Below, one piece after another: positions 1 through 64,000 of a stretch of 64,000 nucleotides of DNA. The translations under genes were made by a program, and so were the position numbers. The notes beneath the pieces are model-generated. The model ran no database searches, was not told the DNA's origin, and was given only the letters and a program-made list of their open reading frames with translations. The first letter of the stretch is position 1. Every line of letters starts with the position of its first letter. This DNA is from Candidatus Atabeyarchaeum deiterrae (GTDB lineage Archaea; Asgardarchaeota; Atabeyarchaeia; Atabeyarchaeales; Atabeyarchaeaceae), in the NCBI GenBank assembly GCA_037310415.1, contig CP147780.1, positions 1,568,001 to 1,632,000 on the forward strand, written 5' to 3'.

Positions 1-727
1 CTACCGCTCCTCTGCGTACGATCGAATTCTTATCCTTCAGAACACTCAATAGACCTGGAATCGCCTCCGCTCCGATGTTAGCAAGGGCTCCAGTAGCCCT
101 GTAACGAACCCTCCAATCTCCGTCTCCGAGAGCCACTAGGAGGCTAGGAACGGCCTTTGCCGTTCCTTTGCCCACACCAGTCAATGATTTGGCAGCTGCG
201 GTTCGAACGGTCCAACTCTTGTCTTTTAGAGCAATCATTAGATCTGGGATTGACTTATACGCGTCAGGTCCCATCTTCCCGAGTGCCGTAGCGGCTTCGG
301 CTCGAACTTCTTCACTGTCATCCTTTAGGGCAGAAGTTAAGCCGGAGACTGCTTCAGGTGAAGCTACTCTTATCTCTCCGATTGCCGTCGTAGCCTGCTT
401 ACGAACAGAGACTTCGCTGTCTTTAAGAGACTTCATCAAGCTTGGAAGAGCCCTTGCTGATTCACTACCTATCTTCCCTAGGGACTTTGCCGTCTCTCGA
501 CGTGTACTCCAGTCCTCGTCAGCAAGAAGCTTCGTCAAGCGGGGAACAGTAGACGCTGCGTCTGGACCCAATTCGCCTATCGCTATGACGGCGTTGAAAC
601 GAATTGATCTGATGGAATTGCTCAACTGTTTACCCAGTTCATCCAGTGCGGATGCATCTTTTCTTGCTCTTAAGACAACGACATCAATCCTACTGTCTCT
701 CAACAAGTCTTCCAGAGATGCGGACAT
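1..727 (-). CDS. HEAT (PBS lyase-like) repeat protein, 3' end runs off the window
   Basis: Not in the ORF track because there is no stop in the window. Minus-strand ATG at 727 with GAAGGAGG upstream; translates MSASLEDLLRDS...LADEDWSTRRETAKSLGKIG...LKDSEVSVRKQATTAIGEI...LKDDSEEVRAEAATALGKMG, i.e. about 33-aa HEAT repeats. Confidence 0.9.
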   Translation of the reverse strand, partial: MSASLEDLLRDSRIDVVVLRARKDASALDELGKQLSNSIRSIRFNAVIAIGELGPDAASTVPRLTKLLADEDWSTRRETAKSLGKIGSESARALPSLMKSLKDSEVSVRKQATTAIGEIRVASPEAVSGLTSALKDDSEEVRAEAATALGKMGPDAYKSIPDLMIALKDKSWTVRTAAAKSLTGVGKGTAKAVPSLLVALGDGDWRVRYRATGALANIGAEAIPGLLSVLKDKNSIVRRGAV

Positions 728-881
728 TGAGTTTGAGAACCTCCTTCAAATGAGGTGATAGTGAGTAAGGTGAGTGATATACCCCGTTTTCCAGCGACTA
801 GCTTTCCATTTTTCTGCAATTTCCTGCTCACGGCTTGAGACAAGATCAAATGAGTTGATGACCCCCGTGTTCTCTCAGTGT

Positions 882-1589
882 CTACGTTATGCCTAGATAT
901 ACTTCTTTTATTCTCGGTTCTTTCTTCAATTCTTTGCTGGTTCCTCTCATTTCGATTTTTCCTTCCTCAAGGACAGAGACGTTGTCTGACACATTTAGTG
1001 CCAGTACCGCGTCCTGCTCGACTAGGAGTGTCGTTGTACCAGTCTCCTTGATTTTGTTGATTGCTTCAAAGATCTTGGTTTTTATTCTGGGAGCTAGTCC
1101 CAATGAAGGTTCGTCGAGCAAAAGGAGCTTAGGGCTAGCCATTATTGCGCGAGCAATTGCGAGCATTTGCTGCTCTCCACCGCTAAGCGTGCCCGCTCGT
1201 TGCTTTTGCCTCTCCTTGAGAACAGGGAATATCTTGAATACGAGATTCAGAAGTTGTCTCCGTTTCGCTCCATCTTTTACTGTGTATGCACCCAGATCGA
1301 GGTTTTCGATTACAGTCATGTCGGGAAATAGCCTGCGCCTTTCCGGGCAAAGGGCGATCCCTCTTCTAGCTATCTCATATGGTTCCAGCTCATCAATCCT
1401 CTCACCCATGAAAGATATCGTTCCCCTGTCGATCTCTTCCAGACCCGCTATTGCCCTGAGTAGAGTCGTCTTTCCGGCTCCATTTGGTCCAATAACCGAA
1501 TCTAAGGCTTTCTTTTCAACTCTTAGACTAACATCTTCAAGGGCTTTCGCTTTGCCATAATAATGGTAAATCTTCCTTACTTCAAGCAA
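882..1589 (-). CDS. livF: Branched-chain amino acid ABC transporter ATP-binding protein (LivF-like)
   Basis: GPNGAGKTT, LSGGEQQMLA, LLLDEPSLGLAP. Start moved to TTG 1589 (GGAGGTG upstream, overlaps the livG stop). Confidence 0.93.
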   Translation of the reverse strand: MLEVRKIYHYYGKAKALEDVSLRVEKKALDSVIGPNGAGKTTLLRAIAGLEEIDRGTISFMGERIDELEPYEIARRGIALCPERRRLFPDMTVIENLDLGAYTVKDGAKRRQLLNLVFKIFPVLKERQKQRAGTLSGGEQQMLAIARAIMASPKLLLLDEPSLGLAPRIKTKIFEAINKIKETGTTTLLVEQDAVLALNVSDNVSVLEEGKIEMRGTSKELKKEPRIKEVYLGIT

Positions 1590-2325
1590 ATCCTGCACCT
1601 CCACCCAAATAGGCTTCAACTACGGTCTTGTTGTTTGCAACCTCCTTTGGTGGGCCATCAGCAATCAACTTACCTTGATGCATCGCCAGAACTCTGGGAA
1701 CCAGTGTCATGATTTCACGCATAACATGCCCTGTTACAAAGATCGTAACACCCTCGTCATTCAAGCCTCTAACCAGATTAACGATGCTCATTGATTCTTC
1801 ATGGGCAAGTCCGCTAAACGGTTCATCAAGCAAAATCATTTGCGGGTTGGTCGAAAGCGTTCTTGCAATCTCGAGCTTCCTAAGATCCCCGTGAGGCAGA
1901 ACTACTGGAGGAATTCGAGCTTTATCTATGAGACCAACTGATGAAAGAATCATGCTCGAGTACTCGTCAATGCCCACATCTTTCGAGGCAGCTCTTCCCC
2001 TTGGCGACAAGCATCCGACCCCGACGTTGTCGAGCAGAGTGAGGAAGCGGAAAGGTCTGACCAACTGAAACGTTCTGGCCAGACCTTTGGCCACAACCTG
2101 AAAGGGCTTGAACCCTGTAATGTCGACTCCATCAAACCTGATTGACCCAGAACTAGGTTTCTCAAACCCGGATAGTAAATTGAATAGAGTAGTCTTTCCC
2201 GCTCCATTGGGACCTATGAGACCTACGACAGTTCCGCGTTCTATCTCGAAGCTTACATCATTCACCGCGGTCAGCCCCATGAACCTCTTCGTCACGTTCT
2301 TAGCTTCTAAGATGGTCCCCATCAT
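1582..2325 (-). CDS. livG: Branched-chain amino acid ABC transporter ATP-binding protein (LivG-like)
   Basis: GPNGAGKTT, ARTFQ, LLDEP, C-terminal V..AYLG. Confidence 0.93.
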   Translation of the reverse strand: MMGTILEAKNVTKRFMGLTAVNDVSFEIERGTVVGLIGPNGAGKTTLFNLLSGFEKPSSGSIRFDGVDITGFKPFQVVAKGLARTFQLVRPFRFLTLLDNVGVGCLSPRGRAASKDVGIDEYSSMILSSVGLIDKARIPPVVLPHGDLRKLEIARTLSTNPQMILLDEPFSGLAHEESMSIVNLVRGLNDEGVTIFVTGHVMREIMTLVPRVLAMHQGKLIADGPPKEVANNKTVVEAYLGGGAGFA

Positions 2326-2358
2326 TCACGCACCACTGATTAAACTCTCCCTGTTCAC

Positions 2359-3450
2359 CTATTTCCCTCTGAGCATATCCAACCACTCTTTCATATACTT
2401 CACCAACGGCTTGGTGAACCCGCTTGATGCGAATCTGATGACAAAGATCAAGACTGCAGCGAAAATCAGCATGCTTAATGCTGCTGCGTCTCTCAGGAAT
2501 TCTCCGAGAAACACGAAGAAGTAGGCGCCGCCGATCGATCCGAATATTGTCCCTAGTCCGCCCAGCGCCACAATGACAATCGGATAGAATGACATTATCG
2601 TAGAGAATCTTTCTGGATCTGCCCCTCTGAAATGCAGGGCGAAAAGCGAACCAGCAATTCCTGCAAAGAATGCGCTTATCATTAGCGCAACTAACTTGTA
2701 CTTAGTTACGTTTATGCCCGCTGCTTCAGCAGAGGTTTCATCATCACGAATTGCTCTGAAGATCGTCCCCACTCTTGAATTGACAATGACGATCATGACT
2801 ACAACGCACCCAACCATGAAGGCTAGATTCACAAAATACTCTATTATCGGATCCGGAGACAATGGGCGAACGCCTGACACTCCCCCTGATCCTCCGAGCC
2901 AAGGCCCCAATGAACCCATTCTGAACAGAGTGTTTAAAATCAATGCTAAGGCCAGCGTTCCGAGGGCAAAGTAGGGACCGTGCAACCTCAGACTAGGAAC
3001 TCCCACGAGCAACGCGAGCACGACTGTGACCAGCGCCCCAGCGATGAGAGCGACCTGCCATGATTGATCGAAGTACTGAACAACCGCTGAGGTGACATAG
3101 CCAGACATACCCAGAAATGCGGCGTGTCCAAAACTAACCTGTCCAGCGAATCCAGCCAATAGATCCCAGCTTGCTGCGAAAATTGCGAATATATTAGCGT
3201 ATATGAAGAGCCCCAGATAGTACTCGCTACTTGTCGCTAATGGAAAGAAAATCACACCCAGCAAACACAGCAATGTCAGAACACCTGGGAATGTCTTGAC
3301 CCATAACCTGAACCGCCGTGATGTTGGAGGTATCTCCTTGAAAAAGTGCCTTGTGGCACTCGGTACCCATTTGCCAAAGTTCTTAGTTGCCGACGCGGCG
3401 TTGCTGACTGACCGACGAATCTTCTTCGGCATTCTTTGTGCTTCCCTCAC
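2359..3450 (-). CDS. livM: Branched-chain amino acid ABC transporter permease (LivM-like)
   Basis: GFAGQVSFGHAAF, LRLHGPYFALGTLA, RAIRDDE.SAEAAGIN; multiple TM segments. Confidence 0.92.
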   Translation of the reverse strand: MREAQRMPKKIRRSVSNAASATKNFGKWVPSATRHFFKEIPPTSRRFRLWVKTFPGVLTLLCLLGVIFFPLATSSEYYLGLFIYANIFAIFAASWDLLAGFAGQVSFGHAAFLGMSGYVTSAVVQYFDQSWQVALIAGALVTVVLALLVGVPSLRLHGPYFALGTLALALILNTLFRMGSLGPWLGGSGGVSGVRPLSPDPIIEYFVNLAFMVGCVVVMIVIVNSRVGTIFRAIRDDETSAEAAGINVTKYKLVALMISAFFAGIAGSLFALHFRGADPERFSTIMSFYPIVIVALGGLGTIFGSIGGAYFFVFLGEFLRDAAALSMLIFAAVLIFVIRFASSGFTKPLVKYMKEWLDMLRGK

Positions 3451-3496
3451 TGAAGTGTTCTCGTATTCTGCTCAATCCGGCTTATTCGGTTGCGCC

Positions 3497-4366
3497 TTAT
3501 TGGACCTCCTTCTTTCCAAGCAAGCCTTGCGGTCTGAACACAAGTACCAAGAAGATAACAATTAGGGGAACCAGCTCTGCTAAGGCTGGGTCTATGAAGA
3601 AGGTGCAGAAGTTTCTGGCATATGCAATGACGAATGCCCCTATTATGCTCCCTGGGATGCTTCCCATACCTCCAAGGACGACGACCGAAAATGCCACGAG
3701 CAATATGCTCCAGCCCATAGGAGGGTATAGAGCTGATGCTGGCACGTAGAGGACGGCAGCTGCACCTGCAAGAAGAGATGATAACATGACCGTTAACAAG
3801 AGAATTCTATCAGCGTTTATCCCCATTAGTGTTGCGGTCTCCCGATCCTCTGCAACAGCCCGAATAGACTTTCCAACCTTTGCCTTCCACATGAATACTG
3901 TCACTAAGGACACGAGGAGCATGGACCCTACAAAAGCTACAACATCTTGCGCAAGAAATTTGACTCCTAGGAACTCCACGCTACCGTTAACCAGCATTCC
4001 TACGGTCGTAGGAGTCACAACTCCCCCCGTCCTAGCAGACTCTATTACCTTTACGAACTGCTCCATGAAAACAGCCAATGCAAAGGTCGCAATCACAACA
4101 CCAATATGGGTTTTCTGTAGAGGCTTGATGAGCAGCAAATACGAAATAGCTCCCACGAGGAGTGCGACAACCAGCGCCAAGATCATGGCTGATTGAAGGC
4201 CTACAGCAGGTACAAACCATAGTAATGCATAAGCGGCAATCAAGTAGAATGCTCCATGAGCTAGGTTCAGAACGCCTCCAACGCCGTAAACCAAGGAGAA
4301 ACCGAGAGCCAATAGTGCGAAGACTGCTCCTTGAATTGCTCCGAAGATAAGTACTTCCTCTATCAA
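3497..4366 (-). CDS. livH: Branched-chain amino acid ABC transporter permease (LivH-like)
   Basis: ALGFSLVYG..GVLNLAHG, GKSIRAVAED, VVVLGGMGS; GGAGG upstream of TTG. Confidence 0.92.
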   Translation of the reverse strand: MIEEVLIFGAIQGAVFALLALGFSLVYGVGGVLNLAHGAFYLIAAYALLWFVPAVGLQSAMILALVVALLVGAISYLLLIKPLQKTHIGVVIATFALAVFMEQFVKVIESARTGGVVTPTTVGMLVNGSVEFLGVKFLAQDVVAFVGSMLLVSLVTVFMWKAKVGKSIRAVAEDRETATLMGINADRILLLTVMLSSLLAGAAAVLYVPASALYPPMGWSILLVAFSVVVLGGMGSIPGSIIGAFVIAYARNFCTFFIDPALAELVPLIVIFLVLVFRPQGLLGKKEVQ

Positions 4367-4531
4367 GCTGAATCAGCCTCCTACAATCCCACGATAATGC
4401 AATAGTTCTGGTTTCTTTCTTCCTGATGGCTCGGATGACGAACATTCAGTTATCGTTACTTTCGTTATCGCGTTACAGTCTTATTTCAAAAAAATGGGGG
4501 AGTTGGGTTTAGCCGTTTTTACTCAGCTTCC

Positions 4532-5908
4532 TTATGCAGGGTTCAAAGCCCACGGTGGTGGTTGTATGTTGCCCGTCTTAAGGTTGTTCGGGTAGATCAG
4601 GGCATTCGACGAGATGGTAATCTTAGTCCCATTACTGAGCCATTCACAGAACAGTGTGTATCCATATGGGTATCCCGCTACTACGTCGTGAGATCTTGTG
4701 AAGGCAAGCTGTCCACTGATTCCTGTCATTGGACTGCCTTTGTTCACTGTTTCAAGTTGTGTAACAAGTTTGTCGTTCGTGAAAGACTGGGTCTTGTTGA
4801 TTGCGTCTGTCAGTAACTTGACTGCATCGTAGGTGCCGACCGCTGTGTACAGCGGGGAATGTCCGAATCTAGCCTTGAAAGCGTCCCAGAATGGTATCGT
4901 CAGCGAGGTCTTGTTGGTTCTATCTACCGCCTGCATTATGATCTCGTACCCACACTTTCCGCTAGAGCTTGCCCAATACGTGTCAAGTTGTGATTGCACA
5001 TCGATCCCAACGATGACGCATCCCGGTGTAGAGGCGTTATACTGTGTCATCATGTATATTCCACCCTGCGCCGAGATTACTGGGATCACCATCTGTGCTC
5101 CTGCAGATTGTATTGTGCTCCAATACCCCGCGAAGTCCGTGGAGGTTGCTGTAATTGGGTAGGCTATGTCTGCCACAGGTGCAGTGTCGAACCCATAGTA
5201 TCTCAGATAAGCTTTCAGGGCATTTGCCAAAGGTATCGCCCAGTCGAGGTCTTCCCTAAGAATAGCCCACTTGTGTATACTGACGTTCTTAACTGCAGAT
5301 AGATACGCTCTGAGATAGGCCAGTTCCGAGATTATCTGTCCACCGAGGCTGGTTGAGTTGATTGGCATGGTTCTGAAACAGTACTTGTATCTGCTGTATT
5401 GATCTATCACGACTTGGCAGAAGTAGTCCGTAGCTGCGCCTGTATGGATGAATAGAAGCTTCTTGTCCATCACCACTTCCAAGTATGCCTTCACCGATTC
5501 AGTTCTGAATCCGCCAATTATGTACTGAGCTTTGTCTTCCACTATTATCTTCTGGGCTGCAGTTACTCCTTTTGTTATGTCGAGTGCTGGTTCCGCTTCG
5601 TATGTGTCTTCCCTTATGATCCCGAGGTAGTATGTCGTTCCGTTGACATCTATGCCGCCTGCACTGTTAATTTCGTACGCCGCTAGCCAAGCCCCTTTCC
5701 AGGCTCCGTCTCCCTGTATCTCAGTCATCGGATCAAGAATCCCTATCTTGATAATACGGTCAAACGGGACACCTGCGGGTGCTCCTGGGGTTTCGTATGC
5801 TGGGTATCTTGGTATAGACATCCACCAGAGTCCAGCTCCGACACCCACAATGACTATTGCGAGTACGCCAACGGCTAGTGCTCTCTTTTGTCCTAAGGAC
5901 ATTGGCAT
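4532..5908 (-). CDS. ABC transporter substrate-binding protein (LivJ/K-type) with N-terminal membrane anchor
   Basis: N-terminal TM helix, IKIGIL..., A.LAA.EIN.AGGI, YDAV.LL..AI motifs; heads the liv operon. Confidence 0.88.
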   Translation of the reverse strand: MPMSLGQKRALAVGVLAIVIVGVGAGLWWMSIPRYPAYETPGAPAGVPFDRIIKIGILDPMTEIQGDGAWKGAWLAAYEINSAGGIDVNGTTYYLGIIREDTYEAEPALDITKGVTAAQKIIVEDKAQYIIGGFRTESVKAYLEVVMDKKLLFIHTGAATDYFCQVVIDQYSRYKYCFRTMPINSTSLGGQIISELAYLRAYLSAVKNVSIHKWAILREDLDWAIPLANALKAYLRYYGFDTAPVADIAYPITATSTDFAGYWSTIQSAGAQMVIPVISAQGGIYMMTQYNASTPGCVIVGIDVQSQLDTYWASSSGKCGYEIIMQAVDRTNKTSLTIPFWDAFKARFGHSPLYTAVGTYDAVKLLTDAINKTQSFTNDKLVTQLETVNKGSPMTGISGQLAFTRSHDVVAGYPYGYTLFCEWLSNGTKITISSNALIYPNNLKTGNIQPPPWALNPA

Positions 5909-6486
5909 TTTGTAGTCCTCTCTCCCTTTCTTCGGTTTCAATTATTACGTTGTCCCTCATTTTATTAGTAGGTTATATAAAACCCTTTCGACTTCCACTT
6001 GATGCATATTAATGCGTATTTGATTTTCATCGTTCTTCACCCCCATTTTCAACGCGAGTTGAAATGGAATTGGCGCGCAACTTCGAAATCGGCAGAATAC
6101 GGCATTCACCGCACCATGGTTGGAGCCACAGGGACCTGACCCAGGAATTTGAATGGGGGACCTCTCAACATCGATACTGGAATCAAGTACGCTGATCCCA
6201 TGCTCAGGAGCAATTTGTAACTGCCAACAAACTGTTAAGAATTACGAATGGTACAAGTTCAATGAAAAGAATAAGGGAATCTTACCAGCGTGTCTGGGGA
6301 TGATGGGAAGATGGCAGGGACACCAATGCCCTGGAAGAAAGATGCGACCTAGATTTGTACTGTGAAAGCGTTTCAAGATAAATAGTTGTGTTGCGATAGG
6401 GAACGTATTGGGGATCGCTGTTGAATGCGTTTCCCGCTAACTTATTGAAGCATAATAGGCTTCTTCAAGAGGGAAGTTGAGTTCGT

Positions 6487-7182
6487 ATGAATCCTGGAAA
6501 ATACCCTGCTGAAGCACTTCTTCGTGACCTTGGGGTTGGTCAAGGCAAGGCTATCTATGAGACTGTTCTGTCAACTTGCACAATTGACGGCAAACCAGAC
6601 GCTGCACCCATGGGAATACAGTTCGTCGCCGACGAGAAGAAAGCGGGAAAAAGGAGGGTTCTAATCAGACCGTTCAGGTCGACTAACACGTACAAGAATC
6701 TCTCGTCACAAGGCGAAGCTGTGGTCAATGTGACTTCCAATCCAGAAGTTTTCTATAAGACAGCCTTCAAAAGAAAGTTAACTGGAGAATCCGAATTCAA
6801 GTTATCTTTCCGTGCTTCAAGAAAAGTCAAGCCCCCACGCTTGAAAGGATGCGATGCCTATCTTGAGATCGCGGTTATGGAAATAGTGGATGACAAGGAA
6901 GATGAGAAGAACAGAAGCGAGGTTCTGTGCGAGCTGAGGTTGGTCGAGGTGAAGAAGGCTTCAGCGAAGCTTTATTGGAGAGCACCATATGTGTTGATGG
7001 AAGCGATGATTCACGCGACAAGAGTTGAGGAGTTTTTTTCACTCGGCTTGACCGACAAAGCCAATGAGCTCGTGGGATTGATAGCCAACTACAAAGAGCT
7101 AATTCGAAGAATAGCCCCAGACTCGCATTACGAAACGCTAGTGAACCAATTGTTGACGTTTGTTGAAGGGAAAAGAGAGTAG
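6487..7182 (+). CDS. DUF447 family protein (split-barrel fold, H4MPT-linked)
   Basis: IYETVLST...P.AAPMGI, RPF.ST.TY.NL, EA.IHATR motifs; upstream of RFAP synthase. Confidence 0.8.
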   Translation: MNPGKYPAEALLRDLGVGQGKAIYETVLSTCTIDGKPDAAPMGIQFVADEKKAGKRRVLIRPFRSTNTYKNLSSQGEAVVNVTSNPEVFYKTAFKRKLTGESEFKLSFRASRKVKPPRLKGCDAYLEIAVMEIVDDKEDEKNRSEVLCELRLVEVKKASAKLYWRAPYVLMEAMIHATRVEEFFSLGLTDKANELVGLIANYKELIRRIAPDSHYETLVNQLLTFVEGKRE

Positions 7183-7231
7183 AATCAGTCCAATTTGGCA
7201 TAATGAAAGACTGCAGAGGCAGGGGAAAAGC

Positions 7232-8218
7232 ATGGAGAAGGTAAGCGTCAGCGCTCCTGCAAGAATACATATGGGCATACTAAACCCTTCACGAGAAATC
7301 GGAGATAGATTGTATGCTTCCGTTGGCGTTGGTATTCTGCAGCCGAGAACCATTGTCGAAGTTCAACGCTCCGATGGACTCAAAGTGAGGGGTCCTAGGT
7401 TGGACGAGAGTAAGAAATTCGCGACAAAAGTACTCAACTACTTCAAACTCAAGGGTGCAGAGATTGACGTTCTTACTACTCCTCCACAGCATGCTGGTCT
7501 CGGATCCACAACACAACTATCACTTTCGATTGCAGCGGGGATAGTTAAAGCATACGGACTGGACGCCGAACCAGTCGAGTTAGCAGTGATTCTCAAACGC
7601 GGAGAACAGTCAGCGACAGGCACTTATGTCTTCCAGCATGGAGGATTTGTTGTAGAGGGGGGATGGGGATGTAAGACCACTTTCCCTCCACTGTTATTCC
7701 ACTACTCCGTTCCAGAGGACTGGAGATTTCTCATAGTCATCCCCAAGAACAGAAGCTTCGATGAAAAGCAAGAACTAGATGTTTTTAGAAAGTTGCCAAA
7801 ACCCAAGAAGGACTTAGTTTACGAGGCATGTTATAGAATTCTTCTGGGTATGGCTCCTGCGGTTCTTGAGAAGAACATTGAATCATTCGGTGCAAACCTA
7901 ACTAAACTGCAAGAACTCGTTGGAGCAGTGTTCTCGGAGGCTCAAGATGGTGTGTTTGAGCCTCATTCAGCGCCACTGATCAGGAAACTCAAGGAGATGG
8001 GCGCCTCAGGCGTTGGCCAGAGTTCGTGGGGTCCAGCCGTGTACGCGTTATTTCCTGGAAAACTTGGCATTAACCTTGAGGGTCTCCTCAAGAAAAAGCT
8101 CATGTGTGAGGAGATCACCAAAGACTCTGATGGTAACCTCCATGGGTCTTCTGACTTTTTGGATGTCTACTTCACTCGGACCGATAACAAAGGAGCTCTA
8201 GTATCTATCCTCAAATAA
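7232..8218 (+). CDS. mptG: Beta-ribofuranosylaminobenzene 5'-phosphate (RFAP) synthase, GHMP kinase family
   Basis: PARIHMG, PQHAGLGSTTQL, F.HGGFVVEGG, GQSSWGPAVY, DNKGA. Start taken as ATG 7232. Confidence 0.88.
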   Translation: MEKVSVSAPARIHMGILNPSREIGDRLYASVGVGILQPRTIVEVQRSDGLKVRGPRLDESKKFATKVLNYFKLKGAEIDVLTTPPQHAGLGSTTQLSLSIAAGIVKAYGLDAEPVELAVILKRGEQSATGTYVFQHGGFVVEGGWGCKTTFPPLLFHYSVPEDWRFLIVIPKNRSFDEKQELDVFRKLPKPKKDLVYEACYRILLGMAPAVLEKNIESFGANLTKLQELVGAVFSEAQDGVFEPHSAPLIRKLKEMGASGVGQSSWGPAVYALFPGKLGINLEGLLKKKLMCEEITKDSDGNLHGSSDFLDVYFTRTDNKGALVSILK

Positions 8219-8255
8219 CAAGCTCTGGAATTCCAACTTTCTCGGACCCGCTACA

Positions 8256-9383
8256 CTATTGTCTGTCTTTGAGTTTCTTGACTATCTCCATAGCTCTGAA
8301 TTCAGGAAGGTAAATGTTGTCGAGAACAGTTCCCTTGCTTTCCTTTATTCTCAACCTGTCAGTCAGGGGCTTATAGCGTCCTCCTTCAATACCATTAGCA
8401 ATTATCGCTGCTCCTTGAGCAGCGTCCTTGGCTTTCTTTGTGAATCTGGTTGGAGACCGAACTTCCACATTTAGTTTCTTGCTCAGTTCAGCTTTGACCC
8501 CATCAAAAATGGTTTTGACTCGTGAGAGTCTTCCAGTCAAGATAACCTCTTTTGGTCTCTCTTTCAGATCCGTGATCCCCATTGATACAGCCTTGACTAC
8601 CCCTTCTAGCATGGATAGCCAAGCAGTTTCGTAACCTTCTTTGCGTGATTGCACGCCTTTTACGAATTCATCCAACTCAATTACCTTGGCTCCGCCTCGG
8701 AATGTCGCTATGTGACTTGCTCCCCCTTCAAATAACTTGAGTTTGGTGAATGCACCAAGGAAATATGCTAATTCTCCGTCCATTAGACTTAGAGTCAAGT
8801 AGCCTGGGCCGGGGAATATTGTGCCCCCGATTCCATCGATTATCTCGCCTTTCTCAACTATCATTGCAGCGTTGTACCCAAATCCCATCTCGAGAGAGAT
8901 CAAGTTGGTTTCATTATAGTCTATTCCATACTTCATAGCTTGATCCCATATGGCGTACGCCGCAACGCATGTTTTGTCAGCAGTTCCCATGTCTATCTTA
9001 TTCACTTTCCTGTGGAGCGGAACTGTGGGAAGCTGTACCACACCCGGGAGGGAGTAAGCATTCATTTTCCCATCTTTCATCATCCAAAGAAGTTTTCTGA
9101 GACCAGAAAGCACGGGTATCTCAACGTCACCAATTTTGTCCAGTGTGGTCAACGCAATATCAGCATTCGTAAACTTGGAAATATGCTTAAACTCCAACCC
9201 ATAGCCAGACGGACCAACGATTACATCAGGCTGAACTTCCTTGATTACTTTGAACACGGCGGCAGGATCAGATGCCACCAGTTCACTGGCGAGAGACTCG
9301 TCTAGCACTACGTGATCCATGTCATCTTCAATACAACACAAGTCGAAGGATCTCGTCCCAGGATCGACGCCTAACGCTCTCAT
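8256..9383 (-). CDS. DUF1464 family protein (ASKHA/butyrate kinase-like)
   Basis: GVDPGTRSFD, GPSGYG, HRKVNKIDMGTADK, AAQGAAIIANG. Confidence 0.82.
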   Translation of the reverse strand: MRALGVDPGTRSFDLCCIEDDMDHVVLDESLASELVASDPAAVFKVIKEVQPDVIVGPSGYGLEFKHISKFTNADIALTTLDKIGDVEIPVLSGLRKLLWMMKDGKMNAYSLPGVVQLPTVPLHRKVNKIDMGTADKTCVAAYAIWDQAMKYGIDYNETNLISLEMGFGYNAAMIVEKGEIIDGIGGTIFPGPGYLTLSLMDGELAYFLGAFTKLKLFEGGASHIATFRGGAKVIELDEFVKGVQSRKEGYETAWLSMLEGVVKAVSMGITDLKERPKEVILTGRLSRVKTIFDGVKAELSKKLNVEVRSPTRFTKKAKDAAQGAAIIANGIEGGRYKPLTDRLRIKESKGTVLDNIYLPEFRAMEIVKKLKDRQ

Positions 9384-9433
9384 GATGGACGAAAACGCCT
9401 CTTTTCAATCTGGATTCCGGTAAGGTTGTCACA

Positions 9434-10789
9434 TCATTCTGATTCAGTCGGCATGAAGGGGATTTTGTACATCTCTATATATCCTATTTCATGACCTTGG
9501 TCACTGACTCTTACCTTTCCAACTTCTATTTTTGCGGCATCACTCGTCTTTACTGCCATTGCTATGGTTGCCTTTCTTCTACTCAGATCTAGCTCTTTGA
9601 GTATGCCGACTGAAACAAGCTGCTCATCGTCTCCCAATATCGCTACCACTGCGTTCCTCATTTCTTCAACCGAAGCCAGTCTCAATTCCTTTCGTGCCGA
9701 TTCATCGATTTCCGCCAATTCGACTTCGACGTTCTGCTCTTCCTGTCTGTCTCCTGGTATCCGTTCGGCAGCGATGTTTTCGTATCTTGCAATGATTGCA
9801 TTCACATAGTGGCTGTTTTCATCACAGTATAGAACTCGGCTCTTTGTGATGCGCTCAACTTCTCTGATGGTCTGGAGGGATGCTTGTCCAGCACGGGCGG
9901 AGAACATTGGTGAGAAGTCGATCTCATCAAAGTGAACTACAAGATCTTTTGAGCCTTCGAAGTACTTTCTGTAAGACGTCTCTCTCAGAAACTTCCTTTC
10001 TTCCTTACTTCGAGTTCTTGCGTAAGGAGAAACTGGCAGTCTGACCAGTTTCACTTCATTGGGGATTTCCCTCAAAATGTCTTCGAGTTCACTTTCTTTT
10101 TGCAAGGCGACTACGCGGTTCACCTTGAGGGTGGAAATCACCTGTAATATGAACTTTAATGCCGCCTGTCCAGTTGTCCATCCCGGCATGTTGATTAACA
10201 GCGTCGCTTCGGGCGCGTTTTTCTGAATGTAATCATTGAGCTTATCCACTCCTCTCAAGACTCTTCCAACTACATAAGCCGGCGATGTCGAACCGACAAA
10301 GAAAATTGAGTCGGGATTCAGCTCGAGAAACTCTGTCACTTGACTATCAAGAAACGAGACCGACATTGTTGTTGGGGGACCGATCTCACCTTGCCCCATG
10401 TCGGCATCCATGACCACTACCTGGAAATTCTCTTTGACCAAAATGTTGCCCAGGTAAGTGATCAGAGTATTCTTGCCTGTATCGAGCCCACCCAGTACCA
10501 TTGTTCTCAGGTTCTCAGGTCGCTCTCTATGGGTGTCCTTTGCGAAGTCTTTCCACTCAACTGGTATTGTTGATGTCTGCAATTCATCGAGCTTAGCGTT
10601 GTGCCCAAGGACTATGTCAAACATTGATTCATCTGTGGCCTCGATAGCTTTAAGTCGTCCAGCTCGAACTACAAGTGGCTCCTCTGTCGTGAGGCTCTCA
10701 CCGAGAGTAGATGCACTACCGCGCAAGATCCTTACGGAGGCTGGACCTTGGATCAGAAATGTGTGTCCTGCTTTCAGCGTTGTCTTCAT
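9434..10789 (-). CDS. Clp1/Grc3(Nol9)-family polynucleotide 5'-hydroxyl kinase
   Basis: GPASV N-domain, Walker A GGLDTGKNT, DADMGQGEIGPPTT, FFVGSTSP, RSKEERKFLRE. Confidence 0.85.
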   Translation of the reverse strand: MKTTLKAGHTFLIQGPASVRILRGSASTLGESLTTEEPLVVRAGRLKAIEATDESMFDIVLGHNAKLDELQTSTIPVEWKDFAKDTHRERPENLRTMVLGGLDTGKNTLITYLGNILVKENFQVVVMDADMGQGEIGPPTTMSVSFLDSQVTEFLELNPDSIFFVGSTSPAYVVGRVLRGVDKLNDYIQKNAPEATLLINMPGWTTGQAALKFILQVISTLKVNRVVALQKESELEDILREIPNEVKLVRLPVSPYARTRSKEERKFLRETSYRKYFEGSKDLVVHFDEIDFSPMFSARAGQASLQTIREVERITKSRVLYCDENSHYVNAIIARYENIAAERIPGDRQEEQNVEVELAEIDESARKELRLASVEEMRNAVVAILGDDEQLVSVGILKELDLSRRKATIAMAVKTSDAAKIEVGKVRVSDQGHEIGYIEMYKIPFMPTESE

Positions 10790-10952
10790 TGCATTGTGGC
10801 TCCTTCAGGCGACTTCATGAATTGCATAGTTAAAGTTGTCCTCATATCTAAGGTTTTGGCATGGTGGCTTTGACGACCGTGATTGAGACCGTGTAAACGT
10901 CATCTGCCGAAGAAGATCCGCAGATATTTCCCTTCCTGTTTCTGGAACTGGG

Positions 10953-13154
10953 CTATGTGACTTGTCTTGAGGGGTTTCCGTAGAGGATTGGTTTAACCCA
11001 ATTCTGATCTTCAATTCCCTTCTCTCTGATGAATCGCATCCTTGCTTCCCTAAGGGCTTCGCCCACAGGCTTCTTGTTTTTGAGAAGCTCGACGTAGAAA
11101 ACCTCTGTCAATGCTAGCATGGAGTCTGTGAGTGCGTCAGCCGCGACTCCAATGAAACAATCTGGACCAGCGAGTTTAGTGCTGGAAGCCAAGGTGTATA
11201 TGATGCGGTCTTGTTGCCTCCCGTCCCATTTGCGTTCCCATGGTGGAGAATGGACATACGAAACAACGAGTTGCGGATATCTGCTCTTGAAGAGCTTCCT
11301 GAGTTCATGCCCCCTGACTTCTCCATCGTAACATATCCAGGAACTTGCTGTCGGATCCCCCGAGCTCACGGCAGCCGAGCTAATCATGTGAATTATATCG
11401 TACTTCCCTGACGAAAGTAGAGCTATGATCTCCTGTTTCTTAAGCAAGCCCCTCAAGCTATCAGCCTTCACTCTCACGTTTCCAAAGGACTTCTCATCGG
11501 TAAAGAACTTCTCAAGCAGTCCACCGAAGTCACTAGAGGTCGACGACGGTTCTTTCTCAACCCTGCTATCGATAAACAGTATTGACAAAGGTTCATTGTC
11601 GCTTCGAGTTCGTGGTGTTGGTTCTTCCTTGTCTTCGTCAATGGCAGAACCAGGTTCTTCCGTAACCCACCTTGACATGGGTTTCTTCAGGCATAGAAAA
11701 TCTTGACCATCATACAACATCTCCATTGGCACATTAAGGAGATCTTTGTCAACTTCAAGGGCAATGAACTTAGGGTCATCCTCAGTTACTCTTGAAATGA
11801 TGCTCTTGTTGAACATGGTATTCAGGATTGACCCGCCCAACTTCTTCATTTCATCCAAATAACCTAGAGCCATCTTCCGCCTCATGTCTTGTGCACTAAC
11901 GGATGCAGTCCTCGTGTCCAAGTTGGCTCGGAGTCGATCGGCTTCCTTGCTCATTGTTTTGAGAGCATATTCATCAATTGGGATTACTGTCATGTAAACT
12001 GCGCTGACTTTCTCGGGGGCAAAGACAAGCTCAAACTGGTTCTTATGTCTTGTCAAACCCAAGTATCCGACATTCTTACCGATAGTGTCAGCACTACCTC
12101 CGAGAATCAACTTTGCTTCAAATCGGTCCCGCGGATTCGGCATAAATGATTCGACGCGGGCTTTCGCCGAAGAGCTAATGTGATCCGTAGCGTCGATATA
12201 GAATTGTTCCAATGTCTCCTTTACAGCCTCGAGTGAAGTAACATCTTTCTGTCCCAGTATTATGGGGGCAGAGTCTCTGAAACGCCTGAACAATGGAACG
12301 ATTTTCTTCTCAGGAGTGTCTGCGGGGATCGCCAGAGACACGAGATACGAGACTCCAAATTGATCGCGTATCGCTGTGTGGCAACTCAGTAAGTAGAAAT
12401 CGTCAGTCCTCGCCGAGACGAAGCTGGGTGCGCTCTCTCCTGGGGGATGCATGCTTGCGATAATCTTCATTTCCTTGGGTTCCATTGAGAATACTCGGGG
12501 AAACGTTCCTTCCAGGGTTGGTTCAAATCCTTCTGAAGTACCAAGTAGCGCGATCCACATACGTGTCAATTCGGATGGTGCCTGCGGTATTTCCTGCAGT
12601 GCTATTGTTCTTTGTACCAAGTCGACCATTAAACCTTGAAAAGCTTCGGGGACGCCCACACCCGTTGTCGAAACAACTTCAAAAACTCTGTGACCTTTCA
12701 CACTAGATAGCTCGCTAAATTCTGACGGCGTAATCAACTCTTCGCCGAGGTCACGTTTATTCAGCACGAAGACCGTGAGCAGGTCTCGAAAGGAATCACC
12801 CAAGGTGGATGAAAGCTCTTCCATACTGGTTACATTGCTAGTCATTTTGCCTCTCTGCGAATCAGCCACGAATACGATTGCATCAGAGCCTTGAAGAAGG
12901 ATCTTTCTCTCCCTTGAGCAACCATCTGATCCACCGACAGCGAAAAAATCATAAAAGACACCCCCACCGGTTGACAGAGAGGCATAGTCGAAGTATACGG
13001 TCTGACCATAATCGTTCTCGACTGACGTGAAGCCTCCCTTATTCAGTTGGCCAGCATTATCGTAGTACCATTTTACCATGGTTGTCTTGCCTGAGGCGAA
13101 AGGCCCCCATAGCACGATCTTGAAGTGTATGTGCCCTGATTCATCACGGTTCAT
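10953..13154 (-). CDS. Multidomain protein: MglA-like small GTPase + longin/uDENN-like domain + degenerate CHAT domain
   Basis: G1 GPFASGKTT, TVYFDY, DAIVFVADSQ, NKRD; C-terminal CHAT hallmarks L.NVPMEMLYDG..FL, YDIIH, FY..LL...PVGEALREAR, W...ILYGNP. Confidence 0.8.
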   Translation of the reverse strand: MNRDESGHIHFKIVLWGPFASGKTTMVKWYYDNAGQLNKGGFTSVENDYGQTVYFDYASLSTGGGVFYDFFAVGGSDGCSRERKILLQGSDAIVFVADSQRGKMTSNVTSMEELSSTLGDSFRDLLTVFVLNKRDLGEELITPSEFSELSSVKGHRVFEVVSTTGVGVPEAFQGLMVDLVQRTIALQEIPQAPSELTRMWIALLGTSEGFEPTLEGTFPRVFSMEPKEMKIIASMHPPGESAPSFVSARTDDFYLLSCHTAIRDQFGVSYLVSLAIPADTPEKKIVPLFRRFRDSAPIILGQKDVTSLEAVKETLEQFYIDATDHISSSAKARVESFMPNPRDRFEAKLILGGSADTIGKNVGYLGLTRHKNQFELVFAPEKVSAVYMTVIPIDEYALKTMSKEADRLRANLDTRTASVSAQDMRRKMALGYLDEMKKLGGSILNTMFNKSIISRVTEDDPKFIALEVDKDLLNVPMEMLYDGQDFLCLKKPMSRWVTEEPGSAIDEDKEEPTPRTRSDNEPLSILFIDSRVEKEPSSTSSDFGGLLEKFFTDEKSFGNVRVKADSLRGLLKKQEIIALLSSGKYDIIHMISSAAVSSGDPTASSWICYDGEVRGHELRKLFKSRYPQLVVSYVHSPPWERKWDGRQQDRIIYTLASSTKLAGPDCFIGVAADALTDSMLALTEVFYVELLKNKKPVGEALREARMRFIREKGIEDQNWVKPILYGNPSRQVT

Positions 13155-13465
13155 TCGCTGGTTCTCCCCTGTAGGGTTGTTCAGGCGGTCAATGAATAGA
13201 TATCGCCAAGGGAAAGATAGGTCTGCTACCTTCCCTCTTTTCTTATGGTCAAGGTTTCAGTAATTCCTAGTCGATTGCCTTGATAATTAAATTTTGCCTA
13301 GGATCAGAGTGACTTGGAACAAGTATCTGCGAGATTCGATTACTTACACACCCAAGAGTTTAACAAGTCTTAATAGCAAGTTGTGAAGATAAATCAGAAT
13401 AGAAAATGGAGCGCACTAAATGACGGCTGAAGCAGAGATAGATCTACCGCCTGATTCTAGAGGAA

Positions 13466-14503
13466 TTGAAAGGAGAGAACACAGAGTTGAAAGCAGCTTT
13501 TCTAAAAGGTTCCAAGAGGATGATTGTCAAAGACACAGATGACCCAAAACCCAAGACAGGTCAAGTTATCGTTAAAGTGAAATACTGTGGAATTTGTGGC
13601 TCGGATCTTCATTCGTATGAAACAGGAGCCACATCAGGTATCATGGGTCATGAGTTTTCAGGAGAAATCGAATCTCTAGGTGAGTCCGTCCATGGTTGGA
13701 GGGTTGGAGACCGAGTAACGGCTAACCCCAACATTGGATGTGGAACCTGCTTTTACTGCAAGAGAGGAGAGACTAACCAATGTATGAGGTTTGCCTCTAT
13801 CGGGATCATCGGTGCTCCTGGGGCCTTCGCTGAACGTGTTGCGGTTCGAGCCGATTTGCTTCGCAAGCTATCTCAAGGGTTAACCTTTGAGGCCGGTGCT
13901 CTCGTTGAACCTCTAGCACCTCTAGTCAGAGCCTCTAAATACGCCGTAAGGAAGGACGATACGATAGCGATCATTGGAGCTGGAACAATAGGACTCTTTG
14001 CTCTACAATGCTCGAAGCTGGCTGGAGCGAAATCCACATACGTGACTGAGATATCAAGGACGCGTGCTGAAGTTGCAGGAAAGCTTGGTGCAGATCAAGT
14101 TTTCAACCCCAAAGAAGTCAAGGCCGAACAGAAGATAATTGAATTGACGAATGGACTTGGGGCCGATGTCGTCTTCGAATGCGTAGGCAAACCTGAGACT
14201 ATTCAAAGCGCCCAGAGAATTGTCAGAAAAGGTGGAAAAGTCATGATAATTGGCGAGTGCCTTGTCGACGTTCCAACAAATTATGCTGGCGTGTTTATTC
14301 GAGAAATCGAAATAAAGGGGATCTACGATGGTTCTATTCAGGACTTCGAAGAAGCTGCTCAATTAATCGAAAAGGAAAAAGTTAATGTGCGTCCACTAAT
14401 CACGGGCAAAATAGGACTAAGCGAGATAGTGGAGAAAGGTTTTGAAGAGCTTCTTAAACCAGAGAAGAACCACATCAAGATTTTGGTCGATCCTCAGAAG
14501 TAA
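13466..14503 (+). CDS. Zn-dependent medium-chain alcohol dehydrogenase (threonine/butanediol DH-like)
   Basis: CGICGSDLH, GHE, CGTCFYC...C, GAGTIG; alternative start TTG 13487. Confidence 0.92.
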   Translation: MKGENTELKAAFLKGSKRMIVKDTDDPKPKTGQVIVKVKYCGICGSDLHSYETGATSGIMGHEFSGEIESLGESVHGWRVGDRVTANPNIGCGTCFYCKRGETNQCMRFASIGIIGAPGAFAERVAVRADLLRKLSQGLTFEAGALVEPLAPLVRASKYAVRKDDTIAIIGAGTIGLFALQCSKLAGAKSTYVTEISRTRAEVAGKLGADQVFNPKEVKAEQKIIELTNGLGADVVFECVGKPETIQSAQRIVRKGGKVMIIGECLVDVPTNYAGVFIREIEIKGIYDGSIQDFEEAAQLIEKEKVNVRPLITGKIGLSEIVEKGFEELLKPEKNHIKILVDPQK

Positions 14504-14628
14504 CTGGTCTGCAAAAGCATGCGTGTTGTGAACTTTCAAGGCAAACTCGTATTAAGAAGATCAGGCAGGAACGATCTGATGTGAGGCAAGTATTGTAATA
14601 CATTCACCAAGAATTAGAGGGCGAGAAT

Positions 14629-15642
14629 TTGAGAGTGGCTTTTCTCAAAGGTCCGAAAAAGATGATTCTCAAAGATGCCGCTGATCCCACGCCGAAGGCT
14701 GACGAGGTAGTAATCAAGGTCAGATATTGTGGTATATGCGGCTCTGATCTCCACGCCTATGAGACGGGCATTTACTCAGGTGTTATGGGTCATGAGATTT
14801 CAGGGGATATCGAATCCGTGGGTGAATCCGTGAGAGGTTGGAAGACCGGAGATCGCGTGATTCCATACATAGTGTTCTCATGCGGGACTTGCTATCATTG
14901 CCAAAGGGGTTTGCCCAATCTTTGTATGTCGGTTCGTCTTCTTGGATTCACTGCTCCCGGCGGATATGCCGAACACGTCACAGTTCGGGCTAGCATGCTT
15001 CACAGACTCTCCAACGGAACGCCGTATGAGGCGGGCTGCCTCGCAGATGGCGCAGCGGGAGCGCTCAGAGCAGTCAAGTGGTCTGTGAGATCAGGCGACA
15101 CCGTCCTGATCATGGGTGCTGGACCGATAGGTCTCTATGCGATGCAAATCGCTCGAAAGGCTGGAGCATCGAAGGTATATGTAACTCAGGGATCTCAGAT
15201 GAGAGCCGAAGCTGCGAGGAAACTTGGAGCGGACGAGGTTTTCAATCCTGCTAACGTTAGGATCAACCAGAAGATGTTCGAATTAACAAAGGGAATTGGA
15301 CCCGATGTTGTGATCGAATGCGCGGGCAAGCCTGAAACGATTCGAAACGCGCCTATGATCGTAAGAAAAGGTGGAAAGGTCGTTAATATTGGTGAGTGCA
15401 CCGTCGATGTACCAATAAACATCGTTGACTTCACCTTCCGCGAAGCTGAAATGAAAGGAGTCTTCGCATATACAATGGAAGACTTCGAACGGGCAGCCCA
15501 GCTTATCGAGAGAAAGGAGATCAATGTTGCCCCCATTGTGACTGACAAGATAGGTCTGAGCGAAATTGTAGAGAAGGGTTTCGAAGCACTCTTGAGACCC
15601 GACAAGAATCACATTAAGATCCTTGTGGACCCGACGAGGTAG
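14629..15642 (+). CDS. Zn-dependent medium-chain alcohol dehydrogenase, tandem paralogue
   Basis: CGICGSDLH, GHE, CGTCYHC...C, GAGPIG; C-terminus nearly identical to the upstream paralogue. Confidence 0.92.
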   Translation: MRVAFLKGPKKMILKDAADPTPKADEVVIKVRYCGICGSDLHAYETGIYSGVMGHEISGDIESVGESVRGWKTGDRVIPYIVFSCGTCYHCQRGLPNLCMSVRLLGFTAPGGYAEHVTVRASMLHRLSNGTPYEAGCLADGAAGALRAVKWSVRSGDTVLIMGAGPIGLYAMQIARKAGASKVYVTQGSQMRAEAARKLGADEVFNPANVRINQKMFELTKGIGPDVVIECAGKPETIRNAPMIVRKGGKVVNIGECTVDVPINIVDFTFREAEMKGVFAYTMEDFERAAQLIERKEINVAPIVTDKIGLSEIVEKGFEALLRPDKNHIKILVDPTR

Positions 15643-15816
15643 AATTGATGGCGGCAATCGCAGTAGGGATCATCCCAGCTGGAGGTCCTAATCTGTCCAT
15701 GGCCAGACGGTGAAGCAATCTTTATCATTAGCAGACGGTACATCTAGTGTAGTTGCTATTCTCTGGAAGATGCTATTTTCTGCCTGTTTCCTGATTAGTC
15801 AGCTGGTGGCTGGGGA

Positions 15817-17826
15817 ATGGAGATCAAAGAGATCGAAAAGAATCTTCAAAGCAAAGACACTCTAGTCAAACGGGGATCCGCAAGGATGATGAGTGATCTT
15901 CTTGAATCAGATCCAAGTAAACTCAGACAAAGCGATATTGAAACAATAGTCAGCGTAACCAGGGAAGAAGACGACACCCTAACTCTGGAATATCTTCTCA
16001 AGACTTTGGGCTACACGGCCGGAGTCAATCCCAGCTACCTTGTAAATGCAGGTCTGCTTAGAGTTCTCGCTGATATTCTCATAAAGAACATGAGTGGCGT
16101 CGGGATTAACGTAGGTCGCGAAGCGATGCGGCTTATTTCGACTCTCGCTCCATTTGATCCCAAAGGAGCTGAAAATCTAGGGGTAGTGAGACTGATTGTC
16201 AGAGCTCTCACAACCTCAACAGATCCCTATGTCCGTTGGTATGCTCTGATGGGACTAAGAAAGAGCGAGAAATCCCTGATAATGAGAGATGCTGAGGGGA
16301 TTATCGATTACTCAGTTGGCGCGCTTTCCAAGGACAAAGATGAGAGCACTAGGGTCAATGCTGCCGCAATTTTGCTTGTACTTGCGTCAGTTTCACCAGA
16401 GGCGCTGAAGGAAAGAAGTGTGATCAATGCTCTAATTGAGACGCTATCAGCAGATGCGAGCAACAAGGTTAAGGGTTGCGTCGCGTTGGCACTTCACTTC
16501 ATTGCAAAAGACGCCCCATCGCAGCTCAAGGACACCACCATAGGCGACGCTCTCTTGGAAGCGGTTGCCAAGGCGTCTGAAGCACTGAAGGAAAAGGACG
16601 ACAAAGAGATCCGTGAGACGCTAGTTGTAGTAGCATCGACTCTGTCGCTATTAGCTCTGAAGGATCCTGCGGTTTTGAGCAGTGGCAAATCGATTGAAGA
16701 GGTTGGCTTGGCTGATGTAGTGTCCGATCTTCTGCAGCAGAGTGGTGCCGATGCTGGGCTTAAATCGACGCTCGTGTCCACGCTTCTTTACCTTACAGAG
16801 AGCGGTCCTGCGCACCGTTTGAACAACAGAAAGATGGTTGAGGCCCTAGTCAAACTGCTTGAGAGTAGCAAGGAGGAGTACACCGTAAGCAGTTCAGCGG
16901 TATCGATCCTCAAGAGAACGGCATCATCATATCCAGTTCTATTCGCTAACTCGAGTCTGTTGGAGAAATTGGCAGAAGTCTCTCTTGGCAGAGATAGGAA
17001 AGAAGAGAATGGGTTCGAGCGTCGAGGGTTGCGCCCAACGGTTGTTCTAGATGCGCTTTTGAGTTCGGAAAAGGGCTTTCAAACTGTTGTCAAAGGCTTT
17101 GCAGAAGTCTACCAAACCAAGCCTAATTTGATCGATGATTTGTGCACAGCTAACAAGTGGCAGAATGTTCTTGAGGCAGTTAGAAAAGAGGAATTGACTC
17201 AGCATAAGCCAAAAAGCGTGGAGACCCCAGTTGCCCCACCTGCAGAGAGAAAAGTCGAAGCGGTTATTCCAAAGGAAGAACAAGTAACCACTGCAAGAAC
17301 CACAACTGTCGTACAAAAAGAGGAAGCCAAGTCGTACAAGTTGAACGAAGACCAAACGAAGACTCTTCAAGACATCTTCAAGAAACATGACAAGATAAAA
17401 ATGAAAGACCTCGCAAAGAAACTCAAGATTAGTGAGGACATTATCAGGGCCGCGTTGGAGCGTTCAATTCAGTCAGGCAAAGTAGCTTTCAGAATACAAG
17501 ATAATGTGCTCTACATTAAAGCAAAACAACCAGCTGGTCCCGCAAAGGTCGAAAAGCCAGCTCCTCTGATGCTTGAGAAAGGTAGGAAACCTGGAGTCTC
17601 TAATTGCTTCTGGTGTGGTTCAGCAATGAGTGAGAGCGAAGAAGCGTGTCCCAATTGCGGAAAGTCGCGCCCAAGGTGCTTAATCTGTAATGAGGCCATT
17701 GGCGATGTGAATAACTTGGAGAGATGCTATTTCTGCGGAGCTACTTTCCACGTCGAACACTACAAGGAATGGGCAGACTCAAAGAAGTCGTGTCCAAGAT
17801 GCAGCGTCAGTTGGTCGAAGACTTGA
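15817..17826 (+). CDS. ARM/HEAT-repeat protein with winged helix, Zn ribbon and C-terminal RING-like finger
   Basis: Helical repeats aa ~1-450; IKMKDLAKKLKISEDIIRAALERSIQSGKV WH-like; CFWC..CPNC; CLIC..CYFC.ATFHVEHYKEW..CPRC. Confidence 0.78.
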   Translation: MEIKEIEKNLQSKDTLVKRGSARMMSDLLESDPSKLRQSDIETIVSVTREEDDTLTLEYLLKTLGYTAGVNPSYLVNAGLLRVLADILIKNMSGVGINVGREAMRLISTLAPFDPKGAENLGVVRLIVRALTTSTDPYVRWYALMGLRKSEKSLIMRDAEGIIDYSVGALSKDKDESTRVNAAAILLVLASVSPEALKERSVINALIETLSADASNKVKGCVALALHFIAKDAPSQLKDTTIGDALLEAVAKASEALKEKDDKEIRETLVVVASTLSLLALKDPAVLSSGKSIEEVGLADVVSDLLQQSGADAGLKSTLVSTLLYLTESGPAHRLNNRKMVEALVKLLESSKEEYTVSSSAVSILKRTASSYPVLFANSSLLEKLAEVSLGRDRKEENGFERRGLRPTVVLDALLSSEKGFQTVVKGFAEVYQTKPNLIDDLCTANKWQNVLEAVRKEELTQHKPKSVETPVAPPAERKVEAVIPKEEQVTTARTTTVVQKEEAKSYKLNEDQTKTLQDIFKKHDKIKMKDLAKKLKISEDIIRAALERSIQSGKVAFRIQDNVLYIKAKQPAGPAKVEKPAPLMLEKGRKPGVSNCFWCGSAMSESEEACPNCGKSRPRCLICNEAIGDVNNLERCYFCGATFHVEHYKEWADSKKSCPRCSVSWSKT

Positions 17827-18163
17827 CGAGACCCATTTTAGTATTCAACAATAAGAAACTAGGTAGGAAGATGCTTCAACTGTTTGCAAGAGAAGGGCTT
17901 GCAGCGAAAGGCTCTTTTTTGGTCATGCTATATACTGCAATGACTTCCAACGATGCTATCGTGAAGAGTTGCGATCAATCTGAACATCGATAGTCTAAGG
18001 GTCTTCTTCACAGCATTCTCGCGGTGATTTCCTCAATTGGTTATGACCTGGACACAACATATAACCCGATGCATCAACCAAAAATGAGTTTTTCACCGGT
18101 TTTTCTGAGAAGGTTACTAGGAATAGCTATCCTTTTATCTATCAACTGTAATAAACACGGCTC

Positions 18164-18637
18164 ATGAGCGAGATCAGTGAAAAAGACTTAGAGATTCTGA
18201 GAATTCTGCAAGAGAACTGCAGACTGAGAGCAAAGGAGATCTCTGAAAGAGTCGGAACTCCAATATCGACAGTCTTCGCCAAGACGAAAAAGATGGAGAA
18301 AGAAGGAATAATCAAGGCATATAAGGCCGTGCTTGATGCTGCGAGACTCGGAGTGGGCGCGACGGCATTCATCTTGGTATCGTATGAGCAACAAGGCACT
18401 GGAGGCGACTCTGGTCCCTCACAGAGAGATGTCGCAAAGCAGATCGCTAGGCTCAGGGAAGTGCAAGAAGTCCACATAATAGCTGGAGATTGGGACATAC
18501 TCGTCAAGGCAAAGGCGAAGAGTGTTGACGCTATCGGGAAACTTGTTCTTGACAAAATGAGAATCATAAAAGGCGTCAAGAGAACGCTTACTTGCACAGT
18601 TTTTGAAACTGAAAAAGAGACGACAGATCTCTTGTGA
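18164..18637 (+). CDS. Lrp/AsnC family transcriptional regulator
   Basis: DLEILRILQENCR, HTH, EGIIKAY, EVHIIAGDWD. Confidence 0.93.
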   Translation: MSEISEKDLEILRILQENCRLRAKEISERVGTPISTVFAKTKKMEKEGIIKAYKAVLDAARLGVGATAFILVSYEQQGTGGDSGPSQRDVAKQIARLREVQEVHIIAGDWDILVKAKAKSVDAIGKLVLDKMRIIKGVKRTLTCTVFETEKETTDLL

Positions 18638-18782
18638 AATCGAAGGGCGGACAACGTCATTAGTGAAAGTTGCGGTAACCTTCTCAACCTCGGATTACAA
18701 ATCAGCTCTCTATTGTGGATCTGAACAGAACCATTCTCTGGCAGGCCAATTTGGAGTTTAGTCGCTGAAAGGAGAACGTGGA

Positions 18783-20444
18783 GTGATGACTGACACGGCC
18801 GATGGAAAGAGACCTTGGACCAAGCGCTATGACCCCCATGTTCCACCATCCGTCAATATCCCTGAAGTTTTCATTCATGAAAGTCTAGAGCATGATGCAA
18901 GAAGCTTCCCGAATAGGCTGGGCTTGGGATTCTTTGGAAACAACATAACCTTCGCTGAGTTTGATTCTCTCGCAGGCAAGTTTGCCTCGTCCCTTTTGAG
19001 ACTGGGGGTTAGGGAGGGAGATCGAGTTGTAGTGCACCTTCCCAATATTCCTCAATACCCAATCTCATTGTACGGCGTTCTGAAGATTGGTGCAGCGTCA
19101 ATAGGATGCAGTATCTTGTACAAGACCCCTGAGCTTGTCCATCTACTGAATGATTCTGGTGCAGAGACTATTGTAACATTGGACTCAAGTCTGCCGACGA
19201 TCATGGAAGTGAAGGGCAGGACGAAACTACGCAACGTGATCGCAACGGGTCTAGGAGATTTCATAGCTCTCGGAAAGAAAATGCGCGAGTCTAGATCAAA
19301 ACCGACCAAATCCGATTATCATAGTTACCTTAGGTTGATCGAGCAAGAGGAGAACCTAAGTACTCGACTCAAGGGAGACCCTAAGAACACACCTGCGCTC
19401 ATACAATATACCGGAGGCACAACAGGCGTACCCAAGGGAGTTGTTCTAACCCATTATAATCTCTTGGCTAATATGACTCAAGTCAAGATATGGGCTGCTC
19501 TTGAATATGGTGAAGATTCCACGCTCAGCGTATTCCCGTTTTTTCATCAAGCGGGGCAGATATTCCTTCTCATGTCAGTCCACTTGGCCGCGACGCAAGT
19601 ACTCTACCCGAACCCCAGGGATCTCTTCATGGCTGTACAGTTGATCGGTGAAAGGAAACCTACGATCATTGCGGCAGTTCCAACATGGTATATCTTATTG
19701 CTCCGCAGCCCGTACGCACGAAAATGTGATTTTTCGGGCGTGAAGCTGTTCATAAGTGGAGCCGCCCCATTCCCCGCTGAGCAGATAAATGAATTCAAAC
19801 GTGCCACGGGAAAGGAGCTAATAGAAGTGTACGGGTTAACTGAAGCCAGTCCCCTGATAACAGTGAATCCATTCTATGGAAGGAAAAAAGTCGGATCCGT
19901 GGGTTTGCCTCTTCCGAACACGGACGTGAAGCTTCTCGACATTGAAAATGGGAAGGAGGTTGAAGTAGGAAAACCTGGAGAGCTTGTCACAAAAGGTCCA
20001 CAAGTAATGGTAGGCTACTTAAATCAGCCTGATGAGACCGCCAAGACACTGAGAGATGGCTGGTTGTACACTGGAGACGTAGCGACAATGGATGGAGACG
20101 GATACTTCTACATAGTTGACAGAACGAAAGACATGATCAATGTCAGCGGGTACAAAGTCTTTCCTCGTGAAGTTGATGAAGTCATAACCACTCATGAAGC
20201 AGTATCAGTGGCTGCCACTGTCGGAATCCCAAACCCAGATCGTCCAGGCAGCGAGATTGTGAAAAGCTTCATTGTTCTAAGAGACGGCTATGCTCCGTCT
20301 GATGAACTCAAGGAAGAAATAGAAAAGTTCCTCAAGGACAGGCTGGCAACGTTTAAGGTTCCTAGGATAGTAGAGTTTAGAAAAGAGCTTCCACTGACAC
20401 TGATTGGAAAAGTCCTCAAGAGGGCTTTGCGCGATGGCCAGTAA
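18783..20444 (+). CDS. Long-chain fatty acid--CoA ligase (AMP-forming)
   Basis: YTGGTTGVPKG, YGLTEASP, GWLYTGD, DRTKDMINVSGYKV, GKVLKRAL. Confidence 0.93.
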   Translation: MMTDTADGKRPWTKRYDPHVPPSVNIPEVFIHESLEHDARSFPNRLGLGFFGNNITFAEFDSLAGKFASSLLRLGVREGDRVVVHLPNIPQYPISLYGVLKIGAASIGCSILYKTPELVHLLNDSGAETIVTLDSSLPTIMEVKGRTKLRNVIATGLGDFIALGKKMRESRSKPTKSDYHSYLRLIEQEENLSTRLKGDPKNTPALIQYTGGTTGVPKGVVLTHYNLLANMTQVKIWAALEYGEDSTLSVFPFFHQAGQIFLLMSVHLAATQVLYPNPRDLFMAVQLIGERKPTIIAAVPTWYILLLRSPYARKCDFSGVKLFISGAAPFPAEQINEFKRATGKELIEVYGLTEASPLITVNPFYGRKKVGSVGLPLPNTDVKLLDIENGKEVEVGKPGELVTKGPQVMVGYLNQPDETAKTLRDGWLYTGDVATMDGDGYFYIVDRTKDMINVSGYKVFPREVDEVITTHEAVSVAATVGIPNPDRPGSEIVKSFIVLRDGYAPSDELKEEIEKFLKDRLATFKVPRIVEFRKELPLTLIGKVLKRALRDGQ

Positions 20445-20472
20445 GAACAAGACGTGATCGGCTTTCGTCCGT

Positions 20473-20880
20473 TTATCCTTCTCTCTCAGACATTGCCATA
20501 AATATCCTATCATTCGTCCTGTTAAGCTCCAAGAATGTCATTCCAAGACTAGCTTCTTTTCTGATGAAGACTGAAAGAATCATGTCCCTGCCGCTTCTAG
20601 TAAGCACAATGTCCCCGGTACCCCCACTAACAACAACTCTCTTCAAGTCTCCCAATCCTAGGTTTCTCAGAACGTTGTCACCTATGTTGAGGAGAGCAGC
20701 AGACATCGCGGCGGCCAATGAAGCATCCGATAGTCTAGGTGACCAAGAAGATATGATTAGCCCATCACTCTTTACGAGTGTTGCGCCATCTATTCCCTTC
20801 GTCGCCGTGCATAGATCCATCAGCGTTCTTTTTAGTCTGTCCCTCAGACTTGAATCACTTGCGGCCAAAGTGGAATTCAC
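20473..20880 (-). CDS. Roadblock/LC7 (MglB-like) domain protein
   Basis: IDGATLVKSDGLIISS, AAAMSAALL.IG, LG.GDL..VVVSG..G, LG...LE. Confidence 0.9.
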   Translation of the reverse strand: MNSTLAASDSSLRDRLKRTLMDLCTATKGIDGATLVKSDGLIISSWSPRLSDASLAAAMSAALLNIGDNVLRNLGLGDLKRVVVSGGTGDIVLTRSGRDMILSVFIRKEASLGMTFLELNRTNDRIFMAMSEREG

Positions 20881-20921
20881 CTTCTTGCACTACGTTGACT
20901 TGACAGGCTGCTCATTCAAAA

Positions 20922-21509
20922 TCAGTTCGAGGTCATTGCCTTTTCTTTCATGAGCTTAAGAAGAGATAGTAGAGCTTCTTTGATCCCTTCTCCGGTCAGT
21001 CCTGATCCCTCAATGAACTTTACTGAATCAACTTTCATGAGGTTCTTCAAAGCGTCTGCTCTCATTGCATTGTCGAGATCCTGCTTGTTTGCCACCACAA
21101 CCATAGGGACGTCCACTCCAAGGAATCCTTTTACTTCCTCATAGATCGCTATTGCGTGTCCGACCTGACCGGGTGCCGTACTATCAACAATAAAAAGGAC
21201 GCCCTTGGCTCCCCTGCTTGTGGCTTCTCTCACGGGAGACATATGGATCTGTCCAGGGCTTCCCATCAGCATCACACGGGTAAAACTGCAACTATTCGAC
21301 TTGACCTCATTGTCATGTCGAAGCTCGTCAGCTCCATCCCACCAAATGTGCCCAAGATCAAATGCAAGCGTTGTCGTACTTCCATCTGGCAAAACCTTCT
21401 CTACGCTTGTGGCCTTAGTGTCCAAGAAGTGAACTAGGGTTGTCTTGCCTGCATGGTATGGTCCAGCGACGAAGATCTTGAAACACTTGTCCCTCTTGTC
21501 ATCAGTCAA
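20922..21509 (-). CDS. MglA/CvnD-like small GTPase
   Basis: GPYHAGKTT, TTTLAFDLG, GSPGQ, FIVDS, NKQD, SGLTGEG; ATGA overlap with the upstream roadblock gene. Confidence 0.9.
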   Translation of the reverse strand: MTDDKRDKCFKIFVAGPYHAGKTTLVHFLDTKATSVEKVLPDGSTTTLAFDLGHIWWDGADELRHDNEVKSNSCSFTRVMLMGSPGQIHMSPVREATSRGAKGVLFIVDSTAPGQVGHAIAIYEEVKGFLGVDVPMVVVANKQDLDNAMRADALKNLMKVDSVKFIEGSGLTGEGIKEALLSLLKLMKEKAMTSN

Positions 21510-21898
21510 TGAATCTCATCTCCATCAAGAAGTTCAGCTATTCTACCTGATGCTTTCTGCAAGGCCAAGTGGATCAGCCCCAGACCAACCTTCGAACGAG
21601 CTGTTCCAATTATGAGCTGGCGTCTGCCAGCGCTTCTGACCACAGTGACGCCGTCATCCGCCTGTATCGTGACTTGGGAGAGTTTCCCCTGCCTCAGCTC
21701 AACAACGGTTCGCTCGCCCATTGCAAGTATTGCTGCCGCCATCGCAGAGAGCAAACTTTCTTTTTCTGGGTCACTTATCGCTGAACATATCGGCAATCCG
21801 TCGTCACTGACAATGCATGTGGCATCCAGACTACCTGACTGAACTGTATCTTGAAGCACTTGATTTAACTTCATCTGTTTGTTAAGGCCCTCAGACAT
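21506..21898 (-). CDS. Roadblock/LC7 (MglB-like) domain protein
   Basis: CIVSDDGLPICS, LSAMAAAILAMGERTVVELRQGKLSQVTIQ, LGLIHL. Confidence 0.9.
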   Translation of the reverse strand: MSEGLNKQMKLNQVLQDTVQSGSLDATCIVSDDGLPICSAISDPEKESLLSAMAAAILAMGERTVVELRQGKLSQVTIQADDGVTVVRSAGRRQLIIGTARSKVGLGLIHLALQKASGRIAELLDGDEIH

Positions 21899-22183
21899 AA
21901 ACGACCCACCAATTCCTACAGAATTACGGGAGGGGTGACTACCTCTTTTTCACATTCCCACTGATCATATTAGAACCATTTCATGCGGTTAAAAAGATAG
22001 TTAGATTCAAGCATTGTGTTTCGCACTTGCGTGCGAATATCGCAAATTACGACGCTTATGCCTCCATTCTTATTGCCGACAAGGCAGCTGCCAATGAGAG
22101 CTTATCAGTGGACAGTTGCAGGCTCAGCTTGTTTGCTTCAGACGCATGGCTCTCTCACTTACTTACCTGGCGTGAGAATCAGC

Positions 22184-22930
22184 TTACGCGATTCCTTGCA
22201 CAGGCACAACTATTATTCCTTGGTCGGCGATTACCATTTCGAATTCCTTCATACTATGCTTGACGCCTCTCATTTTTCGTATAACCAGCTTTCTCTTGAA
22301 TTCTCTGCCTCTGGACTCAAGAGCCAAGAAGATAATACCAGTAGCCAGGAATTCCTCAACACCAAACCTACTAAGTGCAGCCGATCCTTCAACGGTCTCT
22401 GTTGTCATCAGCGTAGTGCAGTCAAGGTTTCTCAGAAAAGTGTTAAGTCGCATTAACGTTGCTCGCATGGTCTCTGGATGTGTGAACAAACCAATCCCGG
22501 GGATTGAATCCACAACCAACCGTTTTGCCGAGATAGCCTGTACTGCAGCAGCCAAATCGTCTATTATTCCGATGACCTTCTCTACAGAGCTATCAAGGGT
22601 CCATTTCTCGGGATCCTGCAGATCAAGACGACCTGTAATTGCGTCAAGAAGGACAAGTTTTCCGTCCTTTTCAAGTCTTAACAGGTCCCAACCGAAACGA
22701 GCGGCGTTTCTCCTAATTTCGTACAATGGTTCCTCGAAACTGGCATAGACTCCATGTTCTCCGTATTTGAGAGCGCCATTCACCAAGTACTGCAAACAGA
22801 AGATCGTTTTTCCACTTCCTGTTCCTCCCGTGACGAGGCTTCGGGAATTCTTCGGAAGGCCCCCCTCAAGAAGCTCGTCGAATCCTTGAATGCCGGTAGG
22901 AACTCTTTCATTTCGCTTCTCTACGTTCAT
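22184..22930 (-). CDS. Single-domain KaiC/RAD55-like ATPase (intact motifs)
   Basis: VPTGI.GFD.LL.GG, GGTGSGKT, SFEE, LVVDSI, GVEEFLA, KMRG; start taken as ATG 22930. Confidence 0.9.
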   Translation of the reverse strand: MNVEKRNERVPTGIQGFDELLEGGLPKNSRSLVTGGTGSGKTIFCLQYLVNGALKYGEHGVYASFEEPLYEIRRNAARFGWDLLRLEKDGKLVLLDAITGRLDLQDPEKWTLDSSVEKVIGIIDDLAAAVQAISAKRLVVDSIPGIGLFTHPETMRATLMRLNTFLRNLDCTTLMTTETVEGSAALSRFGVEEFLATGIIFLALESRGREFKRKLVIRKMRGVKHSMKEFEMVIADQGIIVVPVQGIA

Positions 22931-23318
22931 TTCTTCAACCCCAAGATTCTCTTCACTTCCACTTAAGTGTGCAATCAACTATGCGGCGAATAAGGTTCGA
23001 AGTGACATTACACAGGTCAAAACAGACCATGCTGTCTCCCCCACTTATTGAGATGAGCTGGTGAATTGATAAATCTGTTCTGCAATCATCATTAGCAGGC
23101 TGAATGCGTTAGGAAATTCGCAATCATTTAGCAACGCTTTTATCCAAACATCCCGTCGAGTATTGTGTGATGTGCACTACGGTAGCTTGTGGATGAGAAG
23201 GGGACCCGTAACAGTTTTCATTTCGATCGTGGCAGTGCTCCGAGTGAAAGTGAACCTCGAATCAATCTGGTTGTCGGAGGGAGCGCCTTTCAACAACTGC
23301 ATTGTGTCGTGATTTAGA

Positions 23319-23909
23319 ATGATATACGACCTATACGTGATCTCGAACCAGAATGGATGCTGCATCTATCACCAAGGTTTTGGAACAACCCTCGTAAACA
23401 GCGATCTAGTGGCTGGCTTGCTGACAGCCATGTTGTCATTCATGAAAGAGGTTCGAGGCGATGAAATGAAGGTCATGATTTCAGGAAACTCAAAATTCGT
23501 CTTCAATCAGTCCCCAGGTCTGATATTCGTAGCTCTGGTTGACCTCAACCCTGACGAGCACGATGTCTCAATGTTCCTTGAGGAAGTAAAGAAGCTATTC
23601 ACTGAGAAGTATCCGGAAAAGGACCAAGTTCAGCCTCTCAGTGGAGACGATCCTATCTCACAAGAGATCGCTCAGCTGCTCTTCACCTCAGATAAACCAA
23701 CTGGTAAAGCTAAGCCGCCGCTCGTACTCGGACGAAGATTGTCCAAGCTCATTGCGCCTGAATTGGCAGTTCAGAAGGATGCACTGACCAATCTCTATGG
23801 GAGAGTTGCTAAGTCAAAGGATTGCAGGGGAAAGGATCATGACTTAGAGGAGAAGTACAGAAAGGAGATTGAGAATCTGAACAGATTGATCGAAGAAACT
23901 CAAAATTAG
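23319..23909 (+). CDS. Longin-domain protein with helical C-terminal extension
   Basis: MIYDLYVIS...GCCIYHQ.F, DLVAGLLTAMLSFMKEV, LIFVALVD, FL.EVK..F.EKY: longin/sigma-adaptin-like pattern. Confidence 0.8.
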   Translation: MIYDLYVISNQNGCCIYHQGFGTTLVNSDLVAGLLTAMLSFMKEVRGDEMKVMISGNSKFVFNQSPGLIFVALVDLNPDEHDVSMFLEEVKKLFTEKYPEKDQVQPLSGDDPISQEIAQLLFTSDKPTGKAKPPLVLGRRLSKLIAPELAVQKDALTNLYGRVAKSKDCRGKDHDLEEKYRKEIENLNRLIEETQN

Positions 23910-23946
23910 ACAAGATGTTGAAATTCGAAAAGGAGAATATGCGGCC

Positions 23947-24543
23947 ATGCTGAAATCTGTCGAGATTCTGAACCTACTGGCAGCCAGACAGTTCGACGGT
24001 TGGATGAGACCTGGAATCAAAACCAAGCTTCGCCCCAAGTTGGGAAATACTATTGACCTTTATGCATCGCAGGAACGTGTCCCTGGAATGCTAGCATTAA
24101 GTCAATCCATGGGACCAGTCCTTTTTGAGGTTGGAAAGAAAGTAGCGTCCCACATTGCTGAGAGGACCATACCTCTACTTAAGGGAATATCGGGATACCA
24201 TCGATTCGCCGAATCTAACACAATCGAAGAGGCAAGACAATCGAGTGAATTCACTATATTCCAAATGATATACCAAGGAACCCTCACTGGGCTTCTGAAA
24301 CTAGTCGCATACGCGAAAAACAAGTTAATAGTCATTCAGGTTGAGGAGTGTGCTGATTGTACAGGAATGGTCAACTTGGGAAGGAGCATTTGCTACTTCG
24401 TAGGAGGCGAAATTACTGGCGCGGTTGAGGTTGCGCTGGGGAAGAGCCTGGGATACGTTGAGACAAAGTGCACGGTCAAAGGTGACCAGTGTTGCGAATT
24501 CAGATTGACAGTTCCGCAAGAGCAGGGAGGAGTATTCAGATGA
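23947..24543 (+). CDS. V4R domain protein (paralogue 1)
   Basis: RPKLG..IDL, LFEVGKK, ECADC, ICYF..G, ETKC...GD.CCEF. Confidence 0.88.
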   Translation: MLKSVEILNLLAARQFDGWMRPGIKTKLRPKLGNTIDLYASQERVPGMLALSQSMGPVLFEVGKKVASHIAERTIPLLKGISGYHRFAESNTIEEARQSSEFTIFQMIYQGTLTGLLKLVAYAKNKLIVIQVEECADCTGMVNLGRSICYFVGGEITGAVEVALGKSLGYVETKCTVKGDQCCEFRLTVPQEQGGVFR

Positions 24544-25193
24544 AAAGTTTAAGCACTCGTCATTCAGAAAGGGGTCCCACCTTGATCACTGAAAAACTTC
24601 TGGAAGCCATTGGTAGAATGCAGTATGAGAAATTCTTAGGTTCTGTTGACAAGTTCGAACCTCGCAAAAAACTTGGTGACAATGTTGACTTGTTATCTTT
24701 TCAGGAACGTGTGCTTGGTGTCTTGTCACTAAGTCAATCTATGGGACCCATCCTTTTCGAGGCAGGCAAGAAACCTGCACTATACATGGCCGAAGAGATG
24801 TGGCCTGAGGCTAGGAAGCAACCAAACTTTCACAGCATGGGCGACGCTAACGATCTGGACGAAGCAAGGCTTTCGGATGAGTTCACAGTTCTTCAGAGTT
24901 TTCTCGAAACGACCCGCCTCGGACTTCTTAGCCTAAGCGCGTTCGAGAAGAACAAGTCAATTCAATTTGAAGTTGATGAATGCGCGATATGCTATGGAGT
25001 TGGTAACTTGGGAAGAACCAAGTGTTATTTTCTTGGCGGAATCATCGCTGGTACTCTTGAAGGCACGCTCGGCAGAAGGGTGGGTTTTTCTGAATCAAAG
25101 TGTTGCGCAAATGGCGATCCCATCTGTGAATTCAGATATAGCCTATTAGGAACCAAGAACGATGAACGAAATGGTGAACAAGAAAGTGAATAA
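24540..25193 (+). CDS. V4R domain protein (paralogue 2)
   Basis: RKKLGDNVDL, LFEAGKK, ECAIC, KCYFLGG, ESKCC.NGDPICEF; ATG 24540 overlaps the previous stop (ATGA). Confidence 0.88.
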   Translation: MKSLSTRHSERGPTLITEKLLEAIGRMQYEKFLGSVDKFEPRKKLGDNVDLLSFQERVLGVLSLSQSMGPILFEAGKKPALYMAEEMWPEARKQPNFHSMGDANDLDEARLSDEFTVLQSFLETTRLGLLSLSAFEKNKSIQFEVDECAICYGVGNLGRTKCYFLGGIIAGTLEGTLGRRVGFSESKCCANGDPICEFRYSLLGTKNDERNGEQESE

Positions 25194-25207
25194 CTATTAA
25201 AGGTGTT

Positions 25208-25816
25208 ATGTTTTTGAGAGAGAAGGAGCTTTTCAAAGAACTGGCGAAAACGCAAGTCGGGCGAATATTGCACACCCCAGGATACAAGAGCAAGATACGC
25301 GGAAGACTTGGAGACTCGGTTGACTTGTTGACTTACCAGAGACCACTGCTTGGAGTTCTGATTCTGGCTGAGTCCATGAGTTCAGTGCTTTTCGAGGCTG
25401 GAAAGAGGACCGGAATTCAGCTTACTGAAGGCGGCATGCCGTTACTTCAGCAACTTCCAGATTACCGTGACTTTGCAGAAGCGAAGAATCTAGAGGAAGC
25501 AAAACTCTCAACCGGATATGCTGTTCTTAAAATGGCATTCGAATTATCTGGAACGGGTCTGATAGACCTGACCCAATTCAAGAAGGACAAACTTGCTGTT
25601 TATCAAGTCAATGAGTGCGCAGACTGTTATGGCATCAGGGACCTAGAAAAAAGCATTTGCCACTTTATTGGGGGCGTGATTGCTGGTGCACTTGAGTATG
25701 CACTAAAGAAAACGGTAGGGTTTGTTGAAACGATGTGCCAGGCTAAGGGTGACTCCTGTTGCGAATTCACATACACGATCAAACGAGTGGAGAGCAAGAA
25801 TGATCAGGTTAGCTGA
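25208..25816 (+). CDS. V4R domain protein (paralogue 3)
   Basis: RGRLGDSVDL, LFEAGKR, ECADC, ICHFIGG, ETMCQAKGDSCCEF. Confidence 0.88.
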   Translation: MFLREKELFKELAKTQVGRILHTPGYKSKIRGRLGDSVDLLTYQRPLLGVLILAESMSSVLFEAGKRTGIQLTEGGMPLLQQLPDYRDFAEAKNLEEAKLSTGYAVLKMAFELSGTGLIDLTQFKKDKLAVYQVNECADCYGIRDLEKSICHFIGGVIAGALEYALKKTVGFVETMCQAKGDSCCEFTYTIKRVESKNDQVS

Positions 25817-25884
25817 AGTACGATGAGAGATAGAAAACGTGAACAGAATAATTGAAGGAACAGAAGAAAGCATGAAACAAATAA

Positions 25885-26481
25885 GTGTCGAAAGGTTGGT
25901 GTAGCCTATTGAAGGCAGACGAAATCCTTGATGCGCTGGCCAGTAGGCAATTCAAGAGGCTGGTGAGCAACCCCAGCCCTCAAGCTAAGCTTAGGAAGAG
26001 GCTCGGTAACAACATTGACATGTGGGCATATCAGGAACGCGTAATCGGGATGCTCGCCCTAAGCAAATCCATGGGACCAGTCCTGTTTGAAGCGGGTAAA
26101 AAAGTCGGAAAGTCCCTCAGCAAGAAAGCAGTGTTAATGTTTAGGAAGTTGCCGAATTACAGGAGTTTCATCGAATGCAAGACACTGGAGGAAGCTCAGC
26201 GTTCAACTGAGTGGTCGATAGTTCAGGCGATGTATCAAATGACTGCCACTGGAATCATAAACATGGTCAAATACGAGAAAGGGAAACTCTTGGTCTTTCA
26301 AGTTGAGGAGTGTGTTTCCTGCTCAGGGCTTCCCAACCTCGGGGAAAGCGTGTGCTACTATCTCGGCGGACAGCTTTGTGGCGCAATTGAGATCATAATC
26401 GGAAAGAGTTTGGCCTTTGTTGAAACGAAGTGCCAAGCTAAGGGCGATACTTGTTGCGAGTTCAAGTACACAGTCCTATAA
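25885..26481 (+). CDS. V4R domain protein (paralogue 4)
   Basis: RKRLGNNIDM, LFEAGKK, ECVSC, VCYYLGG, ETKCQAKGDTCCEF; alternative start TTG 25909. Confidence 0.88.
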   Translation: MSKGWCSLLKADEILDALASRQFKRLVSNPSPQAKLRKRLGNNIDMWAYQERVIGMLALSKSMGPVLFEAGKKVGKSLSKKAVLMFRKLPNYRSFIECKTLEEAQRSTEWSIVQAMYQMTATGIINMVKYEKGKLLVFQVEECVSCSGLPNLGESVCYYLGGQLCGAIEIIIGKSLAFVETKCQAKGDTCCEFKYTVL

Positions 26482-26522
26482 GACGAATTGCATATGGATT
26501 ATAGGAGTGGAGTGAAACAGAA

Positions 26523-27320
26523 TTGGACAGACTATCCACTGGCATAGATGGGCTTGACGAACTGATACAAGGCGGATTAATAAGTGGATCATCAACGCTA
26601 CTCTACGGACCGCCTGGGAACGGGAAACACCCATTTTGCCTCCAGTTTATCGCAGAAGGATTGAAAGTTGGTGACGGTGGAATAATGTTGGTCTCAAATG
26701 AGTCCGTCCAAGATGCAATAGAAAGCTTCGGAGAAGTAGGGTGTAGCTTGGATACTACAGTATTGGATCAGAAATACGATCTGAAGTTCGTTGACTGCTA
26801 CAGTTGGCGGATTGAAGAGGTTCCTTACCCAAAGTTGTATGGAAATGTGGTCAAGTCATCAATGGATATCAATCATGTTTCTTTGGCTATAGGCACGGCT
26901 GTCGATCAGATGAAGGCTGGCAAAAGAATTCGAGTCACAGTAGACCTGTTTTCCCCGCTCCTAATGGTTGCTCCCCCACAGGCTGTCTATAGACTTGGTG
27001 AACTTCTGACAGCCGAACTGAAGAAGAAAGGCGCAACCTCGATATTTATGTTGACGGAGGGAATGCATGACCAGCAGACGATAACGTCTCTTCAACAGTT
27101 GATCGACAATGTGGTGCTCTTTAGAAACTCTGAGAAGGAAGGGGTTCTCATAAAGGAAGTCTGCGTGAGCAAAATGAAGCGAACAGTCTTCGAATCGAGA
27201 TGGCTGCCGATATTCAGGGATACAAAGACAGGGGGGCTAAGGATCGCGCAGGAAAGTCAGAAGACGGACTTGTTCAGTAGCGGTGAGAGATACTTGAAAA
27301 CAGGCAGACTTTCTACCTGA
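26523..27320 (+). CDS. KaiC/RAD55-like ATPase with degenerate motifs
   Basis: LSTGIDGLDELI.GG, GPPGNGKH, FVDCYSW, VTVDLFS, LQQLIDNVV, KMKRT. Confidence 0.85.
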   Translation: MDRLSTGIDGLDELIQGGLISGSSTLLYGPPGNGKHPFCLQFIAEGLKVGDGGIMLVSNESVQDAIESFGEVGCSLDTTVLDQKYDLKFVDCYSWRIEEVPYPKLYGNVVKSSMDINHVSLAIGTAVDQMKAGKRIRVTVDLFSPLLMVAPPQAVYRLGELLTAELKKKGATSIFMLTEGMHDQQTITSLQQLIDNVVLFRNSEKEGVLIKEVCVSKMKRTVFESRWLPIFRDTKTGGLRIAQESQKTDLFSSGERYLKTGRLST

Positions 27321-27563
27321 TGAAAGTAGTCGCAAAGATGACGATCGCGCTCAAAGGAGCATTCTACGTTGATGAAGGCGACCCGAGTTTGAGACGCGAG
27401 GAAGCGGAATAAGTCATATCGTGAGGCTGGATTTCTCCGTTTTGAGATTCTTGACAGTTTTGCTCAGAACCAAATCAAACAGGGCTGACAATCGAATGAT
27501 GCTGAAGATACTCAAGGATCTTTCTTGACCTGCAGTCATCCGTGCATAATGGAGGCTTCTTGA

Positions 27564-28315
27564 GTGAAGGTCGTATATCACGAAGGATACCGGGAAGTCT
27601 ATGCTGACGATCCTGCTTCTGCTCCTGGCCGAATGGAATCCATACTTGAGGCACTAGGTGACTCGTTCCCAATCGTTGAGCCGGTGGAGGCTGGCGAGGA
27701 CGCATTATTACTTGTTCATACTGCAGGTCACTTGCGTTTCGTGAAGGGGCTAGGGATTGTAGACAGGATAGCTAAACTTGCTGTTGGTGGGGCATTAACT
27801 GCGGCTGAGCTCGCAATGAAAGGCGAGGCGGCATTCGCTCTCATTAGACCGCCAGGGCATCACGCCAGCGCCGATTCCTGTTGGGGATTCTGCTATTTCA
27901 ACAACGTGGCGATTGCCATCGAGAAACTTCTGAGAGAGGGACAAATAGAGAAAGCAGTGATACTGGACTTCGACTTACACTTTGGCGATGGAACTAGCAA
28001 TATCTTCACAGGGAAATCAGAGGTAGCGTATTACCATGCTCCGCGTACCAACACTGCAGAATCCATCCGAGGCTATCTCACAGAAGTCGGAGAGCGCGAC
28101 ATAATCGCTGTATCTGCCGGATTCGATAGGCACGTGGAGGATGGGGCGGAACGCTGAGAACAGAGGACTACAAGAGAATAGGAGAAATAGTAAGCGAATA
28201 CGCCAAGGAGAACACGGAAGGAAGACAGTTCGCAGCACTTGAAGGAGGGTATAATCACAAGGTTCTTGGCGTTAACGTCAAAACGTTTATTGAAGGGATG
28301 GAAAAAGGACAATAG
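27564..28315 (+). pseudogene. Histone deacetylase/AcuC-family protein interrupted by a single-base frameshift near 28142
   Basis: RPPGHHA, GFCYFNN, LDFDLHFGDGT, SAGFD up to a stop at 28157; the -1 frame continues WGGTLRTEDY...LEGGYNH...GQ* to TAG 28313-28315. Could be an assembly error. Confidence 0.8.
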
Positions 28316-28322
28316 GGCACTA

Positions 28323-29084
28323 TCACGGAAGGCGTTCTGTTCTCAGTTGATAGAGCTCTACTTTGGCGCTTTTGCAGGATTGTCGGAGCATCCCCTTTGT
28401 CTTAAGGCATATGATTGCCTTTCGAGCTTTTTTTCTTGTTAGCTCCATATATCCTTCAGCGAGCTTGCAAACCTGTCCAACGGCTTGCTCAGTGGCAGTA
28501 ACCTCAACTTCAACAACGATAGGAGTGCCATTCTTGTCGACAAGTAATAGGTCGATTCTCCCAGTCGGAGTTGGATACTCACACCCGAGTACCCTAGCGC
28601 CTTCCTCCACCATTGAAGGCTCCATTGAGATGAGTTGGGTTAACAATTCTTCCGTTGGCATCCTCTTCTGGTGAAGTGCCGTCTCGACACCCAAACTTAG
28701 CGCATTACTCAAATGATCTTCAACACTCTCAACCTTCTCTTCCAAGGCATGCGGAAAAACGGCTACGGGCCTGTCGAGATTATCTCTGACTAGGAGGATG
28801 GGCGTATTGTTGAAGTTTAGGTTCTTAGTTCCAGAGAGTGCCAAGATCATTCCTCCTCCGCTGACCACCCGCCCCCTTACCTGTGGAGGAATGCTTCGTA
28901 TGTCAGTGGCTATCTTCTCCTGATCTACATCTGTAAGTCGCAAAGCATCCACAACTATAGTCGTCACGGTTTCCTCTTTGACCTTGAGCTTCTCCAAGAG
29001 ATCCTTGGCGGAGCCAGCAGAGGAGCCTCCAGCGCCAGAATTCTTCAAATAGAGAGAGTATTTGTAGACGTTCTTTTCAGTCAT
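28323..29084 (-). CDS. Protein with C-terminal NucS-like PD-(D/E)XK domain and unknown N-terminal domain
   Basis: EE.L..LI...P..VEEG, EYPTPTGRIDLLLVD..G..IVVEVE, AVGQ. Confidence 0.72.
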   Translation of the reverse strand: MTEKNVYKYSLYLKNSGAGGSSAGSAKDLLEKLKVKEETVTTIVVDALRLTDVDQEKIATDIRSIPPQVRGRVVSGGGMILALSGTKNLNFNNTPILLVRDNLDRPVAVFPHALEEKVESVEDHLSNALSLGVETALHQKRMPTEELLTQLISMEPSMVEEGARVLGCEYPTPTGRIDLLLVDKNGTPIVVEVEVTATEQAVGQVCKLAEGYMELTRKKARKAIICLKTKGMLRQSCKSAKVELYQLRTERLP

Positions 29085-30016
29085 GGCTCATTCTCACCTC
29101 CAGATAAATGGAGTGGCGACTTAATTTGCGGAAACGAATTTGAGAGATAACGCTGCTCATGAATGAATGTTTCAACCAAGTTCTCGGTTGAGTACTCCCC
29201 TTGAGTGAATTCCTTATAGGTGGTTCTCATGCCCACTCTTTCAAACTGTGATTCCTTGCCGAAGACCTCATTCACTATCTTGGCAGAAGTCAACCCTTCT
29301 TCGTTCAATTTGACTATTCTTCTCCCGAGTTCCTCGCGTAGTAGTATTGAGGTGTCGAGAACACTCGATGCATCCATTACAGGACCAGGTACAGCGCCAA
29401 ACATGATTCGAGGAGCGAATCCCCTTATTCTCTTAAGAGATGATATCGTATGCCACTGGTTCTCATCCAAACGAGAAGCAACAGGTTTGACAGAAATAAA
29501 TAGGTCCCCAACGAAAATCCACCCTTCTTTGGGCTCAATAAGGGCTATGTGATCGAATGAGTGCCCCGGCACGTGGGCCACCTTAAATTCGTGGTTCTCC
29601 GTTTCGATTGCCTCTGGAATAGGTTTGGCGTCACTCGCGTCCGGATATCCCCATGTGAGTTCTTGATATGGATAGAGTTTAGGTCTCATCTTCATTAAAG
29701 GAATCGCGAAAGGATGCGCCAGAATTGAAACTTTCCGAGTCGACTGCAAAAGATGGTTCCCTGATATGTGATCTTCGTGGTGGTGTGTGTTAACGACGGT
29801 GCTGACGATTCTCGATTTCAGTAGGTCTACTAGTTCCTGCTTGGTGTAATTACAGCCAGTGTCGACGAGAAGGTCGTCGACCAAATATCCTGAAACCCAG
29901 TACAATGGTACGCCACCGACAGCATTGCTCATCTTGATCTGAGTGACTGCATCATCGATGACCATCGTCTTGATCACGTTGCCGCTAACCTCCGAAGACA
30001 TGCAAATACTCGACAT
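29081..30016 (-). CDS. MBL-fold metallo-hydrolase
   Basis: LVDTG, THHHEDH, PGHS.DH, FVGDLF. Confidence 0.9.
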   Translation of the reverse strand: MSSICMSSEVSGNVIKTMVIDDAVTQIKMSNAVGGVPLYWVSGYLVDDLLVDTGCNYTKQELVDLLKSRIVSTVVNTHHHEDHISGNHLLQSTRKVSILAHPFAIPLMKMRPKLYPYQELTWGYPDASDAKPIPEAIETENHEFKVAHVPGHSFDHIALIEPKEGWIFVGDLFISVKPVASRLDENQWHTISSLKRIRGFAPRIMFGAVPGPVMDASSVLDTSILLREELGRRIVKLNEEGLTSAKIVNEVFGKESQFERVGMRTTYKEFTQGEYSTENLVETFIHEQRYLSNSFPQIKSPLHLSGGENEP

Positions 30017-30138
30017 GGACTATCTTGCTTAGTTATTTCCGCGATTCAGGTGCCTTGGGCTTATAGTTGTCTTGAACTCACAATGACACACCATGAGGAA
30101 ACTGGAGACCCATTCTTTGCAGTGCATCTAGATCTCCG

Positions 30139-31476
30139 TCACCTGAGATACCCCAAGTGGTCTTTTTGGAGTTGGAGAATCTCGTCTAACATTTTCTGTG
30201 CATTGTTGACACTGTCTACTACTGGATCTGCGAGTAGGGCTTCTAGGGCTTTTTGCTTTGAGCCTGTTATTGCCGCCTCAGCGGTGAGGTCCTGAACTGT
30301 CGCTTGGTTCCTCATTAAACCTGCGAGTCCTGATGGGAGTGAACCGAGTTTGTCACCGTGCACTCCATTCCTGTCCGCTGTGGCAGGGCATTCCACAACG
30401 ATGTCTTGAGGGAGGTTGTCGATGATTCCTTCATTGGGGACATTGACTGACAGTTCACGTTGTTTAGAGTCGGTTATTATCCCTTCGATAATCGGGATTG
30501 CGCGTTCGCCGGAGGGTCTAAGCCAGAACTTTGCTGGTTTCTTGCCCTCGACTATTCTCTTTAGTTCTTTAGGCGACTCGAGGGTGAATAGTTTGTAGTT
30601 ATTGTAGAAATCGCGGCAGGCTTTGAGGTCAGCGACTTCCCATGCCCAGTGAATGTACTCGCCGAAATGGGTGTCATGTGTGTAAGGTAAGTAATTGTAC
30701 ACTCTGAGTATCTCCATCGTCAAATTCAAAGACTTATCGATTCCATACCTCAGGTCATTGGATGCGCGAACTTTCTCAAAGTAAGCTTCAGCCTTTCTCC
30801 TTATGTCGGGATAGGCATCCTTCCCCGTATCCTTGTACTTCACTTCGAGGAGTACGCCAAAATGGTTAAGTCCAGCTCCCTTGAACTCCAAGTTCGAGAA
30901 AGGCGTGTTGAGCATTTCTGGCAAGTAAGTCTCTACAAAACCAATCTCGTGACAGAGTCCAATGAATTTCACCTTTTTCCCAAACTTCTTCTTCACAGCG
31001 AGACATATTCTGCTCATGGGGTTGCTGAAATTAATTACATAGGCATTGGGGCAGATCTTCTCGACGTCCCCACAAATTTCAATTATCGGAGGGATAATTC
31101 GAAGCGAGTGGAAGAGTCCGCCTGGCCCACCGTTCTCACCAAATATCTGTCGGTTCCCGTATTTCCTGGGAACCTCGTAGTCCTGCTCCCAGAGTTTGAA
31201 CCGGTCACCGATCTCAATAGAACTAATGATGAAATCGGCGTCTTTGAACGCCTCTGGACGCGAAGTCGTTGCTTCAAGTGTGAAGTTGAGCTTCATTTCA
31301 TCAATAGCCATTTGGCAAGCTTGTCGAACCATCTCCAGTGACTTTGGATTGATGTCATGAAGGACAATAGTTCCGCCTTTGAGGATCCTGCTAATGAGAA
31401 TATCTGCAACTGTTTCAACACCAAACTGAGCGCTACCTGCACCTACCAAAACAATCCGTTTTCCTGGCATGCACAT
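30139..31476 (-). CDS. Family 4 glycoside hydrolase (NAD+/Mn-dependent alpha-glucosidase/alpha-galactosidase)
   Basis: IVLVGAGSAQF, GENGGPGG.FHSLR, NFSNPM, GLCH, AGLNHF, NVPN.G.I.NLP...VVE.P. Confidence 0.92.
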   Translation of the reverse strand: MCMPGKRIVLVGAGSAQFGVETVADILISRILKGGTIVLHDINPKSLEMVRQACQMAIDEMKLNFTLEATTSRPEAFKDADFIISSIEIGDRFKLWEQDYEVPRKYGNRQIFGENGGPGGLFHSLRIIPPIIEICGDVEKICPNAYVINFSNPMSRICLAVKKKFGKKVKFIGLCHEIGFVETYLPEMLNTPFSNLEFKGAGLNHFGVLLEVKYKDTGKDAYPDIRRKAEAYFEKVRASNDLRYGIDKSLNLTMEILRVYNYLPYTHDTHFGEYIHWAWEVADLKACRDFYNNYKLFTLESPKELKRIVEGKKPAKFWLRPSGERAIPIIEGIITDSKQRELSVNVPNEGIIDNLPQDIVVECPATADRNGVHGDKLGSLPSGLAGLMRNQATVQDLTAEAAITGSKQKALEALLADPVVDSVNNAQKMLDEILQLQKDHLGYLR

Positions 31477-31882
31477 CTTTCACCTCTCGTAATATTCGAT
31501 CTCTTAATTCCCATAGCTCTTGGGAGCATTGTCCCCAAGAGTATGGTTGTTGAGGATACTCAGAGCTTGACGATGAAGGAGGTTCAGCATGCTATATATA
31601 GATTGTTTTCTCAGCTGAGTCTTAATCTTCTTTTTTGTCAACCGATATCGACCGAGTCACATGTTCTGTTAGATACATGATGTGAATGCTTCGAATATCC
31701 TTACAATTCGTGTGCGCGATCTCAAAATCAAATGGACGAATCGCTAACAATAACCCATTTATCAGCGAAAGTCAGAGCAGAACGGGAAAAGAAGAAAAAG
31801 ACAGGTTCAACATGTCTTTTCTGGTTATTCCCGGCTAAATAGCTGGTCTCTCTACAAGACATTGGGTCATCAAAAAACGAGT

Positions 31883-31920
31883 TTTGCCCCATCAGAACCG
31901 AACGCCCTGATGGGGTGAAA
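31883..31920 (-). terminator. Stem-loop, followed on the minus strand by a T-tract, downstream of the small membrane-protein gene
   Basis: CCCCATCAG-N11-CTGATGGGG stem; minus strand continues ...CTCGTTTTTTG. Confidence 0.45.
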
Positions 31921-31955
31921 ACAACAGTATAATCAGTTGCAACTGATTACGCAGT

Positions 31956-32135
31956 CTACTTGGCTAAGCCGATTCCAAAGTTCCTCTTTATCCACTCAGA
32001 CAACCAAGTTTCCTTAGCTGCCTTATAATCAAGTGGGTGAGCTTGATCCCATTCGAAGACGCCAAATACCAATACGAGACCGATGAACAGCGAAGCAGCG
32101 AGTAAGATAAAGTCAAGGGTGATTTCATCCACCAT
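31956..32135 (-). CDS. Small single-TM protein (59 aa), below the ORF-track cutoff
   Basis: GGAGGTGA RBS upstream of ATG 32135; MVDEITLDFILLAASLFIGLVLVFGVFEWDQAHPLDYKAAKETWLSEWIKRNFGIGLAK*. Confidence 0.65.
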   Translation of the reverse strand: MVDEITLDFILLAASLFIGLVLVFGVFEWDQAHPLDYKAAKETWLSEWIKRNFGIGLAK

Positions 32136-32579
32136 TTACCATTTCACCTCCGCCTAACTTGCTGCCTTTTTTCCTGCACTCTCCCAAATGCAAAATCTTG
32201 ACATCTGGAACAGCAGATACGCTAATGCAGTGGCCAAAGGCTCTTTTTTTTTGAATCAAATATGCCACTGTCCCAAATTCTATTCAACCATCACCACTAG
32301 TATTAAAGCATATCGGATTCAAACGGTGACTGTATTAGCAGTAGTAACATCAAAGCTTTTGCAATTTCAGCGCCCAAACCGAGAAATCCACACAAATGCT
32401 ACTCTCAAGATTGGAAACCAATCTATTGAAACAACAATCTTGGCAATAGCGATTCTCAATCTCCACTGTGTCTGATTGCGGATATTTTGACATCCCGGAC
32501 ATGAGTCTTTTACTCGATTGGTTTTTTCAATGTGGTACCAAGCAATGTGAAATCTGTCATATCGAAATGCGAGGACCTG

Positions 32580-32996
32580 TCATCTACCCCAGACCTTGAA
32601 CATTCCCGGCCTATCTCGTGGTCTTTCCTCGAAACCGAACTTCTCGTAGAATTTAGAAGCATCTTTTACCGCCATTAAACCAATGAACGAATCAGTGCGG
32701 GCATGAACCTTGAGGTAATCCATAATTGCATTCATTATGCGCCTGCCAATTCCTTTCTTCTGGAACTCGGGCTGAACCATGATATCTTGAATATAGAAGA
32801 ATATGGCGCCGTCTCCAACTACTCTCCCGTAACCGATTACTCTCCCATCGAATATAACACACACCGAATAAAGAGAGTTATGCAAGCCCATTTCAGTCGG
32901 TTCGCGATCCATTTTCTCCCAACCGACTGCTTCGCGCAGTCTGTGGTATTCCTCAACAGTCGGGAGACGATCGATTAGCACGTATTCGTCACTCAC
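32580..32996 (-). CDS. GNAT family N-acetyltransferase
   Basis: IGYGRVVGDG, YIQDIMV.PEFQKKGIG, FYEKFGF. Confidence 0.92.
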   Translation of the reverse strand: MSDEYVLIDRLPTVEEYHRLREAVGWEKMDREPTEMGLHNSLYSVCVIFDGRVIGYGRVVGDGAIFFYIQDIMVQPEFQKKGIGRRIMNAIMDYLKVHARTDSFIGLMAVKDASKFYEKFGFEERPRDRPGMFKVWGR

Positions 32997-33388
32997 TTTC
33001 GCCAGCCCCGCATGTCTGTGGGAATGGAAGGGGCCTTAATGCCTTTCCAAGGTTGTCTGCTCAATTCAAGCACTTAATGGTTACGATACTATCGCTGGAA
33101 GAAATGGGTTAGTTAGTGATACAAAACAGAGTTCTCCTCCGACAGCATCTCTTTCGGTGCAACCTTGGATATAAATGAAGGTGCGAATTCGAAAAAGAAG
33201 AAGGTGATCGAACATGCGCAATCATGTTTACAGGAGATGCATGACATCGGAAACTGATAACACAAAAACGTTCAGAAATCACGGCATCAGTTGCCGTACT
33301 ACAGATTGTCCCCAGAAAGAGGTCTGAACCTCAAGAATAACTGATCTATGAACCCAGAGGTGAGACATACTTTGCTATTTGCCGCTTG

Positions 33389-33706
33389 TCATCCGAGCGC
33401 TACTATCTCCATTGCGCTCAAATTTTGGAATCTCTTGGAAGCTTCTTCACCTGCTATCTTCGGCACGATTATATCTACAGCTTCGTTGAATGCTTGAACC
33501 ATGTTGAACCCTTCTTTGTCATCGATCCATTTTGTTGCTATTTGCTCCGCGTCTTCAGCTATCTCGAATTCACTTCCTCTGTACCTCACGTAGACCCTTC
33601 TATCGTCCCATTCCATTCGCGGTCCATACAGTTCTCGATGGAGGTTTATCGAGTCAGCTATTGACAACATGGGGTTGTCTCTTCGCAATTCGTCCGTGCT
33701 CTTCAT
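33389..33706 (-). CDS. Hypothetical protein (about 105 aa)
   Basis: Likely start ATG 33706 after GAGGGG; protein-like composition; no family recognised. Confidence 0.55.
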   Translation of the reverse strand: MKSTDELRRDNPMLSIADSINLHRELYGPRMEWDDRRVYVRYRGSEFEIAEDAEQIATKWIDDKEGFNMVQAFNEAVDIIVPKIAGEEASKRFQNLSAMEIVALG

Positions 33707-34016
33707 CCTTGTCCCCTCTACTCTAATTAGAATCTTCTGAACAAAGATTCCGATTAACCAGCAAGTCTGATTCCATTCAGTTGTGCACAGCCCTCTCTTT
33801 CTATCGCTGCAGTTCTCAGTCATTTGGGTTCACTCGCGTGCGCCAACATGATCGATAATTGCTGCTTTGTTTTAAAAAAGGATGTATCCTCCCAGGAAAA
33901 CGAAAAACAAGGGATCGGAATGTCGGCTGGTTAGAGTTGACAGATTCTGTGTTGAACCAATGTGATGGACTGGAATTCTGCCTTGCTACATAATTCCGGC
34001 CCAACAGGTAGCATTA

Positions 34017-35372
34017 TCATTTCCCTCGTCTGGATTGCAGCACCATCAGCTTATCCCTTTTCCTCGTTGTTGAAAGCAATGCTGTGGCAGTTATATACGT
34101 GCTTATCAGAACCAGAGCTGAGTAGGTATAACCGTATCCATGAGGAACTGAATTCGCGAGAGGTTCAGATAGGTACGGGCTTATACCGTTCGGCACATTG
34201 AACGCGAGTTGCGTAAGCGAGTTAACTCTTCCTCGCTTGGTCTCAGGAGTGTGATCCATTGTCATTGCTCCCATCAGCGGGTTGACCATATTCATGAGGG
34301 CCTGCCTTGCAATAAACGCTATTACTGCAGGCAGAAGAACCCGAAAATAGGGAACAACGGCAAGATACGCCGCGCAAGCTATCGAAGCAAACTGACAGGT
34401 CACGGTAGTTCCAACTCTTCCAAGCCTCTTGGCCCGTTTTGCTATCCAAGGTGCTGCAAGGCCTCCCATGGCCGTCCCGAGTTCTCCTAGCAGCGCTATA
34501 GTGTAGATCACGTATTGTTGCACGGGAAATATGGCAGACCAGTAGTAGTTGAAAACTGGGACTAGGAAACCCGCACCGAATCCTATTATGCCTTGAAAAG
34601 CGATCATCTTGATGACTACACCATTTCTCCAGATGCTCGATGGCGGCTTGTAGAGTTGTTTGTGGTTCTTGGTACCTAGTTCCTTTGGACCTGGCAATTC
34701 GAGATCCTTTCTTGATTTTGAGTCTTGGAGGCTGCTTTCCCGAGGTCGACGGGAGATACTTATTAGAAACATGGGTATTGCCGCTATCAGGGCGAGGACT
34801 GCTGAAGCAAGTAGCGGCAACTGATAGTAAGTGTTTGCAGGCAATAAGGTCTGGTAGATGGCCGAGTAGATGATCAATGCCACTGTTCCGATTACACTGA
34901 ACACCATGCTGAAGGACATTGTTATGCTATATCCTTTCTCTCTCCTGTATCCTTCAGTAACATCGGCAATGACACAGTTCTGCGCGGTCCCAAGCAGCGC
35001 AAAGCCTGTTGCCTGTAATGCAGAGGAGTAGAGCAAATGCCACCACTGGGTGCTTACTGGGAGGATGAACATACCAAGAGCAGAGACAGACGCGCCCATT
35101 ATTAACATCGGTTTCCGACCGATCTTATCGGTCAGGACTCCTACTATTGGAAGCGCAACTGACATTGTTATCTGGAACACTAGGTAATACAGTGCGAAGT
35201 CTTGGTACCAATTGACAGGATCTAGGTAAATGATGAAGAACATGACAAGATTGTTGTAGACGCCGTAGCTGAGCCCGTTGAATGCCATGTTCGCTATGAG
35301 TTTGCTCATCGCAGGTTCTCTAATTATCGAAGACCACGAGGAGCTCTGTGTCTTGGGAGTATTGGAAGTCAT
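34017..35372 (-). CDS. MFS transporter
   Basis: Motif A G.LTDKIGRK, about 12 TM segments. Confidence 0.9.
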   Translation of the reverse strand: MTSNTPKTQSSSWSSIIREPAMSKLIANMAFNGLSYGVYNNLVMFFIIYLDPVNWYQDFALYYLVFQITMSVALPIVGVLTDKIGRKPMLIMGASVSALGMFILPVSTQWWHLLYSSALQATGFALLGTAQNCVIADVTEGYRREKGYSITMSFSMVFSVIGTVALIIYSAIYQTLLPANTYYQLPLLASAVLALIAAIPMFLISISRRPRESSLQDSKSRKDLELPGPKELGTKNHKQLYKPPSSIWRNGVVIKMIAFQGIIGFGAGFLVPVFNYYWSAIFPVQQYVIYTIALLGELGTAMGGLAAPWIAKRAKRLGRVGTTVTCQFASIACAAYLAVVPYFRVLLPAVIAFIARQALMNMVNPLMGAMTMDHTPETKRGRVNSLTQLAFNVPNGISPYLSEPLANSVPHGYGYTYSALVLISTYITATALLSTTRKRDKLMVLQSRRGK

Positions 35373-35581
35373 GAATATCACCGCAGTCTTGTGTTCGTCT
35401 TATAGAAACTAGAACAAGCGTAATCCTAGATAGCAGTAGCCATGGGACTCAGTGTCAAATGCCTTGATCAGCTTATTAAGTTACCTTCTTCGCCTTCGAT
35501 AGGACTGTTCGTCATATTCCAGCTAAGTAAGTCGAAGAAACAACAGTCATCCACATTTGAAGGTGCTATCTGCACTTTGAT

Positions 35582-36952
35582 TCATCTAGCTTGCGAGAGG
35601 ATCACAGCCTTGTCCTTTTTTCTCGTAGTGTAGTAGACCCATGTCGAAATGATGTATAACGTGATGAGAACGAAGAACGAGTACGCCCACCCGAAATCAG
35701 AAGGAGACGAATTGATTATTATTCCTGACAGTATTACGCTTACCCCGTTTGGCACGGTGAAAGCAATAGTCTGGGCAGCATTCACTGCTCCGCGCCTAGT
35801 CACTGGAGAATGATCCATGAGCATCGCCGAGGTCAGAGGGCTGATCATGTTCATCAAGTCCTGTCTAAGAACATAGGCTACAACGGCGAGAGGGAGATAC
35901 TGGAACCAGGGAACTGCCGAGAGGAAAACGGCGCATAGTATGGACGCACTCTGACAGGCCACTATCATACCAACTCTTCCTCCTGTCCTCCCAGCCCGCT
36001 TAGCCATCCAAGGAGCGAGCAATGCTCCTGCGACGAGTCCGCCATCTCCAAAAACAGTTATGAGTAAGACCATCCAATCGGCAAGTTTGAAAACGTCTTT
36101 CCAGTAATACGTGAACAATGGTATAATGAAGCCCGCGCCAAGCCCTATCAAGAAGTTTATCAATATGATTTTCAAGACAACACCGTTCGTTCTGAGGGAC
36201 GGAGGAGCCAAGTAGTCTCTGCCCAGATTCTTGCTAGTTCTGATCTTCGAAGCAAGATCGTCCGAAGGTTTCCTCGAGTCACTATCACTCTGTGGAGGAT
36301 AGGAAAGCTTCTGAGAACGCTCGAGCGATTCTCCTACGAAGAATATGGGTATCGCTCCTACAAACGCAAGCATTGCTGACACGAAGAGGAAAAGAACGAA
36401 ATAGGCGTTGTCAGGCAGAACCCCTTTGTAGAAGTACGAATACAAGGTGAGAGAAACAGTTCCGGCGGTGCTGAATAGTAGCTGGCTTGCCATCATCAGA
36501 CTATAGGATTTCTCCCTCCGATATCCGTGGGAGACGTCGGCCACCATCGATGACTGAGCTGGCGCAACGAGGGCATTGCCCAATGATGATATTGCACCTG
36601 GGATTAGCAAATGCCACCAGACTGTCGAGAGAGGAGTCATGAACGAACTGAGAGCTATGAGCGCCACACCTATTCTTAAGACCCATTTCCTTCCGACCCT
36701 GTCTATGAGCATCCCCGCAGGAATAATAATGAACCCGAAACTCAGATTCGAAACCAAATACCATATTCCATAGTGTGCAATGTAGAGTACTGAATCATAG
36801 CCGTCTAAATACGAAAGGAAGAGCATCGAAAAAACGTTATAGATTCCATATGAAAGACCAAAGAAGGCTTGCGATAGAACCAGCTTGCCCATTGTTGGGT
36901 CGTGAAGTATTGACGACCATGAGGTGGGCTGTTTGTATTGCTTTGTGGACAT
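35582..36952 (-). CDS. MFS transporter, tandem paralogue
   Basis: G.LIDRVGRK; shares GYRREK.YS, NGVV.K, APW.AKRA, MDH.P...RG with the neighbour. Confidence 0.9.
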   Translation of the reverse strand: MSTKQYKQPTSWSSILHDPTMGKLVLSQAFFGLSYGIYNVFSMLFLSYLDGYDSVLYIAHYGIWYLVSNLSFGFIIIPAGMLIDRVGRKWVLRIGVALIALSSFMTPLSTVWWHLLIPGAISSLGNALVAPAQSSMVADVSHGYRREKSYSLMMASQLLFSTAGTVSLTLYSYFYKGVLPDNAYFVLFLFVSAMLAFVGAIPIFFVGESLERSQKLSYPPQSDSDSRKPSDDLASKIRTSKNLGRDYLAPPSLRTNGVVLKIILINFLIGLGAGFIIPLFTYYWKDVFKLADWMVLLITVFGDGGLVAGALLAPWMAKRAGRTGGRVGMIVACQSASILCAVFLSAVPWFQYLPLAVVAYVLRQDLMNMISPLTSAMLMDHSPVTRRGAVNAAQTIAFTVPNGVSVILSGIIINSSPSDFGWAYSFFVLITLYIISTWVYYTTRKKDKAVILSQAR

Positions 36953-37305
36953 TATTGCTGGCTCCCTACGGCTGACTCTCTCGAATAAGATGCAAATTGA
37001 AGTATTGCAGAACCAGATTTCGCAGTTCTAATAATTGGGATATCTATTAAAGCTTCCTTCTGCCTAGCCTCGACTACCTCTCCGCTTCCTTTCTCAACAG
37101 AAAGGGTTGTCTTGCCCACCCACCAGAATGTTCATTGTCTCTTTGGGAAATGGATCTCTTCCCGACTTCCTTTTGGCGGAATAGTCATTAATTCCTTCTT
37201 CGAGTGGGACCCTCTGGCAACATCTTGCAGAAGCCTCTTTCCACTCTCACGTCTTTCTGGGTGCTGTATATACATTGGAGGAGGTATAGCGCCAGTGAAC
37301 AAACT

Positions 37306-37330
37306 TATATACTTGGAAATACGGTATATA
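37306..37330 (+). promoter_or_regulatory. TATA box with inverted repeat TATATAC-N11-GTATATA in front of a probably leaderless PhoU-type gene
   Basis: TTATATA about 25 nt upstream of ATG 37330; the palindrome spans TATA to the start. Confidence 0.4.
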
Positions 37331-38439
37331 TGGCGGTGGTGAAAGGAGTGGATCAGAGGAGAATAATATCACTGGGAAGAGGTTCCTTAGTTATTTCGTT
37401 GCCAAAATACTGGCTCAAACTGAATGGACTCAAGAAAGGCGATGAAGTATCGCTTACACTTCAACAGAACCGTTCTCTTGTTGTTATTCCCGGGACAGGA
37501 ATGAGAGAGAGTAGCAGAGAGGTCGTAATCGAGATCAAACCCGAGGAGAACTCGGCTTCGATCATTAGAAGAATAATCGCCTGCTATCTTAATGGATACT
37601 CTGGGATAAGGATCATCTCCAATGACATATTGAACGTAGCTCAACAGAGAGCTATCCGTGAGGCAGCCAGAAATCTTTTCATGAACATAATGGAAGCAAC
37701 AACGAAAGGCGTACATATTGAGATTCTAATAGATGATTCCAAGGCTCACGTCAGCGCAGGCATACAGAGAATGCATGCTATCGCAGATGCAATGTGCAAG
37801 GACACGATGATCGCACTGAAAAACTTCGACGCATCCCTCGCCAGGGTTGTTTTCTCACTTGACACTGATGTCGATCACCTGTCCTTCTTGGAAATAAGAT
37901 TGCTAAGAAGCGCTGCTATCAATCCAGCATTAGCAAATGAGCTGAGCTTGACTCTTATCGATTGTCTTGACTATCAGACTCTCGTACACAGAATCGAACA
38001 AACAGCTGATCAAGCGGCAAACATTGTGAGAAACATAATAGTCTTGGAAGGAGAGAGGCAGAAAATACCGAGCGAGCTACTTGAACTGATGGCTGAAGCG
38101 GGCAGCAAGGCACATATGATGTATAGCAATGCGGTCAAGGCCTACTTCTCGAGAGATATGAGCGAGGCCGAGAGGATAATAGAGCAAGAAGAAGAGGTTG
38201 AGAGGCTCGGAAGAGAGATTGCATCGAAGACCTTCGCCAATACACAAAGTACCAGTATGGTCGTATGCTCAACCTGCTCAATCCGGGACAGCATAAGACG
38301 AATGGCCGAATTTGCAGGAGATATCGCTGAAATCTCCATCAACCGCATGTATGAGCTGAGACCTCGAGTCGAAGGTCGAGACAAGATCCTTCTGCAGAAA
38401 GAGACAAAGAGTGTCCAGAAAACGCCAGAAGCAACATGA
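37330..38439 (+). CDS. Archaeal phosphate-uptake regulator (AbrB-like N-domain + PhoU repeats)
   Basis: RRIISLGRGSLVISLPKYW....LKKGD, IIACYLNGY, D.DVD, IEQTADQA.NI, RMAEFAGDIAE; start ATG 37330. Confidence 0.88.
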   Translation: MAVVKGVDQRRIISLGRGSLVISLPKYWLKLNGLKKGDEVSLTLQQNRSLVVIPGTGMRESSREVVIEIKPEENSASIIRRIIACYLNGYSGIRIISNDILNVAQQRAIREAARNLFMNIMEATTKGVHIEILIDDSKAHVSAGIQRMHAIADAMCKDTMIALKNFDASLARVVFSLDTDVDHLSFLEIRLLRSAAINPALANELSLTLIDCLDYQTLVHRIEQTADQAANIVRNIIVLEGERQKIPSELLELMAEAGSKAHMMYSNAVKAYFSRDMSEAERIIEQEEEVERLGREIASKTFANTQSTSMVVCSTCSIRDSIRRMAEFAGDIAEISINRMYELRPRVEGRDKILLQKETKSVQKTPEAT

Positions 38440-38499
38440 ACGGACATTCTTAAAAAAATGAAAAAGAAAGAGGGGACTTGGCGTTTAGTGGTCAGTCAA

Positions 38500-40242
38500 T
38501 CAGGCAATCTTGGATTCTGGGTATGTTAGAGTTACTGTGAAGTCTGGAATCGTACTCTTCTTCTGTAATAGCCTTCTTGCAGTGTCGAGGGCAAAGTTGT
38601 AGTCGAAGACTCCTTTTCCACTTTCCTTTGCGCCCTTCAATATTTCGACCTCAATCTTGTGCTTCAGTTTGCCAATTGTGATTGGGCCAACCCCATACAT
38701 TCCGCCCACGATCTCTCTCATCTCATCCTCAGGTTTCAACCCTTCGATACCAAGAGGCGGGATGGCGTTTATGTCTGCGAAGACCTTCACCGGCTCCAAT
38801 TCGTTCATCATTTGCATGTCTATAAGTTGAGTTCCAGCCTGGGCACCTGTGAATATCAGGTCCTTGTTTCCCGCAATCTCCATTCTTTTCTCCCTAGTTG
38901 GCGCAAAGAACCCTTCCACATTCACACCGTACTTCTCGTATAGTCTGGTAGCGATCCCCTTTATGTACACATCTCCGTCAGCACGACCTGGGTTTGGGCT
39001 TACGATCGTTACTTCGGATCCAAGTCTACTCAGAAGAACAGCTGCGACCTTTCCGACGGGACCAGTTCCAAAGATAACACAGCTCTTCTTTCTAATGTCA
39101 CCAAGACTGTTAGCGACGAGAGCACTTTCAACCTTCGCAACCATTGCTGCAGCCGTGGTGTATGCTCCGCTTGGGTCAATTATGACAGGGGCTTCGAACG
39201 GAGGGAACATTGCCTGCAGAGCAACTTCCAGAACTTTCTCTGCTTTATCTGAATCTTTTCCACCGATCAGGAAACATGTGCGTTTCGCACCCGCTGGTCC
39301 TCTCGAAAGCAAGGCATCCTGAATGATAACCTTGGCTTCCTCCGGTTGAATATCGTTGTAAGGTATCACACTATCGTAGCCGGCATCGTAGCCCATGCAT
39401 ATGTCGAATGGGTTCACCTTTTTGTTGTCGCAATCTAGAAAAAAAAGCAAGTAGGGCAAATACTCCGAAGCTTTCTTAATGACTGGTTTCACCTGAATCT
39501 TGTATGATTGCAGCACACTCTCAACCTTGCTGCTCCCTGAAAGAGCAACTTCTGCCTGTACTGGTACTGCTTTCTTGGAAACTGAGAGAACCTCGACTTT
39601 CACCTTCAGAGCCTCAAGTAGCTTCTTGACACCCTCAACGTGCTCAGGGCTGGCAATGTGATAGCATGTCATCGACGTGCTCTTCTTGCCGTTGACCTTC
39701 TTCGCACTGTCAAGAATCCCCATCGCTATCCAGTTCTGACGGGTGGCAAAATTTATTTGCTTCAACTCATCCTCAATCTCAGACTGGAGACACTGCCCGT
39801 AGGTCACTAGGTAGTCTTCCTTCTCCAAAGCGGACCTGTCTCTCGATCCTTTTTGCCTGGAAATTGTCGATAGTTCATCAAGTACCTTTGTTCGAAGTTC
39901 GATCTTCTGACTGATGTTGGCGAGGAGATATGACTTTGCATTCTCATCTATGTCAGCGGGGAAGAACGGAACATTGTTCTTCTTGAACACTGGGGCCAAA
40001 GGATTGCTCTCATAGAAGTCTTTCTGAGAGCGGTCACCGAGTTCCTCAGTGGCAAAGGTTGGTTTACTTCTTCTTATCAGCTCCTCCATAAACTTGGAGA
40101 AAGCCATAGATGGTCTGGCGAGCAACTTGGTTGCTGCACCTGGACTGAGAGCCGCTGCCAAAAAAGGCTCATTGAACTCCTTCTCAATCATCATTACACG
40201 CAAATCAACATCTTTCAAGGGCTCGATTTCGAGAACTTTCAT
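38500..40242 (-). CDS. NAD(P)-dependent methylene-H4MPT dehydrogenase (MtdA/B/C-like) with an extra N-terminal domain
   Basis: PFDICMGYDAG, IQDALLSRGP, IGGKD, PPFE...DPSGAYTTAAAMVA, GTGPVG, DINAIPPLGIEG; about 220-aa N-terminal extension; start ATG 40242. Confidence 0.85.
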   Translation of the reverse strand: MKVLEIEPLKDVDLRVMMIEKEFNEPFLAAALSPGAATKLLARPSMAFSKFMEELIRRSKPTFATEELGDRSQKDFYESNPLAPVFKKNNVPFFPADIDENAKSYLLANISQKIELRTKVLDELSTISRQKGSRDRSALEKEDYLVTYGQCLQSEIEDELKQINFATRQNWIAMGILDSAKKVNGKKSTSMTCYHIASPEHVEGVKKLLEALKVKVEVLSVSKKAVPVQAEVALSGSSKVESVLQSYKIQVKPVIKKASEYLPYLLFFLDCDNKKVNPFDICMGYDAGYDSVIPYNDIQPEEAKVIIQDALLSRGPAGAKRTCFLIGGKDSDKAEKVLEVALQAMFPPFEAPVIIDPSGAYTTAAAMVAKVESALVANSLGDIRKKSCVIFGTGPVGKVAAVLLSRLGSEVTIVSPNPGRADGDVYIKGIATRLYEKYGVNVEGFFAPTREKRMEIAGNKDLIFTGAQAGTQLIDMQMMNELEPVKVFADINAIPPLGIEGLKPEDEMREIVGGMYGVGPITIGKLKHKIEVEILKGAKESGKGVFDYNFALDTARRLLQKKSTIPDFTVTLTYPESKIA

Positions 40243-40308
40243 TTCTTTTCGCCTCCATAATTGATATATATAAATTCGCCCACGAGCTATACTGTCATTC
40301 GAAGATGA

Positions 40309-40416
40309 TATATACTTTTTCGCAATAGTATATTGTCTGCTATATACAGTATATATTGATGCTTCCGTCACCGTATTTAAAAGGTCACGTTATGAAAACG
40401 CTAAAAAAAGTATATA
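40309..40416. promoter_or_regulatory. Back-to-back BRE-TATA promoters for the mtd-like gene and nfnAB
   Basis: TATATACTTTTT (40309-40320) and its reverse complement AAAAAGTATATA (40405-40416). Confidence 0.55.
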
Positions 40417-40467
40417 AAAACGGCTGACCTTCCCTTTTGAATGACCTTAGGTGGTCAGGTGGTTTCT

Positions 40468-41310
40468 ATGTACGAAGTCATATCAAATGAGGAATTGGCT
40501 CCCAGCATTAAAAGGATCGTTATCAAAGCTCCTGTCGTTGCAAAGAAGATCCAAGCGGGCCAATTTGTGGTTCTAAGACTGCAGGAAAATGGAGAGCGAA
40601 TTCCTTTGACTCAAGCTGATGTCGACCCCGAAAATGGGAAAGTCACGATCGTTTATCAAGAAGTTGGCAAGAGTACAAGACTTCTTGGAACACTTGGAGC
40701 CGGCGACATGATACCTGATCTTCTTGGACCACTAGGTGTCCCAATTGAATTGAAGAAGTACGGCACCGTTGTCTTGCTTGGCGGAGGGGTAGGAATACCG
40801 CCACTCTATCCCAAGGGCAAAGCCCTGAAGAAGTATGGAAACTACATTATTTCGATAATTGGTGCTCGAAACAAGGATCTCTTAATGATGGAAGACGAAA
40901 TGAAGAGCATCTCAGACCATTTCATCATAACAACTGATGATGGCTCAAAGGGCAAGAAAGGCTTCACGACCGAGGCCCTCCGTGAAGTATTGAAGAGCAA
41001 GAAAGTTGACTTGATTATTACAGTCGGTCCCCTTATCATGATGAAGAACGCGTCGCTTGTCGCAAAAGAGTTTGGCGTCAAGATCGAAGTGAGCTTGAAC
41101 CCACTCATGCTCGACGCAACTGGTATGTGCGGTGTTTGCCGCTGCACAGTTGGAGACGAAACCAAGTTTGCATGCGTTCATGGACCCGTGTTCGATGGAT
41201 CCAAAGTCAATTTCGACGAGTTGATGAAAAGATCAAGAATCTATTTGGACGAAGAAAAGGCTTCCCTAGACTTATTCAACAAGGAGTTGAACACGAAAGG
41301 CTCAGACTAG
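40468..41310 (+). CDS. nfnA: NfnA/SudB-type ferredoxin:NADP+ reductase small subunit
   Basis: AGQFV, GERIPLT, GGGVG, TDDGS.G, VGPLIMMK, TGMCGVCRC...KFACVHGP.FD; start ATG 40468. Confidence 0.9.
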   Translation: MYEVISNEELAPSIKRIVIKAPVVAKKIQAGQFVVLRLQENGERIPLTQADVDPENGKVTIVYQEVGKSTRLLGTLGAGDMIPDLLGPLGVPIELKKYGTVVLLGGGVGIPPLYPKGKALKKYGNYIISIIGARNKDLLMMEDEMKSISDHFIITTDDGSKGKKGFTTEALREVLKSKKVDLIITVGPLIMMKNASLVAKEFGVKIEVSLNPLMLDATGMCGVCRCTVGDETKFACVHGPVFDGSKVNFDELMKRSRIYLDEEKASLDLFNKELNTKGSD

Positions 41311-41329
41311 TGAAAGGGATGTGCGTATA

Positions 41330-42745
41330 ATGTCGAAAATCGACGCCGCGAAGGCGAAGAAACCAAAGACAAGAGTCGAGATGCGTGAACAAGACCCTAA
41401 GGAGCGTATCAAAAACTTCAAGGAAGTCGCTCTAGGCTACACCGAGGAGGAAGCTGTAGCGGAGGCAAGTAGGTGCTTGAATTGCAAGGAGAGGCCTTGC
41501 TGCAGTGGCTGCCCGGTGTGCATAGACATCCCTCGCTTCGTTGGCTTGGTTAAAGAGAGGAAGTTCGCTGAGGCAATAGCTCTAGTCAAGGAGCAGAACA
41601 GTCTCCCCGCGATAAGTGGACGTGTCTGCCCACAGGAGGAGCAATGCGAGAAGATCTGCACGTTGAACAAGATCAAGCAGCCAGTCGCAGTAGGGCGCCT
41701 AGAACGCTTCGTAGCCGATCATGAGAGAGAAAAACTAGGCGTCAGAATCCCAGAATTACCTCCTTCAACTGGCAAGAGAATCGCCATAGCGGGCTCTGGC
41801 CCAGCTGGGCTCACATGCGCCGGCGAATTGGCAAGGATGGGACACTCAGTAAAGATTTTCGAGTCACTTCATGTTGCTGGCGGAGTTCTAATGTATGGCA
41901 TTCCAGAGTTCAGGCTACCTAAGGCCATTGTCCAAGCTGAAATTAACTATGTAAAGAAACTCGGTGTAGAACTCGAGACAAACGCGCTTGTCGGAAGAAC
42001 GTACACAATTGACGAGTTGTTTGAAGAAGGATATGATGCCATTTTCGTCGGAAGTGGAGCTGGTTTACCGGATTTCCTCGGAATACCAGGAGAAAACGCA
42101 GTTGGCGTGTATTCTTCAAACGAGTATCTGACAAGAACCAATCTGATGAAGGCATACCTCTTCCCCCAGTACGACACGCCCATAAAAGTAGGTAAGCGCG
42201 TCGTAGTGGTAGGTGGGGGTAACACTACCATGGACTCTGCTCGCTGCGCACTAAGGCTTAAGGCTGAAAAGGTAACCATAGTCTACAGGCGCAGCGAGGA
42301 GGAAATGCCAGCACGGAAAGAAGAGGTCGTTAGGGCAAAGGAAGAAGGAATAGAATTCATGCTTTTGACAAACCCGACGAAGATAATAACGGATGACAAG
42401 GGTTTCGTGAAACAAGTCGAATGCATCAAGATGCAATTGGGTGAACCAGATGCTTCAGGAAGACGCAGGCCAGTACCGATTCCTGGTTCAGAGTTCAGGA
42501 TCGATTGTGACACTGCTGTCATAGCAATTGGTCAGAGCCCAAACCCTCTGATACGGCAGACTACCAAGGGATTAGAGTCCAACAAAATAGGGGCACTCAT
42601 CGTCGATCCGGAGACCTTGATGACCACCAGAAAAGGCATCTTCGCAGGCGGGGACATAATTAGTGGAGGAGCAACGGTAATCAGAGCCATGGGCGAAGGA
42701 AAGAGGGCAGCTAAAGCGATGGATACCTATGTGAAGAATCTGTAG
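41330..42745 (+). CDS. nfnB: NfnB/SudA (GltD-like) large subunit
   Basis: RCLNC...C..GCP, GRVCPQEEQCE, GSGPAGL, YGIPEFRLPK, GGGNT, FAGGD; adjacent to nfnA, no gltB in the window. Confidence 0.9.
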   Translation: MSKIDAAKAKKPKTRVEMREQDPKERIKNFKEVALGYTEEEAVAEASRCLNCKERPCCSGCPVCIDIPRFVGLVKERKFAEAIALVKEQNSLPAISGRVCPQEEQCEKICTLNKIKQPVAVGRLERFVADHEREKLGVRIPELPPSTGKRIAIAGSGPAGLTCAGELARMGHSVKIFESLHVAGGVLMYGIPEFRLPKAIVQAEINYVKKLGVELETNALVGRTYTIDELFEEGYDAIFVGSGAGLPDFLGIPGENAVGVYSSNEYLTRTNLMKAYLFPQYDTPIKVGKRVVVVGGGNTTMDSARCALRLKAEKVTIVYRRSEEEMPARKEEVVRAKEEGIEFMLLTNPTKIITDDKGFVKQVECIKMQLGEPDASGRRRPVPIPGSEFRIDCDTAVIAIGQSPNPLIRQTTKGLESNKIGALIVDPETLMTTRKGIFAGGDIISGGATVIRAMGEGKRAAKAMDTYVKNL

Positions 42746-42871
42746 ACGCGCGACATCCAAACATGACTTACGTCATGAAGCATTTCCAAGTTCCATCTCC
42801 GCAGTGCTTTGGTTCTTCTTTTCTTGTTGAGACTCGTGACGAAATTCTTATATAGATCATTCTGAGACATA

Positions 42872-42897
42872 GCGATATGCTCATATTAGCATATCGC
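42872..42897 (+). promoter_or_regulatory. Palindromic operator candidate upstream of tupA
   Basis: GCGATATGCT-CATATT-AGCATATCGC, perfect 10-bp arms, downstream of TTATATA (42848). Confidence 0.55.
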
Positions 42898-42914
42898 ATG
42901 ATGCGATTTGGTGA

Positions 42915-43985
42915 GTGAACTTGGAGAATAGGAAAGCATACGCATTGATAATGGTGATGATGGTAGCAAGCGTTGCCTTAATCGGGGCTGCAATGCTGAC
43001 GGTTCCCAGAGTAACACTGACTCTACAGACTACGACAAGCATGCAAGACTCTGGTCTTTTGGATCTGATCAAACCAACTTTTGATGAGAAGTACGGAGTG
43101 AACTTGAGATGGGTAGCGGTTGGAACTGGTCAAGCCTTGACAAACGCCGGCCGAGGCGATGGAGACGTTGTCATTGTGCACTCGAAAGCTAGTGAACTTG
43201 AATTCATAAACCACACTAGCACAAAGTATTCCTACAGTGGTCAAGGAATCTTCAGAGTCAGCTTCGCTTACAACTACTATGTGATAGTCGGACCAACGAA
43301 TGATCCGGCAGGAATCTCAACAAACTCAACCATTGCGAATAATGGGACTAGGGTCTTCAAGGCGATCTATGATTACTGTGAAGCAAACCCCAGCCAATAC
43401 TTTGCGTCACGAGGAGACAAGTCAGGAACTAACACCAAAGAGGAAGGTATATGGAAGCTACTTGGAGTAAATGGAACCGTGCAGACCAAATCGTGGTACA
43501 AAAGCCTAGGACAAGGCATGGGACCAACTTTAACCTACTCAAACCAGGTTGGTGCGTACACTCTGACTGACTATGGAACATGGCTAAAAATGAAAAGCAC
43601 GTTGACATACTTGAAGGTTGCAAGTGGAAAGACGAACTCCGACCTGAAAAACACCTATTCAATAATCGCTGTAGACCCTGCAAAACACCCGAATGTAAAC
43701 TTCGATTTGGCAAAGAAACTCATCTACTTCATGGTACATGAAGGGCAAAACATAATCGGGAATTACACTATTGATGGTGAGGCTGTCTTTACTAAGTATC
43801 TCAATCCCAACCCCACGGTAGACTGCTTCTGCCACAGTTCTCAGTGCGACGTATGTAGTGGAAGCTATCATCTGTGCCCGACCAACGATCAGAGTAGCGT
43901 CTCTCTTGCTCCTGTAATAGACAACTCTTGGAATTCGATGATTCAGCTGAAGAAGTCATATGCTACACTACCTCAAGGAGCATGA
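42915..43985 (+). CDS. tupA: Tungstate ABC transporter substrate-binding protein
   Basis: TTTSMQDSGLL, AVGTGQAL, SRGDKSGT, GQGMG.TL, YTLTD.GTW. Confidence 0.9.
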   Translation: MNLENRKAYALIMVMMVASVALIGAAMLTVPRVTLTLQTTTSMQDSGLLDLIKPTFDEKYGVNLRWVAVGTGQALTNAGRGDGDVVIVHSKASELEFINHTSTKYSYSGQGIFRVSFAYNYYVIVGPTNDPAGISTNSTIANNGTRVFKAIYDYCEANPSQYFASRGDKSGTNTKEEGIWKLLGVNGTVQTKSWYKSLGQGMGPTLTYSNQVGAYTLTDYGTWLKMKSTLTYLKVASGKTNSDLKNTYSIIAVDPAKHPNVNFDLAKKLIYFMVHEGQNIIGNYTIDGEAVFTKYLNPNPTVDCFCHSSQCDVCSGSYHLCPTNDQSSVSLAPVIDNSWNSMIQLKKSYATLPQGA

Positions 43986-44168
43986 GTGGAACTTGAATAG
44001 AGTGTCTGTGTGAGGAACCTCGCTCCACTGAATCAACATCGCCCAGCAAGCCTTGTATCGCCAAACTCATCGTCTCCCTCGCGGGCTCGCTAATCATCTC
44101 CCCCATTCTTTCTTAAATATCCGCGCAGACTAGATAGACAGAAAAAACGCAAAGGTGATGATCAGCAC

Positions 44169-44876
44169 ATGAGTATCGCATGGGGTATTCTTCAACCCTG
44201 CCAGATGTCGCTTGCATTCACTACTGAATTATTCCAGATAATGTTTCTTTCATTGATCGTTTCCGGAACCGCCACTCTCGTTGCATCAGTGATAGCTATA
44301 CCTCTGGGATCTTTGATCGCCATGAAGCGTTTCCCAGGAAAACAGTTTGTCAAGACGCTCACTTACACCCTCATGGGTCTTCCTCCAGTCGTGGCTGGTC
44401 TCGTGATTTATCTCATCTTGTCTAGAAGCGGACCTCTCGGAGTGCTTGGTTTATTGTACTCCCCGGCCGCCATGATCATGGCGCAGGTCCTTATGGCAAC
44501 GCCCATCGTAATGGGAGTCACTATTTCGGCCGTTTCAAGCGTTCCGCCCGAAGTCAAGGACACGGCATTGTCGCTCGGAGCGACCGAGTGGCAATGTACA
44601 TCAACAATTCTGAATGAAGGGAGAATTGGCTTGATTACAGCCATTATAACCGGCTTCGGTGCCTGCATATCCGAAGTGGGCGCCGTGATGATCGTGGGAG
44701 GGAACATCCGATTTGAGACAAGAGTACTGACGACTGCCATAGTATTGGACACAAATGTCGGAGAGTATGGAACCGCATTAACTCTTGGACTAGTCCTGCT
44801 GATATTGGCCTTCTTGGTAAACGTGCCTCTGGTCATGTTGCAGAGGCGAGGGGGAGCCAAGTATAGGGGGAGGTGA
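44169..44876 (+). CDS. tupB: Tungstate ABC transporter permease
   Basis: MGLPPVVAGL, SRSGPLG, SEVGAVMIVGGNI...TRVLTTAI. Confidence 0.92.
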   Translation: MSIAWGILQPCQMSLAFTTELFQIMFLSLIVSGTATLVASVIAIPLGSLIAMKRFPGKQFVKTLTYTLMGLPPVVAGLVIYLILSRSGPLGVLGLLYSPAAMIMAQVLMATPIVMGVTISAVSSVPPEVKDTALSLGATEWQCTSTILNEGRIGLITAIITGFGACISEVGAVMIVGGNIRFETRVLTTAIVLDTNVGEYGTALTLGLVLLILAFLVNVPLVMLQRRGGAKYRGR

Positions 44877-45643
44877 TAGTATTGGCCCGCCCGATTGGCA
44901 CAGTAGGCGCAGATGTTGAGGCGAAGAATCTCTCTAAGACCTACGACGAAAGAACAAAGGTGCTAAACAGGATCTCCTTCCGCGTGGAAAAGCAAGAGGT
45001 CTTCGTGATAATCGGTCCAAGTGGTGTGGGTAAGACAACACTGCTTCGGCTAATAGACCTCCTGGAATACCCCACGAGTGGAAAGCTCCTTCTAAAGGGC
45101 GTTGACACAACAGGTCTAAACAAAATCGGGCGGCTTCAACTTCGCAGAAGAATCGGCATGGTTTTCCAGTCAACGTTACTCTTCGATGCAAACGTGTACT
45201 CCAACATCTCATATGGGCTAAGAATTCGCGGTGTCCCGAAAAAGAAGGCTGAGAGAAAAGTCACCAAAGCGCTGTCAACCGTTGGGCTAGAGAATTTCGA
45301 GCGTCGACATGCTAAGACTCTCTCAGGGGGAGAAGCTCAGAGGGTCGCGATTGCTAGAGTACTCGCATATGAACCGGAGCTCATACTTCTGGACGAACCA
45401 ACAGCAAACTTGGATCCAGCCAACACCTCTACCATCGAAAAAGCAATACTGAGAGCAAAGCAGAACTATGGCGCAACAATAATTGTTGCAACCCACAACA
45501 TGTTTCAGGCAAGGAGACTCGGAGGGAGAGTGGCCCTTTTTTTAAATGGTAGGTTTGTCGAAGTAAACGACCCCGAAACAATGTTCACAAACCCAAGAGA
45601 ACCAGAGACAAAAGCTTTCATAACTGGAAAATTAGTGTATTGA
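44873..45643 (+). CDS. tupC: Tungstate ABC transporter ATP-binding protein
   Basis: GPSGVGKTT, LSGGEAQRVA, LDEPTANLD, THNMFQARR. Confidence 0.9.
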   Translation: MIVLARPIGTVGADVEAKNLSKTYDERTKVLNRISFRVEKQEVFVIIGPSGVGKTTLLRLIDLLEYPTSGKLLLKGVDTTGLNKIGRLQLRRRIGMVFQSTLLFDANVYSNISYGLRIRGVPKKKAERKVTKALSTVGLENFERRHAKTLSGGEAQRVAIARVLAYEPELILLDEPTANLDPANTSTIEKAILRAKQNYGATIIVATHNMFQARRLGGRVALFLNGRFVEVNDPETMFTNPREPETKAFITGKLVY

Positions 45644-45748
45644 AGTTCTGTGACTCTCGAAGTTCTTAACAAACTATTTATAATTCATGTCGAGAATCAA
45701 TATCAGTCTAGATAACGACTGAATGAGATGATTTGGGAGTAGAACTTC

Positions 45749-46111
45749 ATGCCTTGGTGGGCAGTAATCTACCATCCGTTGTTCTGGATCGGCGTAATAG
45801 TAGCTGTGTTGTTGCTATGGTTCCTCGGGGCACTGTTCCTTCTGATTGGACTCGGTGCAGTTGAATCAAAGAATAGAACTTTCGGCTCGGCTATGGTCAC
45901 CGTTCTTATAGGCGCACTTCTTGCATTCTTCCTACCGTGGTTCATTGGCTGGATTCTCTACTGGTACATTATTAAGGTTCGGCATGACACAAGCTGGGGT
46001 GGCGCTATAGCTGCGTGGTTGCTCGCATGGATCATACCGCTGGCGATAGTATCATTGGTATTCGTTTTCCTCATCGTGATTCCAGGGTTCATACCGTTCT
46101 TGCCATTCTAA
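45749..46111 (+). CDS. Small multi-TM hypothetical membrane protein
   Basis: Hydrophobic; LGAV..KNR.FGS, WYIIK.RH.TSWGGAIAAWL shared with the next ORF. Confidence 0.8.
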   Translation: MPWWAVIYHPLFWIGVIVAVLLLWFLGALFLLIGLGAVESKNRTFGSAMVTVLIGALLAFFLPWFIGWILYWYIIKVRHDTSWGGAIAAWLLAWIIPLAIVSLVFVFLIVIPGFIPFLPF

Positions 46112-46293
46112 GACATTTCCTAGAGAGACATAAAGCATCACTTTCTCTCCTTTTTTATTATTTCAGCCATCATTTGCTGATTTCTCTCTTCTGGAAATGT
46201 CCACAATCATTTGAAAAGCTATAAATAGACGGAAAAGAAGAGATGGAAGCCAACCAAATTGGAACGAGGAAATAGTAACGGAGGCTACAACTG

Positions 46294-46659
46294 TTGGCAG
46301 ACTGGCTTAGTCTATTTTATGGCTTGTTCTTGAATCCAGTATGGCTAGTAACATTCGTAGTGCTTGCTATCGTGATAGGACTCCTCCTTGGCTCCGTGTT
46401 TCTAATGGTGGCCCTCGGCGCAGTAAATGGAAAGAACAGAAAGTTTGGCTCAGTTTTCGTAACCGTACTCATCGGAGTAGTTCTCGGATGGATACCATGT
46501 ATTGGCTGCATAATATATTGGTACATTATCAAGATACGACATGAGACAAGCTGGGGCGGAGCAATAGCTGCTTGGCTGATCGCAGGTCTAATACCACTAG
46601 TGATAGTACTTATCGTGTTCATGCTTGTTGTGTTGCCACTTTTCTTTGGAATAATATAA
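46294..46659 (+). CDS. Small multi-TM hypothetical membrane protein, tandem paralogue
   Basis: Same motifs as 45749-46111; GGAGG upstream of TTG. Confidence 0.8.
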   Translation: MADWLSLFYGLFLNPVWLVTFVVLAIVIGLLLGSVFLMVALGAVNGKNRKFGSVFVTVLIGVVLGWIPCIGCIIYWYIIKIRHETSWGGAIAAWLIAGLIPLVIVLIVFMLVVLPLFFGII

Positions 46660-46679
46660 CATGGACTATCTTAGTTCGA

Positions 46680-46713
46680 TCGGGGAGCCTGCTCCCCGAA
46701 CCAAACTTTTTTT
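46680..46713 (+). terminator. Hairpin plus T-tract terminator
   Basis: TCGGGGAG-CCTG-CTCCCCGA followed by TTTTTTT. Confidence 0.6.
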
Positions 46714-46879
46714 GTTTGACCGTCTGCAGCCTCACATATCCCAGGCTTCTTCCGAGGCCAGATAATTACGGTAGACATGGAGTTGGGAGAACTCGTTAAA
46801 TAGACGGACATCGAATTTAATTTACCAAGCCTCCAAAAGTGATGCGAGAGTGACCTTGGGAAAAGGTGCAAAGTGAAAT

Positions 46880-47446
46880 ATGAAACTGAACCTAAGACGT
46901 GTGATGCGGCATCCGATCATGTTCTTAAGATCTTTGTCACCTTTTAACTGGTCTCACCATCCTGACTGCGAATCTTTCAGGCATCACTGTGTCCAACTCC
47001 GAGGACGGCGGCTTTGCATAGGTTGTTTCATAGGTTTTCCTGTGACTATCGCTACATTCATCGCATTGGTCATAGCGTCATCACTTGGGATACAACTCGA
47101 TCTACAAGAAGTGTTGCTTCTGGGGCTGGGCATTGAAGTGTCGGCGCTTCTCATCAAAACACTTCATTTCTCAAAGAGAGTGCTGGCAAGGGTAGCGATG
47201 AAGATAGTTCAGGCAGTTGGACTTGCTTTCATATTCTTTTCGCCGCTAACCCTTCAGGCACCCATTTTGTTCAAACTGTTCATCGTATTCATGTTGTGGA
47301 GCTTGTTTAACACTCTCATGGGTGCAGTGAGAATCTACGAGACGGGGAAAACATGCACCGCATGCGAGCATAATGGTAGCTGGAGCAAATGCCCAGGTTT
47401 CAAGAATCTTGTCAAGCAACTTGGCGACTCAGGCTTCCTGGTCTAG
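46880..47446 (+). CDS. Cys/His-rich membrane protein (DUF2085-like)
   Basis: SHHPDC..F..H, LCIGC, about 4 TM segments, CTAC...CPGF. Confidence 0.65.
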   Translation: MKLNLRRVMRHPIMFLRSLSPFNWSHHPDCESFRHHCVQLRGRRLCIGCFIGFPVTIATFIALVIASSLGIQLDLQEVLLLGLGIEVSALLIKTLHFSKRVLARVAMKIVQAVGLAFIFFSPLTLQAPILFKLFIVFMLWSLFNTLMGAVRIYETGKTCTACEHNGSWSKCPGFKNLVKQLGDSGFLV

Positions 47447-47834
47447 TGGCCCTAGAATACCTTAAGTATGGGTTCAACGAATGGCATATTAGAGGGGGGG
47501 GTCTAAAACCAAAAGCCGTTTTCATGAAGCTAGATAGCTGAATCTTAGGGGTTAATCGCACCATTGACGTCTTGTTCCTCCTGTTTCTAGGTTCCCAATC
47601 TAGAACGACTGGCACAACCCTCGAGGCCGATTGCCTTGGAGCATACGATCCTGACGCCTGGTAGAGCGAATGCGGCTTATATCTCCTGAGTGTAGTTCAA
47701 CTCCCGATCTGATCTGAATTGATACTGGGCCAGTTACTAGCACTCGATCTGTTCTCAATGAGCTCACTAGGTTTTTTATTGTTGTTATACTCTCTTGAAT
47801 AAAGGAAGATAGTTAGGAAGGCCGCGGTCTTAAA

Positions 47835-50099
47835 ATGGTAACCACTAGGGCGCGAACTTTTTCGGGTATAATCGGCCAACTCAAGAAGTCTAGAGTACGG
47901 AAAGTTGTTGATGTTCACGTTGAAAAAGAACAATTGCCTTCTTATGGCTGCAATGTCGATGGACTAGGCTTAAGTGAACTCACAGTGAATGCCTTGAAGA
48001 AAAGTGGGGTTTCTAGATTCTTTGCTTTCCAAGAGTCGGCAGTGCGAAGAATACAGCAGTGTGAGAATGTTCTCATTGTTGCTGGAACAAGCATGGGGAA
48101 AACTGAAAGCTTCCTGGCGCCGGTCATCGACTTCGCCTCGAATCATATCACTAGATGCGCAGCGTTGCTCGTGTATCCTACTAAAGCTCTTGCAGCGGAT
48201 CAGATGGAAAGGATATCGGGTCTGACTCAAAACATGTTCGGTGTCTCATTCGCGAAGTACGACGGAGACACAAGTGACTCCGAACGCGGCAAGATAATGG
48301 CAAATCCTCCTTCTATTCTCATTACGAACCCTGACATGCTCCACTTCCACCTCAAAGACACATGGATACAAGAACTTCTCTCGTCCCTCAAATACGTCAT
48401 TATTGACGAAGTGCACAACTATTCAGGCGTTTTTGGCAGTTACGTTCACTATATTATTCGCCGCCTGAAGAGGTTCCTGGGCAAGGATTGCCAATTCATA
48501 GCCTCATCTGCGACAATTGGAAATCCCAAGGAGTTCGTTGAACTTCTGTTTGGGGAGGAATTCACCCTTGTGACTTCGGACAAGGACTGGAAGGGAAAAC
48601 GCTCACACGCCATGGTTGCCCCCCTACATAGCAAATACTCAGAAGCAGTGTATCTAAGTGAAATACTAACGCAAAGTGGATACAAGACGATGGTTTTCGC
48701 GGACAGCCATCTGAGCTCGGAACTAGTAAAAATCATAGCGGATGAAAGAAGACTCCAAATGGGAATTCATCGAGCTGGACTACTCAAAGAGCACAGGAGA
48801 GCCGTTGAAAAAGCCTTCAAAGAAGGTTCCCTGAGATCAGTAGTTGCCACCCCGACACTTGAACAGGGCATTGACATTGGCGACTTGGATGCTGTTGTTC
48901 TAATGAAGTTTCCACCAACATTCAGTCGATATATTCAGAAAGTCGGACGCGCTGGAAGGAAAGGAAGAGAATCTGGCGTGTTTTTGATAGTGGGAGACGA
49001 CCCAATTTCGCATTTCTATGCAACACACCCGAATGATTTCTACAAGTCATCCCCTGAACCCGCATTCATTGACCCTGAGAACCCCGAGGTCATGAGACGA
49101 CAAGTTATCAGCATGACCTATGACCAACCATTGGCAACAAGCGAAGAAGAGAAAATCTGCAAACAGATCAAGTCCATGGGAAGAACACTTTCAACCCTCC
49201 AGAAAGAGGGCTACCTGCAAAGAACAAGAAGCGCTCTCACACCAACCAGAAAAGGAGTTGCCCTGCACCAGGCCACTAAGCTGAGAGGAACAGGCGCGAA
49301 TATCAGAATCTACACGATGGAGAACAAATACATCGGCGAACGCGGATTGCCGATGGCTGCGAGAGAACTCCACCCGGAAGCGATATACCTCCACGGAGGA
49401 GCCGAATACCGTGTTATGAATTTCAACCCAAGAAGAGCTGTGGTTGATCGCATTCCTTATCGAAGCAGACATTTTACCATAGCACGATACTCTTCAGATT
49501 TGGAGGAATTCAGACCTGAGTTGAAGAGAAACTCTTTCAAAGTCAAAGTGGTCTATGGTCCAGGAACAATCAAACATGTCGTCGACGGTTACTACGAGAA
49601 GGATAGAATGACAGAAAAAACTCTAGCAGAATACGACTTAGATGAACCTATCACATACGATTTTCCAACGAAAATCATAAACTTCAAATTGCCCCTGCAT
49701 TTGACTTGGACGCGTAACCAAAGAGGAAGCGCATCACACGCGGCTGAACACATCCTGATATCCGCCGGAGTAACCCTAACTGGAGCTGACCAGGCTGAAA
49801 TGGGTGGTATCTCATATCCAGACGGCTCCATAATAATCTACGACGGCGCATATGGAGGCTCAGGGCTCACAAGGCTACTCTATGAGAGAATGGAAAAGGA
49901 CTTTGAAAGAGGCGCAGAGATGCTCGCGACATGCAGATGTGACAGGAATGACGGATGCCCAAAGTGCACGTACTCACCATACTGCGGCAACAACAACAAG
50001 TACTTGTGGAAGGAAGGAGCACTCAAGACATTGAAACGCGTACTGGAAGGAAAAGTAGCTGAAGTAGAATCAAGACCAGTGGGCAAATCAACAGTATGA
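47835..50099 (+). CDS. DEAD/DEAH-box helicase with DUF1998 Zn-binding domain (Hrq1/SftH/MrfA-like)
   Basis: GKTES, YPTKALA.DQ, TNPDMLH, DEVH, SAT, GRAGR, C.C...GCPKC..SP.CGN.N. Confidence 0.92.
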   Translation: MVTTRARTFSGIIGQLKKSRVRKVVDVHVEKEQLPSYGCNVDGLGLSELTVNALKKSGVSRFFAFQESAVRRIQQCENVLIVAGTSMGKTESFLAPVIDFASNHITRCAALLVYPTKALAADQMERISGLTQNMFGVSFAKYDGDTSDSERGKIMANPPSILITNPDMLHFHLKDTWIQELLSSLKYVIIDEVHNYSGVFGSYVHYIIRRLKRFLGKDCQFIASSATIGNPKEFVELLFGEEFTLVTSDKDWKGKRSHAMVAPLHSKYSEAVYLSEILTQSGYKTMVFADSHLSSELVKIIADERRLQMGIHRAGLLKEHRRAVEKAFKEGSLRSVVATPTLEQGIDIGDLDAVVLMKFPPTFSRYIQKVGRAGRKGRESGVFLIVGDDPISHFYATHPNDFYKSSPEPAFIDPENPEVMRRQVISMTYDQPLATSEEEKICKQIKSMGRTLSTLQKEGYLQRTRSALTPTRKGVALHQATKLRGTGANIRIYTMENKYIGERGLPMAARELHPEAIYLHGGAEYRVMNFNPRRAVVDRIPYRSRHFTIARYSSDLEEFRPELKRNSFKVKVVYGPGTIKHVVDGYYEKDRMTEKTLAEYDLDEPITYDFPTKIINFKLPLHLTWTRNQRGSASHAAEHILISAGVTLTGADQAEMGGISYPDGSIIIYDGAYGGSGLTRLLYERMEKDFERGAEMLATCRCDRNDGCPKCTYSPYCGNNNKYLWKEGALKTLKRVLEGKVAEVESRPVGKSTV

Positions 50100-50339
50100 C
50101 TTTCCGAATAGCAGTATGAGATATTCCTCTTCAAGGAGAATGCATTCTCGTCTCTTTCACGGATATCAATCTCAAACCTACGTTCTAAGTCTCCGAATAG
50201 TCGAATCGACAAATCTCACTCTTGAAGATATTTTTCGGCGATCTAGCAGAAAGCATTTTCACAAAACTTATAACCATTGAAAAGATATCTTGATGCGCAA
50301 AAGAAGAGGGAAGAAGGGAAAGACACTGAGGTGTACAGA

Positions 50340-53300
50340 TTGAGGAAGAGAGTAGCTTCAATACTAGTAGTGGTTATCATATTCGGTCTCATGGCTTTCG
50401 TTCCAACTTCGATTGCTCAGCCCTCATCAAATACTGCAAGCGCTACTTCTGAGAATTCTTCATCATCAATCAATGTCGTGAAATCAGGTCTCGACAAGTT
50501 AGCGCCTAACCTCTTGGCACAGATCCAAGCAAACCCGAGTGGCGAATACCGCGTGGAAGTCGTCCTGAAAGACGGCGTCAACAAGGTTAATGCACTTGGT
50601 TGCATCTCGAGCTTAGGTGGGAAGATCAATGCGCAACACAACATCGTGAACTCTATTTCTGCGACACTTCGAGGAGACAAGATACCCGCGGTAGCTTCGC
50701 TAGTCGACGTGGACAAGATCCTCGTAGACGGGAAGAGATATCTTATCCCTGTGCCTCAATCGGATGACAGTAGAGCCGCGATTGACAACTTTCTGAGTAC
50801 GTATCCATATTGGTATTCACAGTTCCCATTCTGGGTAGGTGCAGACAAAGCATGGCAAATGGGAATTGACGGCGCAGGCGTCATAGTTGCCGACCTCGAT
50901 ACCGGAATATTCTATGAACATCCAGACTTGGCTGGAGTCGTAATCGACTACAAAGTATTCACAAGCGAGACAGATGTTTTCCCGCACGATGGCAACGGAC
51001 ACGGAACATCAACCACAAGCTGTGTGGCAGCACAGGGCATTGTGGATTGGGACTTGGGCGTACCAGACATATTCTTCAAGGTACAGGGAGTCTCTCCGGG
51101 TGTCAAAGTTATCGGAGCAAAAGTGATGACTGATGAAGGTTGGGGATGGGATTCATGGATAATCGCGGGAATTGAATGGGCCGTTCAAAGAGGGGCGAAC
51201 GTAATAACGATGAGCCTCGGAGGACTGGAAGTTCCTAACAACGGATACGACCCTACGGCTTTGGCATTAGACGCAGCTACGAAGCAGGGCGTCACATGTT
51301 TTGTTGCTGCCGGCAATGAGCAGGGTTATGGCACAGTCGGCTCACCAGGTGTGGCAAAAGATGTCATAACCGTCGGCGCCTCAACAGAGAACTCATTCAT
51401 CTACTATTGGGTTGGATATTGGCCAACGTGGTATGCAAATGGATACGAGAATGACCAGGTAATATTCTGGAGTAGCGGAGGAGCAACAGCCAACGGAAGA
51501 CTAGATCCAGACATTTGCGCAATTGGCGCTTGGGGTCTAACACTAGACACTGATCCTTACTATCTAAACTTCCAGTTCGGCGGAACCAGCATGGCAACTC
51601 CAGTCGCTGCTGGAGTGGGCGCACTAGTCATTCAAGCGTACAAACAGGCTCACGGCGTTTTTCCATCACCAGCAACGGTAAGAGACATCCTAATGAACAC
51701 GGCAAAGGACCTTGGTTACCCAGCGAATCGCCAAGGAGCTGGCCGTGTTGATGCAGAGAAAGCTGTTCTCGCTGCCCTAAGCCAATACCCGTGCTCCAAC
51801 ACAGACGAAATAAACACAGGAATACTACCCGCGGGTCAGAGCTACAAAGTAACATCAACTTTCACCGGAAAAATCAACAGTGCATATGCAACTAGACTTG
51901 AAATGTTTGGCTCATCAAGCTTCAGTGGACTAACGATACCAGGCGGAGACACCTACCTAACCTTCCAGATTCCATCAGGAACCGAGTACGCTGACATAAG
52001 GTTGAAGTTCGCACCAGAATACGTGTACGGAACCTCGGTTCACACTTACGATGGAAGCACTTGGACAGATGTCCACCTAAACACAGCACTCTATCGTGTC
52101 GACGATGTTGGCAACTGGATCCTGCTGAACTACGCATATGCCCACACAAACGTGCAATGGTTTGACGCGAGGGTCACTCCAGGAACCTACATCCTCTGGA
52201 TATGGAACCAATATGGAAATGTAACACAAGTGGACGCGAAAGTAACCTTCTACAAGTTTGTCAATTGGGATTGGATATCGACTTACGCCAAGGGCAACAA
52301 ATTGTATACAACGGTTTCAGTTCCAAAAGGATCGAACCCAGGCAGTTACAGCGGTTTTGTGAAGGTAACTTGCGAGGGGTCACAGGTTGACATACCAGTT
52401 GTTGTCACCGTTCCAGCGAAGCTAGGTCAGACATTTTCAGTGGAGGCCAATGTGGTCAACGAGCCAAGAACTGGCTCATCAGGAGATTGGTTCTATATAC
52501 CGGTACAGGCCTACACCATCGGAGCCATGATGCTAACAGCGAGCTGGACCTACTCAGATGCAGACTTCGACGTCTACCTCATCAATCCAATAGGTGAAGC
52601 CAGAGCTCTGTCGGTTGCGCCACCTGTTCCAGTTGTCCGCTCTCAGGGCGGTGGGTTCTTCTGGTACACGACAACAGGCTCAACAATGGAGATGCTATCA
52701 ACATTCAGCTTGTGTCCAGGCTACTGGTACGTTGGAATCCATGCAGTATACTTCGGTAACACTTTCAGCCAGAAGGTGACAGTGAACCTACGTCAAGGCA
52801 GCCCGATAAGCACCCCCTGCTATCTCAACTTGAAGCAAGGAACGAGCAAGACATTCACGGTGTCGAACAACATACCTGGAGCAGTGAACGTGCGGACAAT
52901 GGCTCTGTCATTCCAAATAGAACACTATGCGCAACAAGTCACTAGCACAGTATACTCATTTGACGGTACAAACGTCGGCTACGAAGGTTGGTTGATCCCG
53001 GTAACACCGGACATGATCACGTTGACAGTTGGTCTCAACTGGGCAGGAGACAACGCGCTTCAGCTGATCCTCTGGGATCCAGCTGGTCGCAACGTTGGAG
53101 AGACAACAACAAATGGACAAAAACTTTCCGTCAACAATCCAACCATCGGCTGGTGGACAGCAATCATAACCATCAGTGAGCCTGGAAGCCAAGATTATGC
53201 CATGAGCATTGGAGGAACAAGATACAAACCTTTGGAAGGAGTCACTATAACACCAGCAACTTTCACGCTAGCACCAAAAGGAATACAAACGCTGGCGATA

Positions 53301-53420
53301 ACTGCCACACCAAAGACACCAGCAATTGGCCAAATAGTCTACTACGACTTCACGACAGGAAGCATATACTCGATAACACTACTGACAATTACTCCAACTC
53401 ACTGGTGGGAAACCCACTAG
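50340..53420 (+). CDS. Secreted subtilisin-like S8 serine protease with long beta-rich C-terminal region
   Basis: Signal peptide, propeptide, DLDTG / HGT / AAGNE / GGTSMATP; start TTG 50340 after GAGGTG. Confidence 0.9.
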   Translation: MRKRVASILVVVIIFGLMAFVPTSIAQPSSNTASATSENSSSSINVVKSGLDKLAPNLLAQIQANPSGEYRVEVVLKDGVNKVNALGCISSLGGKINAQHNIVNSISATLRGDKIPAVASLVDVDKILVDGKRYLIPVPQSDDSRAAIDNFLSTYPYWYSQFPFWVGADKAWQMGIDGAGVIVADLDTGIFYEHPDLAGVVIDYKVFTSETDVFPHDGNGHGTSTTSCVAAQGIVDWDLGVPDIFFKVQGVSPGVKVIGAKVMTDEGWGWDSWIIAGIEWAVQRGANVITMSLGGLEVPNNGYDPTALALDAATKQGVTCFVAAGNEQGYGTVGSPGVAKDVITVGASTENSFIYYWVGYWPTWYANGYENDQVIFWSSGGATANGRLDPDICAIGAWGLTLDTDPYYLNFQFGGTSMATPVAAGVGALVIQAYKQAHGVFPSPATVRDILMNTAKDLGYPANRQGAGRVDAEKAVLAALSQYPCSNTDEINTGILPAGQSYKVTSTFTGKINSAYATRLEMFGSSSFSGLTIPGGDTYLTFQIPSGTEYADIRLKFAPEYVYGTSVHTYDGSTWTDVHLNTALYRVDDVGNWILLNYAYAHTNVQWFDARVTPGTYILWIWNQYGNVTQVDAKVTFYKFVNWDWISTYAKGNKLYTTVSVPKGSNPGSYSGFVKVTCEGSQVDIPVVVTVPAKLGQTFSVEANVVNEPRTGSSGDWFYIPVQAYTIGAMMLTASWTYSDADFDVYLINPIGEARALSVAPPVPVVRSQGGGFFWYTTTGSTMEMLSTFSLCPGYWYVGIHAVYFGNTFSQKVTVNLRQGSPISTPCYLNLKQGTSKTFTVSNNIPGAVNVRTMALSFQIEHYAQQVTSTVYSFDGTNVGYEGWLIPVTPDMITLTVGLNWAGDNALQLILWDPAGRNVGETTTNGQKLSVNNPTIGWWTAIITISEPGSQDYAMSIGGTRYKPLEGVTITPATFTLAPKGIQTLAITATPKTPAIGQIVYYDFTTGSIYSITLLTITPTHWWETH

Positions 53421-53780
53421 TTTTGGAGTAAAACTCACCTTTTTTTCTTGAACTGTTCTTTCAAGGATTCGCCTGTTCTTTCTAAGGGGGGGGTGATTTG
53501 CGAGAGAGTGCTCTCGTTGGATGATTTTGGAACCTGCTATGGAATTCCTGAGTTATCTAATGACCGCTCTCCCTCAACACACGATGCATGCGGCGATATT
53601 GATAGCCTCGCGCCGCCGTGCTGAGTGATTTCGATTGGTTCGCTTTTCTTTTTTTGTGATTCCAAAACGCAACAAGCAGAGTGGCTAAAATGGAAACCGA
53701 TCACATTCCCTGAGATCCTACAAATCCTTAAATCCACTCTCACTAGAGTCAAACTATAAGAAAAAAGGAAGAATTCTCGT

Positions 53781-54653
53781 TTGCTCTTTCCAAGTCCTAG
53801 CAAGCAAGACATCGTCGATTCCAACCTTCGGGAAGTCAGCGAGTATACTATTCCTCTTTCGAACTCGATCTCACTTCGGACCAGTTCAGATACCAGACCA
53901 CACAAATGGAAGATAGCCGATCTGCAGAAAGGGTTGAGGTTTGTCCATGATGGAAGGGAAACTGTGGGTGAAGGAACGGGATTCGGAGTTCCAGTCCTCT
54001 TGTATTCTGGTGAGACTTGCTTCTCTGGCTCATCGTATGTCTACGCTTTCAACAAAGGTTCTTCCACTATTATTCGCAAGGAGTTCATAGTCGACAGAGT
54101 CCACAGAAAAACGATTAGAAGTGTCAGGCTAGAAAGTCGGAAAATGCGCGCTTTGTGGAGATTGATATCGAAACTCTATATGAGATTCGGTTTCCTAAGA
54201 ACTCTCATGTCAACTGATATATCCAAGAAATTGGGTTTGCGCACGGACTTCATTGGAACACACCCTCTGGGTAAGGTCATCGTAACTTACCAAGTCAGCA
54301 AGTCCAAGGTCAATGTCAAGGTAGATCTTGCTCTCCTTGAGAGGAGAGAACTTCGGAAGATCTTCGTTTTGAATGAGCAGGGTTCAACGTTCTTCAGAAA
54401 GTACTCTGATTCACAAGGCTTGACATTGGTCGATGAAGAGATTGGATCGTGGAGAATTCCCAAAGCTCGTTGCGCAAGCATAACGGATCTCCGGGGTGGG
54501 GTCGGCTTCAGATTATGGAGAAACAAAAACAGCGCCCTGTACTTAGGTCGGGAGTATTCTGAGGGTCATATGGACTGGGTTGGCTTGGACTATGAAATAA
54601 GCCCGAGAAGTGACAATTTCGAATACCAAATCGAGATCCTGGGAGTTGATTGA
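53781..54653 (+). CDS. Conserved-looking hypothetical protein upstream of radical SAM gene
   Basis: 290-aa ORF (LQKGL, GEGTGFGVPV, LNEQG, W.GLDY) 6 nt before the radical SAM gene; exact start uncertain. Confidence 0.65.
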   Translation: MLFPSPSKQDIVDSNLREVSEYTIPLSNSISLRTSSDTRPHKWKIADLQKGLRFVHDGRETVGEGTGFGVPVLLYSGETCFSGSSYVYAFNKGSSTIIRKEFIVDRVHRKTIRSVRLESRKMRALWRLISKLYMRFGFLRTLMSTDISKKLGLRTDFIGTHPLGKVIVTYQVSKSKVNVKVDLALLERRELRKIFVLNEQGSTFFRKYSDSQGLTLVDEEIGSWRIPKARCASITDLRGGVGFRLWRNKNSALYLGREYSEGHMDWVGLDYEISPRSDNFEYQIEILGVD

Positions 54654-54659
54654 CAACCC

Positions 54660-56027
54660 ATGACTGATGTAACACTGGTCTATCCATACTTTCGTCCTCC
54701 TCATGATAATTCAATATTCAGATTTCCGCCACTCGGATTGGGATACATAGCTGCATTTCTGAAGCAGCAAGGTATCTCTGTGGATTTGGTGGATTGCACA
54801 TTTCTTGGTCAAGAAGAAGCGCTCAAGAGGGTTCGGCGTACGCGCCCGAGGCTAGTAGGGATCTATTCAATGTACTCAATGAAAGACAAATCGCTGCAAA
54901 TGGCTGAACACCTTAGAGGAGACTGTGAACTACTCGTTGCAGGTGGTCCGTTGCCAACTGTGAACCCGAAGGATTTTCTCCAACGCTTCGATGTAGTCGC
55001 GATCGGCGAAGGCGAGGAAACAATGCTTGAACTCGTACGAGCAGTCAAGAATGCTCTTGCTCTGTCAGAGGTGAAAGGCATAGCCTATAAAGACACTGAC
55101 AAAGATCGCGTGACATTCACTACTCGTCGAGAGTTCATTCAAGACTTGGACACTATCCCTTTTCCTGACAGACGATTCTTTGATCATCAAGCATACAAAG
55201 AGCATTATCTTAGAAACTTTGGGTATACAACAACATCACTGATAACGTCTAGAGGTTGCCCCTTCAACTGTGACTTCTGCAGTAGACCAATCTTCGGCAA
55301 CAAGTTTAGAACCCGTTCAGCTGCGAATATTGTCGACGAGATGAAAGCAGTACTCGATCTTGGATACGAGAGAATATGGTTTGCTGACGATTGTTTCACA
55401 TTGAACAGGAAAAGACTCTCTAACGTGTGTGACGAAATCATCAGAAGAGGAACCAAGATAGACTGGGAGTGCCTGTCAAGGGTTGATACTATTGACAGGA
55501 ACATAGCGAGCAAAATGAAAGATGCAGGATGCGTACGCGTGTTTTTTGGCATCGAATCTGGAAACGACAGAATCCTACGTTTAATGAAGAAACAGATTAC
55601 AACAAGCCAAGCCGAGCAGGCCGTGAAGGTTGCCAAACAATCTGGAATTCAAGTTGGCGCGTTCTTCATAGTCGGATACCCCGGCGAAACCAACAACACC
55701 ATCTTGGACACGGTTGGATTCGCATCCAGACTTCCCCTCGATTATCTATCGTTTACCATGCCCTATCCAATTCCAGGCACCCCTCTCTATGGCCGAGTGA
55801 GAGATAGGATCACTTTGAACGACTGCGAGGAACCAGAGAATCCGCGATTCGTAAAGCATATGCTCTCATTTAGTTCGCGCTTCTCCGAGGGTAAGCTCAA
55901 ATTCGCGATTCTGAAAGGCACAATACAGTTCAGTCTCAGAAAAAAGTTGGGCACGAAACTATCCAAGTTCATGGTCGATCCTTTTTTCGAACGTCTGACT
56001 AACCAGATATTCAAGCTATTGCGTTGA
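54660..56027 (+). CDS. Cobalamin-binding radical SAM enzyme (class B type)
   Basis: PPLGLGYIAA, GGP.PT, GEGE.T, SRGCPFNCDFC, FADDCF, GIESG, PIPGTPLY. Confidence 0.92.
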   Translation: MTDVTLVYPYFRPPHDNSIFRFPPLGLGYIAAFLKQQGISVDLVDCTFLGQEEALKRVRRTRPRLVGIYSMYSMKDKSLQMAEHLRGDCELLVAGGPLPTVNPKDFLQRFDVVAIGEGEETMLELVRAVKNALALSEVKGIAYKDTDKDRVTFTTRREFIQDLDTIPFPDRRFFDHQAYKEHYLRNFGYTTTSLITSRGCPFNCDFCSRPIFGNKFRTRSAANIVDEMKAVLDLGYERIWFADDCFTLNRKRLSNVCDEIIRRGTKIDWECLSRVDTIDRNIASKMKDAGCVRVFFGIESGNDRILRLMKKQITTSQAEQAVKVAKQSGIQVGAFFIVGYPGETNNTILDTVGFASRLPLDYLSFTMPYPIPGTPLYGRVRDRITLNDCEEPENPRFVKHMLSFSSRFSEGKLKFAILKGTIQFSLRKKLGTKLSKFMVDPFFERLTNQIFKLLR

Positions 56028-56086
56028 TCGTTGAGGTCTCTGGAACTATTGTGCCTACATGAGAAGATGGACGAAAAGAATTTACG

Positions 56087-57379
56087 CTATGACTGGGTGC
56101 TCCCCTGTTGTTCCGCGCCTGTAGATGCCCCTTGCTGTTCAACGCCTGCAGGGGGTTCAGGAGGCGCGGCTTTGCTGACAATCGATTTCGCTGCCGTTTC
56201 CTCTTTTCTGTGGCGTATGCTGATATGCTTTCCTGAGAGCGACATGTATAGCGCCAAGTTTCCAAGCAGCATGGTGAGCAGTGCGAAGACGCCCACTACT
56301 ATCACGTCTGGCAACACGTTGAACAAACTGGTTCCCTTTATCATAACGGCTCTGAGTCCGTCCACGGCATATGTCATGGGGTTGGCGAGCACAACTGCTC
56401 TAAGCCAATCTGGCAGTGATTCAACTGGATAGAATGCACCTGACAGGAAGAATACTGGGAAGTTAATCAATCCGTTGACAAACTGGAACGCAGTTATCTC
56501 AACCTTCACGCTAAGAGCTATTGAGATGCCGACAAACCCAAGTGCAAGAAGTGCGACCAACACGTAGATGTATAGTATTGATAGCGGGTTCAAAGCCATA
56601 TGGATTCCGACGAGAATAGCTATCACCAAGACAAATGTCGTTTGGGCCACGACCTTGGTTACTCCGGCTAACGTGAATCCAAGAACGAGTTCACTTCGCC
56701 TTGTAGGCGTAGATAGTAACATGTCAAAGTAGCCAATTTCACGGTCGAGTATCACAGGCATGCCTGCTGCAAAAAGCGACGTAAAGAGAACAGTCATAGC
56801 CAGGATTCCAGGCGCGAGAAAGTCTATGAATGAATAGGCTGGTGAGGAATATCTGTCAAAACTGCTGATTGGCGTAATGCTAGACGGGGGTGGTCCCAAC
56901 AGATGAGTTACGACCCAGTTTATTGTATTTGTATCATGAAGTGTTGTGTTAAGCGTCTGAGCCGCTATAGCCTTAAGCGCTTGCGCAACCATCAGATTCG
57001 TGTTATCAACTGTCAAATTGATCTGAGTACTTATCCCATGAGCCCTGTCAGCTAACCCCCAGCTGAAGTTAACTGGTATGACTATGTATCCAGCGATCTT
57101 GCCGTTATCTATCAAGGTCTGAGCGTCTGCTATCGACATATTAGTTGAGACTACAGTCACGCTAGTTGAATTCTGAAGGATCTGTCCATAAACTTGCCCA
57201 GGCGTCTGGGAGTCAAAGTTCAATATGACGATAGGCACATGGCTAAAGGTTCCTGAGTAAGCGTTACCGACAACTATCAGGAAGAGTACCGGGAGAAGCA
57301 AGGAACTTACCAACTGAACTCTATTTCTTCTCCACTTGCGCATCTCGCGTCTCCATATTGCTCTCGTTCCTCTCAGCAT
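56087..57379 (-). CDS. ABC-2 type exporter permease with extracellular domain
   Basis: FLAPGIL, DREIG, FLSGAFYP..SLP.W, NPMTYAVDGLR. Confidence 0.9.
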   Translation of the reverse strand: MLRGTRAIWRREMRKWRRNRVQLVSSLLLPVLFLIVVGNAYSGTFSHVPIVILNFDSQTPGQVYGQILQNSTSVTVVSTNMSIADAQTLIDNGKIAGYIVIPVNFSWGLADRAHGISTQINLTVDNTNLMVAQALKAIAAQTLNTTLHDTNTINWVVTHLLGPPPSSITPISSFDRYSSPAYSFIDFLAPGILAMTVLFTSLFAAGMPVILDREIGYFDMLLSTPTRRSELVLGFTLAGVTKVVAQTTFVLVIAILVGIHMALNPLSILYIYVLVALLALGFVGISIALSVKVEITAFQFVNGLINFPVFFLSGAFYPVESLPDWLRAVVLANPMTYAVDGLRAVMIKGTSLFNVLPDVIVVGVFALLTMLLGNLALYMSLSGKHISIRHRKEETAAKSIVSKAAPPEPPAGVEQQGASTGAEQQGSTQS

Positions 57380-57384
57380 TCACT

Positions 57385-58413
57385 TCAAACCCTCTGCCTC
57401 ATCTTCCCGATAATCTTGGCCAACGCCTTCTTCGTATCGGCGGAGTCCTCTCCTCCTTCTTCTCTAATCCCACGACCGGTGTATTTGATGAACACATCAT
57501 CCAGGGAAGGGCTTCTAAGTGAGATCGACTCAACTTCAACGCCCGCTGACTCTATCTTATGAAGTATCAATGGAAGCGCTCTCTTGCCATCCGCGACAGC
57601 AATCTTCAAGGTCCGTTCATAGATGGACGACTCACTGCCAAGCTCTAAACTCTGGAGTCTGGACTTGACCTCGTCTCGTAGTGCCGCGCCTCCTCCTTCT
57701 ACCTTGAGAGTGACTTCCACAAGGTCCTTGCCAAAGTCGCTCTTCAGGTCGTCAGGTCTGCCCATGGTCATTATTCGACCTTTATCAATTATGGCGACTT
57801 TATTCATCTGTGCTTCTGCTTCCTCAAGATAGTGGGTCGTGGCAAGGATCGTCAGATCCCATTCTTTCTGTAATCTATGAATGAAATCCCATACGACAAG
57901 TCTGGTTTGTGGGTCGAGCCCCAAGGTTGGTTCATCCAAGAAAAGTACCTCAGGCGTAGGGAGCAAACCTCGTGAAATTTCGAGACGCCTCTTCATGCCT
58001 CCACTAAAATGAGCGACAAGATCATCTTTTCTCTTGTCAAGCTCAACGAGCTCCAGAACCTCGAGTATCCTTGATTTCATCTCGCTTTTAGCTAAGCCGT
58101 ACAAATTAGCGAAAAGCTCCAGATTCTCTGTTGCAGTCAACCGAATGTCAAGGGCTGATTCCTGCGGAACATATCCGATTTTCTTCCTGACCTCATCCGG
58201 ATGTTCTGCAACATCAAAGCCAGCAACGACAGCTTTTCCGCTCGTCGGTTTCAGGAGAGTGATCAGCATTTTTATCGTAGTGGTTTTTCCGGCTCCATTA
58301 GGTCCAAGCAACCCGAATATCTCGCCTTTCTCAACAGACAGGTTCACCTTGTCGACAGCAGTTAGCCCGTTGAACTTCTTTACGAGATCAAATGTCTCCA
58401 CCGTCTTCGACAT
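57385..58413 (-). CDS. ABC-2 exporter ATP-binding protein (DrrA-like)
   Basis: GPNGAGKTT, FSGGMKRRLE, FLDEPTLGLDP, TTHYLEEAE, PSLDDVF; start ATG 58413. Confidence 0.92.
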   Translation of the reverse strand: MSKTVETFDLVKKFNGLTAVDKVNLSVEKGEIFGLLGPNGAGKTTTIKMLITLLKPTSGKAVVAGFDVAEHPDEVRKKIGYVPQESALDIRLTATENLELFANLYGLAKSEMKSRILEVLELVELDKRKDDLVAHFSGGMKRRLEISRGLLPTPEVLFLDEPTLGLDPQTRLVVWDFIHRLQKEWDLTILATTHYLEEAEAQMNKVAIIDKGRIMTMGRPDDLKSDFGKDLVEVTLKVEGGGAALRDEVKSRLQSLELGSESSIYERTLKIAVADGKRALPLILHKIESAGVEVESISLRSPSLDDVFIKYTGRGIREEGGEDSADTKKALAKIIGKMRQRV

Positions 58414-58708
58414 TCTCTGACCAGCCTCCGCGCGAAGAAATACATCGAGGATCAAGACATTGAAAGAGAACTCTCGGGTGCGTCTTGAGAGTGATTCATG
58501 CAGATATGTTTGCCCTTTCCATAGCGTTCTTCTGATATTTACGCCTTTTCAATGTGGAAGTTCATGCAAACATCAAACACATCTAGCGACTAGCTGAAAG
58601 CCCGTGCGCTGAAAGCTGAGGGTCCATCTATCTCTGAAAGCTCCTATTCGCCAGACGGTTGCAGCAAAACTAGTGACTGGAATTTCCGTGGCAAGGGCAT
58701 AAATAAGA

Positions 58709-58746
58709 CAAAAAAGAAGAGGGAACCCAGAAAAGCTCTGGGTTCG
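58709..58746 (-). terminator. Hairpin plus T-tract downstream of the Hsp20 gene
   Basis: GAACCCAGA-N5-TCTGGGTTC stem; minus strand continues CCTCTTCTTTTTT. Confidence 0.6.
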
Positions 58747-58767
58747 CCGAATTAGGTTGTCTCTCTT

Positions 58768-59211
58768 CTATTCCACTGAAACCTTCTTCTCGTTCTCAGG
58801 GTTTTTCTTCTTGACAGTGACTCTGAGTACCCCGTTCTCAAGTTTTGCCCTAGCAGTGTCTGGGTCAACATCGACTGGCAGCGGGATTCTCTTCACCGAG
58901 CCGAAGAGAGGTCCAGTAAACGGCATCCACGGCATAGGTCCTTGGAACTCTTCTTCCTCACCTTCCGCAGACTCCTTGCTTTCAGAGGTTTCCTTTTCCT
59001 TGAAAGTCAGAATCAATGCGTCTGGTCCCACCGACAGATCAAAGTCGTCCTTAGAGTATCCGGGCAATGGTAGTGCGACCTTCAGGTTCTCAGCATCTTC
59101 TTCTATCCTAGCGCCGAACAACAAGTGTCCGAAGTTCCTGAACTGCGGAATATGCATGGGGCGAAATGGTCTTCTAAACCCGAACGGACCACCAAAGAAA
59201 TCTCTATTCAT
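58768..59211 (-). CDS. Hsp20/alpha-crystallin small heat shock protein
   Basis: LPGY.KDD, I.LP..VDP..A.AKLENGVL.V; GGAGGTGA RBS. Confidence 0.88.
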   Translation of the reverse strand: MNRDFFGGPFGFRRPFRPMHIPQFRNFGHLLFGARIEEDAENLKVALPLPGYSKDDFDLSVGPDALILTFKEKETSESKESAEGEEEEFQGPMPWMPFTGPLFGSVKRIPLPVDVDPDTARAKLENGVLRVTVKKKNPENEKKVSVE

Positions 59212-59308
59212 CTATGCCTTTCACCTCCATTCACGACTATTCTGACCTGATAACGTGGTGTGCAGTCTGCTCCACTACTGTAAGATTGAATCGAGCGAGT
59301 CCTATTCA

Positions 59309-60253
59309 TTACTCGACATCTACCTTTCTGTACTTCTTCTCTCTCTCCTTCAACTCAGTCATCTTGCTCTCAACCGTTTCGAGCTCAGCTTTCAACTGAT
59401 CTCTATAGAACTCCAATTCGTGAAGGCTATCTTCAGGCGAGAGAACTCTTATCGCCCCTCTTACCGCCTCAGATGCACCGCTCAGAGCCCTCTCGATAGC
59501 CCCTTCGATTCGCTTAACTGCCATATTGTCAAACGTAAGCCACACTGAGTGGTCAACCATACCCATGAAGCGATCGATCATCTTCTCCTCAAAATCCATC
59601 TTGCCAATAACGTTCTTCAGCGTCTCCATTCCTTTCTCTGTTAGCACGTAAACTTTCTTTGGAGGATACTCCACCTCACTCTTCTCTGATGGTCGTCCAA
59701 TTTCAGTCTCTTTTAGTCTGATTAGACCTTTCTCATCCAGTCTGGTGAGCGCTGGGTAGACTGTTCCTGGTTTTGGTGACCAAAGACCAGAGAACTTTTC
59801 AGAAAGCCTCTGGATAATATCATATCCGTGAGTGGACTCCTCATTCAGCAGCAGCAGAATCAAGAACTCAACAGGACTTGTCCTCTCAGTCCAAGCGCCT
59901 CTTCCAAAACCTCGACCAGCCCAAAACATCTCACCATCATCTCCTGATTTGTTAGCCTTCAATCTCTTAATACTTGGCGAAATACTGCGAGGAAAATGAC
60001 CATCCAGTTGAAAGTCGTCAGTTCTCCAGGTTCTTGTACTTCTATGAAGTTCTTGATGACAGTCTAGACAAAGTGTTATGAGTCTGCTATCATTCCTGCT
60101 TCCGTCTCGCCTCAAGTGATGCACATGGAGAGCCTTATTCTTACTTCCACATGATTGACAAGTGTGATTATCCCGTTCAAGTATTCGGTGTCTCGCTTTA
60201 TCCCAGACAGTCATGATCGAGCAATCTCCGTCGTTGATCCTTGATGACTGCAT
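59309..60253 (-). CDS. HNH endonuclease-like domain in frame with a PadR-family regulator (PadR part may start at ATG 59929)
   Basis: RD.HTCQSCG...LHVHH...LITLCLDCHQELH, then ILLLL.E...HGYDII, GTVYPAL.RL...GLI, KKVY.LTEKG and a C-terminal coiled coil. Confidence 0.82.
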   Translation of the reverse strand: MQSSRINDGDCSIMTVWDKARHRILERDNHTCQSCGSKNKALHVHHLRRDGSRNDSRLITLCLDCHQELHRSTRTWRTDDFQLDGHFPRSISPSIKRLKANKSGDDGEMFWAGRGFGRGAWTERTSPVEFLILLLLNEESTHGYDIIQRLSEKFSGLWSPKPGTVYPALTRLDEKGLIRLKETEIGRPSEKSEVEYPPKKVYVLTEKGMETLKNVIGKMDFEEKMIDRFMGMVDHSVWLTFDNMAVKRIEGAIERALSGASEAVRGAIRVLSPEDSLHELEFYRDQLKAELETVESKMTELKEREKKYRKVDVE

Positions 60254-60263
60254 GCATCTCTAC

Positions 60264-60286
60264 ATATATAGAGACCTATATATAAA
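60264..60286 (-). promoter_or_regulatory. TATA box overlapped by inverted repeat ATATATAG-N4-CTATATAT
   Basis: Minus-strand TTTATATATA lies about 24 nt upstream of ATG 60253; palindrome at 60264-60283. Confidence 0.5.
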
Positions 60287-60465
60287 GCTGACGATATCTA
60301 CGAATATCTCTAATGAGCTTGCTTCTGGAGCCAGAGAAAGCGGTGACTTGCTTCATTTGAACTAATCGATAGGGGTAACTTCGAGTTTCATCTGACGTTT
60401 CTATGCTCCTAAGAATACTGAGAGACTATGTTCAAGGTTCGACGTTCTATTTCAGTTCAGCTTGG

Positions 60466-60864
60466 TCACGTCAGATTCTTCACTTGGTGTGCGAGGATTC
60501 CTCTATATCTCGAAGCACATTTACGTTCTTCAGAGGAGGCTCTTTTTGCAGCCCACCCTAGAAGCGGAATGATTGATTTCCTGAGTTCCGTCCCGTCGCC
60601 AGTAAGTGAGTATTCTACACGGGGAGGTATCTCCGAAAAGGACTCTCTTCTGATTAGGCCTTCAGCTTGAAGTTCTTTCAACGTGTCAGATAGGGTTTTG
60701 GGACTGATGCCGCCCAACTCTTCCATGAGCCCATTAAACCTGAGTTTTCCATTATTGCCAATGGCGTTGACGATCAGGAGCGCCCATTTCTTGCCGATTA
60801 CATCTATGACGCCTTCAAGAGGGCAGAGGCATATATGATTACCATTTTCACACACAATGATCAC
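60466..60864 (-). CDS. HxlR (DUF24) family transcriptional regulator
   Basis: CP....DVIGKKW, LRFN.L, ISPKTLS..LKEL...GLI.R, EIPPRVEYSLT. Confidence 0.93.
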   Translation of the reverse strand: MIIVCENGNHICLCPLEGVIDVIGKKWALLIVNAIGNNGKLRFNGLMEELGGISPKTLSDTLKELQAEGLIRRESFSEIPPRVEYSLTGDGTELRKSIIPLLGWAAKRASSEERKCASRYRGILAHQVKNLT

Positions 60865-60960
60865 TTTCTCTATACATAGTGGCTACATTGCTATAAACTT
60901 AGTAGTATAAATACTTCACTCTTGATATTATTTGTTATGACGAATGGAGGCGAACCAAAA

Positions 60961-61146
60961 ATGTGTTGCCGTTGCGGTTGTGGACAACATCATAATGAGG
61001 AAGGACAAGAGAAAGAATGTGAACCAAGCCACACTAGGCGTTTCTTAACCAAAGCAGAGAAGGTCGAGAAACTGAAGGACTATGCAGAAGGGCTAAGGAA
61101 GGAGATTGCCGCAGTTGAAGAACACATTAGAGAACTAGAAACATAA
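60961..61146 (+). CDS. Small Cys/His-rich coiled-coil protein (DUF5320-like)
   Basis: MCCRCGCGQHH...RRFLTKAEKVEKLKDYAEGLRKEIAAVEEHIREL; GGAGG upstream of ATG 60961. Confidence 0.75.
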   Translation: MCCRCGCGQHHNEEGQEKECEPSHTRRFLTKAEKVEKLKDYAEGLRKEIAAVEEHIRELET

Positions 61147-61360
61147 AGTGACTGGAAGAGTGAATCTCTAGGAACCGCGTTTCCCCTTTTTTTGGATCGC
61201 GGAATCAGTCAAAAGCTGCACATTGGATGAAAGAGCCTGACTGAAGAAGGTACTCCCACAGGGATGACAACGAGTCCCAATAAGGAATCAGCACGCGCAG
61301 AAAGAGGGGAAGAAGCTGTAGATCACAGATTCTCTCTGAGAGCGAAATGAGGCTGGAACT

Positions 61361-62290
61361 ATGAATGCAGAAAGTGCCATTGAAGTCTCGAATCTCACAA
61401 AACGGTATGATGACCTTCTAGCAGTGAACCACATCAGCTTCAAGGTAACGAAGGGAGAGATCTTCGGCTTCCTAGGTCCAAATGGCGCCGGCAAGACAAC
61501 TACGATTCGAATGCTCACTGGCGTTATCAAGCCGGATAACGGCATGGCTTCGATCTTAGGTTATGACGTTCTGAAAGAGGGGCTCAAGAGTAGGCAGGTA
61601 ACGGGAGTCGTTCCAGAAATGGCGAATGCCTACATTGACATTTCAGCTTGGAAAAACCTGGTACTGATGGGAGAGTTGTATGGAGTACCCAGGAAGCAGA
61701 GGGAGAAGACCGCCTCCAAGCTTCTAAGAAAAGTTAGGCTATACGATCGAAGGAATAGCCTTGTTAGAGGATTCTCAAGAGGAATGAAGCAGAGGCTGCT
61801 ATTGTGCATGGCACTGGTCAGTGAGCCTCAAATTCTCTTCTTGGACGAACCCACGTCAGGTTTAGATGTTGAGAGCCAGCTACTGATAAAAGATATGATT
61901 CGTGAATTCAACGAAAGAGGAATAACAGTTTTCTTGACAACACATAACATGGAAGAAGCCAACCAGCTCTGCGATAGAATAGCGATCATTAATCACGGCA
62001 AGATCGTGGCGATTGATACCCCGGAGAAACTCCGCATGGAAAGTAGCGGATTAAACTCAGTCGAGGTTAGCTTCGAGAAGCAAGTGCGAACTGAAGAGTT
62101 GACTAAGATCGAAGGGATAAGAGAGGTCAAGAAGACCGGAGATAAGATGAGACTGTACACAGATCAGCCAAGCACAGTACTTGAGAGAATTGTTGATTTT
62201 GCACGCTCAAGGGGACTCAAAATAGTCACCCTCAACACTCTAGGTCCCACTTTGGAAGATGTATTCCTCAAGCTCGTGAAGGAAAGCTAA
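61361..62290 (+). CDS. ABC-2 exporter ATP-binding protein
   Basis: GPNGAGKTT, FSRGMKQR, FLDEPTSGLD, TTHNMEEA, PTLEDVF. Confidence 0.92.
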   Translation: MNAESAIEVSNLTKRYDDLLAVNHISFKVTKGEIFGFLGPNGAGKTTTIRMLTGVIKPDNGMASILGYDVLKEGLKSRQVTGVVPEMANAYIDISAWKNLVLMGELYGVPRKQREKTASKLLRKVRLYDRRNSLVRGFSRGMKQRLLLCMALVSEPQILFLDEPTSGLDVESQLLIKDMIREFNERGITVFLTTHNMEEANQLCDRIAIINHGKIVAIDTPEKLRMESSGLNSVEVSFEKQVRTEELTKIEGIREVKKTGDKMRLYTDQPSTVLERIVDFARSRGLKIVTLNTLGPTLEDVFLKLVKES

Positions 62291-62307
62291 GGGAGGACCG
62301 TGTTACG

Positions 62308-63063
62308 TTGGACAGGCATATTTATTGGGAGCAGTTCAAACGGTCTCTTGCCATCGTCAAGAAGAACATACGGATCTACTACTCTAAGGGACCCGTAATC
62401 ACTTTTGGTCTTCTCATACCCTTCTTTCTCTTCCTTTCATTCTATATCGGGCGAAACACAACTCTTGAAGCTCTCATTCCCGGATTGCTTGGAATAACTG
62501 TCTTCTTCACAGCTAGCTCAGTTGGACCCGCGATAGTCCCTTGGGAAGCGAGATCAAAGACTCTTGAGAGACTTGTATCCTGTCCCGTCTCAATCTGGAC
62601 GATCTTTGTCGGGGACATGCTTTCATCGTTCCTTTTCGGGGCGATTATCTCGGTATTTCCCGTGATCATCGGCTTGTCGCTAGGCGTGGAGATTGCAAGC
62701 CCGCTACTGCTTGGGCTTGGAATCACCGCGGGAGCATTCTGTTTTGCATCTCTAGGAGTACTCATGTCTGCGTATCCGCCAACAGATGTCCCAGCAACCA
62801 TAATGATGTTGTCTTCTCTGATCAAATTCCCGCTAGTTTTCATAAGTGGAATCTTCATTCCCATTCAAGAGCTGCCAGATTGGGGCAGGATACTCTCTTC
62901 ATTTTCTCCCTTAACATATTTCACTGATCTGGCGAGGAGCTCAATGCAGGGCTACAGCTACTATCCCTATTGGCTGGACATCGTTGCCGTGGCCGTATTC
63001 GCAATCGTCTTCCTGGTCTCAGCCGTGAAGCTTCATGAACGCACAATACAGAAACGGCTTTGA
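62308..63063 (+). CDS. ABC-2 exporter permease
   Basis: LIPGL, TLERL, FISGIFIP..ELP.W, SPLTYF.DL. Confidence 0.9.
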   Translation: MDRHIYWEQFKRSLAIVKKNIRIYYSKGPVITFGLLIPFFLFLSFYIGRNTTLEALIPGLLGITVFFTASSVGPAIVPWEARSKTLERLVSCPVSIWTIFVGDMLSSFLFGAIISVFPVIIGLSLGVEIASPLLLGLGITAGAFCFASLGVLMSAYPPTDVPATIMMLSSLIKFPLVFISGIFIPIQELPDWGRILSSFSPLTYFTDLARSSMQGYSYYPYWLDIVAVAVFAIVFLVSAVKLHERTIQKRL

Positions 63064-63120
63064 GACACACTTGCCCTGGCACATGTGCAGACACAGAAAA
63101 GCAAGATCATTCAATTTATA

Positions 63121-63996
63121 CTATTCTTTCTTCTCGACGCGTTTAAAAATAAGTGGTACAATAAAAGCCGCGGCATAGGTGATGATAGCGTATTTTGCAA
63201 ACTCTGTGAAGACATTCGCGCTTGACAACAACAACGAAAGACCCACATATACGACTCCGATTACGAGCAGTCCAATCAGGAGTCTCACAATTCTAGTTCC
63301 GTTATCTATCTTATCTGTTGAGAAGTCTACATATCTCGACTCAAACGCTAATCCAGTGGAAAAACCGAACAACCCACCACAGACGGTGGCGGGATCATCC
63401 CTAGTCGTGTCCGGAAAGACCAGGAGGGATACCGCAAACAAAACCAATGCTATCACAGGGACAACAAGCTGCCTCAACCTCTCCGAGTGCCTACCGAGAA
63501 ACTTCTCGATATGTGGATAAGAGGCGTAGGCTGTCAAAGTGAAAACCAGCCCGATTATGACGCCAGCTATTATGTCTCCAAGGTAGTGAACCCCAAGGTA
63601 CAATCTCGAGAAGCTAATCAGGAAAATCAGCAAAGGAGAAATTATGTACAGAGCTTTATGGCGGGTCTTGAGAGCTGCCCAAGCCCAGAATGTCGCTGCA
63701 CTCTGTGCGTGTCCGCTGGGGAAACCATGTGATATATCGTTCTTGTCAATGATCCTGTATGCAGGATCAGGTCGGCTCATGTTGAACAGCATCTTGAAGA
63801 AATAGTTGACGTAAAAGCCAAAGAGCATTAGGTAAGCAACTATGACGCCTGCTTTCTTATGCAAGCACCAATAGATGACGGCGATCAAACCAATGTAAAA
63901 GATGTCTTCGCCAAGCAATGTGAAAAAGATGAAGAGCCAGTCGAACGCTGGGGAGAGTGCTTGCTGTATTAGCGAAATCAGTCCAGGGTCAAACAA
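63121..63996 (-). CDS. PAP2 family membrane phosphatase
   Basis: K......RP, FPSGHAQ, SRLYLGVHY..D. Confidence 0.92.
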   Translation of the reverse strand: MFDPGLISLIQQALSPAFDWLFIFFTLLGEDIFYIGLIAVIYWCLHKKAGVIVAYLMLFGFYVNYFFKMLFNMSRPDPAYRIIDKNDISHGFPSGHAQSAATFWAWAALKTRHKALYIISPLLIFLISFSRLYLGVHYLGDIIAGVIIGLVFTLTAYASYPHIEKFLGRHSERLRQLVVPVIALVLFAVSLLVFPDTTRDDPATVCGGLFGFSTGLAFESRYVDFSTDKIDNGTRIVRLLIGLLVIGVVYVGLSLLLSSANVFTEFAKYAIITYAAAFIVPLIFKRVEKKE

Positions 63997-64000
63997 CCAA

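Follow-up and report, generated by a model that had tools for sequence, protein, structure and literature searches.

The window, a stretch of 64,000 nucleotides from the soil Asgard archaeon Candidatus Atabeyarchaeum deiterrae, carries at positions 23319-26481 a longin-fold gene followed by four V4R paralogues in one tight operon. The coordinates of these open reading frames were confirmed. At its 3' end the operon has the gene of a degenerate KaiC-like ATPase, and an intact KaiC gene faces the operon divergently (Table 1). With spacings of 37, -4, 14, about 92, and 41 nt, the genes are consistent with a single operon extending into the degenerate KaiC-like gene. V4R1 and V4R2 are translationally coupled by an ATGA stop/start overlap. 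Because of this overlap with the V4R1 stop and a GGAGGAG upstream, the ATG at 24540 is the most likely predicted start of V4R2; the TTG at 25909 is the most likely predicted start of V4R4, matching the start of its orthologues.

Table 1. Genes and features of the longin-V4R operon and its divergent KaiC neighbor, in window coordinates
Feature	Positions	Strand	Remarks
Intact single-domain KaiC-like ATPase	22184..22978	-	Divergent from the operon; Pfam KaiC E 3.9e-71
Divergent intergenic region	22979..23318		340 bp; presumed promoters of KaiC and the longin operon
Longin-fold protein	23319..23909	+	196 aa; sub-threshold Pfam matches, AF2 model with longin topology
V4R1 (group A')	23947..24543	+	Pfam V4R E 2.5e-11
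V4R2 (group B)	24540..25193	+	Open frame from 24489; Pfam V4R E 3.6e-13
V4R3 (group C)	25208..25816	+	Pfam V4R E 5.4e-12
V4R4 (group A)	25909..26481	+	Open frame from 25885; Pfam V4R E 4.9e-13
Degenerate KaiC-like protein, DUF7504 type	26523..27320	+	Last operon gene; Pfam KaiC E 6.8e-27, DUF7504 E 2.6e-11

All four V4R proteins scored above the gathering threshold of the Pfam V4R family (PF02830; 43.9-49.8 bits against a cut-off of 31), with E-values from 2.5e-11 to 3.6e-13, and their pairwise identity was 41-53%. The initial annotation had described four paralogues sharing a set of motifs, and this description was borne out: R..LG...D, the Q of QER/QRP, SM..LFE.GK, EC-x2-C, C(Y/H)(F/Y)..G, and E..C...GD..CEF are all invariant columns in our alignment of the V4Rs (A1). 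It was also right that the middle region diverges. This is the least conserved stretch of the paralogues, and it differs between paralogue groups while being kept among the orthologues of each group. The V4Rs have a Cys-x26-Cys-x8-Cys arrangement with a Glu 3 residues before the second Cys, and an extra CxxC besides. The residues of this site (C157, E180, C183, and C191 in V4R4 numbering) are invariant or nearly so across 38 sequences and align with C155, E178, C181, and C189 of MopR.

The AF2 model of V4R4 (pLDDT 90) shows the two-layer alpha/beta fold known from solved structures of V4R sensors. Its best structural matches were MopR, PoxR, and DmpR (PDB 5kbe, 5fru, and 6iy8), with which the array V4Rs have Pfam V4R in common (VIA Z 14.1-15.0, rmsd 2.4 A, 141 residues). 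The VIA match to MJ1460 had a Z of 12.1, and those to Thor-TRAPPC3 and human Bet3 had Z of 11.8 and 11.4 with rmsd of 3.3-3.6 A. A Bet3-like fold is therefore present in the model at the level of the superfamily, and the match is weaker than that to the sensor V4Rs. A profile search of the PDB with the V4Rs matched only MJ1460, MopR, and PoxR. MsvR, a methanogen redox-sensing V4R transcription factor, was the sole NCBIfam family common to all four proteins (E 1e-10 to 1e-13), with scores far under its equivalog cut-off of 220 bits. The three V4R cysteines of MsvR (C206/C232/C240 in MaMsvR; PMC3729527) have a spacing equal to that of the array V4Rs, and the CX2C motif of MthMsvR (PMC3729527) resembles CX2CX3P in V4R4. 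By both sequence and structure, the array V4Rs group with the sensor V4Rs (MopR, PoxR, MJ1460, MsvR) and not with Bet3 or Thor-TRAPPC3.

The array proteins also differ from these known sensors. Identity to MopR/PoxR/DmpR is 12-17%, and the array V4Rs have in addition an N-terminal helix, an invariant R..LG..D loop, and the extra CxxC. Whereas MopR, PoxR, and DmpR bind phenols and have the sensor fused to a sigma-54 AAA+ activator, the array V4Rs stand alone, with KaiC-like proteins and a longin as their partners. MsvR has an N-terminal HTH and binds DNA; in contrast, the array V4Rs have no DNA-binding domain.

The gene that leads the operon had been called a longin, and its model agrees with that, matching solved longin domains with Z of 12-15.6. 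The Pfam scores were sub-threshold (Fuz_longin_1, E 2.5e-4, 21.7 bits versus a cut-off of 26.1; Longin, 16.4 versus 26.2). In the AF2 model (pLDDT 70) the strands and helices run in the longin order, beta-beta-alpha-beta-beta-beta-alpha-alpha. The longin domain takes up residues 1-125; a DDPIS linker then leads to a C-terminal helical hairpin at residues 137-195. The best match in Foldseek was Bet5 (2j3t_C, E 1.3e-5), and the best match in VIA was TRAPPC4 (2j3t_D, Z 15.6, rmsd 2.3 A, 123 residues). Matches to TRAPPC4/Trs23 reached Z of 15.6, 14.2, and 14.0 compared to 13.4 or less for other longins (VAMP7, sigma-adaptins, COPI zeta, Mon1/Ccz1, and Sec22, Z 12-13.4).

Fourteen orthologues of the longin were found (48-67% identity). 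Adjacency of longin and V4R genes is kept in the window and in the related loci G001, L014, L015, and L028, and probably on further contigs too, to judge by longin and V4R4 matches on contigs of equal length; a longin-wHTH protein is encoded in the same cluster in relatives. L016 and the distant L031/L032 retain V4R and inactive KaiC genes without the longin. A 107-aa gene that leads the V4R/inactive-KaiC operon of L031/L032 was considered as a longin and rejected (hhalign probability 0.3%); its structure neighbors in the Atlas, small membrane sensor segments, also speak against that identity.

The intact KaiC (239.5 bits, Pfam PF06745) has the Walker A motif GGTGSGKT, an EE pair, and the Walker B motif RLVVDS. 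The last gene of the operon, referred to here as the inactive KaiC, scored 94.8 bits for KaiC and 44.8 bits for DUF7504 and has GPPGNGKH as its Walker A. In 5 of 5 orthologues the Walker A reads GPPG(N/S)(G/W/L)KH and the EE pair is changed to NES. All related loci have the inactive KaiC, which lies downstream of the V4Rs in the window, G001, L014, L015, L016, L028, and L031/L032, and most have the intact KaiC, which is divergent in the window, L014, L015, L028, and L031/L032. These loci are kin, and agreement among them overstates their independence. The genome has 26 KaiC-like open reading frames, and of its 7 V4R loci, 4 have a KaiC-like gene fused to the V4R or next to it: a 419-aa KaiC-V4R fusion, a V4R gene that overlaps a KaiC/DUF7504 gene, a convergent pair, and the array. 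By a rough estimate, adjacency of V4R and KaiC genes would arise by chance at about 2.6% per locus.

The neighboring GTPase had been proposed as the target of the longin and V4Rs, and this proposal was not sustained. No related locus has the Roadblock-GTPase-Roadblock neighbors of the window (GTPase at 20922-21509). The window GTPase was rejected as a conserved partner also because it is no orthologue of the RagA-like GTPase of L015. The orthologues of the latter in this genome (G000, at 2115571-2116098 and 2107573-2108085) are about 0.5 Mb away. A RagA/Arf-like GTPase gene is convergent to the inactive KaiC in L015, L016, and L028. Small GTPase genes are near 4 of 6 Atabeyarchaeia loci, with differing families and positions, which hints that a GTPase output is possible.

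The number of V4R genes in related Atabeyarchaeia loci is 1, 2, 3, 3, or 4, and their composition varies among groups A, A', B, C, and D. V4R4 is the core paralogue: every related locus has a gene of this type, with orthologues that are 59-78% identical, and V4R2 and V4R3 have orthologues in G001 and L015. In the tree, all of the array paralogues form one lineage-specific clade (support 99/98). V4R1 (A') is sister to group A (support 97/96), and its only close relative, P0035, is 93% identical; judged by sequence, V4R1 is a recent, genus-level duplicate of the V4R4 type. The four copies arose through recent duplication, and since they form a single clade they do not correspond to Bet3, Trs31, and Trs33. 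The number four, which the initial annotation had matched with the TRAPP core, is not conserved: related loci carry 1-4 genes, and V4R1 duplicates V4R4.

The nearest relatives in other Asgard families are Trx(CxxC)-V4R-V4R proteins (60-113 bits). Each is a single chain, about 500-550 aa long, that includes a thioredoxin-like domain with CxxC; the V4R modules are full length, including the N-terminal part, as in the array V4Rs. Their two modules were duplicated independently of the array. An origin of the array from a split Trx-V4R-V4R gene was rejected because the array is one clade outside both modules. Among 90 longer representatives, the domain partners were thioredoxin-like (15), Roadblock (4), SpoIIE (3), and GGDEF (2), as well as HTH, sigma-54, and histidine kinase; V4R-Roadblock fusion proteins thus exist among the close relatives of the V4Rs. 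In L031/L032, fused double-V4R proteins adjoin the inactive KaiC, and the first V4R module of these proteins branches, with weak support, as sister to the array clade. A search for longer fused relatives with alignment A3 gave nothing, which is weak evidence.

The longin and V4Rs had been read as a TRAPP-core-like parts list. This stands in part, in that longin and Bet3/V4R folds, which make up the eukaryotic TRAPP core (Bet3/Trs31/Trs33 with Bet5/Trs23), are both present and genetically linked here. The longin model is nearest to TRAPPC4/Trs23, but the V4R model is nearer to MopR/PoxR than to Bet3. The TRAPP Bet3 model (Pfam PF04051) had no match anywhere in the genome at E<=1, although it detected 2 copies in each of the 43 genomes of another Asgard family, which is probably Thorarchaeia. 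When the array V4Rs were compared to the PF04051-type proteins of that family by hhalign, the probability was 24%. The uncharacterized genes of a Thorarchaeial TRAPP-like cluster had no similarity to our longin profile, which is a narrow one. A fixed set of distinct Bet3-fold subunits was not found across the relatives, where V4R number and group composition vary within one clade. The TRAPP likeness holds at the level of the fold only.

Taken together, these data indicate that the locus is most likely a KaiC-based signaling module and not an ancestor of TRAPP. We assign a probability of roughly 60% to an archaeal KaiC-centered module in which a redox- or ligand-sensing V4R array and a longin adaptor feed KaiC. 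Archaeal KaiC-centered signal-transduction modules were reportedly described by Makarova, Galperin and Koonin in 2017 (mBio 8:e01959-17, as cited in PMC5847659). Such modules combine an intact KaiC, an inactivated KaiC, and sensor/adaptor genes, as here, with many KaiC paralogues per genome. The combination of a KaiC module with a longin and an expanded V4R array was not found in the literature searched, and among the Asgard genomes sampled this version of the module is found only in the Atabeyarchaeia family. The evidence agrees better with the alternative that the initial annotation had offered, in which an array of Zn-containing sensors feeds the KaiC-like ATPase, than with its TRAPP reading.

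In the KaiC-centered module, the V4R proteins would be sensor-type modules with the MopR/PoxR fold, as their sequences and the V4R4 model suggest. The Cys-x26-Cys-x8-Cys plus Glu site is a Zn site in MopR and a redox switch in MsvR, and by analogy it may serve in sensing here. The same Cys/Glu site is structural in MopR, which weakens the argument for sensing. The V4Rs most likely pair as homo- or heterodimers. Going by their motifs and fusion partners, they most likely report either thiol/redox state, which is somewhat favored, or a small hydrophobic ligand. Their signal would be passed to the KaiC/inactive-KaiC ATPase assembly, and the longin could act as a docking platform, possibly toward a small GTPase or the longin-wHTH protein. 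The closeness of the longin to TRAPP longins is not required by KaiC signaling.

Another scenario is that each V4R binds a different small molecule and that the four are merely co-regulated, with no hetero-oligomer, no longin contact, and output via transcription factors elsewhere. We consider this scenario unlikely. It would account for a middle region that is group specific, for a copy number that varies freely among relatives, and for the homodimers formed by MopR, PoxR, and Thor-TRAPPC3 (PMC10933270). However, V4R1 and V4R2 are translationally coupled, fused V4R-V4R proteins have two different modules working together, no related locus lacks the inactive KaiC, and V4Rs also occur fused to KaiC or to Roadblock.

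Less likely still is a TRAPP-like complex with a longin dimer at its center and V4R heterodimers on either side, arranged like Bet5/Trs23 between Bet3-fold pairs; it would serve a small GTPase as platform or exchange factor, and KaiC would be an added regulator. The similarity of the longin model to TRAPPC4/Trs23 and Bet5, the Bet3-superfamily fold of the V4Rs (Z 11.4-11.8), the conserved longin-V4R adjacency, the V4R-Roadblock fusions, and the RagA/Arf-like GTPase of three related loci are all compatible with such a complex, as is a Heimdall longin-TRAPPC3 fusion (Tran et al. 2024, PMC10933270). Thor-TRAPPC3 (PDB 7yh2, 7yh3) binds Zn via cysteines and forms dimers (PMC10933270), traits that are also predicted for the array V4Rs. 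Yet the genome has no PF04051 match at E<=1, the hhalign probability is low, the V4R paralogues are one recent clade of variable copy number, L016 and L031/L032 keep V4R and inactive KaiC without a longin, and the window GTPase is neither conserved at the locus nor orthologous to that of the relatives. Moreover, the operon has a single longin gene rather than a heterodimer pair, and the constant partners are KaiC-like. We therefore doubt that the longin and V4Rs form a hetero-oligomeric TRAPP-core-like platform, with Bet3-fold dimers on a TRAPPC4-like longin controlling a small GTPase under a KaiC and redox/ligand signal; if they did, the locus would show, in a living prokaryote, the longin and Bet3-fold partnership from which TRAPP could have been built. 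It is very improbable that the V4Rs are not sensors but enzymes or carriers of small molecules, with roles such as ATC-hydrolase-like C-S cleavage or cofactor handling, because weak, sub-threshold Pfam ATC_hydrolase matches (V4R2 E 0.027, V4R4 E 0.004) and the speculated ligand-transport role of Thor-TRAPPC3 (Tran et al. 2024, PMC10933270) are set against a neighborhood without conserved metabolic genes, partners that are signaling proteins, and fusion partners that are signaling output domains.

Asgard genomes are rich in longin, Roadblock, V4R/TRAPPC3, and small GTPase genes, and in a cultured Lokiarchaeon these are rarely together in operons (Tran et al. 2024, PMC10933270). The present locus is a conserved operon linking a TRAPPC4-like longin to Bet3-superfamily proteins, and the constant partners of the longin and V4Rs are KaiC-like ATPases, not a GTPase. 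Four copies that come from recent duplication are a caution against reading eukaryote-like parts lists by number. With the KaiC-centered module as the preferred reading, the locus offers a small, expressible set of proteins for testing longin-V4R/Bet3-fold binding in an archaeon and V4R redox or ligand input to KaiC hubs.

The operon lies in a window at G000:C1:1568001-1632000 of a closed genome of 2,756,679 bp, and intergenic distances from the longin gene to the KaiC-like gene are 37, -4, 14, about 92 and 41 nt. The initial annotation had placed four V4R paralogues (V4R1-V4R4) after the longin gene; the four genes were confirmed, and the starts of V4R2 and V4R4 were corrected to 24540 and 25909, respectively, as the most likely positions. 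All four scored above the Pfam V4R cut-off, pairwise identity among them was 41-53%, and every motif listed for them previously was invariant across the alignment. The ORF that follows the KaiC-like gene carries histone-deacetylase-like motifs (GHHA, FCYFNN, DFDLHFGDGT), recognized by eye only; at 197 aa it is short for that family and may be truncated or interrupted.

Coordinates of the operon, its neighbors and related genes (window positions unless a locus is named)
Feature	Position	Strand	Type
196-aa gene (longin-fold)	23319-23909	+	ORF
Four V4R genes, ~190-217 aa each	between longin gene and KaiC-like gene	+	ORFs
KaiC-like gene	26523-27320	+	ORF
ORF with histone-deacetylase-like motifs, 3' of degenerate KaiC	27564-28157	+	ORF
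Roadblock-GTPase-Roadblock genes	20473-21898	-
419-aa KaiC-V4R fusion, outside window	L037:3204-4463 = G000:C1:1708203-1709462
192-aa XylR_N+V4R gene overlapping KaiC/DUF7504 gene, with adjoining topoisomerase IB gene	L038:3062-4413 and 4559-6040 (G000:C1 about 2600061-2603040)
Longin-wHTH protein	L015:5291-6100; L013:11695-12510; L033 (G000:C1:2635032-2635811)
Frameshifted group-B V4R remnants	L016:8570-9297
Trx(CxxC)-V4R-V4R proteins (examples)	L045:1180-2745; L051:1159-2616
V4R-Roadblock/LC7 fusions	L054:2580-4028 (482 aa); L056:5001-6161 (386 aa)
Cluster with two Pfam-TRAPP genes	within L040 (G007:C81:49000-62000)	-

The V4R4 model (38 sequences, pLDDT 90) best matched the phenol-sensing domains of three proteins, MopR, PoxR, and DmpR (Z 14.1-15.0, with 141 residues superposed at rmsd 2.4 A), followed by MJ1460 (Z 12.1), Thor-TRAPPC3 7yh3 (Z 11.8, rmsd 3.5 A), and Bet3 (Z 11.4). 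MJ1460, MopR, and PoxR were the only PDB sequences matched in profile searches with V4R, and all four paralogues matched the V4R part of MsvR in an NCBIfam search. The metal ligands of MopR align with the invariant C157/E180/C183/C191 of V4R; the spacing of C157/C183/C191 equals that of the three cysteines that put DNA binding by MsvR under redox control, and the CX2C motif of MthMsvR has a counterpart in the extra EC-x2-C of the V4R proteins (PMC3729527). The Pfam TRAPP model had no match in this genome at E<=1 and matched two genes per genome in 43 genomes of another Asgard family; hhalign of V4R against those proteins gave a probability of 24% for an alignment of the final 61 columns. Judged by the criterion that the initial annotation itself had set against a TRAPP-like reading, the paralogues group with ordinary sensor V4Rs. 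In L040, from another Asgard family (probably Thorarchaeia), two TRAPPC3-like genes share one cluster with three unknown genes (167, 183, and 324 aa) between them; the cluster also holds a third gene matching V4R and wHTH regulators, and no KaiC.

The leading protein of the operon scored sub-threshold with Pfam longin models. AlphaFold (15 sequences, pLDDT 70) gives it a longin topology with a C-terminal helical hairpin, and the model matches solved longins. The top matches were TRAPPC4/Trs23 (Z 15.6, 14.2, and 14.0, with remaining longins at 13.4 or less), and the best Foldseek match was Bet5. Because the top match alone clears the remaining longins by more than 1 Z unit, the model suggests only a mild TRAPP-longin preference. 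Longin-V4R adjacency is kept within Atabeyarchaeia, and a physical link between the two is plausible in view of V4R-Roadblock fusions and a longin-TRAPPC3 fusion reported from Heimdall (PMC10933270). The V4R-Roadblock/LC7 fusions occur in other archaeal contigs, and their Roadblock parts resemble the two Roadblock proteins of the window (E 1e-10 to 1e-13). The locus draws on the two folds found in the TRAPP core, yet it does not qualify as TRAPP by membership tests.

The number of V4R genes, previously likened to the four Bet3-fold chains of TRAPP, did not hold at related loci, which vary from one to four. The same-family genome G001 has a longin, three V4R genes, and a degenerate KaiC; among other Atabeyarchaeia loci, L014 has two V4R genes, L015 four, L028 three plus fragments, and L016, which lacks a longin, one plus a frameshifted remnant. 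A maximum-likelihood tree gave five groups. Group A (V4R4) is in all loci, directly after the longin in all but the window; its sister A' (V4R1) has a single relative, 93% identical to it; B holds V4R2, C holds V4R3, and D has no member in the window. With double-V4R proteins added, the array paralogues all group in a single clade (99/98), to which neither Trx-V4R-V4R module belongs. This clade and the variable count make the array a young, fluid expansion rather than a fixed four-subunit set. The L016 remnants, which follow the single V4R with N-terminal motifs intact before frame is lost, show that array decay and turnover are ongoing.

The full-length V4R subfamily has few members (at E<=1e-30, 6 representatives; at E<=1e-3, 698), and its stand-alone array type was found in the window's family only, among 201 Asgard genomes. 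The next-best Asgard matches, in several other families, were Trx-V4R-V4R proteins of ~500-550 aa whose thioredoxin-like domain carries CxxC. Such proteins, present in at least 8 sampled Asgard families and usually one per genome, appear uncharacterised. Among 90 longer V4R representatives, 15 had a thioredoxin-like domain, 4 had Roadblock, and one had KaiC; other partners were SpoIIE, GGDEF, HTH, sigma-54, and histidine kinase. This repertoire is that of a sensor input domain.

The neighboring GTPase had been proposed as a partner, but it is not kept at related loci. The Roadblock-GTPase-Roadblock genes, which overlap by 4 nt at 21506-21509, are absent beside the orthologous KaiC in every relative examined, and their position is therefore a lineage-specific junction. 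A RagA/Arf-like GTPase is convergent to the degenerate KaiC in three loci and is not orthologous to the window GTPase; with at least 29 Ras-family matches in the genome, occasional GTPase adjacency is unsurprising. Where the window has the Roadblock-GTPase-Roadblock genes, relatives have a gene for a conserved longin-wHTH protein (~269 aa; faint N-terminal longin signal, C-terminal wHTH), which adjoins their KaiC/longin-V4R cluster. This protein is a candidate for the transcriptional output; the window's genome carries its orthologue about 1 Mb from the cluster.

A degenerate KaiC-like gene is downstream in every locus, and all of these orthologues have a degenerate Walker A and have lost the catalytic EE pair. 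In the window, L014, L015, and L028, the intact KaiC sits upstream in divergent orientation. An archaeal MAG (~0.5 Mb) has a distant locus that holds KaiC (-) and then a 107-aa protein, V4R, degenerate KaiC, and a V4R-V4R fusion; the 107-aa protein was tested as a longin and is not one. The window's genome has 26 KaiC-like ORFs, and 4 of its 7 V4R loci are fused to or adjoin one, including a 419-aa KaiC-V4R fusion; chance adjacency is roughly estimated at 2.6% per locus. The fusion has Pfam KaiC at residues 5-237 and V4R at 365-414, and its gene and a hemerythrin gene run towards each other, which may point to an O2/redox link. The XylR_N+V4R and KaiC/DUF7504 pair adjoins a eukaryotic-type DNA topoisomerase IB (Topoisom_I_N + Topoisom_I).

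Atabeyarchaeia are soil/wetland Asgard archaea whose description mentions longin and Roadblock genes and does not mention V4R, TRAPP, or KaiC (PMC11291895). The best interpretation of the locus is a KaiC-centered signaling operon, with a growing set of V4R sensors of the MopR/MsvR type as inputs and the longin as adaptor.
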